This document shows positions 1 through 42,702 of a DNA stretch of 42,702 nt, one piece after another. A program made the position numbers and the translations under genes. The stretch lies in assembly GCA_049510745.1 (NCBI GenBank), contig JBEKYR010000044.1:1-42702 (forward strand). Direction: 5' to 3'. The notes under the pieces are model-generated. The model made no database searches. It was not told the DNA's origin and saw only the letters and a program-made list of their open reading frames with translations. How positions within the stretch are numbered: the first letter of the stretch is position 1; every line of letters begins with the position of its first letter. Source of the stretch: Verrucomicrobiota bacterium (GTDB taxonomy: Bacteria; Verrucomicrobiota; Verrucomicrobiia; Limisphaerales; Palsa-1400).

Positions 1-1447
1 CAAAGGCGGCGCGCAGGTCCGCCGCCACTATCATGATCGGCGCCGGAGGCTGGTTGGGGATGCGGTCCCAATAACCGGCGTTGTTGAACCGGCGCAAATA
101 CCACGGCAGCGGCCAGTAACTCTCCGGCGCCATGACTTCCACGATGGTGTCGTACCCCTGGGGCGAAACCTGGGCGAGGGCCTCGACCGTCTGGACCAGC
201 CGCAAGGCGTCGGGCGTGGTCTGGCTATAGACGTAGGGGTTTTTCGGGCTGTCGCAATACGGCACGCCGCCTTTATCGACGGCAAAGCTGCCCGCCCAGG
301 CCTGCCAGCCCAATTGCCCCGCGCCCGCCGCCAGCGCCACGGCCGCCGCAACCTGGAGCCGGCGCGCCCGGCAGGCCCGCCAGACAAACACCGCGCCCGC
401 GCCCGCCAGCAAAATCATCCCGTGATAAAAGCCCAGCAGACACCACGGCGTTTTGTAGGCGATCACCGTGTAAATCAGCGTCAGCCACATCGTGTAGAAC
501 GCAATCAGCCGGAGCAGCAGGCGCGGCGCCGGCGCGGCGGCGCGGCCCGACAACGCCGCGACAAATCCCACCGCCGCCAGCGCCACAACGAAGGCTTCGC
601 TCCAAACCGGCCCGCCGCGCGCGTGAAAGAACAGCAGACGCTCGAAATAAAACGTCCACGAATGGGCGTGCCCTGTGGCGCCGCCCGCCCGCCGCAGCCA
701 CGGAAGGTAGGTTTGGAGCGCGGCCAGCGGCCCCCGCGCGTTGTGGAAAAACGACGAGAAAAAAACCAGCGCGATCCCTGCCGCCGCCAGGAGCGCCAAA
801 ACGACATGCCGTCGCCGCCACTGCGGCCGGAAGCCAGCCGCGCCGCCGTCGCGCCATCGCCCCCAGGCGGCGGCGCTCCCGGCGGACAGAACCATCGCCG
901 CGACCGCAAAAACGAAAGTTTCCTTGGTGGCGAACATCAAGCCCAGCCCGATGCCCGAGGCCAGCGCCCAACCGGGCCGCGCCTTCTGGACGTAACGCCA
1001 GCCGCTGAAAAAACTCAGCGCGGTGAAAAACACCAGCAACATCTCGTGGATGTAATAGCGGCTGTAATAAACCATCGCGGGCGAAATGGCGGTCAAGGCC
1101 GCGGCCCAGAGCGTTTCCGCCCGGCCCAGTTCCGGCGTCAGGAGCAGGAGCAGGAGGACCAACCCCGCGCCAAACGCCACCGTCACACCGCGAAAGGTGG
1201 ATTCGGTGAACTGGTTGAAATCGGGCGCGCCGCCGAGCCAGGCGGCGGGCAGGGTGAAATAAGGCAGCGCCGGGCCGTGAAACTCGCCGGGGTCGTATTC
1301 ATAATTATTATTGACCCAGAGAAGCCGGAACTTCATGGCGTTGACCCCTTCGTCGTTGTGCAGGGGCCGCAGCGCCAGGTGGGGCGCGCGCAAACCCAGC
1401 GCCGCGCCTGTCAGCAGCGCCATTCCCGCCACAAGCCAGCGGTTCAC
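1..1447 (-). CDS. Polytopic membrane glycosyltransferase-like protein (GT-C/PMT-like, TIGR03663/Agl23-type); 3' end runs off the window
   Basis: Not in the ORF track; translated by hand from GTG at 1447, which overlaps the upstream stop (GTGA): MNRWLVAG...LRPLHNDEGVNA...YEYDPGEFHGPALPY...SPAMVYYSRYYIHE...ATKETF...YKTPW...YWPLPWYLRR. Many hydrophobic segments and motifs typical of this family. Confidence 0.8.
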   Translation of the reverse strand, partial: MNRWLVAGMALLTGAALGLRAPHLALRPLHNDEGVNAMKFRLLWVNNNYEYDPGEFHGPALPYFTLPAAWLGGAPDFNQFTESTFRGVTVAFGAGLVLLLLLLTPELGRAETLWAAALTAISPAMVYYSRYYIHEMLLVFFTALSFFSGWRYVQKARPGWALASGIGLGLMFATKETFVFAVAAMVLSAGSAAAWGRWRDGGAAGFRPQWRRRHVVLALLAAAGIALVFFSSFFHNARGPLAALQTYLPWLRRAGGATGHAHSWTFYFERLLFFHARGGPVWSEAFVVALAAVGFVAALSGRAAAPAPRLLLRLIAFYTMWLTLIYTVIAYKTPWCLLGFYHGMILLAGAGAVFVWRACRARRLQVAAAVALAAGAGQLGWQAWAGSFAVDKGGVPYCDSPKNPYVYSQTTPDALRLVQTVEALAQVSPQGYDTIVEVMAPESYWPLPWYLRRFNNAGYWDRIPNQPPAPIMIVAADLRAAF

Positions 1448-2130
1448 GAGGCGGGCAGGCCGTACGCTTCGACCTCGATGTAAGTGTTCAACGCGCTGTC
1501 GGTGCTGCCCTTGCTGTAGCAGCGCACGTAGCGCGCCCTGGTCCCCCTGGCATCGACCACCTTGCCGGCCCCGGTGAGGGAATTCTCAAAATACTCGCGG
1601 TCGGTCCCGACACCCAATCCGGCGGTGTTTTTCTGGTCGTTGTTAAAAAGGGTCACAACACCCTTTTTGAATTCCGCATCATCCGAAACCTGCACGATCA
1701 CGTCGCGCACGACCACCGGCGTGGTGAAGTCGTGCCAGACGACAATGGCGTAGAGGTTGTATTCCCCCCGCAAATCGATTTGCACCCAGCGCAAACCTCG
1801 GCGGAGCGTGACGACGTTTTCCTCGTAGGCCTGTTTGCGGCCGTCGGTGATCTGTTTCAGCTCGCCGCTGATCAGATTGGGAAGGTCGGAGGAAACCGGT
1901 TTGCCCAGGGCGACGTTGGATGCGCCTTTGGGAGCGAGAAAGGGCGGAAGCGGTTTACTGGTCAGCGGCAACGCGGTGGTATTGGTCGGCAAATTCTGCG
2001 GGGTGCCTTTCATGGCGGGCGGCGGCAGCACCAGCGGCAACGGCGCCAGGTCCGAACCCTGCGCGGCGCCGCGCCCGGCGGCGGCCGCGGCGAGCATCGC
2101 CGCCAGGAACAACAGCCTTTTCATCATCAT
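1444..2130 (-). CDS. Secreted protein with discoidin / F5-8 type C (galactose-binding-like) domain
   Basis: Signal peptide MKRLLFLAAMLAAAAAG; NVALGKPVSS, ITDG, WVQIDL, ARYVRCYS and YIEVEAYG motifs. Start is one of three tandem ATGs (2130/2127/2124). Confidence 0.75.
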   Translation of the reverse strand: MMMKRLLFLAAMLAAAAAGRGAAQGSDLAPLPLVLPPPAMKGTPQNLPTNTTALPLTSKPLPPFLAPKGASNVALGKPVSSDLPNLISGELKQITDGRKQAYEENVVTLRRGLRWVQIDLRGEYNLYAIVVWHDFTTPVVVRDVIVQVSDDAEFKKGVVTLFNNDQKNTAGLGVGTDREYFENSLTGAGKVVDARGTRARYVRCYSKGSTDSALNTYIEVEAYGLPAS

Positions 2131-2384
2131 TCAGACGTAACAAGGCTTCGGCGCGGATAAAAGCGCAAAGTTTTTCCGTTGACAGGGGGAGCAGTCGCTC
2201 TGAGTTTCGGTCGTGGTTCGGACGGTTCATTGCAAAATCACCGCGATTGCAACGCGCAGGGCGAAAGACGCCAAGGCGCCAAGGGAAGCCGAGAACTTTT
2301 TGCACCGCCCTACAATCCGTCAGAATCAGGCATTTCCGACAGGATTTTCTCCGGCAGAGGCTGGGAGCGCGGAAAAAGAGTTTT

Positions 2385-2463
2385 GACAGGATGAACAGGA
2401 TGGACAGGATGAAAGGGGGAATTCTCTTTTGTGAATCCATTCTTAATCCTGTTAATCCTGTCC
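2385..2463. repeat. Palindromic element with 9-mer periodic arms (ACAGGATGA x3 ... AATCCTGTT x2)
   Basis: gacaggatgaacaggatggacaggatg ... ttaatcctgttaatcctgtc read directly; a half copy occurs at 4602-4631. Confidence 0.8.
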
Positions 2464-2622
2464 GTCTTTTTTTGGTTGCGGCTGGCCGCGCTCGGTCTCT
2501 GCGTGAGAATTTCCATTCCTGGCGCTGGTTGAGACGGGTTACAAAAGCGGTATTGTTTCAAATCTTGCCAATCTCCGTCCAAAGCACGGGGGCGTCAAGC
2601 AATGCGAACGTTGGGTAGTGTC

Positions 2623-2838
2623 CTAATTTGATTTTTTTCGATCTAACACGCTCAAAACGAGATAAATCACAAATGCACAGGCAGCCAATATCCCGCTCCA
2701 ACCTATTAGCGCACAAATCCAACTTGGAATTGGAGGCGCAGGCACTTCATAGATTTCAAACGAGAATCCAACGCATGTGACAATCGAAAAAAGCAAAGCT
2801 GAATTCAAGGTCAATTGCGCTATTTTGGTCGGTTTCAT
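2623..2838 (-). CDS. Small AT-rich hypothetical membrane protein (2 TM)
   Basis: ATG at 2838 preceded by purine-rich GAAGGGGAAGAA; two hydrophobic helices; visibly lower GC than flanks. The ORF track extends it to 2979. Confidence 0.45.
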   Translation of the reverse strand: MKPTKIAQLTLNSALLFSIVTCVGFSFEIYEVPAPPIPSWICALIGWSGILAACAFVIYLVLSVLDRKKSN

Positions 2839-3084
2839 TTCTTCCCCTTCGTATCCGCCGCAATCGCCAACCTGACCGTAAATCGGAGCAACATGCGGTG
2901 ACTTTGTGGGCTTTCCTTCCTGTTTGTCAAGAACTCCGCAATGCCCCACAAGCCAAGCAGCCCTAATAATGTAAATCAATCAAACCAATCCCTCACATGT
3001 GGGGGTGACCCAAATTAACGGGTCAGTCCCGCATAACCGCATATTTGCGGCCAGCCTTGTGACCTCGTGGAACTTTTTGCTTGA

Positions 3085-4020
3085 TTATGGCGACGGAACC
3101 GAAAAACCCGCGACGAGCGGGCGGTGGTCGGAGGCCAGGCCCCAATTGGGCAACGCCAATATATACGTCTCCTGGCTGAGCCAATGTTGTTTCATGGCGC
3201 GGTTGAGCAGGATGTAGTCGATGCGGCTATAGACATCGTCCTTGCCAAAGTAATGCGTCCAGGTGACGCGGCGCGCTTCGTGGCCGCTGGCGGGGCCGGC
3301 GTCATCGCCGTTGCGCTCGGCGGGGCAGGTGTCAAATAAACGAGTGGCCCCGCGGCCCAGGATGGCGCGGAGCGGCTTGGAATCCTTCAGATCATTGAAA
3401 TCGCCCAGCACGACGAGGTCTTCGCCGGGGCTTTCCGCCAGGCGGGCGTCAATCACCGCGCGCAGGGCCACGGCCTCCTCGTAGCGCCATTCCGCCTCGT
3501 CCGCGAGGGGCGACGGCAGGCGCGATTTGAGGTGGGCCGCGAGCAGGTTGAAACGGTAGCGCGGGGAAACCTGAATCTCCAGATCGGCGAAGCCGCGTTT
3601 GACAAACAGACGGCGGCCGTCGAGCAGAAAACTTTCATTGGTATGCGGACGCCGGGCGACGATGGGGAAACGGCTCAGGACGCAGACATGGATATTGGTA
3701 TCGGGGCCGGCGACCCGCTCCCAAAAGGGGAGGTCGAGGCCGGCGGATTTGAGGGCGGCCTGCAATTCGAGCAGCACATTGGTCGAGCCGACCTCCTGCA
3801 ACGCGAGCACGTCCGGGCGCAGCGCCAGGATGCTTTCGCGGACCTTGGTGTCGGCCACGGGGGATTTGGCGCGGCGCGAGCCGGAGGGAGCATCGAGGAA
3901 ATTTTCGAGATTGAATGTGGCGGCGCGGAAGATTTGCGGCGCGGCCCACGCCGGAATCGCCGGCGCGAGCAAGAGCAGCCACCCCAGCAAAAGACCGCGA
4001 GCTTTGGAAGCGCAGGGCAC
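3085..4020 (-). CDS. Endonuclease/exonuclease/phosphatase (EEP) family protein, probably secreted
   Basis: ATFNLENF, DVLALQEV, HLKS, VLGDFND, RIDYIL and SDHRP motifs. GTG start at 4020 chosen because TTGACG-18nt-TACGCT lies 6 nt upstream. Confidence 0.9.
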   Translation of the reverse strand: MPCASKARGLLLGWLLLLAPAIPAWAAPQIFRAATFNLENFLDAPSGSRRAKSPVADTKVRESILALRPDVLALQEVGSTNVLLELQAALKSAGLDLPFWERVAGPDTNIHVCVLSRFPIVARRPHTNESFLLDGRRLFVKRGFADLEIQVSPRYRFNLLAAHLKSRLPSPLADEAEWRYEEAVALRAVIDARLAESPGEDLVVLGDFNDLKDSKPLRAILGRGATRLFDTCPAERNGDDAGPASGHEARRVTWTHYFGKDDVYSRIDYILLNRAMKQHWLSQETYILALPNWGLASDHRPLVAGFSVPSP

Positions 4021-4076
4021 GAGCGGAGCGTAGCCAAGGCGCGGCTCCGTCGTCAAAGGCAATCGTCACGCCCCCC

Positions 4077-4341
4077 GGGCGCATCTCTTTTTGGACACTG
4101 GTCGATGTTGCGGGAGGGCAAGGGTCGATCCACCGGGGAAAATGACGAATGACGAAATCCAAATGTCTAAAGAATGCTCAAATGACCCAATGACGAAATC
4201 CGCACCCGCATGAATTTCGTCATTCGGGCTTCGTCATTGTTTCGTCATTAGAGCTTCGTCATTCGTCATTCTTGCGGGTCTGGCGGCGGCGAGCCATGAT
4301 CTCCTGTGGACAATGGGGTTGCCAAAAACCGGGATGCGCCC
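4077..4341. mobile_element. MITE-like element with GGGCGCATC terminal inverted repeats and an internal 7-mer (AATGACG/CGTCATT) inverted array
   Basis: Left end GGGCGCATCTCTTTTTGG; right end CCAAAAACCGGGATGCGCCC; 4141-4271 is an imperfect palindrome of AATGACG repeats. Related ends at ~10485 and 18346-18367. Confidence 0.6.
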
Positions 4342-4357
4342 AGAGTGGATATTTTGC

Positions 4358-4386
4358 ATGACAAGTCCGTCGTTCGGCATTAGTTT
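4358..4386 (+). promoter_or_regulatory. Putative sigma70 promoter, leaderless arrangement
   Basis: ATGACA-17nt-TAGTTT, then 6 nt, then ATG at 4393; no Shine-Dalgarno. Confidence 0.5.
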
Positions 4387-4392
4387 TTCTCG

Positions 4393-4581
4393 ATGAGTGC
4401 GACGGAAATTATCAATGAGCTGCCCAAGCTGAGCGAAGCTGAGTTAAGATCAGTTCGCCAGCGGTTGCTCGAACTCGCGGCGCACAACGAGGATATTGCA
4501 CTCTGCGATCAAGCGGCGGCAGAGGGTGCGGCCCTGCTCGACCGCATGGAGGAAGACGATGCCCGTCGTCAACGTCGGTGA
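4393..4581 (+). CDS. Small putative antitoxin (paralog of 11823-12050)
   Basis: 62 aa, MSATEIINELPKLSEAELR...; overlaps the start of a MazF-like stub. Confidence 0.65.
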   Translation: MSATEIINELPKLSEAELRSVRQRLLELAAHNEDIALCDQAAAEGAALLDRMEEDDARRQRR

Positions 4582-4621
4582 AGTTTGGATGATTGATTTC
4601 GGGACAGGATTAACAGGATGA
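4559..4621 (+). pseudogene. MazF/PemK toxin N-terminal stub
   Basis: ATG 4559 gives MPVVNVGEVWMIDFG, the GEVWxxDxG start of MazF/PemK, then runs into the ACAGGAT repeat and stops. Confidence 0.65.
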
Positions 4622-4651
4622 ACAGGATTTTCTGAGGGCTTCTCCGGCAAC

Positions 4652-4735
4652 TCAAACGCCTTGGCACGGGCAAAAGCGGACAAATTCACCCCTTGTAAAT
4701 AAAAAGTTCTCAGTCGGCTTGAAACGATACTTCAT
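4652..4735 (-). pseudogene. Truncated toxin stub (RelE/ParE-like start)
   Basis: ATGA overlap with the upstream antitoxin; MKYRFKPTENF followed by unrelated sequence and a stop after 27 aa. Family assignment is by resemblance only. Confidence 0.45.
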
Positions 4736-4938
4736 TTCGCCCGCCGACGTGACGGGGGCGGCGCGCCGCTCAGAACGGCATCCATGTCGGCGAAGCGCCC
4801 CGCTTCCGCGTCAGCCATCCCGCGTTTGAATGATTGGGGAATCCACGAATCGTCTGACTCGACGACAAACTTGGCGACTTCCGCCCGTTGCTTGGGCGGC
4901 AACGCTTTGAACTGCTTAATCACGGCTTGTGCGGTCAT
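4732..4938 (-). CDS. Small putative antitoxin (addiction-module component-like)
   Basis: 68 aa, MTAQAVIKQFKALPPKQRAEV...FKRGMADAEAGR; size and motif typical of antitoxins; translationally coupled to the downstream stub. Confidence 0.6.
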   Translation of the reverse strand: MTAQAVIKQFKALPPKQRAEVAKFVVESDDSWIPQSFKRGMADAEAGRFADMDAVLSGAPPPSRRRAK

Positions 4939-5054
4939 GCCTCGAATTAACCATCATCGCGCGCGTTTGGCAAGCCAGCGAAACCCTCACGACACCCCCC
5001 GCTCAAATTTGCTTGCTTCGAGTCAGTTTTCGCTAATCAATGCCAGAACGAAAT

Positions 5055-9157
<4,103 letters not shown>

Positions 9158-9172
9158 TCTCTGACGATTTGC

Positions 9173-9655
9173 ATGGCGGAGCCGATCATTGATTTGCAGA
9201 GCGACCACTTCTTCATGGGGGAAGCGTTGCGCCAGGCGGCGCGCGCCTATGAAGCGGGGGAAGTGCCGGTCGGAGCGGTCATTGCGCGGGCCGGGCGCAT
9301 CATCGCGCGGGCCTGCAACCAGGTGGAACTGCTCAAAGACGCCACCGCCCACGCCGAAATGCTGGCCATCACACAGGCGGAGGAAGCGGCGGGCGACTGG
9401 CGCTTGACGGACGGCACGCTTTACGTAACCAAGGAGCCGTGTCCGATGTGCGCGGGGGCCATCGTGCATGTGCGGCTGGCGCGGGTGGTTTATGGGGCCA
9501 GCGACGTCAAGGGCGGCGCCGCGGGCAGCGTTCTGAACCTGCTACAGTTGCCGACCCTCAATCACCGGTGCGACATCACCAGCGGGGTGCGCGAAGCCGA
9601 ATGCCGCGCCCTGTTGCGGGAGTTCTTCGCCGAACAGCGGCGGAAGATCGAGTAA
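9173..9655 (+). CDS. tadA: tRNA adenosine(34) deaminase
   Basis: GEVPVGAV, DATAHAEM, YVTKEPCPMCAGA. Confidence 0.93.
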   Translation: MAEPIIDLQSDHFFMGEALRQAARAYEAGEVPVGAVIARAGRIIARACNQVELLKDATAHAEMLAITQAEEAAGDWRLTDGTLYVTKEPCPMCAGAIVHVRLARVVYGASDVKGGAAGSVLNLLQLPTLNHRCDITSGVREAECRALLREFFAEQRRKIE

Positions 9656-9667
9656 AGGTTGAGGGGT

Positions 9668-10423
9668 TCACCCGGCGCCCAGCAGCTTCGCTTTCAAGGC
9701 GCGCAAGGTGCGCGTCGGATACCGCACGGTCAGGCGGCGCAGGGCGAAGGGCGGGGTGGCGGGGGTGTTGACGCCAAAGGCGGTGGTGCATGCTGTGCGG
9801 TAGCCGGCCTCCATCACCAGGTCGCGCACGGCGTTGTTCCAATCGCCGTACGGATAGCAGAAATGTTCGACGGCCACGCCAAAGGTGTCCTCGAGTTTTT
9901 TCTTGCTGGCGACGATTTCCTCGCGGGCATCGCGCACGCTCAAGCGGGTCAAACGGGCGTGGGTCAGCGAGTGGGAGCCGATGGAGTGTCCGGCCCGGAG
10001 CCATTGCTGAATCTGGCTGGTGTCCATGAGCCGTTCGGGGGCCTCGCCGTCACGGAGGTCCCATTCGTTGCGTTTGCCGATGGCATCGGGCACCAGGAAC
10101 TGGAGGCCGCGCAGGCGGTGTTGGGCCAGCGGTCCGAGGGCGTTTTCAAAGACGTTGCAAAAGCCGTCGTCAAAAGTCAGGGCGACGCGCAGGCTCTGGG
10201 GTGATTTGGCGCAGGCCTCGCCGGGCGTGCAGGCGGCAAAACCGGCCTCGTGAAACTCCCCCAGTTGCCGCACGAAGGCGGAAACACTCACGTAAAGCCC
10301 TTTGAGGCGGACGCCCCGCGGACGAGGCCCGATCTTGTGATACATCAAAATAGGAACCCCGGTGCGAAACAGTTCCAGGAACGGTTTCAAAGTGTAGTAA
10401 GGCCGGGCGGACAACTCACGCAT
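9668..10423 (-). CDS. Polysaccharide deacetylase (CE4/NodB family)
   Basis: PILMYHKI, LTFDDG, IGSHSLTH, FCYPYG. Confidence 0.9.
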   Translation of the reverse strand: MRELSARPYYTLKPFLELFRTGVPILMYHKIGPRPRGVRLKGLYVSVSAFVRQLGEFHEAGFAACTPGEACAKSPQSLRVALTFDDGFCNVFENALGPLAQHRLRGLQFLVPDAIGKRNEWDLRDGEAPERLMDTSQIQQWLRAGHSIGSHSLTHARLTRLSVRDAREEIVASKKKLEDTFGVAVEHFCYPYGDWNNAVRDLVMEAGYRTACTTAFGVNTPATPPFALRRLTVRYPTRTLRALKAKLLGAG

Positions 10424-10484
10424 CCTTGTCGTGTAACACGAACCGTCCGCCGAAACAATCGCAAAGGCGGGCGGCCTCGCCTGG

Positions 10485-10600
10485 GGCGCATCTCACTATT
10501 TGGACACTCGTCAACGCCGCGGGAGCGCCAGCCTCAATCGAGCGGGGGAAATGACGAATGACGAAATCCCAATATCTAACCCCGAATGCTTTCGGGGCAA
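10485..10600. repeat. Partial second copy of the 4077 MITE-like element
   Basis: GGGCGCATCTCACTATTTGGACAC...GGGGAAATGACGAATGACGAAATCCCAAT aligns with 4077-4165; followed by a CCCCGAATGCTTTCGGGG hairpin. Confidence 0.7.
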
Positions 10601-10688
10601 ATGCCTCAATATCGTTCCTGGACGAGATTGGCCATTCGGCAAACAAATCGAGAACATCGCCAAGGATTGGGGGCGAAGGCAAAATTGG

Positions 10689-10725
10689 AGCATACCCGCA
10701 TTGAAAGCCGCAATGCGGGTATGCT
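10689..10725. repeat. 15-bp perfect hairpin with AAAGCCG loop; homolog at 42395-42431
   Basis: AGCATACCCGCATTG-aaagccg-CAATGCGGGTATGCT. Confidence 0.7.
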
Positions 10726-10839
10726 GGAGTCGATTTTCTCCATTTGTCAAGGAAAATGTGCAGACGGCAAAATGAAAAGTTTTAAATGAAAAGTTTTTAA
10801 GGTCCGCTTTTTCCCGGCGTCACTGAGGCGTTACATTCG

Positions 10840-11685
10840 TCATTTTTTTGCGCCTGAGCGGTTTGCTTTGCATCCGGCAAACACGCTGCGCAGATAGTCC
10901 AGGCTCCGGCTGGCGATGACCTCCGGCCCTTCCTCGAATTTGAAGACCTCGACGGAGACGTAACCCCGGTAGCCCGCCTCGACGAGCGCCCCGGCAATCG
11001 GGCGAAAATCGACCGCGCCGAAACCCGGCCCTTTGAGATTTTTGTCGTTGGCGTGAAAATGGGCGAAGTGCGGCCACGAGTCGCGGATGATGCGCGGGAT
11101 GGGCGCCGCCTCCGCGCACATGGCCTTGACGTCCAGAATGATCTTCATGGCCGGGCTGTGGAATTGTTCCGCGAAACGGACCGCTTCCGCGGCGGTGTTG
11201 ATGAAGTTGGTCTCGGCGGGGGCGAGCGGCTCGATGCAGAGGACGGCGTTGCGCTCCTCCGCCCGCCGCACCGCCGGGCGCAAGGTTTGCGCGGCGAAAT
11301 CCCAGGCTTGTTCCGGCGTCAGCTCCGGCGGGACGTTGCGCTGTTGCGGCGAGCCGAGCACCAGCACTTTTCCGCCGAGATCGGCGCAGCAATCGACCAA
11401 TTCGCAAAAATAGCGGGCCGTCCGCTCGCGCACCGCCGGGTCGGGGTGAGTGAGGCCCAGCCCTTCGGTGCGCGCCAGGAGCCAATGCAGGCCGCAGATT
11501 TCGATGCCGAGGCGCGCGGCGGTTTCGCGGAGACGGCGGCGGGCGTCCGGGGTGATTTCGCCCGCCGTTTTGGCCAGCGTGAACGGGGCGATCTCGACAC
11601 CGTCGTAGCCGAGTTTGGCGCAGTACTCCAGGACGGCATCGATGGACCAACCCTGGAAAATCTCATTGCAGATGGCCAGCTTCAT
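10840..11685 (-). CDS. Sugar phosphate isomerase/epimerase (xylose-isomerase-like TIM barrel; D-tagatose/psicose 3-epimerase-like)
   Basis: GYDGVEIAP, LCIEPL, LDVKAM, HFHAND, GPGFG, YVSVEVF. Confidence 0.88.
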   Translation of the reverse strand: MKLAICNEIFQGWSIDAVLEYCAKLGYDGVEIAPFTLAKTAGEITPDARRRLRETAARLGIEICGLHWLLARTEGLGLTHPDPAVRERTARYFCELVDCCADLGGKVLVLGSPQQRNVPPELTPEQAWDFAAQTLRPAVRRAEERNAVLCIEPLAPAETNFINTAAEAVRFAEQFHSPAMKIILDVKAMCAEAAPIPRIIRDSWPHFAHFHANDKNLKGPGFGAVDFRPIAGALVEAGYRGYVSVEVFKFEEGPEVIASRSLDYLRSVFAGCKANRSGAKK

Positions 11686-11786
11686 CCCGCGCTATTGAGC
11701 CACAACCGGCGGAAGTTCCAACTGAATTCCGTTCCGGCAGGCGCGGTCCCGCCGGTGATTGCCAATGACTACCGTTGATTCACCGG

Positions 11787-11815
11787 TTGACTGATGAGGG
11801 TTTGTTTTGTACCTT
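11787..11815 (+). promoter_or_regulatory. Putative sigma70 promoter, leaderless arrangement
   Basis: TTGACT-17nt-TACCTT (with extended TG), then 7 nt, then GTG at 11823. Confidence 0.55.
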
Positions 11816-11822
11816 TCTTTCC

Positions 11823-12050
11823 GTGAGCACAGTTTTGGAAATTGAGTCCGCGTTGCCGAAGTTGACCACTGAAGAACTCCGGCGGATCGAGCAGGCTGTG
11901 CATCAGCAATATCGTCAGCGTCACGACGGTATTGTTTATGATGATTCCTACGGGGTGGTGACGGAAGCCGACTTGATTGCGTCTGCTGAAGAGGCCTTTC
12001 TGGCTTACGACAGGGGGGAGCAGGAGCGCGCTCAACGCCAAGCGGGGTGA
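11823..12050 (+). CDS. Small putative antitoxin (paralog of 4393-4581)
   Basis: MSTVLEIESALPKLTTEELRRI...AEEAFLAYDRGEQE; overlaps a KRGEV stub. Confidence 0.65.
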   Translation: MSTVLEIESALPKLTTEELRRIEQAVHQQYRQRHDGIVYDDSYGVVTEADLIASAEEAFLAYDRGEQERAQRQAG

Positions 12051-12063
12051 AGTATGCTCCTGA
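12028..12063 (+). pseudogene. Probable MazF/PemK N-terminal stub lacking a start codon
   Basis: GCG CTC AAC GCC AAG CGG GGT GAA GTA TGC TCC TGA = (A)LNAKRGEVCS*; same overlap geometry as 4559. Confidence 0.45.
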
Positions 12064-12067
12064 CAGT

Positions 12068-12232
12068 GGGTCTGCATGGCGAAATAATTCTACCCCAGCG
12101 CCACCAGCGGTTTGGCGGGTCGGCGTTTTGAATGACCAGATAACAGGCGGAGCGGGAAAGCTTCCAGTCTTCGACCGGACGTTGCGCGCCCGATCCGATA
12201 CTGACCATTTCGAGGATATGCTCGAAATGGTC
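12068..12232 (-). pseudogene. dinD: Internal fragment of DNA-damage-inducible protein D
   Basis: DHFEHILEMVSIGSGAQRPVEDWKLSRSACYLVIQNADP / 1-nt frameshift / KPLVALG*NYFAMQT matches the DinD core as I recall it (DHF..KMV.IGSGA.R..D..LSRYACYL..QN.DP.K..IA.GQ.YFA.QT); TAG replaces Q. Confidence 0.75.
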
Positions 12233-12247
12233 TTCGCTGGAAACATT

Positions 12248-12592
12248 TCAATCCAATTCCTTGAGCATTTGCTCGACCGTAACGAGGAGCGCGGGCACGT
12301 CCTTCTGCACGGCGTCCCACAACACTTGATAATCCAGATCATCATATCCGTGGCTCAAGTGGTCGCGCGTGCCGGCGATTTCCTTCCACGGCACGGAAGG
12401 ATACCGCGACCGCAAATCCATCGGCAGCCGCTTCACGCCCTCGCCGAGTATTTCGATGAACCGCTCCAGCGCGGCGGTTGCCTGCCAGTCGGCCAGCAGC
12501 TTCTCCAGGGTTTTGCCCGCGCAAATCATCTGAAGACGGCGCGCCGCGTCTTGAACCTGCCGCAACGTCGCCCTTGGATCATGCACGCTCAT
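12248..12592 (-). CDS. HepT-like HEPN ribonuclease toxin (DUF86)
   Basis: ERFIEILGE, PSVPWKEIAGTRDHLSHGY (RX4HXY), VLWD; ATG at 12592 overlaps the MNT gene. Confidence 0.9.
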   Translation of the reverse strand: MSVHDPRATLRQVQDAARRLQMICAGKTLEKLLADWQATAALERFIEILGEGVKRLPMDLRSRYPSVPWKEIAGTRDHLSHGYDDLDYQVLWDAVQKDVPALLVTVEQMLKELD

Positions 12593-12890
12593 AAATCGGA
12601 ATGGCTTCCCGGCGCACAGCCGCTTCAATGTATTTGTTGAGACGCGAGCAAAAATCCACCTTGCGGCCAATAATCGCGGCCAGTTCGTCGCCGTAGCCGA
12701 AGTAACGAAAACCAACGCCTTTGAGCGCGCCCGGCTCGAACTCTGCCAGCACATCCACGTCGCTACGCGCCGGATCGAAGTCCTCCCGCAAGACCGAGCC
12801 GAACAGGCTCAACTTGCGGATGCCGCGCGCGCGACAGAACTCCGCGATTTTCTCGCGGTCAATCTGGATGGGCAATTCGGCCACGCTCAT
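12579..12890 (-). CDS. Minimal nucleotidyltransferase (MntA-like) antitoxin
   Basis: LSLFGSVLREDFDPARSDVDVL (GS...DxD), GRKVD; directly upstream of HepT. Confidence 0.9.
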   Translation of the reverse strand: MSVAELPIQIDREKIAEFCRARGIRKLSLFGSVLREDFDPARSDVDVLAEFEPGALKGVGFRYFGYGDELAAIIGRKVDFCSRLNKYIEAAVRREAIPIYERA

Positions 12891-13020
12891 GGCACAAACC
12901 ATCGCGCAAAACTCGCTTCCGTGCAATCCTCATTCAAGTGAAGTGGTCTCTGTCGCGCCTCACGAGCGTTGGCGGATGGATTCCAGGACGGCGGCGATGT
13001 CGTTTTCGGCGTGGCCGTTC

Positions 13021-13110
13021 GTAATCGTAATCTTGATCCCCGTCTTACGCTTCCGCCTTCGCCAAAGCTATGGCGCGAGAGGCGGGAAGAGGATTAAGAT
13101 TAGGAATAGA
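13021..13110. repeat. Palindromic element with 6-mer arms (TAATC.. / GATTA..)
   Basis: gtaatcgtaatcttgatccccgtctt matches the reverse complement of 18315-18340 at 24/26 positions; right arm gaggattaagattagga. Confidence 0.75.
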
Positions 13111-13124
13111 ATCAAAACCTGCGC

Positions 13125-13682
13125 ATGAACAAAGATTCGGACGAACTGGCCTTTGTCGCCCTCGGCTCCAACCTCGGCGATTCGGCGGACTTGGTGCGGC
13201 GGGCCATCGAGAGGCTGCAATCGCTCTCCGCGGCGCCGCTGCTCCGTTCCTCGCTCTGGCAAAGCGCGCCGGTCGATTGCCCGCCCGGCTCGCCGCCCTT
13301 CGTCAACGCGGTCGCCGCCCTCCGTCCGCGCCCCGGTGAGACGCCGTCAACGCTGCTGCATCGGCTGCAAGAATTGGAGGCGGCCTTCGGGCGGGCGCCG
13401 AGGAAAATCCTGAACGAACCGCGCTTGCTGGACCTGGATTTGATCGCCTTTGGCTCGCGCGTCGTCCATGAGCCGGGGCTGGAGTTGCCGCATCCGCGGG
13501 CGCATCTGCGGCGGTTTGTCCTGCAACCGCTGGCGGAAATCGCGCCGGATTTTATTTTGCCCAAGCAGACCCGGAGCGTGCAGGAACTGCTGCGCCGCCT
13601 GCCGCCGGAGGCGAATCTGGCCAGAGTGACCACTCATCGCTTGTCACGCCCGCGCCCGCCGGGTAAGTTGCCGCCCACGTGA
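13125..13682 (+). CDS. folK: 2-amino-4-hydroxy-6-hydroxymethyldihydropteridine diphosphokinase
   Basis: AFVALGSNLG, FVNAV, EPRLLDLDLI, LPHPRAHLRRFVLQPLAEI. Confidence 0.96.
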   Translation: MNKDSDELAFVALGSNLGDSADLVRRAIERLQSLSAAPLLRSSLWQSAPVDCPPGSPPFVNAVAALRPRPGETPSTLLHRLQELEAAFGRAPRKILNEPRLLDLDLIAFGSRVVHEPGLELPHPRAHLRRFVLQPLAEIAPDFILPKQTRSVQELLRRLPPEANLARVTTHRLSRPRPPGKLPPT

Positions 13683-14734
13683 GTCAGAAAGCGTACGCAG
13701 CGGCGGGGGTCGATATCGATCTGGGCAACCAGGTCAAGTCTGCCCTGCCCCGGTTGCTGGCCGCCACCCGCCGCCGCGAGGTCCTGGGCCAGGTGGGCGG
13801 CTTCGGCGGCCTCTTCGCGCTGGATGCCGGGAAATTCCGCCAGCCCGTGCTGGTCGCCAGCACCGACGGCGTGGGCACCAAGCTCAAAATCGCCTTCGCC
13901 CTGGACCGCCACGACACCGTCGGGCAGGACCTTGTCAATCATTGCGTCAACGACATTGCCGTGCTCGGCGCCGAGCCGCTGTTCTTCCTGGATTACATCG
14001 GCGCCGGGAAACTGCGGGCGCGCGTCTTCAGGGAATTGATCGCCGGTTTCGCCCGCGCCTGCGCGGAGAATCATTGCGCGCTGCTCGGCGGCGAAACGGC
14101 GCAAATGCCCGGCCTCTACCAGGACGGCGAATACGACCTCAGCGGCACCATCGTCGGCGTGGTGGAAAAATCGGAGATTCTCGACGGCAAGGGCATCCGG
14201 CCGGGCGACGCGGTCATCGGACTGGCCTCCAGCGGGCTGCACACCAACGGCTATTCGCTGGCGCGAAAAATCCTCTTCGAGCAAATGAAACTCGACCCGC
14301 GCGGCGTGGTCCCCGAACTCAACGGCGGCCTCGGCCGGGAATTGCTCAAAGTCCACGTGAGTTACGGCTCGTTGATCCGCGCCGTCCTGAAAAAGTTCAA
14401 CCGCCCGCGCCGGCGCAGCCGTGTGGTCAAAGGCATGGCCCACATCACCGGCGGCGGATTCACGGACAACATCCCGCGCGTGCTTCCAAAAAAATGCGAC
14501 GCGGTGATTAAAAAAGGGTCGTGGGAGGTTTTGCCGATTTTTCAATTGCTCGCCGCCAACGGCGGGATCGCGGAGACGGAGCTTTACCAGGTGTTCAACA
14601 TGGGGGTCGGCCTGACGATGATCGTGGCGGCGGAGCAGGCGGAGGCGGTGCTCAGATTCATTCGCGCCCGCCGCACCCGCGCCTGGATCATCGGCGAAAT
14701 CGTCCGCGGACGCGGCGTGGCGCGAATTATTTGA
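13679..14734 (+). CDS. purM: Phosphoribosylformylglycinamidine cyclo-ligase
   Basis: YAAAGVDID, STDGVGTK, EPLFFLDY, GGETAQMPG, SSGLHTNGYS, AHITGGG, FNMGVG. Confidence 0.98.
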   Translation: MSQKAYAAAGVDIDLGNQVKSALPRLLAATRRREVLGQVGGFGGLFALDAGKFRQPVLVASTDGVGTKLKIAFALDRHDTVGQDLVNHCVNDIAVLGAEPLFFLDYIGAGKLRARVFRELIAGFARACAENHCALLGGETAQMPGLYQDGEYDLSGTIVGVVEKSEILDGKGIRPGDAVIGLASSGLHTNGYSLARKILFEQMKLDPRGVVPELNGGLGRELLKVHVSYGSLIRAVLKKFNRPRRRSRVVKGMAHITGGGFTDNIPRVLPKKCDAVIKKGSWEVLPIFQLLAANGGIAETELYQVFNMGVGLTMIVAAEQAEAVLRFIRARRTRAWIIGEIVRGRGVARII

Positions 14735-14742
14735 CAGACACG

Positions 14743-16023
14743 ATGAACATTTTCGACGAATTGGAATGGCGGGGCTTGGTGGCCGATTGCACGGACGCCC
14801 CGCAATTGCGCCAACGCCTGGAGTCCGGCCCCATTGTGCTTTACGCCGGGTTCGATCCGACGGCCGACAGCCTGCACGTCGGGAACCTGGTGCCGCTGCT
14901 GGCCTTGCGCCGCTTTCAAATGCTGGGCCATCATCCCATTGCCGTGGCCGGCGGCGCCACCGGACTGGTGGGCGATCCGAGCGGGCGCAGCACCGAGCGG
15001 CAGCTTCTGACCCCGGACGCGCTCAAGCACAACATCGCCTGCGTGAAGGAGCAGATGCGGCGGCTGCTGGATTTCGACGTCGCCGCCAACCCGGCCCGCC
15101 TGGTCGATAACGCGGATTGGACCGCGCCGGTCAGTTTTCTGGATTTTCTGCGGGACATCGGCAAGCATTTTTCTGTCAATCAAATGATCGCCAAGGAAAG
15201 CGTCCGGGCGCGCATGGACGACCGCGAGGCGGGCATCAGCTACACGGAATTCAGTTACATGCTGCTGCAAGCCTTCGATTTTTACCATCTGCACAAGGAG
15301 CATCGCTGCGAACTGCAGATCGGCGGCTCCGACCAGTGGGGCAACATTACCGCCGGGATGGAGTTGACCCGCAAGAAGCTCGGCACGCGCGTCTTTGGGC
15401 TGACCCTGCCCCTGATCCTCAACAGCGACGGCAGCAAATTCGGCAAGACCGCCGCCGGCGCCGTCTGGGTGGACGCGAAAAAAACCAGCGTGTACCGCTT
15501 CTACCAATTCTGGATTTGCACCGACGACCGCGACGTGCGGCGTTACCTGAACTATTTCACGTTCCTGGGCAAAGACGAAATCCAAGCCCTGGCCGCCCAG
15601 CACGAAGCCCGTCCCGAAGCCCGCGCTGCCCACAAGGCGCTGGCCAGGGCCATGACCGATCTGGTGCATGGCGAAAGCGCCGCCACGGAGGCCGCGCGCG
15701 CCAGCGAGATTCTCTTTGGCGGAGAGCTGGAAGGAATTGCCGAAAGCACCTTCCATGAAATCGTCGGCGAGGTCCCGACCCGCCAGATCGACAAGGCCAG
15801 GCTGGAAGGCGCCGGGACACCGTTGGTGGAACTTCTGGTGGACTCGGGCCTTTGCCCGTCAAAAGGGCAGGCGCGCAAGGACATCGAAGGAGGCGGCGTA
15901 TATGTCAACAATATCCGCGAAGCCGGCGCGCGGCGCAGCGTGACGACCGCCGATCTGCTCTTCGGCAGGCACCTGCTTTTGCGCAAGGGCAAGCGCAATT
16001 ACACCGTCCTCTCTGTCAAATAA
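14743..16023 (+). CDS. tyrS: Tyrosine--tRNA ligase
   Basis: LYAGFDPTADSLHVGN, LQIGGSDQWGNI, KFGKT, C-terminal S4 domain; ATG 14743. Confidence 0.98.
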   Translation: MNIFDELEWRGLVADCTDAPQLRQRLESGPIVLYAGFDPTADSLHVGNLVPLLALRRFQMLGHHPIAVAGGATGLVGDPSGRSTERQLLTPDALKHNIACVKEQMRRLLDFDVAANPARLVDNADWTAPVSFLDFLRDIGKHFSVNQMIAKESVRARMDDREAGISYTEFSYMLLQAFDFYHLHKEHRCELQIGGSDQWGNITAGMELTRKKLGTRVFGLTLPLILNSDGSKFGKTAAGAVWVDAKKTSVYRFYQFWICTDDRDVRRYLNYFTFLGKDEIQALAAQHEARPEARAAHKALARAMTDLVHGESAATEAARASEILFGGELEGIAESTFHEIVGEVPTRQIDKARLEGAGTPLVELLVDSGLCPSKGQARKDIEGGGVYVNNIREAGARRSVTTADLLFGRHLLLRKGKRNYTVLSVK

Positions 16024-16029
16024 CGAAAT

Positions 16030-17157
16030 ATGAAGCATCGCGCGGCTCGAATCGGGATCACCGCCCTGCTGGCCCTGGCCGCTTTGGCGGCGGACGCGGG
16101 CCAGGAACTTGTGTTCGCCGGCTCGGGCAAAAAGGACATCGAGGCCTTTCGGTTCGACCCGGCCACGGGCGCGTTGACGAGCCTGGGCCAGGCGGCCCGG
16201 ATCGCCCATCCTTCCTTTCTGGCCATCGCCCCCAACCATCATTTCCTCTACGCCATCAGCGAAGGCCGCGACCCGTCCGGCAGCAGCGTGAGCGCGTTTT
16301 CCATTGACGCGGCGGCGGGCAGGCTGGCGCTGTTGAATTGGCAGCCCGCCGGCGGCGCCGGGCCGTGTTATATCGAAGTCGATGCCGGCGGCAAAAACGC
16401 GCTGATCGCCAATTACAACAGTGGCAGCGCCGCGGTTTTCCCGCTGGCCGCGAACGGCGCGCTCGGCCCGATGTCGGCCTTTGTCCAGGACACGGGGTCG
16501 AGCGTCAACCCGGAGCGCCAGAAAGGCCCGCACGCCCACTGCATCGTCACCGACCCGGGCAGCCGGTTCGCGTTCGTCTGCGATCTGGGATTGGACAAGG
16601 TGATGATTTTTAGGTTTGACGCTGCCAGGGGATCGCTCGCGCCGGGCGAGCCGGCCTTCGTTTCGGTCAAGCCCGGCGCCGGGCCGCGCCACATCGCCTT
16701 TCACCCCAACGGCCGCTGGGCTTGCGTCATCAACGAAATGGGTTCGACCCTCACCGTCTTCGCCTGCGACGCCGCCCGTGGAACCCTGCGTGAAATCCAG
16801 ACTGAATCCACCCTGCCAAAGGATTTTTCGGGCCGGAACACCGACGCGGAAGTGGCCGTTCATCCCTCGGGAAAATTCGTCTATGCCTCGAACCGGGGCG
16901 ACGACAGCATCGCCGTTTTCGCGTGCGACCCGGAGACCGGGCGCCTGACCTTTGAGCAGCGGGCGCCCACCGGCGGCAAGACCCCGCGCCAGTTCGAGAT
17001 CGACCCGGCGGGGGCCTGGTTGCTGGCGGCCAACCAGGATTCGGACACGGTGGCAGTGTTTCGTATTGACACGAACACCGGCCATTTGCAGCCGGTGGGG
17101 ACGCCGGTCCACAGCGACAATCCCATGTGCGTCAAGTTCCTGCCCGCGGAGCCGTAA
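16030..17157 (+). CDS. pgl: 6-phosphogluconolactonase-like lactonase (7-bladed propeller), secreted
   Basis: PSFLA, ANYNSGS, RQKGPHAH, DLGLD, GAGPRH, YASNRG, GGKTPRQF, ANQDSD. Confidence 0.85.
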   Translation: MKHRAARIGITALLALAALAADAGQELVFAGSGKKDIEAFRFDPATGALTSLGQAARIAHPSFLAIAPNHHFLYAISEGRDPSGSSVSAFSIDAAAGRLALLNWQPAGGAGPCYIEVDAGGKNALIANYNSGSAAVFPLAANGALGPMSAFVQDTGSSVNPERQKGPHAHCIVTDPGSRFAFVCDLGLDKVMIFRFDAARGSLAPGEPAFVSVKPGAGPRHIAFHPNGRWACVINEMGSTLTVFACDAARGTLREIQTESTLPKDFSGRNTDAEVAVHPSGKFVYASNRGDDSIAVFACDPETGRLTFEQRAPTGGKTPRQFEIDPAGAWLLAANQDSDTVAVFRIDTNTGHLQPVGTPVHSDNPMCVKFLPAEP

Positions 17158-17188
17158 CCGGAGTCCGGGCTAACCTCCGGCAGGTGCG

Positions 17189-17950
17189 TCACGGAACCGG
17201 CAAAATGCTTTTCATTTCGCGCCGTTCTCCCAAACTCCGCTCAGGGCGGGGAAATCTGACCCAGATGAATCCTCCGATAAGGGTCGAGATCGTGGCCAAC
17301 CCCCACCACTCGATCCGAGTTCCCGGTCCCGGGCAGTCGAGACCCCAATCGTCCCAATGCAGCAATGAAACTCCCAGCGTGAAAATCCCCAACAGGACCA
17401 CAGTTGGCACGATAACGCGAACCCAGCGTTCGGGTTGCCGCATCCAGCCATGACCGCCGACCAGGACCACAGCCGCGCCGAAAAGGACGGTCACCGCTGC
17501 TGTGAGCCAGTCTTTGGTCGTCGCCGCCTCGATCATTATCCAGGACAGCGCTCCCGCAGCGATGACACCCAGGCAGCCATAGACGTGCCAGAGTTGTTGC
17601 CGGCGGCTGGGCGATCGCGGCTGGAGTGATTCCAACGTCTCGTCCATTCCATCTTCCATCCGAATCTGCTGTTGGCGGCGGTTTGTCCTGGTGATCAGGG
17701 TGATCAACCCGGCAAAATACCCGGCGGCCAACACCGCTAAAGCGCAGCCGAAGGCGACAGGAGACGAATCCACCAGCGGCGGCCCAAAAAAGATCATGGC
17801 CAATAACGCCGCCAGGGCAAGCAAGGCGTAAGCGCCAAAGAAACAAGTCTGCCGGATCAGAAACCGCTGTTCCCGAGGAGACGGGGTGTTGTTGATACTA
17901 AGTCTGATTGTCATCATTTCACCGTATATCGATTGTGTTTTCATATGCAC
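17189..17950 (-). CDS. Hypothetical multi-pass membrane protein
   Basis: About six hydrophobic segments; start uncertain. Confidence 0.55.
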   Translation of the reverse strand: MHMKTQSIYGEMMTIRLSINNTPSPREQRFLIRQTCFFGAYALLALAALLAMIFFGPPLVDSSPVAFGCALAVLAAGYFAGLITLITRTNRRQQQIRMEDGMDETLESLQPRSPSRRQQLWHVYGCLGVIAAGALSWIMIEAATTKDWLTAAVTVLFGAAVVLVGGHGWMRQPERWVRVIVPTVVLLGIFTLGVSLLHWDDWGLDCPGPGTRIEWWGLATISTLIGGFIWVRFPRPERSLGERREMKSILPVP

Positions 17951-18267
17951 AGTTAAGGACTCGATTCACATATTCATTGGACACGCCCGAAGGCATATAA
18001 GTTTCAAGAAAAACCCTGCGCGCCGGTTGTTACCGGCATATGACGGACATGTCCTTTGTTCGTCACCGCCCGGGCCGCAAACACCGCAAAAAAGACGCAA
18101 GCCGTCGCAATCGCAGTGTGCCACCACGGCGGAACCCGCTGCCACGTCAGCGCGCTGGAGCGGCGCGCTCCAACCCGTCCCAAAGCAAAAACAACACTTG
18201 CCATCAACAGAATTTGTTTCATTAACCGGGATACGCGCCTGGGCGCCCTTTGGTTACACATTTTTCT

Positions 18268-18367
18268 TCTTAATCTTAATCCTGCTCGTAATCTTAGTCC
18301 TTTTCTCCGAGGGCAAGACGGGGATCAGGATTACGATTAAGCTACCCAAAAACAGTGAGATGCGCCC
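18268..18367. repeat. 6-mer-arm palindromic element plus a GGGCGCATCTCA-type end
   Basis: tcttaatcttaatcc...aagacggggatcaggattacgattaag, then ccaaaaacagtgagatgcgccc (reverse complement of the 10485 end). Confidence 0.7.
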
Positions 18368-18453
18368 GCCGGCGAAATTGGGGTGCATCGGAGGTTGCCA
18401 GACGGGGCTTCTGCCGGTAGATTGCAGTGCTCGCCGGGAAGGCGAGTTTAAGC

Positions 18454-19851
18454 ATGAGTCAATTTTTAAACGGTCTCTATATTGCCGCGGGCGTCGTGTT
18501 CCTGTTTGGGGCGGCCATTTTTGTGCATGAGTTCGGCCATTATTGGGTGGCCCGCAAACGCGGCCTCAAGGTCGAGGCCTTCGCCATCGGCTTCGGCCCG
18601 AAAATCTTCTCCTGGGTGCGCGACGGCATCGAGTACTCGGTGCGGTGGATTCCCGCCGGCGGCTTTGTGAAATTGCCGCAGATGATCACCTCCGCCGCCA
18701 TCGAAGGCGGCGCCAAGGATGAACAGATTCCGCCGGCTGCGCCGTTTTCCAAGATTCTGGTCGCCGTCGCCGGCCCGTTCATGAACGTCGTGTTCGCTTT
18801 TGCCATTGCCGCCATTATCTATTTTGTCGGGCTTCCAGTGCCGGTCAACCCGTCGATCATCGGCTATGTTGATCCCAATTCGGCCGAGGCCAAACTGGGC
18901 ATTCACGAGGGCGACCGTATCGTCGCGATCAACCACAAACCGGTCAAATCGTGGGAGGAGATTTACAATTCGACCATTCTCGCCCTGACCAATGTGCTGC
19001 CGGTGACCATTGTCCATGCGGGGGTTTCCAATACCTACATGCTCAAAGCCGAGGTGAACAACCTGGTCGGGTTAAAGACGCTGGACCTGGACCCGCGCGA
19101 CCATTTGATCGTCAAATCCATTTCCGCGGGCAAACCGGCCGACGTGGCGCATCTGAAGGCGGATGACGAAGTGGTCGAGTTCGCCGGCGTGCCCATCAGC
19201 AGCCGGCAGCAATTGGTCAGCTTGATCCAAAAGCGCGGCAACCAGGCCACGCCCATCGCTGTCAAACGGGGCCGCCAGCGGCTCGCGCTCTCGGTCACGC
19301 CGGCCATGGACCCCTCGACCAGGAAGTGCCTCATCGGCGTCGAGTTCTCGCTGGGCAAAGACGTCTATGAAATCGAACATCCCACCCCCTGGGCGCAAGT
19401 GGCGGGCGTTTGCGAAGTGGTCTATGGCACGATCAGCGCCCTGGTGCATTCGCATGAGAGCGGCGTGAGGGCCAGCGACCTGAGCGGCCCGGTCGGCATC
19501 ATCGGCGTGCTGGCCGTCCAGGCCAACACCGACTACCGGCTGGCGCTGAGTTTCCTGGTGATGTTGAACGTCAACCTGGCCATTTTGAACATGCTGCCCA
19601 TCCCCGTCCTGGACGGCGGCCATATCGTGATGGCGATCCTGGAGCGGATTCGCCGCCGGCCGCTGGAGGTGCGCTTTGTCGAATACACCACCACCGCCTT
19701 CGCCGTCCTGCTCATTTCGTTCATGCTTTACGTGACCTTCTTTGACATTAAACGCATCCCGCTTTTCCATTTGATGTTTAATCGCGAGGCGCAGATCGAG
19801 CAGGCCGAAAAGCCCGCCGCCGCGCCTCCCGCGACCTCAACGGCCCAATAA
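18454..19851 (+). CDS. rseP: RIP metalloprotease RseP with two PDZ domains
   Basis: HEFGH, IPAGGFVK, AGPFMN, NMLPIPVLDGGH. Confidence 0.95.
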   Translation: MSQFLNGLYIAAGVVFLFGAAIFVHEFGHYWVARKRGLKVEAFAIGFGPKIFSWVRDGIEYSVRWIPAGGFVKLPQMITSAAIEGGAKDEQIPPAAPFSKILVAVAGPFMNVVFAFAIAAIIYFVGLPVPVNPSIIGYVDPNSAEAKLGIHEGDRIVAINHKPVKSWEEIYNSTILALTNVLPVTIVHAGVSNTYMLKAEVNNLVGLKTLDLDPRDHLIVKSISAGKPADVAHLKADDEVVEFAGVPISSRQQLVSLIQKRGNQATPIAVKRGRQRLALSVTPAMDPSTRKCLIGVEFSLGKDVYEIEHPTPWAQVAGVCEVVYGTISALVHSHESGVRASDLSGPVGIIGVLAVQANTDYRLALSFLVMLNVNLAILNMLPIPVLDGGHIVMAILERIRRRPLEVRFVEYTTTAFAVLLISFMLYVTFFDIKRIPLFHLMFNREAQIEQAEKPAAAPPATSTAQ

Positions 19852-19854
19852 AAC

Positions 19855-21660
<1,806 letters not shown>

Positions 21661-21727
21661 AGTCAACTATAACCTCGAGCGGGCCTTTTTCATTGCGTCC
21701 GCCCCTGGTTTCTCTAGCATCGCCTCC

Positions 21728-23308
21728 ATGCGATTCGCGCGCCTCATTCTGGCGGTGGGAGCCGCCGCCCTGGTCTTTCACCCGCCCGCGGCGCTTCCAG
21801 ACGGCGCGGACGGGAAGCCGGCGCCGCCCGGCGCCGCCGCCGAACCCGCTGCCCCCGTCCCCAATGTCATCGAAAACTCGGTCGTCAAAGTCTTCGCCAC
21901 CGTCCGCTATCCCGATTTCTACAAACCGTGGACCAAGGAATCCCCCGCCGACTTGACCGCCAGCGGGGTGGTGATCGAGGGGAAACGCATTTTGTCCAAC
22001 GCCCACGCCGTCCTCTACGCCAGCCAGGTGCAGGTGCAGGCCAACCAGGCCGGCGACAAAATCTCGGCCAGCGTCGCGGCCATCGCGCCGGAAATCGACC
22101 TGGCGGTCCTGAAATTGGACGACGAAACTTTTTTTGACACGCACCCGCCCCTGGCCCGGGCTCGCACTCTGCCCGCCATCAAAGATGTCGTCCTGGCTTA
22201 CGGCTACCCGCAAGGGGGGAACAGCCTCTCCATCACCAAGGGCATCGTTTCCCGCATCGAATTCGCCAACTACAATCTGGGCACCGCCGGCCTGCGCATC
22301 CAGATCGACGCCGCCATCAACCCCGGCAACAGCGGCGGGCCGGCCGTGGTGGGAGACAAAATGATTGGGCTGGCCTTCAGTCATCTGGCCAGTGCGGAAA
22401 ACATCGGCTACATCATCCCGTGCGAAGAAATCGACTTGTTCCTGGAGGACATTGCCGACGGGCATTACGACGGCAAACCGGCGCTGTTCGACGAATTTCA
22501 GCCGCTGGAGAACCCCGCCTTGCGCGCCTTCCTCAAGGTGGACAAGGCCGTCCAAGGCATCATTGTGCGCCAGCCCAGTTCCGCCGATCCGGGGTATCCG
22601 TTGCAGGCCTGGGACCTGATCACGCATATCGGGGAGACGCCCATCGACGATGAAGGCATGGTCAAGATCGAAGGCAATCTACGCGTCTTATTCACCTACA
22701 TGGTGCAACGGATCGCCAAGGACGGCAAAGTGCCGCTGACACTGTGGCGGGCCGGCAAGGAACTTCATCTCCAGACGCCCGTCCAGGCGAAGGAGCCGCA
22801 AGTCATTCCCGATCTGACCGGCGCTTATCCGTCTTATTTCGTCTATGGGCCGCTGGTCTTCTCCACCGCAAGTGTCGCGTTCGTCACGACCGGCAATCCC
22901 GCCAGCGCCGCCAGCCGCCGGTGGATGACCGCCCTGACGGCCGTCGGCAGTCCGCTCATCCGGCGCTTGGGCGACAAGCCCGCCTTTGACGGCGAAGGGC
23001 TGGTGGTGGTTTCCTCCCCGTTCTTCCCTCATAAATTATCCAAAGGATACGGCAGCCCCATGGGAGAGGTCGTCAAATCGGTCAACGGCATCGCGATCAA
23101 GAACCTGGATCATTTGGTGGCCGTGCTGCGGGACAGCCGGGACGAATTCATCCGCCTCGAATTCAGCGAGCACCATTCCGAAGCCCTCGTCTTTCCGCGC
23201 GCCCAGATGGTCGCCGCCACCGACGACATCCTGGCCGACAACGGCCTGCGCAGCCAGGGTTCGCCGGATACGCTGGCCGTCTGGAACGCCGGCAAATCCG
23301 CAAAATAG
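21728..23308 (+). CDS. Trypsin-like HtrA/Deg serine protease with PDZ domains (Deg2-like)
   Basis: Signal peptide; catalytic SNAHAV, IDLAVL, INPGNSGGP; second PDZ-like region PSYFVYGPLVF. TTGCGT-16nt-TAGCAT lies 7 nt before the ATG. Confidence 0.92.
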   Translation: MRFARLILAVGAAALVFHPPAALPDGADGKPAPPGAAAEPAAPVPNVIENSVVKVFATVRYPDFYKPWTKESPADLTASGVVIEGKRILSNAHAVLYASQVQVQANQAGDKISASVAAIAPEIDLAVLKLDDETFFDTHPPLARARTLPAIKDVVLAYGYPQGGNSLSITKGIVSRIEFANYNLGTAGLRIQIDAAINPGNSGGPAVVGDKMIGLAFSHLASAENIGYIIPCEEIDLFLEDIADGHYDGKPALFDEFQPLENPALRAFLKVDKAVQGIIVRQPSSADPGYPLQAWDLITHIGETPIDDEGMVKIEGNLRVLFTYMVQRIAKDGKVPLTLWRAGKELHLQTPVQAKEPQVIPDLTGAYPSYFVYGPLVFSTASVAFVTTGNPASAASRRWMTALTAVGSPLIRRLGDKPAFDGEGLVVVSSPFFPHKLSKGYGSPMGEVVKSVNGIAIKNLDHLVAVLRDSRDEFIRLEFSEHHSEALVFPRAQMVAATDDILADNGLRSQGSPDTLAVWNAGKSAK

Positions 23309-23309
23309 C

Positions 23310-23472
23310 TTTCTGCAATAAGCCGGATTGTAACATCCCTCGTTTCCTGGCATGTCACATCGGTTCCAAATGCGAAGGCTTGCCGCCGGGCCATCTTCAC
23401 AAGACAGAGGAAAGGCTCTCCGCTCCAACAGACTGCGGAAGCCACCACGTTGGCATCAAATACGACGCGCAC
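23310..23472 (-). pseudogene. Truncated PIN-domain toxin (TIGR00305/PIN_3-like)
   Basis: MRVVFDANVVASA start; after ~54 aa the frame runs into the antisense strand of the Deg protease and lacks the downstream RDPxDxxF-type acidic motif. Confidence 0.7.
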
Positions 23473-23719
23473 GGCGCGCCTTTCTCACTTTCTTTTGCAG
23501 GTCCAAAACATGCCCGATATCCGTCTCTGACGGTCCGGCCGGCGCCCCCGCGCTGGTGGATTCGAGAAAAGCGAGATCGGCGTCAATTTCCCTTTGCATT
23601 CTTTCGCGCAGCAGCGCGCGAAAGAATTCGCTCACGTTGCCGTAGTTCTGCTCCGCTTGTCGCCGGGCAAATTCAGCCATCGCCGGCGGAAGAGAAATGT
23701 TGATGCTGTCCATATTCAC
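23456..23719 (-). CDS. Ribbon-helix-helix (ParD/CopG-like) antitoxin
   Basis: SINISLP...YGNVSEFFRALLR; start GTG 23719 or ATG 23713; TTGCCA-17nt-TATTCT promoter with a TTGCCATT direct repeat (possible operator). Confidence 0.8.
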   Translation of the reverse strand: MNMDSINISLPPAMAEFARRQAEQNYGNVSEFFRALLRERMQREIDADLAFLESTSAGAPAGPSETDIGHVLDLQKKVRKARRARRI

Positions 23720-23815
23720 GGTTTCAGAATACATCTAATGGCAACAAATGGCAAACAGCCGAAAGCTGAGGTCTTTCCGCAACGGAGCGGAATTCAGAGG
23801 GCGACGCCACCCCGC

Positions 23816-25666
23816 TCACGCATAGACCAGCAAATGAATGTCGTCGGGCAGGCTGTCCGAAATTTCCCGGATAATGTTGCCGCGCAGGAGCAAGGCCAAA
23901 CCTCTTCGTTCCGGCGCGCCGAGGATCAAATACGAGGCCCCCATCGTGGCCGTGATATCGACAATGGTTTGCGCCACCGAATCGCTCACGGCGTAACACG
24001 GAAACACCGGATGCCCGGCCGCTTTGTTCCTGGCCTCCAGGAAAACCTCCCGCGCCTCCGCGTCTTCCTGCCATTTGCGTTTGTAATCCGTCTCCGTCAG
24101 CGCCGGCAGCGCCCGCACAAAAAGCAGGTAGAGCGGACGGTCCGTCTGCCGCGCCTCGTCGATGGCGAAATCGAGGGTTTTGCCCCGGCCCCGAATCGCG
24201 CACATCATCGGCGGGCCGGACACCTCCTTTGGCTTGGCCGTGAACGCAAACGCAGTGGACGGCGGCGGCAAACTGGCCGCCAGTGCGGCGGCGGCGGCGG
24301 CCGCTGCTTTCTGTCTGGTGGCGTGCTCGAACGCCAAGCCGCGCAAAAGCAGGCCGAGCAGCAACACGGTGCCGGCAAAGACACGCGCCGACGGTTTGTC
24401 CCAAAAAAGGGAAAGCTCGATCGCCGCCATGATCAGGAAAGTGATGAACATCAGATTGCGCTCCCAACGCGCCAGCCCCAAGTTCCGGTCCGTGCTGCAC
24501 GCGCCCAGGTTGGTGGCAATGGCGCCCACCACGCCGACGGCGTAGAGGGCCGCCAACCCCCCGACGTCTTTGACCGTCACCACCAGCAGGGCGGGGATCA
24601 CCGTGGCAACGATCAATCCCAGGTTTGGCACCCCAAATTCGTTCAGCCGTTGAAATTGCGGCGGCAGTTCGCCGTCGCGCGACATCAAAAACGAAATCCC
24701 AATCAGCGCCACAATCGCCGTGTTAACCGCCGAGAGCAGCAGAAAGCCAAACACTCCGCTGATGATCCAGGCCGCGATCCGCCCGGCCGTTGGCCCCCAG
24801 GCGCCGCCGACAAATACCTGTCCCATATAGCGGAGCATGTAGTCGCGCACTCCCGGATGGCCCGGCGCGTCCACGTCGGGATTGTTCACATCGGTCGCAT
24901 TGATGGTAAGTCCCCCCAGCGCATGCATGGCCAGTCCGAGCAAGGCGGTGAAAATGCACACCTCAATCATGACCCACAAAATCGCCGGCGTGGAGGTTTT
25001 GGAAACATTCGGATGGGCGTCACTCGACCCCGAATTGAGTTTCATCACGCCGGTGGAGTTGGCAATCGCCTCCACGCCCGACAGCGCCAGCACGACTCCG
25101 ACAAAACCCTTCCAATTCTTGAAGAAACCGCCCGTAAGCGGTTCCAGGTGATGCACCGCCTGGCCCAGGTGCGGAAGGGCAAAGAGCGCCAACAACAACA
25201 CCACCGCGGCCGTCGGAACAGAAACCAGGAAGGCCAGCCCGCCGGTATGGCGGGGGCCGAAGGTATTGAGCAACCCGATGATCACGATCGCTCCTCCCGC
25301 GCACCATTCGGGATGCGGAGCGCCCAAATAAGCAAAAGCCGAGAGCGCGCTCAACGCCGCCGTCACGATGTAATCGGCAATCAGGAGGAAGGCGCCCACA
25401 ATGGAAATGATTTCCGACCGGTGCCGCACGCTGGCATAAACGCCGCCGCCGTCAGGGTAATGGCGGCAGATGGCCATGTAATTGACGCCGACCAGCCCGG
25501 TCAGCAGGCACATGGCGGCGATGAGCCAGAAGGAACTGTAACCACCGACAGCAAAGGCCAGGCCGATGACGTAGGCTTTGCTGGTGCCCCAATCGCCGTA
25601 GAGGATGGCGGCAGCGCGGGGCACATCGACGTTGCGTGGCCGCCGCGTATTACCGGCAACGATCAT
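23816..25666 (-). CDS. APC-family permease with C-terminal universal-stress-protein-like domain
   Basis: LYGDWGTSKAY, GGGVY, LLIADY, LSGVEAIAN, ~12 TM segments; C-terminus LILGAPER...LLRGNI..I. Confidence 0.85.
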   Translation of the reverse strand: MIVAGNTRRPRNVDVPRAAAILYGDWGTSKAYVIGLAFAVGGYSSFWLIAAMCLLTGLVGVNYMAICRHYPDGGGVYASVRHRSEIISIVGAFLLIADYIVTAALSALSAFAYLGAPHPEWCAGGAIVIIGLLNTFGPRHTGGLAFLVSVPTAAVVLLLALFALPHLGQAVHHLEPLTGGFFKNWKGFVGVVLALSGVEAIANSTGVMKLNSGSSDAHPNVSKTSTPAILWVMIEVCIFTALLGLAMHALGGLTINATDVNNPDVDAPGHPGVRDYMLRYMGQVFVGGAWGPTAGRIAAWIISGVFGFLLLSAVNTAIVALIGISFLMSRDGELPPQFQRLNEFGVPNLGLIVATVIPALLVVTVKDVGGLAALYAVGVVGAIATNLGACSTDRNLGLARWERNLMFITFLIMAAIELSLFWDKPSARVFAGTVLLLGLLLRGLAFEHATRQKAAAAAAAALAASLPPPSTAFAFTAKPKEVSGPPMMCAIRGRGKTLDFAIDEARQTDRPLYLLFVRALPALTETDYKRKWQEDAEAREVFLEARNKAAGHPVFPCYAVSDSVAQTIVDITATMGASYLILGAPERRGLALLLRGNIIREISDSLPDDIHLLVYA

Positions 25667-25756
25667 CGAATTGAGCGCACATCATGCGCTCCTTAGCTAG
25701 ATTGTTTTGGCGGCGGCATCAAGAACATATTGAGCCGCCCCCCCCGGGCGCGAGGC

Positions 25757-27826
25757 CTACTTTTCGTTGCTGGACTTGTTGTCCTTGTTGTCCTTTTTGT
25801 CTTTGTTGTCTTTGCCGGTTTGCTTGGAGGCGGATGGCGCCTGCTTGGAACCCGGCACGGCAGCGCCGGGATGAGTTTCGCCCGGACTGGTCGAACGCGT
25901 CTCCGGGGCATGAGCCACAGGCCCGTGTTCGGCGGGGCGTTCCTTGGCGCGTTCTTCGGGCCGCGCGGCGGCCCGGGCGTGTTCCTCGCGCCGGACTTCC
26001 AGGTTGTGATGTTCCTCGGCCTGGCGCAGTTCGTGCGCTTGGCGGGCGACAACTTCATGGTGAGTGAAGGCGGCCATCCGCTCGCGCCCCAAGCCTTCGG
26101 CCACGAATCGGCCATGGTCCATGCGGTATCCGTTATGGATCTCGCTGCGGCCATAGAATACGCGCGTGTGCTCGCGGTCCAGAACGTAAGCATGATAATC
26201 ATGCTCCCAAAAATGATCCCGGCCCACGAAGACAAACGCATCCACCCCCAGGCCAAAATCAATGTCCACAGCCACGCGCCCGCCGAAGGTCAAGCCAAGC
26301 CCCGCTTCATAGCGGGCTTCCCAAGGCAGCGGCGCCCAGCCCATGCAGCCATCGGCCTCCGCGTAACGCCAGGCCACCCAGGCGGGCGCCCAGTCGTAGG
26401 CCGGCGCCCAGGCCCACGCGAACCCCGTCCGCGCGTCCTTGATCCACCGGCCATAGTGAAAGGCGATTTCGCCCCACGGATAATCCGATTGCCAGTACCA
26501 GCCCGCATCGGTGTATTCCCAGTGGCCGGCATCGACATACGGCCGCCATAAGGGATCCGAAGCCGCCGCCGGAACCCAGGCCGGCCCGATTCCAGGGACC
26601 TCCATCCACTGCCCGTAAGGACCCAGTTGCGCCTGGAAATAATCCAAGGTCGGCGTCTGCGGCGCCACTGCGGGAATGATGGCCACCGGCGGCGCCAACG
26701 GCGTCAATTGCACCGAGTTCCAATTGGCCGACGTGGCGCCGTTGCGGCTGGCCAGCACCACGTTGAACGGCCCGCTTCCCACTGGCAGGCCGACGCGCGC
26801 GCCCAAGGCCGACCCCTCCGGGTTCAGGAGGATGACCGACGCCATGCCATCCGCGCCGACCGTCATTTGGATCGTGTAAGGCACGCCCGCGTGCGGCTCT
26901 TCATAAAGTTTGATGCCCAAGGCAGCCAGCGGCAGGGCGCTGCCCGTATAATTGACCCAAACCCCGTGATCGGGCGAACGTCTCTCCCCCAGCGGAATGT
27001 CCATCCCGCCGCGGAATCCCGGCAGTCCGCCGCGCAAGCGCAACTCCCCCTCCCTCGAACCCGCGCCGCCCAGATGCCCCGCCACGCTCAACCATTGCCG
27101 CAAGTCCGCGCTGACCAAATAGATCTCGAACGGAATCGCCTGCTCCGACAGCCCGGACACCGTCGCCGTCATGGAAAAAGGCGCGACGTAGCCGGCCACC
27201 GACTGGATTCCGGTAAACTGGCCCATGCCGTTCACGCCCGACATCTGCATTCCCGCCGGTCTGAAGGCCAGGTACGGAGAAATCCACGCCGAGCCGTGGA
27301 CAGCAGCCAAGCTGGCCAGTACGCCCGACGCTGTCGTCCAGACCGCTGGATTCAGGCCGCCCTCCAAGCCGAAGTTATCAATCAAACCCGGAGCCGGCGC
27401 GGGGGAAGGAACCGCCACCAGCGGCGCAGGCGCGGGCGCGGCCACAGGCGCGGGGGCGGGCGTCGCGGGCACGGGCGCAGGCGCAGGCGTTGCGGGTGTG
27501 GGAGCGGGAGCGGCGGCGGTGGTCGGCTTGGCGGCGAGCAAGGCGCTCAAGACTGTCTGAGAGACACCCTGGCTGTTGAGATAGAGCATATCGTCGGCGC
27601 TCAGGGTGTAACTCTTGCCCGAGTTCTTGATATAGGCCACGATGACCTCGTCGGTCATGTGGGCCTGGGTGAATTTGACTATTTCCTGCAAATCCTGCGA
27701 GACCGTGGCCGCTGGAGTTTGAGCGTGGCCGACGGTCCCGGCCATCAGCACGGCCCACGCCACGACGGCGGCGGCCCAAATGTTGAAAATGCGGCTTTTC
27801 CCGGCAATAAAATTCTTAATTCTCAT
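25757..27826 (-). CDS. Secreted Pro/Ala-linker protein with DUF6600-like aromatic domain
   Basis: Signal peptide; small helical domain (EVIVAYIKNSGKSYTLSADD); PAP linker; LGPYGQW...WRPY...GHW...WYWQSDYPWG..FHYGRW...WAPAWVAWR...GWAPLP; low-complexity tail. Start 27826 or 27832. Confidence 0.75.
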   Translation of the reverse strand: MRIKNFIAGKSRIFNIWAAAVVAWAVLMAGTVGHAQTPAATVSQDLQEIVKFTQAHMTDEVIVAYIKNSGKSYTLSADDMLYLNSQGVSQTVLSALLAAKPTTAAAPAPTPATPAPAPVPATPAPAPVAAPAPAPLVAVPSPAPAPGLIDNFGLEGGLNPAVWTTASGVLASLAAVHGSAWISPYLAFRPAGMQMSGVNGMGQFTGIQSVAGYVAPFSMTATVSGLSEQAIPFEIYLVSADLRQWLSVAGHLGGAGSREGELRLRGGLPGFRGGMDIPLGERRSPDHGVWVNYTGSALPLAALGIKLYEEPHAGVPYTIQMTVGADGMASVILLNPEGSALGARVGLPVGSGPFNVVLASRNGATSANWNSVQLTPLAPPVAIIPAVAPQTPTLDYFQAQLGPYGQWMEVPGIGPAWVPAAASDPLWRPYVDAGHWEYTDAGWYWQSDYPWGEIAFHYGRWIKDARTGFAWAWAPAYDWAPAWVAWRYAEADGCMGWAPLPWEARYEAGLGLTFGGRVAVDIDFGLGVDAFVFVGRDHFWEHDYHAYVLDREHTRVFYGRSEIHNGYRMDHGRFVAEGLGRERMAAFTHHEVVARQAHELRQAEEHHNLEVRREEHARAAARPEERAKERPAEHGPVAHAPETRSTSPGETHPGAAVPGSKQAPSASKQTGKDNKDKKDNKDNKSSNEK

Positions 27827-28069
27827 GGTCATCCTTTTCTTGTTCAGGTCAGCTCCCGCCCGGTGGCGTGACTGACGCGCGTTGCCTTTTCCATGCAACT
27901 ACCAATACGATGCCGCGAACCGCATCTTGCGCAAGCAGGAAAGGCCCGGCCACATCCCCCGTTTTGGCGGCAGATTAGCAATAAGAGCTAATGCCGCGGC
28001 CCGGACGACAAGTGGCGCGCTTTCGATGCCGTCATTGAGTTTTCCAGCCGCATCGGTAATCTCGAAACT

Positions 28070-28258
28070 ATGAGCATCACCTATCTCGTCGAACCATTGT
28101 CCGCCGCGAAGCATCGCCGGGACCAATTTTCGTGCGAGGAGCATGAACTCACCGAATTCCTTCGTCACCGCGCGTTGCCGGAAATGGAAGCGCGGGCGTC
28201 AGCTTGCTTTGTGCTTGTCCCGGATGACGAAAAAGGAGGGGTGGCGCGAACTCTTTAG
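28070..28258 (+). pseudogene. N-terminal fragment of GNAT acetyltransferase toxin (TacT/AtaT-like)
   Basis: VEPLSAAKHRRDQFSCEEHELTEFLRHRA...SACFVLV, then a stop; lacks GYYTL and the acetyl-CoA-binding motif. Confidence 0.75.
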
Positions 28259-28548
28259 GCCTCCGTTACCTGCCGGCGATAACGAATCATGGCCTGTTTC
28301 AGGGCGGCAGCGGGTTGGCGCGGGGGAGCGAGCAAAGCCTCAACGAATCGCCGGGATTGGTCGGCATCAAGTTGAATCTGATGGCTTTGATTGACGACTT
28401 GGAGAGCCACTTCACGGACGTGTGTAATTATAAACTTAGCCATCGAGCGTCCCTCAATCGCGGCCGCTTTCTGGAAGAGTTGCTTGTCCGCCTCCGTTAC
28501 GCGGGCGACAAATCGCCGGTTTTTTTGCTCTTTTACTGTCGTTTGCAC
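28255..28548 (-). CDS. DUF1778 (TacA/AtaR-like) antitoxin
   Basis: RFVARVTEADKQLFQKAAAIEGRSMAKFI...IQLDADQSRRFVEALLAPP; GTG 28548 lies 6 nt after TTGCAA-17nt-TACATT. Confidence 0.88.
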   Translation of the reverse strand: MQTTVKEQKNRRFVARVTEADKQLFQKAAAIEGRSMAKFIITHVREVALQVVNQSHQIQLDADQSRRFVEALLAPPRQPAAALKQAMIRYRRQVTEA

Positions 28549-28675
28549 GCGCCAAATGTATGCCTCGGTGGCACACATTGCAAGAATTTTTGAGGGACAT
28601 CAATCATTGGCATGTCTTGTCAACCCGGAGTTGACATCGCGGGCGGAAGTTTGAACAGTGTGCCCATCCGACCGG

Positions 28676-30082
28676 ATGAATATCAATTTTGGCACTGATG
28701 GCTGGCGGGCGGTAATCGCCGAGGATTTTACCTTCCAGAACCTGGATCGCGTCGCGCAGGCGACGGCCGATTTCTGGAATGCCCAACCGCCCCCCGGCAC
28801 CGCCAAATCCGCCGTCGTCGGCTATGACCGGCGCTTTCTCTCCGATCAATTCGGGCGGCGCGTGGCCGAGGTCCTGGCCGGCAACGGCTTCACCGTCCTG
28901 CTCTCCAACTGCCCGGCGCCGACGCCGTCGATTTCCTTCGCTGTCAAACAACGCAAGGCGGCCGGCGGAGTCATGATCACGGCCAGCCATAATCCGGCCA
29001 TCTTCAACGGCTACAAACTCAAGGCCCACTACGGCGGCTCCGCCGAGTCCTCGCTCTGCCAGGAAGTCGAAAAACGGCTCGATCTCAGCCCGGTGGCGGC
29101 GCCGGACGGCGCGGCCGGGAAGATCGCGGTCGAGGATTTGCGCCCGGCGCATTTTCACGCGATCAAACGGCTGGTCGATTTCAAGCTGATCGCAAAATCA
29201 AAATTGCGCTTCGCCCATGACGCCTTGTTCGGCGTCGGCGCGGGTTGTTTCGATCAACTCCTGCGCGGGACAACCTGCCGCGTCACCACGCTCAACGGCG
29301 CGCACGACTGCAATTTTGGCGGGATCAATCCCGAACCGATCGCCCTCAATTACGCCAAAAGCGCCGCCTTCCTGAAAAAACATCCGCACGACCTCTGCCT
29401 GGTGACCGACGGCGACGCGGACCGCGTCGGGGGCATGGACGGGCGCGGCCGACCGCTGACGACCCACCAGATCATCTGCCTGCTGCTGCATCATTTTATT
29501 GTCAACCGCAAGGCGGCGGGCCGCGTGATCAAGGCGCTGACCACCACTTCGATGGTCGATAAGATGTGCGCCTATTACGGGCTGGAGTTGGTGGAAACGG
29601 GCGTCGGCTTCAAATACATCTGCGCCGAGATGCTCAAAGGCAACGTGCTGCTCGGCTTCGAGGAAAGCGGCGGCGTCGGGTTCCCCGAATTGATGCCGGA
29701 GCGCGATGGCATCGCCGCGGGCATGATGCTGCTGGAATTGCTGGCCACCGAACGAGTGTCCGTCAACGAATTGTTGCGGCGCCTGGAAAAACTCTTCGGG
29801 CCGCATCGCTACGCGCGGCTGGACACGCACTTCCCGTTGGAGCGGCGGGCGGCGCTGATGGAATACTGCCAGAGCTGTCCCCCGGCCAGGCTGGCCGGCT
29901 CGCCCCTGGCGGAAATCAAATCCTTCGACGGCGTGAAATTCATCGCCCGCAACGGCGCCTGGCTGATGTTGCGCGGGTCGGGGACGGAGCCGGTCCTGCG
30001 GATTTACGCCGAGGCGCACTCGGAAGCCGCGGCGCGGAAGCTGGTGCGCGACGGGGTACGCATCACGAAACAGGTGGTTTAG
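28676..30082 (+). CDS. Phosphoglucomutase/phosphomannomutase family protein
   Basis: FGTDGWR, ITASHNP, TDGDADR, GFEESGG, RGSGTEP. Confidence 0.95.
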   Translation: MNINFGTDGWRAVIAEDFTFQNLDRVAQATADFWNAQPPPGTAKSAVVGYDRRFLSDQFGRRVAEVLAGNGFTVLLSNCPAPTPSISFAVKQRKAAGGVMITASHNPAIFNGYKLKAHYGGSAESSLCQEVEKRLDLSPVAAPDGAAGKIAVEDLRPAHFHAIKRLVDFKLIAKSKLRFAHDALFGVGAGCFDQLLRGTTCRVTTLNGAHDCNFGGINPEPIALNYAKSAAFLKKHPHDLCLVTDGDADRVGGMDGRGRPLTTHQIICLLLHHFIVNRKAAGRVIKALTTTSMVDKMCAYYGLELVETGVGFKYICAEMLKGNVLLGFEESGGVGFPELMPERDGIAAGMMLLELLATERVSVNELLRRLEKLFGPHRYARLDTHFPLERRAALMEYCQSCPPARLAGSPLAEIKSFDGVKFIARNGAWLMLRGSGTEPVLRIYAEAHSEAAARKLVRDGVRITKQVV

Positions 30083-30083
30083 C

Positions 30084-31610
30084 TCATTTTTCCCGCGCTG
30101 CTTCGAGAGCTTTGACCAAGCCGGGGATGGTGTGCTCCCTGGCCTCAATCGCGGGCTTGAGACCCAGGGCGATGATCGCTTTGCTGGTTTCCGGGCCGAT
30201 GGATGCGAGCTTGATCTGCGGGTGACGCGCCAGCAATTGCTTCAGATCAAACCGGGCGTGAAAATTCTCCACCGTCGAACCGCTCGTGAACGTGATCCAG
30301 TCCGCCCCCGTTTCCAACAGCCGCGCGGCGGCTCCGTTGCGGTCTTCGGTTTCGGGGACAGTCTTGTAACAGGCGATGTCATCGACAATCGCGCCCATTT
30401 CCTCCAGTTGTTTGGGAAGATCGGGGTTGGCCACCTCGGCGCGCAAGAGGAGGACTTTCAAGTTCTCGATGCTGCCCAACTCCTCCATGGCGGCGGCCAC
30501 TTTGGAGGCGGCGAATTCCTCGGGCATCGCGTCCACTTTCAAGTGCAACTGCCGCAGCTTGGCGGCGGTGGCCGGCCCGACCGCCGCCAGCCGCACCCCG
30601 CCGATGTCGCGCAGGTCTTCAAAGGCCTTGAAAAACAACTCGAAGAACGCGCTCACGCCGTTGGGGCTGGTGAAGACCAGCCAGTCGTAGGCGTTGAGCT
30701 CCAACAGCGCCTCCGCGATGTCCCGCCGTTCCGTGGGCGGGACGATGCGGATGGTGGGAATCTCCAGCACGTCCGCGCCCCGTTCGAGCAATTCGCGCCC
30801 GAGCTGGCTGGACTGCTCGCGGGCGCGCGTCACGACGATGCGCCGGCCAAAGAGACTGCGTTTCTCGAACCAATTGAGCTGCTCGCGCAGTTGGACAACG
30901 CCGCCGATGACCGTCAGGCCCGGCGGCTTGAACCCGGCCTTTTCCGCCACGGTCGCGATGGTTTTCAAGGTCCCGGAGACGGACTCCTGCCGTCCCGTGG
31001 TGGCCCAGCGAATCATCGCCACGGGGGTCTCTTCGGGCATGCCGTGGGCGACGAGCGCCTCTGAAATCATCTTGACTCTCGTGACGCCCATCAACACCAC
31101 CTTCGTGCCGGGCGCCCGCGCCACCTCCCCCCAATCGACCTCCGGCTCGTCCTTCCCCGGGGTCTCGTGGCCGGTGACAACCGTGAAACTGGAGCAGTGG
31201 TCGCGGTGGGTCAGCGGGATGCCGGCGTAATTGGGGCCGGCGATGCTGGAGGACACGCCGGGCACAACCTCGAACCGGACGCGGGCGGCGGCCAATTGGA
31301 CGGCTTCTTCGCCGCCCCGCCCAAAAACGTAGGGATCGCCGCCCTTGAGACGGACGACGCATTTGCCGGCGCGCGCTTTTTCCACCAGCAATTGATTGAG
31401 CTGGTCCTGGGGAATAAAGTGGTCGCCGGAGCGTTTCCCGGCGTAAATCAATTCCGCTCCCGGCGGCGCCAGGCCGAGCAGGTCCCGGTTGACCAGCGCG
31501 TCATAGACCACCACGTCCGCGCGGCCCAGCAGCTCCGCTCCGCGCACGGTGATCAACCCGGCGTCGCCGGGGCCGGCGCCGACCAGAAAGACTGTCCCGT
31601 TGGATTTCAC
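30084..31610 (-). CDS. cobA-hemD: Uroporphyrinogen-III C-methyltransferase / uroporphyrinogen-III synthase fusion
   Basis: LVGAGPGD, RLKGGDPYVFGRGGEE; then IVVTRA, FTSPNGV, VGPAT, FTSGSTV, SIGPET. GTG 31610 lies 7 nt after TTGCGC-17nt-TAAACT. Confidence 0.95.
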   Translation of the reverse strand: MKSNGTVFLVGAGPGDAGLITVRGAELLGRADVVVYDALVNRDLLGLAPPGAELIYAGKRSGDHFIPQDQLNQLLVEKARAGKCVVRLKGGDPYVFGRGGEEAVQLAAARVRFEVVPGVSSSIAGPNYAGIPLTHRDHCSSFTVVTGHETPGKDEPEVDWGEVARAPGTKVVLMGVTRVKMISEALVAHGMPEETPVAMIRWATTGRQESVSGTLKTIATVAEKAGFKPPGLTVIGGVVQLREQLNWFEKRSLFGRRIVVTRAREQSSQLGRELLERGADVLEIPTIRIVPPTERRDIAEALLELNAYDWLVFTSPNGVSAFFELFFKAFEDLRDIGGVRLAAVGPATAAKLRQLHLKVDAMPEEFAASKVAAAMEELGSIENLKVLLLRAEVANPDLPKQLEEMGAIVDDIACYKTVPETEDRNGAAARLLETGADWITFTSGSTVENFHARFDLKQLLARHPQIKLASIGPETSKAIIALGLKPAIEAREHTIPGLVKALEAAREK

Positions 31611-31670
31611 GGCGGACAGTTTAAGCGGCAACCTCCAATCGCGCAATGAATCCGAGCGCGCCTGCCGGCC

Positions 31671-32396
31671 TCAGTCCGTCCACACGCCCAAAGCCGCCAA
31701 TTGCGCGGCTGCCTTCGCGGCCCAGTCGCGATTGGCGGCGGGGCTGGCGGGGCTGGGATGGAGGATTTGGCCGATGCGGAGCGGCCAGCCGCAGGCCACC
31801 GTTTCAGCGCGCCGGGCGGCGAATCCGCCCACCCCAATCACCCACTTGGGCCGCAACAGTTCCAGGACCCGCCGCAAATGCGCGTCGCAAAGGCGCGCCA
31901 GCCGCTCCTTTTCCGCGGGCCGGAGTTTGTCGGGCGTGCGGTTGCGTCCGCCCGCCTCGAGAAAGGCCAGCGGGCAATAGTTGACAACGAAATGCCGCGC
32001 GAAAAAATTCTCCGGCGAACCAAACCGCCGCGCGAACAGCCCCCACAGGCGCCGCCCGCTGATTTCCGGGCGCGGACAGGCAAAACCCCGCACCGGCCGG
32101 CGCGGGTGCTCGCGCGCGGGGCGCCCGATGGGCGCTTGGATTCGCATCCAATCGCGCACGGCGGAAACTTCGCCAAACGGCACGCCGGTTTGCGCCATGC
32201 CAAAAGGGCCGGGGTTCATCCCCAGAAAAACGACCTCCTTTTGCGATCCGCCAAAGCGGCGCAGGTACATCTCGTGCGCCTTCCAGGCATAGACCAGCGG
32301 ATTATAGACGCAGGCGACCGGCTTGGCGAAGCGGAGCGCCTCCGCGCCGGCGGCCAATTCGCGCGCGGCCTCCACAAGTTGTTGTTCAATCGTCAC
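31671..32396 (-). CDS. SMUG1-like (family 3) uracil-DNA glycosylase
   Basis: YNPLVYAW, GMNPGPFGMAQTGVPFG, EISGRRLW, NYCPL, LHPSPASP. Confidence 0.93.
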   Translation of the reverse strand: MTIEQQLVEAARELAAGAEALRFAKPVACVYNPLVYAWKAHEMYLRRFGGSQKEVVFLGMNPGPFGMAQTGVPFGEVSAVRDWMRIQAPIGRPAREHPRRPVRGFACPRPEISGRRLWGLFARRFGSPENFFARHFVVNYCPLAFLEAGGRNRTPDKLRPAEKERLARLCDAHLRRVLELLRPKWVIGVGGFAARRAETVACGWPLRIGQILHPSPASPAANRDWAAKAAAQLAALGVWTD

Positions 32397-32411
32397 ACGG
32401 ATGGCGGGCTT

Positions 32412-32556
32412 GTAATCATAATCATAATCATAATCTTAATCTCAGTCTTGTCCTCAAGAGGATTAAGCTTAAGATCAGGAGCAAGCTTAAGATCAGGAGC
32501 AAGATTAAGATCAGGAGCAAGATTAAGATCAGGAGCAAGATTAAGATCAGGAGCAA
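32412..32556. repeat. 6-mer-arm palindromic element with five tandem 18-bp units (G[AC]TTAAGATCAGGAGCAA)
   Basis: (TAATCA)n at 32412-32441, then units at 32467, 32485, 32503, 32521 and 32539; no spacers. Confidence 0.9.
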
Positions 32557-32577
32557 GAAACGGCTCCCCAAAAAAAG

Positions 32578-32712
32578 GTGAAATCCACCCTCAACCCGCC
32601 GGAACTCGCGGCTTCCCGCCAGCGGTTGGAATCGGTGGATTTGTTGCGTGGGTTTGTGATGGTGCTCATGGCGCTGGACCATGCGCGGGGGATGTTCACC
32701 AACGTCCCCTAC
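32578..32712 (+). pseudogene. DUF1624 (HGSNAT-like acyltransferase) gene, 5' part, interrupted by insertion
   Basis: RLESVDLLRGFVMVLMALDHAR...NVPY; family similarity ends at the duplicated GTCCCCTAC. Confidence 0.85.
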
Positions 32713-35700
32713 TGGAGAGTGAAACGTTCTCAGGGGAGCTTCCTGTCAATTACGGGAACACGACAACGCGGTAAAAGCCTTGGGGCGTGTTGGTGGCCCC
32801 GGTGTCAATGACTTGAATCGTCCCCGAAGCCGCGGAATTCGTGGAGATTGTAACCCATTGCGTCAAGTTGCTCGAAACCTGGACTTCCGCCGTCCCCGTC
32901 CCGGTCAGACCGGTGATCTGAAGCACGACCATTCCGTTGGTGTATTGGATTGCGGCTCCGTTGGTCGCAAATGAGAGCGGAGCGGTCGTGACGCTTAACG
33001 TGCCAACCAAATTGGACGCCGTGCCGTAAGCATTCGTTACCAGCACAGAGTAGAAGCCGGCGTTGGTCAACGCAGCGTCGGTGATCGCAACCGACGTCTT
33101 GGTGGCTCCCGCCATCTTGCTGCCGTCGAAAAACCATTGGTAATGAAGCGGCGTGCTCCCGGTCGCGGTTACAGAGAATGAGGCGTTTTGGCCAACAGTG
33201 ATCGATTGGTTGGTTGCGGGGCTGGTGATTTGAGGCTTCACTCCCACGGTTGTCACCGTGAGCATGGCAAAATCGCTGGTAATAGAGCCGTAGGCATTGG
33301 TGATGATGACTTGGTACGAACCTTGATCCGACGCCTGAACGGGGTTGATGGACAGGTTGGTGGTTAACGAACCGATGATGCGCGCGCCATCGGAGAGGTT
33401 CGTGTTGTTATGCTGCCACTGGTAATACAGCAGGGGTGCTCCCTGGACGGCGACGGAAAACGGGTCCGGCCCGCCGCTGGTCACAGACTCATCCTGCGGA
33501 TCCGAGACAATGCTGGGACCGTTTTGGGGGAGGTTGGTGACATCTATGCCGTTGTTGAGCATCTCGTTTATGTAAGTGTTGTTTTCGACTCCGAGCGGGG
33601 CTGAGTTCGTGATGAAATCGAGATCGTTGAGCTGGATTTGCAAGCTCTGCAGTGGCGAAAGAAACTGAAAAATGTTCCCCGTGAAATGGTTCGAACTGAG
33701 ATTGAGGGTCTGCAATTGGTGGAGGCTCAACAAGCTGGCCGGGATGGAGCCGCTGAGATTGTTGCTGCTCAGATTCAGTGTCTTCAATTGGCTCAACTCG
33801 CCAAGATTGGGGATGGCGTTGGTCAAATTATTCTGGCTCAGGTCAAGGCTTTGCAGCAAAACCAGATTATTGAAATCGGCCGGGATGCTGCCAGTGAGTT
33901 GATTGCCGCTCAAATCCAGCTCTTCCAGCAGGGTATATGCTCCCAGGTTGGGGATGTTGCCGCCCAGATTATTAGCACTGAGGTCCAGATGCTGCAGAGT
34001 GGCGGCGTTCAGGGAGAGGAAAAACCCCGAGGCGACCGGGATGGTGCCTGAGAATTGATTGCCGCTCAGGTCCATGGATTGGAGATGAGCAAAGATGCCG
34101 ACATTGGTCAGGCCGCCGCTGAAGGAATTGTCGCTCAAATCAAGCAGGGTGAGATTGTTCATGATGCCGAGGCTGATTCCGCTGGTCGAATTGGTCAAAC
34201 CATTGTGGCTCAAGTCCAGCGTTTCCAATTGCGCCATGTTGCGAAGATCGAAAGGAAGACCTCCGCCTAAATCGTTCGCGCTCAAGTCGAGTGTCTTCAA
34301 CGTCAGGCTCAGGCTGCCAAATCCCGTCGGGATGGCGCCGGTCAACTGATTGGAACTCAAATCCACCGCTTGCAAGCGCGTCAGGAAAGCGAACACGCCC
34401 GGAATACTGCCCTTCAACTGGTTGGAGCTGAGATTGAGGGTTTCCAACCCGCTGAAACTGTTCAGGCTGCCGGGAAGGTTTCCCGACAGGCCGTTCGTTT
34501 CCAGGCTGATTTCGCGTACAGTGCCGGAGTTGAGAATAAAATTGTTTTCCAGATCAAACTGCAAATTCGTGACTTCCACCCCGTACCATTCAGCGGACAG
34601 CCCATCCAGCCAGCCGCTGTGGTCCTTCCAGCCGGTCCCGACCGTCGCGTTGTAAAAATCAAGCAAGGCATTGTACTCGGATGCCGGAACCATGCTCTGC
34701 ATCCCGGCGACCGTCAACGTCACGACCACGCTATTGGTGAAGCCGGCCGCGTTGGTGACAACGACCGAATAGGTGCCGGCGTCGTTGGTCTCCACTTCGT
34801 TGATCTCCAGCGTCTCGCTGGTAGCCCCGCTGATGTGCCCTTTCGGATCACCAGCCAAATTCGTTCCATTGAGCAGCCATTGGTAGTTGAGCGGGTCCGT
34901 GCCCGCGGCTTCCACCGTGAACACGGCGTTGCTTCCCTGAATCACAAGCCGGTTGATCGGCTGGGTCGTGATTTTGGGGGCAATCAACACCGTGAGCGTG
35001 GCGTCTTCGCTGTTCGTCTTGCCGCCGTCATTGCTGACTACCACCGAGTAAGTGCCGGCGTCATTGGCGGTGACATCCGTAATGGTCAACGTCGCATCGG
35101 TCGCGCCGGAAATATGGCCGAAATCGGTGTCTTCAAGGTCCTTGCCATCGAGTTGCCATTGATACTGAAGTGGTTCCGTCCCCGTGGCTGCCACGGTGAA
35201 CACGACGTTGGTTCCAGGTAGCACCGACTGATTGGTCGGCTGGATGGTAATTTCGAGGGGACTATAAGCCAGGGCGAGGGTATTGTTGTTCGTGTTGGCT
35301 TCCGTGATCAGATGGTTTGGATCAAGAACCAGCAAAAGGTAAATGGCTCCGCTTGGCGGGTTCGCCAGATAGGAAGCCGCCACTTGGACTTCGTTGGTCG
35401 TCCCGACAGCGAAATCAGCAGGGATCGGTTCGTCGTAAATTGGCGTGTTGGTAATAATATTGGATTCGTTAGTTCCGTCTGCCCAGAACAAGGCTGCCTC
35501 GGTCGAGTTGGTCAAGGCAGATCCCTGAAGAGAGTACGCAAAGACAAGTCCGCTCTCCCCTTCGTTTGTATTCCAGTCCAAGGAGGTTGCAATGAGGTCG
35601 GGCAGTTCGGTTAGTGTGAGCCTGAACACCGTGCCATTGTTGTTCGCGCCGCCCACATAAGTCGTGCCATAGAAATTGCTGTCGCTGCCCTGCACCAGCC

Positions 35701-37430
35701 CATTGGGAGCACGGCCATTACTGCCATTGAAGGAAAACAAACTGGTGAAGGCCCCATCGAGGCTGATTTGGAACAATGTGCCGAAGCCGTATGGCTCCGC
35801 CCCACTCCCGTTATAGTCCGTCGAGCCGCCTACGGCAGTCGTGCCATAGAAATAGCCGTCGCTGCCGTGAACCAGCCCAGCTTGGGGCCATGCGCCATCC
35901 AGCGGAGCACCATCCGTATTAGTGACAGCGCCGAAGTCATAAAGAGTGGTCAGCGCCCCATCGGGGCTGATTTTGAACACCGTGCCATAACGCCAATTAG
36001 GGTAATAACTGCTACTCGTGCCGCCTTCTTGAGTAGTGCCATAGAAATAGCCGTCGCTGCCCTGCACCAGCCCATTGGGACGACCTCCATTACTGCCATT
36101 GAAGGAAAACAAACTGGTGAAGGCCCCACTCGGGCTGATTTTGAAAACCGTGCCCCAACCATAACCGCCGTTGAGATTAATGTTGCCTCCAAACTGAGTC
36201 GTGCCATAGAAATAGCCATCGCTCCCCTGCACCAGGCCTACAGGCCCCTCGCCATCAATGCCGTTGAAGGAATACAAACTGGTGAAGGCCCCGCTGGGGT
36301 TGATTTTGAAAACCGTGCCCCAACCCTCACCGCCGTTGAGACTAATGTTGCCTCCAATGTAAGTCGTGCCATAGAAGTAGCCGTCGCTGCCCTGCACAAG
36401 CGCGGCCCCGGGCTCGTCACCATTACCGCCAGTGAAGGAAAACAAACTGCTGAAGGCCCCACTGGGGCTGATTTTGAAAACCGTGCCAAAACCATAACCG
36501 CCGTTGAGATTAATGTTGCCGCCATACTGAGTCGTGCCATAGAAGTAGCCGTCGCTGCCCTGCACCAGCCGAGCATCGGGATATAGGCCATCCAGCGGAT
36601 CACCATCCTCATTAGTGACAGTGCCGAAGTCATAAAGATTGGTCAGCGCCCCACTGGGGCTGATTTTGAACACCGTGCCATAACCAAGACCGTAGTTGAG
36701 ATTAGTGTTGCCGCTAAACTCAGTCGTGCCATAGAAATAGCCATCGCTGCCCTGCACCAGCCCGGCCAAGGGCGACGCGCCATCAGTGCCATTGAAGAAA
36801 AACAAACTGGTTAATACCGCACCAGCCGAGGCACCGAAAGCGGGCAGCAGGAGCAGGGCTGCCCAGAGCAATCGCATAAACAGAGCGGCTGACAAGAATT
36901 GCCTTCTCGATTTCATAACTTTTTGAACGACCGTGCTCAACGGGCAACTGCTCCATCCCCCGGCACGGACGCTCTGGCCGCGTCGGGTGGAGGCAAGCCA
37001 ACTGAACTTGTTCCCATTCATAAAATGAACGCAACTCTTCACGACACGGACTTCAATTTGTGACCAGATCAATTGTGACCGGACGACCCGGCTAATTTTC
37101 GACTTTGTGGTGCTTTTTATCCCATGGTCTCTGTGCTCCGCAAGCATAAAGGGGACCAATTGTTAAGACTGGGGAGCGGTACGTTCTCCCACCGCAAACG
37201 AGTCTTCCAAGTAACTGCTCGGCTTACCCTTGGTTTGCAACAGGTTATGAAAGCAGTTATTTTCACTTAAACAGCCCCACGCGCTCCGTCACACCTGGCC
37301 GGAATTTCTCGCTGGTTCACCCGAAAGCGTTTCACTCAAGAAATTCCCCGCCTCCAAAATCAGCTTGGCCCGCTGTGGCTACGCCGACATTCTTGGACTG
37401 GAAAAGGCTGCATGAATGTACCACTGTGCA
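32713..37430. mobile_element. Non-autonomous cargo insertion (4,718 bp) with 9-bp target-site duplication
   Basis: GTCCCCTAC at 32704-32712 and 37431-37439; ends TGGAGAGTGAAACGTTC and (reverse complement) TGCACAGTGGTACATTC match at 12/17; removing the insert restores the frame [12 protein letters not shown]; no transposase inside. Confidence 0.85.
32750..36916 (-). CDS. Large secreted/surface protein: 7 GloVer (TIGR03803-like) propeller repeats, CARDB-like domain, 2 Ig, plant-type LRR block, 2 Ig, Verrucomicrobia-type C-terminal domain
   Basis: Seven LV(Q/H)GSDxxFYGTT...GT(V/L)F repeats; QPxN...YQW...DAGTYSVVV Ig motifs; about a dozen LxxLDLSxNxLxGxIP repeats after an EYNALLDFYNAT cap; ends QVSSNLTQW...GFYRV. 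Start probably ATG 36916 (or 36877). Confidence 0.9.
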   Translation of the reverse strand: MKSRRQFLSAALFMRLLWAALLLLPAFGASAGAVLTSLFFFNGTDGASPLAGLVQGSDGYFYGTTEFSGNTNLNYGLGYGTVFKISPSGALTNLYDFGTVTNEDGDPLDGLYPDARLVQGSDGYFYGTTQYGGNINLNGGYGFGTVFKISPSGAFSSLFSFTGGNGDEPGAALVQGSDGYFYGTTYIGGNISLNGGEGWGTVFKINPSGAFTSLYSFNGIDGEGPVGLVQGSDGYFYGTTQFGGNINLNGGYGWGTVFKISPSGAFTSLFSFNGSNGGRPNGLVQGSDGYFYGTTQEGGTSSSYYPNWRYGTVFKISPDGALTTLYDFGAVTNTDGAPLDGAWPQAGLVHGSDGYFYGTTAVGGSTDYNGSGAEPYGFGTLFQISLDGAFTSLFSFNGSNGRAPNGLVQGSDSNFYGTTYVGGANNNGTVFRLTLTELPDLIATSLDWNTNEGESGLVFAYSLQGSALTNSTEAALFWADGTNESNIITNTPIYDEPIPADFAVGTTNEVQVAASYLANPPSGAIYLLLVLDPNHLITEANTNNNTLALAYSPLEITIQPTNQSVLPGTNVVFTVAATGTEPLQYQWQLDGKDLEDTDFGHISGATDATLTITDVTANDAGTYSVVVSNDGGKTNSEDATLTVLIAPKITTQPINRLVIQGSNAVFTVEAAGTDPLNYQWLLNGTNLAGDPKGHISGATSETLEINEVETNDAGTYSVVVTNAAGFTNSVVVTLTVAGMQSMVPASEYNALLDFYNATVGTGWKDHSGWLDGLSAEWYGVEVTNLQFDLENNFILNSGTVREISLETNGLSGNLPGSLNSFSGLETLNLSSNQLKGSIPGVFAFLTRLQAVDLSSNQLTGAIPTGFGSLSLTLKTLDLSANDLGGGLPFDLRNMAQLETLDLSHNGLTNSTSGISLGIMNNLTLLDLSDNSFSGGLTNVGIFAHLQSMDLSGNQFSGTIPVASGFFLSLNAATLQHLDLSANNLGGNIPNLGAYTLLEELDLSGNQLTGSIPADFNNLVLLQSLDLSQNNLTNAIPNLGELSQLKTLNLSSNNLSGSIPASLLSLHQLQTLNLSSNHFTGNIFQFLSPLQSLQIQLNDLDFITNSAPLGVENNTYINEMLNNGIDVTNLPQNGPSIVSDPQDESVTSGGPDPFSVAVQGAPLLYYQWQHNNTNLSDGARIIGSLTTNLSINPVQASDQGSYQVIITNAYGSITSDFAMLTVTTVGVKPQITSPATNQSITVGQNASFSVTATGSTPLHYQWFFDGSKMAGATKTSVAITDAALTNAGFYSVLVTNAYGTASNLVGTLSVTTAPLSFATNGAAIQYTNGMVVLQITGLTGTGTAEVQVSSNLTQWVTISTNSAASGTIQVIDTGATNTPQGFYRVVVFP

Positions 37431-37726
37431 GTCCCCTACCACCCGCTGGATTTGAGCCGGACTTTTCCGGCGCTGGCGCTGACGCGCTGGGTCACCCACC
37501 TATGCGCGCCGGTTTTCTTCTTTCTGGCGGGGACGGGCCGATTGGCTCTTCGGCCCCCAACCCGGCCCCCGGACGCGCCCCCATTCCCGTGCCGCCCAAC
37601 GCCGGATTTGACCTCGGGACGGTCTATCTGGTGTGGATTGGCCTTGTGCTGGCGCTTTATCCGGCTTGCCGGTGGTTTGCGCGCCTGAAACGGACGCGGC
37701 GTTCCGCATGGCTTTCCTACCTTTGA
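37431..37726 (+). pseudogene. DUF1624 gene, 3' remnants with a large internal deletion
   Basis: [36 protein letters not shown], then an out-of-frame jump to the C-terminal [40 protein letters not shown]. Confidence 0.85.
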
Positions 37727-37822
37727 AGGGCCGTGCCGGGCCGCCAAGGATTCGGGCGAAACTATCGCCTTGCCAATTGCGTCTGAATGGGGGGACACTC
37801 CCTGATAAGGTGCGGCGAAACA

Positions 37823-38881
37823 ATGAAACCTGCGGCCACAGTTGCGGATCAATCAGACCAGGCCCGCGCCGGGTTGCCTGAGCAGACCGGCGTCCCGGCC
37901 CCTTCCCGGCGTCCCCCGCCGTCCGACAACCCCGCGCCCTCCCAAACCCTCTCTCCGCGCGCGATTTACCAGAAAGTCAGCGCCAGCATCACCTCGGTCA
38001 TGCGCGGTCAGTCCACGTCGGTGCGGCGGCTCCTGGCGGCGCTGGCCAGCGGCGGGCATGTGCTGCTGGAGGATTATCCCGGAACGGGCAAAACCACCCT
38101 GGCCAAGGCGCTGGCCCGGTCCATCGACGCCAATTTCAAGCGCCTTCAGTTCACGCCGGATTTATTGCCGTCGGATATCCTCGGAGTCTCGGTTTTCAAC
38201 CAGCGCGACCAGACCTTTTCCTTTCACGAGGGGCCGGTTTTCAGCAACATCCTGCTGGCCGATGAAATCAACCGCGCCTCGCCCCGCACGCAATCGGCTT
38301 TGCTGGAAGCGATGGCGGAAAACCAGGTCAGCGTCGATGGCGAGAGGCGGGCCTTGACCCAGCTCTTCTTTGTCATCGCCACGCAAAACCCCATCGAGTT
38401 TCGCGGCACGTATCCGTTGCCCGAGGCGCAAATGGACCGTTTCGCCATGCAGTTCGATTTGGGTTACATCAGCCCGGCCGATGAAGTGGCGGTGTTGACG
38501 GCCCAGACCGGCCGGCATCCGGTCGAGTTGCTCACCCCCTGCGTCAGCCTCAACGACATCATGCGCTTGCGCGAAGGGGCGCAAAACATTCGGATCAGCG
38601 AAGAATTGAAGTATTACATGGTGCGGCTGGTGACGGCGACGCGGACGGCGGCCGGGGTGCAATTGGGGGCCAGCCCGCGCGCGTCGATCGCGCTGATGAA
38701 GGCCGCGCAGGCCCTGGCGCTCTTTGACGGACAAGAGTTTGTCAGTCCCGAACATGTCCACGAAATCGCCGTGCCCGTCATGGCGCACCGGGTGGTGCTG
38801 GAGCCGCAGGCGAAATTCTCCGGCATGACCTCGCGCCAGGTGGTCGAGGATGTCCTCAAACGGGTCCCCGTGCCGGTCTGA
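37823..38881 (+). CDS. moxR: MoxR-family AAA+ ATPase
   Basis: HVLLEDYPGTGKT, QFTPDLLPSD, LADEINRASPRTQSALLEAM, ATQNP, LPEAQMDRF, GASPR. Confidence 0.95.
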   Translation: MKPAATVADQSDQARAGLPEQTGVPAPSRRPPPSDNPAPSQTLSPRAIYQKVSASITSVMRGQSTSVRRLLAALASGGHVLLEDYPGTGKTTLAKALARSIDANFKRLQFTPDLLPSDILGVSVFNQRDQTFSFHEGPVFSNILLADEINRASPRTQSALLEAMAENQVSVDGERRALTQLFFVIATQNPIEFRGTYPLPEAQMDRFAMQFDLGYISPADEVAVLTAQTGRHPVELLTPCVSLNDIMRLREGAQNIRISEELKYYMVRLVTATRTAAGVQLGASPRASIALMKAAQALALFDGQEFVSPEHVHEIAVPVMAHRVVLEPQAKFSGMTSRQVVEDVLKRVPVPV

Positions 38882-38898
38882 CCCGCCCTCCTGCTCTT

Positions 38899-40329
38899 AT
38901 GTCCGTGCCGCGGCAAAACTTTCTGGCGGGCTGGGGCGCGCGGATGGAACCGGCGGTCGGACTCCTGACGCAACGGGAGACTTATTTTAAACGCTACCTC
39001 TACCGCAATTACCTCACCTTTGCCTCCATCACCCATCGCTTTGGGCGGCGCGTGACGGTGGCCGGATGGATGGTGCTGGGCGGAACAGTGGCCGCGGCGG
39101 CGCTCGGCGCCGACACCAACGCGTCGCTGAGTTATCAGACCTTTTCCGTGCTGGGCTGTCTGGTGGTGGCGGCCGCGTTCTGCACGCCGTTTGGGCGGCC
39201 CAAACTTTCGGTCGAAAGGCTCCTGCCCAGATTCGGTTCCGTGGGCGAGCCGCTCCACTATCGGATCAGCGTCCGCAACCTGGGGCGGCGGCGGCAAAAC
39301 GCCTTGAAGTTGATCGAGGAAGTCCCGGACCCGCGCCCCTCCTTCGAGGAATTTGCCCTGACGCCGGAACCGGGCGAAGAACGGCGCAATTGGATCGACC
39401 GCACCTACGGTTATTACCGCTGGCGCTGGCTGATGGCGCGCAACCTCCGCGCCCACATTCCCGAACAACCGGTGCCGGACCTGCCTCCGTCCGTCGAGTG
39501 CTCGATTGCGGCCCAATTGACCCCCCGCCGACGGGGCGTGCTGCGGCTGACGGGCACCACGGTGGCCTGCCCCGATCCTTTTGGATTGTTTCGCTCCTTG
39601 CACAAGGTTCCGGGGCCGCAATCGGTTTTAATCCTGCCCAGGCGCCACCCGATGCCGGCCTTCGAACTGCCCGGCACAATGAAGTATCAACTCGGCGGCG
39701 TCTCGCTGGCGTCGTCGGTCGGCGAATCGGAGGAGTTCGTTTCCCTGCGCGAATACCGGCCGGGGGACCCGTTGCGGCGGGTGCATTGGAAGAGTTTTGC
39801 CAAACTGGGCAAGCCCATCGTCAAGGAGTTTCAGGAGGAATTCTTTGTCCGCCATGCCCTCATCCTCGACACCTTTGACGACGCGGGTGGCGCGGAGGTT
39901 TTCGAGGAGGCCGTGTCGGTCGCCGCTTCGCTCGCCTACACCATCCAGAACCAGGATTCGCTGCTGGACCTGATGTTTGTCGGTCCGCGGGCCTATTGTT
40001 TCACCAGCGGACGCGGCGTGGGCCATATCGAGCAGATGCTCGAAATCCTGGCCTCGGTCCAGGTCTGCCGCGAGAAAGACTTCGCCGCGCTGGAACATCT
40101 GGTGCTGACCCACGCCGGCGATTTGAGCGGATGCGTTTGTGTGCTCCTCTTGTGGGACCAAGCCCGCCAACGGCTCGTCCACTCCCTGCTGGTCCGGCAG
40201 GTGCCGCTGCGGGTCTTTGTCCTGACCCCGTCGGCCCAAACCTTGCCTCCCGGGGTGATGGCAGCGCAGCCGGGCCATTTTCATGTCCTGCCGCTGGGCC
40301 AGGTGGCGGCGAAGCTGGCCGCCTTATGA
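38899..40329 (+). CDS. DUF58 domain protein
   Basis: DPFGLF, EEFVSLREYRPGDPLRRVHWK, FEEAVSVAAS; follows MoxR. Confidence 0.92.
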   Translation: MSVPRQNFLAGWGARMEPAVGLLTQRETYFKRYLYRNYLTFASITHRFGRRVTVAGWMVLGGTVAAAALGADTNASLSYQTFSVLGCLVVAAAFCTPFGRPKLSVERLLPRFGSVGEPLHYRISVRNLGRRRQNALKLIEEVPDPRPSFEEFALTPEPGEERRNWIDRTYGYYRWRWLMARNLRAHIPEQPVPDLPPSVECSIAAQLTPRRRGVLRLTGTTVACPDPFGLFRSLHKVPGPQSVLILPRRHPMPAFELPGTMKYQLGGVSLASSVGESEEFVSLREYRPGDPLRRVHWKSFAKLGKPIVKEFQEEFFVRHALILDTFDDAGGAEVFEEAVSVAASLAYTIQNQDSLLDLMFVGPRAYCFTSGRGVGHIEQMLEILASVQVCREKDFAALEHLVLTHAGDLSGCVCVLLLWDQARQRLVHSLLVRQVPLRVFVLTPSAQTLPPGVMAAQPGHFHVLPLGQVAAKLAAL

Positions 40330-42329
40330 AAACGCCGCGATGGTTGATGGCGGGAGCGCTGCTCTTTTGGAGCTGGCAAACCGGCTTGTTGCTTTGGGGC
40401 GTCGGGATGGCTGCGGCGCTGGAAGCCGCTTCCTTCTCGCGGGCGCGCTGGGAGTTTGGCGACGCCGACCTCAACCGCATCTGCGACCTCTGTTGGATGC
40501 TCTTCGTGGGCGCGGCGCTGGTGCTGTATTCGACGGAAGACCGGCTGATGTTCATTTTCAAATTCGTGCAATGGCTGCCGTTCTGCTTCTATCCGATCGT
40601 CCTGATGCAGGCCTGCGGGACGCGCGAAGTCATGCCGCTGAGCGCCTTGTCCTGGTTGGTGCGGCGCGCGCCGCAAAGTCCCCTGGCCCGGAGGTCGTTT
40701 CATATTTCCTCTGCCTACTTCACCCTCTGCGTGGCCGCGGCCAGCGCCTCGACGCGGCCCAACGGGTTCTTTTACGCCGGAGTGGCGCTGCTGATCCTGC
40801 TGGCCCTGGCCAGCGTCCGACCGCGGCGCGTCTCGCTGCCGGCCTGGATTGTGCTGGCGGCTCTGGTGGCGGGCGCGGGGCAGATCGGCCATCAGCAATT
40901 GCGCCTGTTGCAGAACGCCCTGGAGGGCCGCCTGGGCAGTTTACTCTCCCAGTTTTTCCGCCAACCGCCGGACCTGCGCGAATGCCGCACCAAAATCGGG
41001 CAGCCTGGCCGGATTCAACTATCCGGCAGCATCATTTTGCGCGTCCGCGCCGGCCCCGCCGCCGCGCCTCCCTCGCTCTTTCGGGAGGCGGCCTACGATT
41101 CCTACAAGAACGGGACCTGGTGGGCCGGCAGCAATGATTTTGCACCCCTTCTGACGCCCAACGCCAGCGGCTCCATCCGCCTCCTGCCGCCAAAGAACGT
41201 CTTCGCCGAGGTTGAGATTGCCAGCTATTTTGACGGCGGCGAAGGCCCCCTGGCGTTGCCCCATGGCACCTTTGAAATCGACGACCTCCCGGCCAACTTG
41301 CGGACCAATCATTTGGGTGTCGCCTCCGTGGACGGCGCGCCGGGTGTGGTCATTTTCCGCGCCCGCTATGGCGGGGGTCTCTCCCTGGACTCTCCGCCAG
41401 GGCCGGACGACCTCAAAGTGGCGGAGGATGAAAAGCCGGTCTTGGATGAAGTGGCCGGCGGCCTCAAGCTGGACACCCTGCCGGAACGGCAAAGAATCCG
41501 CGCCGTCAGCCGCTTTTTCCGGGAGGGCTTCGTTTATACACTGGACCTCCCGCCGCGCAATAATAAGAAGACTGCGCTGGCGCAATTTCTCACCGAATCC
41601 CGCGCCGGCCATTGCGAATACTTTGCCAGCGCCACCGTGCTGTTGCTCCGCCAGGCGGGCGTCAACGCCCGCTATGTCACCGGCTACCTGGTGCCCGAAT
41701 CGGCGCGCCGCGGCGACACCTATCTGGTGCGCGAATGCCATCGGCACGCCTGGGCGCTGGTCTATCACAGCGACACCCGCCTCTGGGAGCAGGTCGATAA
41801 CACGCCGTTCACTTTGGACCCGGCGCAACAGTGGCGGCCGCCGTGGTGGGAGCCGGTTTCGGATTTCTTTTCCAATCTTTTTTTCCAATTCTCCAAGTGG
41901 CGCTGGAGCAAAACCTCCTTCGCGCGCTACGCGGAATGGCTGTTGGCGCCGCTCATCCTCTACCTCATCTGGCGGATTCTCACCACCCGGCGCCGGCAAC
42001 GGTCCCCTCTCTCAACCGCCCCGGCCACCCCCGAACCGGTCTGGCCCGGCCTGGACTCAGAACTCTATCTCATCGACCGGCGTTTGTCCGGCAGCCGGCT
42101 TTCGCGCCTGCCCAACGAACCGCTGGCCCAGTGGCAGACGCGCCTGGAAGAAGCCTGGCCCGACTCGCCCGGCCTGCCCCGCATTTTCCATTTGCACCGG
42201 CGGTTGCGCTTTGATCCGCGCGGATTGGAAAGCCGCGACCGTGAAGTCCTCAAGCGCGAGGCCGCCGCCTGGCTGGCGCAATGGGCCGCGGCCTCCGAAC
42301 CGCTTGCGCCCGGCAAAGGGCGCGATTAG
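40326..42329 (+). CDS. Membrane transglutaminase-like protein (TgpA/DUF3488-type)
   Basis: N-terminal TM helices; catalytic GHCEYFASA, ARYVTGY, HAW, VDNTP; ATG 40326 overlaps the DUF58 stop (ATGA). Confidence 0.9.
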   Translation: MKTPRWLMAGALLFWSWQTGLLLWGVGMAAALEAASFSRARWEFGDADLNRICDLCWMLFVGAALVLYSTEDRLMFIFKFVQWLPFCFYPIVLMQACGTREVMPLSALSWLVRRAPQSPLARRSFHISSAYFTLCVAAASASTRPNGFFYAGVALLILLALASVRPRRVSLPAWIVLAALVAGAGQIGHQQLRLLQNALEGRLGSLLSQFFRQPPDLRECRTKIGQPGRIQLSGSIILRVRAGPAAAPPSLFREAAYDSYKNGTWWAGSNDFAPLLTPNASGSIRLLPPKNVFAEVEIASYFDGGEGPLALPHGTFEIDDLPANLRTNHLGVASVDGAPGVVIFRARYGGGLSLDSPPGPDDLKVAEDEKPVLDEVAGGLKLDTLPERQRIRAVSRFFREGFVYTLDLPPRNNKKTALAQFLTESRAGHCEYFASATVLLLRQAGVNARYVTGYLVPESARRGDTYLVRECHRHAWALVYHSDTRLWEQVDNTPFTLDPAQQWRPPWWEPVSDFFSNLFFQFSKWRWSKTSFARYAEWLLAPLILYLIWRILTTRRRQRSPLSTAPATPEPVWPGLDSELYLIDRRLSGSRLSRLPNEPLAQWQTRLEEAWPDSPGLPRIFHLHRRLRFDPRGLESRDREVLKREAAAWLAQWAAASEPLAPGKGRD

Positions 42330-42394
42330 GAGCTTCTTATCCGTAAATAATTTCCCCGCGAGACGAATCTAATTTTTAGGCGAATTCAGAATTG

Positions 42395-42431
42395 AGACTC
42401 CCCGCATTGAAAGCCGGAATGCGGGGAGTCT
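42395..42431. repeat. 14-bp hairpin with GAAAGCCGG loop, homologous to 10689-10725
   Basis: AGACTCCCCGCATT-gaaagccgg-AATGCGGGGAGTCT. Confidence 0.7.
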
Positions 42432-42500
42432 AAATTCAAATTTCCCTTCTGTCGAGAAAAATGTGGACAGAAAAATGTGGAATCCGGGTGGGCCGACTAC

Positions 42501-42624
42501 GGCTGGCTCACGAAACCTTTTTGGGAACCCCCGGACGCGCGGCAGCGCGTCCCTACCAGATTTCGGGTGGTAGGGACGCTCTGCCGCGCGTCCGGGGCGC
42601 AGAGGGGTCTTCATGAGCCAGTCG
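42501..42624. repeat. GTAG-type REP doublet (REPIN-like) inside an outer inverted repeat
   Basis: CCCCGGACGCGCGGCAGCGCGTCCCTACC-11nt-GGTAGGGACGCTCTGCCGCGCGTCCGGGG; outer arms GGCTGGCTCACGAA / TTCATGAGCCAGTC. Confidence 0.75.
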
Positions 42625-42702
42625 GGCGGGCCGGCGGGCACATCTCGGTTTTTGGACCTCCTGCGACCCTGTCCGATCCCTGCCAAAAACTGAGCTGCGC
42701 GC

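Follow-up and report, generated by a model that had tools for sequence, protein, structure and literature searches.

The 4720-bp insertion at positions 32712-37431, which splits a host gene, is genuine, and by its ends, passenger and remnants it reads as an eroded transporter insertion sequence (IS), or mobile insertion cassette (MIC), of a kind already known; the IS group it comes from is apparently unnamed. It lies in a Verrucomicrobiota bacterium (GCA_049510745.1, contig JBEKYR010000044.1); all coordinates refer to the window, the whole 42,702-nucleotide stretch of DNA that was analysed. The cassette represents, for an uncultured bacterium of peat, a clean, fully bounded, IS-derived unit moving a 4-kb gene for a predicted secreted repeat protein; the IS group behind it is widespread and could be registered. 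Its parts, in order, are the following.

32563-32711, plus strand: 5' part of the host gene, approximately the first 50 codons (start approximate), HGSNAT_cat/PF07786 membrane acyltransferase-like
32705-32711, plus strand: left copy of the target-site duplication TCCCCTA, which by sequence fits the 6-7-bp, T...A duplications of the parent IS
32712-32737, plus strand: outer left end (IRL), 26 bp, possibly extending to 32749, assigned by its match to L190
32750-36877, minus strand: cargo gene, 1375 aa from the likely ATG, assigned by its open reading frame (ORF) and domain matches
37169-37206, plus strand: inner, decayed left end (IRL), approximately 38 bp, from a second subfamily of the same IS group
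37207-37274, no strand: AT-rich stretch of approximately 70 bp with the 8-bp inverted repeat TAACTGCT/AGCAGTTA
37275-37415, plus strand: 3' remnant of an IS701-related DDE_5 transposase, the last 46 codons and the stop
37413-37431, minus strand: right end (IRR), with one substitution, at position 4, relative to the family consensus
37432-37438, plus strand: right copy of the target-site duplication TCCCCTA, by sequence
37432-37726, plus strand: remainder of the host gene, by comparison with an intact orthologue

The 9-mer GTCCCCTAC is repeated on both sides of the insert, at 32704-32712 and 37431-37439, as the initial annotation of this DNA had reported; the window has two copies of it and the genome 15. 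The genome was assembled from a metagenome, and internal repeats occur in the cargo, features that would suit an assembly chimera or chance repeats, but we assign that explanation virtually no probability. Among the pieces listed, the left junction is bridged without any differing letter by contigs from five of eight runs and the right junction by contigs from three of the eight, one of the runs possibly being the source sample. Furthermore, the metagenome locus L115 is 99.96% identical to the window across 11,244 bp, and both ends of the insert match those of a genuine IS. Together, these findings refute a chimera. The runs containing the window are peat or wetland metagenomes, with no RNA run among those listed, and low coverage accounts for the four low-share runs in the joint check. 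Neither empty-site nor circle joints were present among the joints listed for the public contigs of the eight runs, contigs being assemblies that drop rare variants.

The insertion had been described as having TG...CA ends and a 9-bp target duplication. The repeat itself stands, but both the borders and the length have to be redrawn: the element runs from CTG to CAG, the outer G and C of the 9-mer are bases of the element, and the duplication is the 7-bp TCCCCTA at 32705-32711 and 37432-37438. The appearance of 9 bp comes from a target that read, by chance, G-TCCCCTA-C. One multicopy relative has 53 distinct right flanks, each starting with G, and 27 left flanks, each finishing with C. With CTG...CAG borders, the flanks of the multicopy member form 14 pairs at 6 bp (shuffle mean 4.2) and 11 at 7 bp (mean 0.9), counts reached by none of 2000 shuffles, and no pairs at 8-10 bp; with TG...CA borders, no pair appears at any length from 6 to 12 bp. 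Pairs at 4 bp numbered six, against ten expected. The paired duplications start with T in 22 of 25 cases and end with A in 24 of 25, and the 7-bp T...A duplication of the cassette is of the length made by the parent IS (6-7 bp). Of 23 contiguous complete elements, 7 have a duplication of 6 or 7 bp; the other 16, with 0-3 bp, are likely to be collapsed multicopy contigs. The terminal inverted-repeat match of 12/17 noted earlier is present in the sequence and, with cognate IS ends and a target duplication confirmed, so is the footprint of DDE-type transposition.

The host gene was originally recognized as a DUF1624 gene split by the insert, and relatives do carry an uninterrupted 402-aa gene. 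Intact orthologues of this length occur in the relatives G016 and G025, and their Pfam match is HGSNAT_cat (PF07786), which we take to be the former DUF1624. The 5' part is 82% identical at the DNA level to nt 1-134 of the intact orthologues L022 and L023, and the flank translations ...GMFTNVPY and HPLDLSRT... match TNVPYYPLDLSRT of the intact protein; the orthologue in G028 is uninterrupted at the insertion site and shorter further on. Excising the insert with one copy of the repeat had been described as restoring the frame. The gene is not restored: it also lacks the equivalent of orthologue nt ~235-1014 (~780 bp), lost near 37535 at a short microhomology of the GGG(A/C)CGGGC type, and the frame shifts there. 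Because that region is missing and the frame is shifted, the host copy is a pseudogene with or without the insert. An uninterrupted orthologue had also been anticipated beside SMUG1 and moxR; intact orthologues exist, but not next to a UDG-like gene or moxR. A syntenic empty site beside a UDG/SMUG1-like gene and moxR was not found in five genomes, nor was the host gene in two genomes of the same genus with the query used.

The insert holds a single long minus-strand ORF whose stop, at 32750, lies near the left end, as first described; 12 bp separate the stop codon from the 26-bp left end, and the longest open frame reaches 37159 (1469 aa). From its N-terminus, the product has a predicted signal peptide (read by eye), seven GloVer (TIGR03803) repeats, Ig domains, a leucine-rich repeat (LRR) block and further Ig domains. 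Approximately 290 bp of DNA lie upstream of the cargo start, the first 120 bp of which resemble a locus in G019 (73%); this upstream DNA contains no match to a sigma-70 promoter or a terminator. The same architecture is found elsewhere, the best protein being P0004 (64%, without genomic context), while the search for a donor locus found none, the best match in the family reaching 41% over the LRR region. The cargo belongs to a large family of predicted secreted repeat proteins and is an ordinary representative of it. Low GC was considered as a sign of foreign origin and dismissed, the GC3 of the cargo (0.69) lying inside the range of 16 other GloVer ORFs (0.63-0.77).

The cassette contains three IS ends of two subfamilies, and the duplication flanks the outer pair. 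The outer left end, of the 'GAAA(C/G)G' subfamily, is identical at 24 of 26 positions to the left end of the complete IS L190 and is the sole match in the genome within five mismatches. On the other side of the cargo, a 263-bp right module (37169-37431) comprises the inner left end, approximately 70 bp of extra DNA, the transposase remnant and the right end. The inner left end is preceded by TTAAGA, which fits the T...A target preference and might perhaps be the scar of a first insertion. The AT-rich stretch has no match in the genome or the fetched loci and holds no DUF6788 remnant. Contrary to the earlier description of the cassette as transposase-free, 37275-37412 encodes the last 46 aa of a DDE transposase, 91% identical in amino acids to residues 450-495 of the L013 transposase; the last 155 bp of the insert are 92-93% identical in DNA to L013 and L095. 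This remnant (46 of 495 codons) is the only match in the genome to the transposase of the IS group, and the proposal that the element is at present non-autonomous holds, the 94% complete genome lacking a cognate transposase. Because the 'GGTACG' subfamily is recognizable in both the right arm and the inner left end, and the 'GAAA(C/G)G' subfamily in the outer one, two IS copies contributed. Decay following insertion is visible in the right-end substitution, a Leu-to-Pro change in the transposase remnant and the host-gene deletion.

Complete copies of the parent IS, such as those at L016:682-2553 and L190:34-1915, are 1872-1909 bp long and have CTGGA(G/C)AGTG ends; they encode a DDE_5 transposase of 484-495 aa and, adjoining the left end, a divergent DUF6788 gene; transposase ORFs of this length were found upstream of right-end matches in G025 and G004. 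The transposase has Pfam matches to DDE_5 and DDE_Tnp_1. Its best NCBIfam match, transpos_IS701_3 (E 3e-44), falls below the cut-off; parent transposases score 151.6 and 141.3 bits against a cut-off of 170 (NF049999) and 41 and 33 bits against one of 150 (NF033540). Aspartates are found in VLVDG and ADAYY, and Y-2-R-3-E-3-K at 343-354. Compared with the full YREK spacing, no K follows seven residues after E; the motif is incomplete and of an IS4-like DDE type. The transposase family numbers 534 protein clusters at E below 1e-30. Six plasmid records contain relatives, five of them at ~52%. The ends had not been recognized as those of a named IS, apparently with good reason, RefSeq labelling the 52%-identical relatives just 'transposase'.

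In Table 1 of PMC2266710, the IS701 family is given as 1.40-1.55 kb in length, with ---YACT-Y--YR ends and a 4-bp duplication. The parent IS shares with it the best NCBIfam match, DDE_5 and the incomplete YREK motif but differs in its length of 1.87-1.91 kb, its CTGGA(G/C)AGTG ends, its 6-7-bp duplication and the extra DUF6788 gene. We keep it out of IS701 because size, ends, duplication and model cut-off all disagree; the group is IS701-related and apparently unnamed. Two other homes were considered and rejected. The ISPepr1 subgroup of IS4 is listed in PMC2266710 with a 7-8-bp duplication, CT ends, a complete YREK motif, YT-AA-YTT ends and 1500-1600 bp, a description that the parent IS does not fit, and IS4 models yield 23-33 bits against cut-offs of 115-250. 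The ISH3 family, listed as archaeal with CRGT ends, a 4-5-bp duplication and 1225-1500 bp, has in common with it only the Y-2-R-3-E-3-(basic) spacing. By the features tabulated in PMC2266710, the parent group is set apart from every IS4-related family tabulated there. In the literature searched, no paper mentions DUF6788, alone or with IS701, and nothing relevant on GloVer or on Pedosphaerales IS elements was found among the matches listed.

The initial annotation had proposed looking for other copies of the ends; these exist in relatives but not in the genome itself. BLASTN and pattern scans of the own genome disclosed no ends beyond the three of the cassette; four further matches with one or two mismatches lack an IS continuation. 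No IS ends stand at contig breaks in this genome, whereas a relative with an active copy has dozens. Three DUF6788 matches and one DDE_Tnp_1 match in the own genome were examined and belong to other elements. The last 155 bp of the insert, by comparison, are matched in 7 of 30 family genomes; in one of these the matches lie at the contig ends of all 24 scored candidates. Neither the cassette nor its 263-bp module has a second copy in the own genome or the 30 family genomes, where matches to the right module begin only at the transposase remnant. Of 401 genomes of the order, 20 contain the exact end pattern, including 8 of 24 in the family, and no control matched among the rows listed; most named records with the right end bear the label Verrucomicrobiota or Limisphaerales. 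A DNA search with the whole IS across the order, in which two candidates were scored per genome, was of little use, and viral contigs gave one match without an IS continuation. Two collection scans provided 146 right-end matches: a contig end interrupts 110 of them, 21 belong to full IS copies, 6 are shortened (the cassette itself, as L115, being one) and the remaining 9 consist of the motif alone. G006, G008, G016 and G022 have orphan left ends measuring 26-73 bp; G001 and G014 have orphan right arms, some 150-160 bp long. For the orphan ends of G006, G008, G014, G016, G022 and G049, no partner end with a convincing duplication was found within at most 20 kb (~50 kb for G014). A 12.6-kb composite in G001 (left end on C50, right arm on C43, flank match CATGG) is left unproven because duplications of 5 bp are not enriched, a palindromic repeat lies where the two contigs join and the search for an empty site found none.

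Among the 146 right-end matches, the sole other cargo unit flanked by a duplication is the metagenome locus L095, a 2713-bp element with the 7-bp duplication TATAACA. Its order is an intact outer left end, Imm70, a decayed inner left end, DUF6788, a whole transposase and the right end. The outer left end has a 141-bp arm, toward which Imm70 reads, stopping ~6 bp from it. One internal deletion in an L095-like element would give nearly the layout of the cassette.

IS4-like DDE transposases pair any two cognate ends, and a composite unit can be formed by two IS copies or by an IS copy and a solo end. We favour, with a probability of roughly 0.55, a history in which the element's own transposase moved an extended element that was eroded afterwards. 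A complete IS would likely first have sat upstream of the cargo gene, and a second left end, probably from a sister IS later trimmed, would have come to lie just past the cargo stop codon. The outer pair of ends would then have carried the whole extended element into the host gene, with the resident transposase presumably performing this last jump in cis, and the DUF6788 gene and most of the transposase would likely have been lost later by deletion. The boundaries, duplication length, end identity, transposase remnant, inner left end, empty site in relatives and layout of L095 are read directly from the DNA. This order of events is preferred because the cassette is single-copy, no cognate transposase and no ends at contig breaks are found in the genome, decay is visible and L095 supplies an intermediate. 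Several points weigh against it: no feature places the internal deletion before or after the last jump, the right module contains ~70 bp that do not derive from the IS and stand unaccounted for, the donor locus of the cargo was not found, L095 is a lone case among the 21 full-length copies out of 146 right-end matches examined, and 16 of 23 contiguous complete elements lack the 6-7-bp duplication.

The same parts, in another order of events, could have been trimmed before they moved: the cargo gene, already flanked by a solo left end and, at 37169-37431, by a MITE-like module of 263 bp, would have been mobilized in trans by the transposase of a related IS elsewhere in the cell, which is the mechanism of the initial annotation minus its claim of a new system. 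We hold this as a tentative alternative. The compact layout, the near-intact state of both outer ends and the orphan left ends and right arms common in the family, which would provide raw material, speak for it, as do the accounts of IS231-derived cassettes in PMC6199540 and of TIME composites in PMC4133298, both moved in trans. But neither a second cassette nor a second 263-bp module occurs in the genome or the 30 family genomes, and the own genome has neither a cognate transposase nor IS ends at contig breaks. One-ended capture, of the ISEcp1-like type, would instead have a single IS use a chance look-alike beyond the cargo as a surrogate left end. An outer left end of just 26 bp, 12 bp from the cargo stop codon, would suit such a process, yet we regard it as extremely improbable: this end is 24/26 identical to a genuine IS left end, no look-alike within five mismatches exists elsewhere in 5.6 Mb, and its subfamily is not that of the right arm.

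The terms MITE, MIC, solo IR and transporter IS are used here as in PMC3129680. MIC231, derived from IS231 of the IS4 family, is described in PMC6199540 as two IS inverted repeats around a passenger gene, without a working transposase, 0.7-3 kb in length. The cassette likewise has two IS-derived ends, a passenger gene, no functional transposase gene and a duplication of cognate length and, as far as its layout goes, it falls within the structural definition of a MIC; it differs in its 4.7 kb, its transposase 3' remnant, its third, inner end, its IS701-related parent and its single copy. It also resembles a transporter IS or a composite of the Tn5/Tn10 type, in that the passenger is bounded by the ends of two IS copies with the outer pair used, and L095 is an autonomous transporter with the same layout and an intact transposase. 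Unlike those systems, however, both IS copies of the cassette are reduced to ends, these belong to two subfamilies and no intact transposase gene remains. TIME-COMP and other MITE-flanked units, described in PMC4133298 and PMC10969869 as Tn3-derived, multicopy MITEs around host DNA, are similarly non-autonomous composites of miniature elements around host DNA, but the 263-bp module of the cassette is single-copy and stands on one side only.

The initial annotation further suggested an undescribed system that moves adhesin-like genes, and allowed that ends from a well-described IS family would reduce it to an ordinary transporter element. In effect this is the outcome: the ends are those of an ordinary IS, and the cassette is therefore an IS-derived transporter element rather than a new delivery system. 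The accompanying idea, that such elements could help explain the expansion of GloVer/Ig/LRR surface proteins, fares no better. The own genome has ~150 GloVer repeat matches, in 20 ORFs by motif count, and an IS end lies within 3 kb (at most two mismatches) of 1 of these 20 GloVer-type ORFs, the cassette's own; in relatives, 141,543 bp of sequence covering 19 GloVer or Ig-LRR loci showed no end or IS match. The cassette does not explain the expansion because it is single-copy, its genome lacks a cognate transposase and ends accompany 1 of 20 GloVer-type ORFs. A dedicated, widespread system shuttling surface-protein genes in Verrucomicrobia could draw on the GloVer/Ig/LRR nature of the cargo, on the orphan left end 122 bp past the stop of an Ig+NHL protein gene in G022 and on the orphan right arm ~5.6 kb upstream of a GloVer gene in G014. 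We nevertheless judge it very unlikely, given the counts of 1 of 20 and 0 of 19, an exact end pattern in 20 of 401 genomes of the order, the Imm70 carried by the only other duplication-flanked cargo unit and the missing duplication partners of the G022 and G014 ends.

A narrower proposition concerns the IS group itself, which may habitually capture the gene beside its left end by means of a new left end just past that gene's stop. We consider such a habit doubtful. If left-side capture were true, it would be a gene-capture route reshuffling surface and conflict genes in peat Verrucomicrobiota, and only as a habit of the IS group would it add to the importance of the cassette. Passengers acquired in this manner would always share the orientation of DUF6788, the candidates being GloVer-Ig-LRR in the cassette, Imm70 in L095 and perhaps Ig-NHL in G022.

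The transposon family from which the 4,720-bp cassette derives its ends is an apparently unnamed, IS701-related group, present in dozens of copies in one relative (G028). Its members end in CTG...CAG, carry a divergent DUF6788 gene and are flanked by target duplications of 6-7 bp with the form T...A. One copy, L095, is a transporter IS that is itself autonomous: an Imm70 immunity-protein passenger lies between an intact outer left end and a decayed inner left end.

IS copies and partial elements compared with the cassette
L016:682-2553, L190:34-1915 and L278:5530-7407, copies of the IS701-related group
L095:295-3007, IS copy with passenger, 7-bp duplication
window:37276-37431, L021 (G001:C43:1233-1389) and L020 (G014:C15, about 89743-89894), orphan right arms
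L229:10456-12449 and L230:1233-11843, decayed left end and right arm in G001, on two contigs

The outer left end of the cassette (window:32712-32752) resembles that of L190, a complete IS, with a 6-bp insertion. It may continue to TGTCAA (32744-32749), the position of the DUF6788 stop in the IS; the cargo stop codon directly adjoins this putative extension. At the other side, IS homology stops 150-160 bp from the right end in all three orphan right arms, each from a different genome (the window's own, G001 and G014), and the transposase gene holds an IRL-like GAGTGG..CGT just upstream of that point. The arms may have this break point in common by descent, or because deletions recur there.

In G001, 5-bp flanks (CATGG) match between the decayed left end and the right arm, whose contigs join at a palindromic repeat. 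The genes between the two include Hen1 and one for an FN3/GH30-like secreted protein, and the whole is possibly an old 12.6-kb composite. At L267:1604-3057 in G022, a solo 26-bp left end lies 122 bp past the stop of a gene for a 443-aa Ig+NHL secreted protein, and the two have the cassette's orientation; a search of 18 kb at this locus found no right end. In G030 (L273:8394-8704), 300 bp from the left part of the IS directly follow GGACAGTGG, which is a fragment of the end motif; this is perhaps an insertion beside another end.

Of the 20 GloVer-type ORFs in the window's own genome, the largest is an open frame of 5748 aa that contains GloVer repeats (G000:C8:238218-255462).

The G028 orthologue of the split host gene (L024, G028:C28:45097-45619) looks internally shortened too, with about 210 bp in place of a stretch of about 780 bp in intact copies, which points to independent decay of the gene in several lineages. 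Between the host gene and the UDG-like gene lies a low-complexity tandem array (window:32405-32558) of TAATCA hexamers followed by about six 18-bp AAGATCAGGAGCAAGATT units, which breaks assemblies in the metagenome runs compared.
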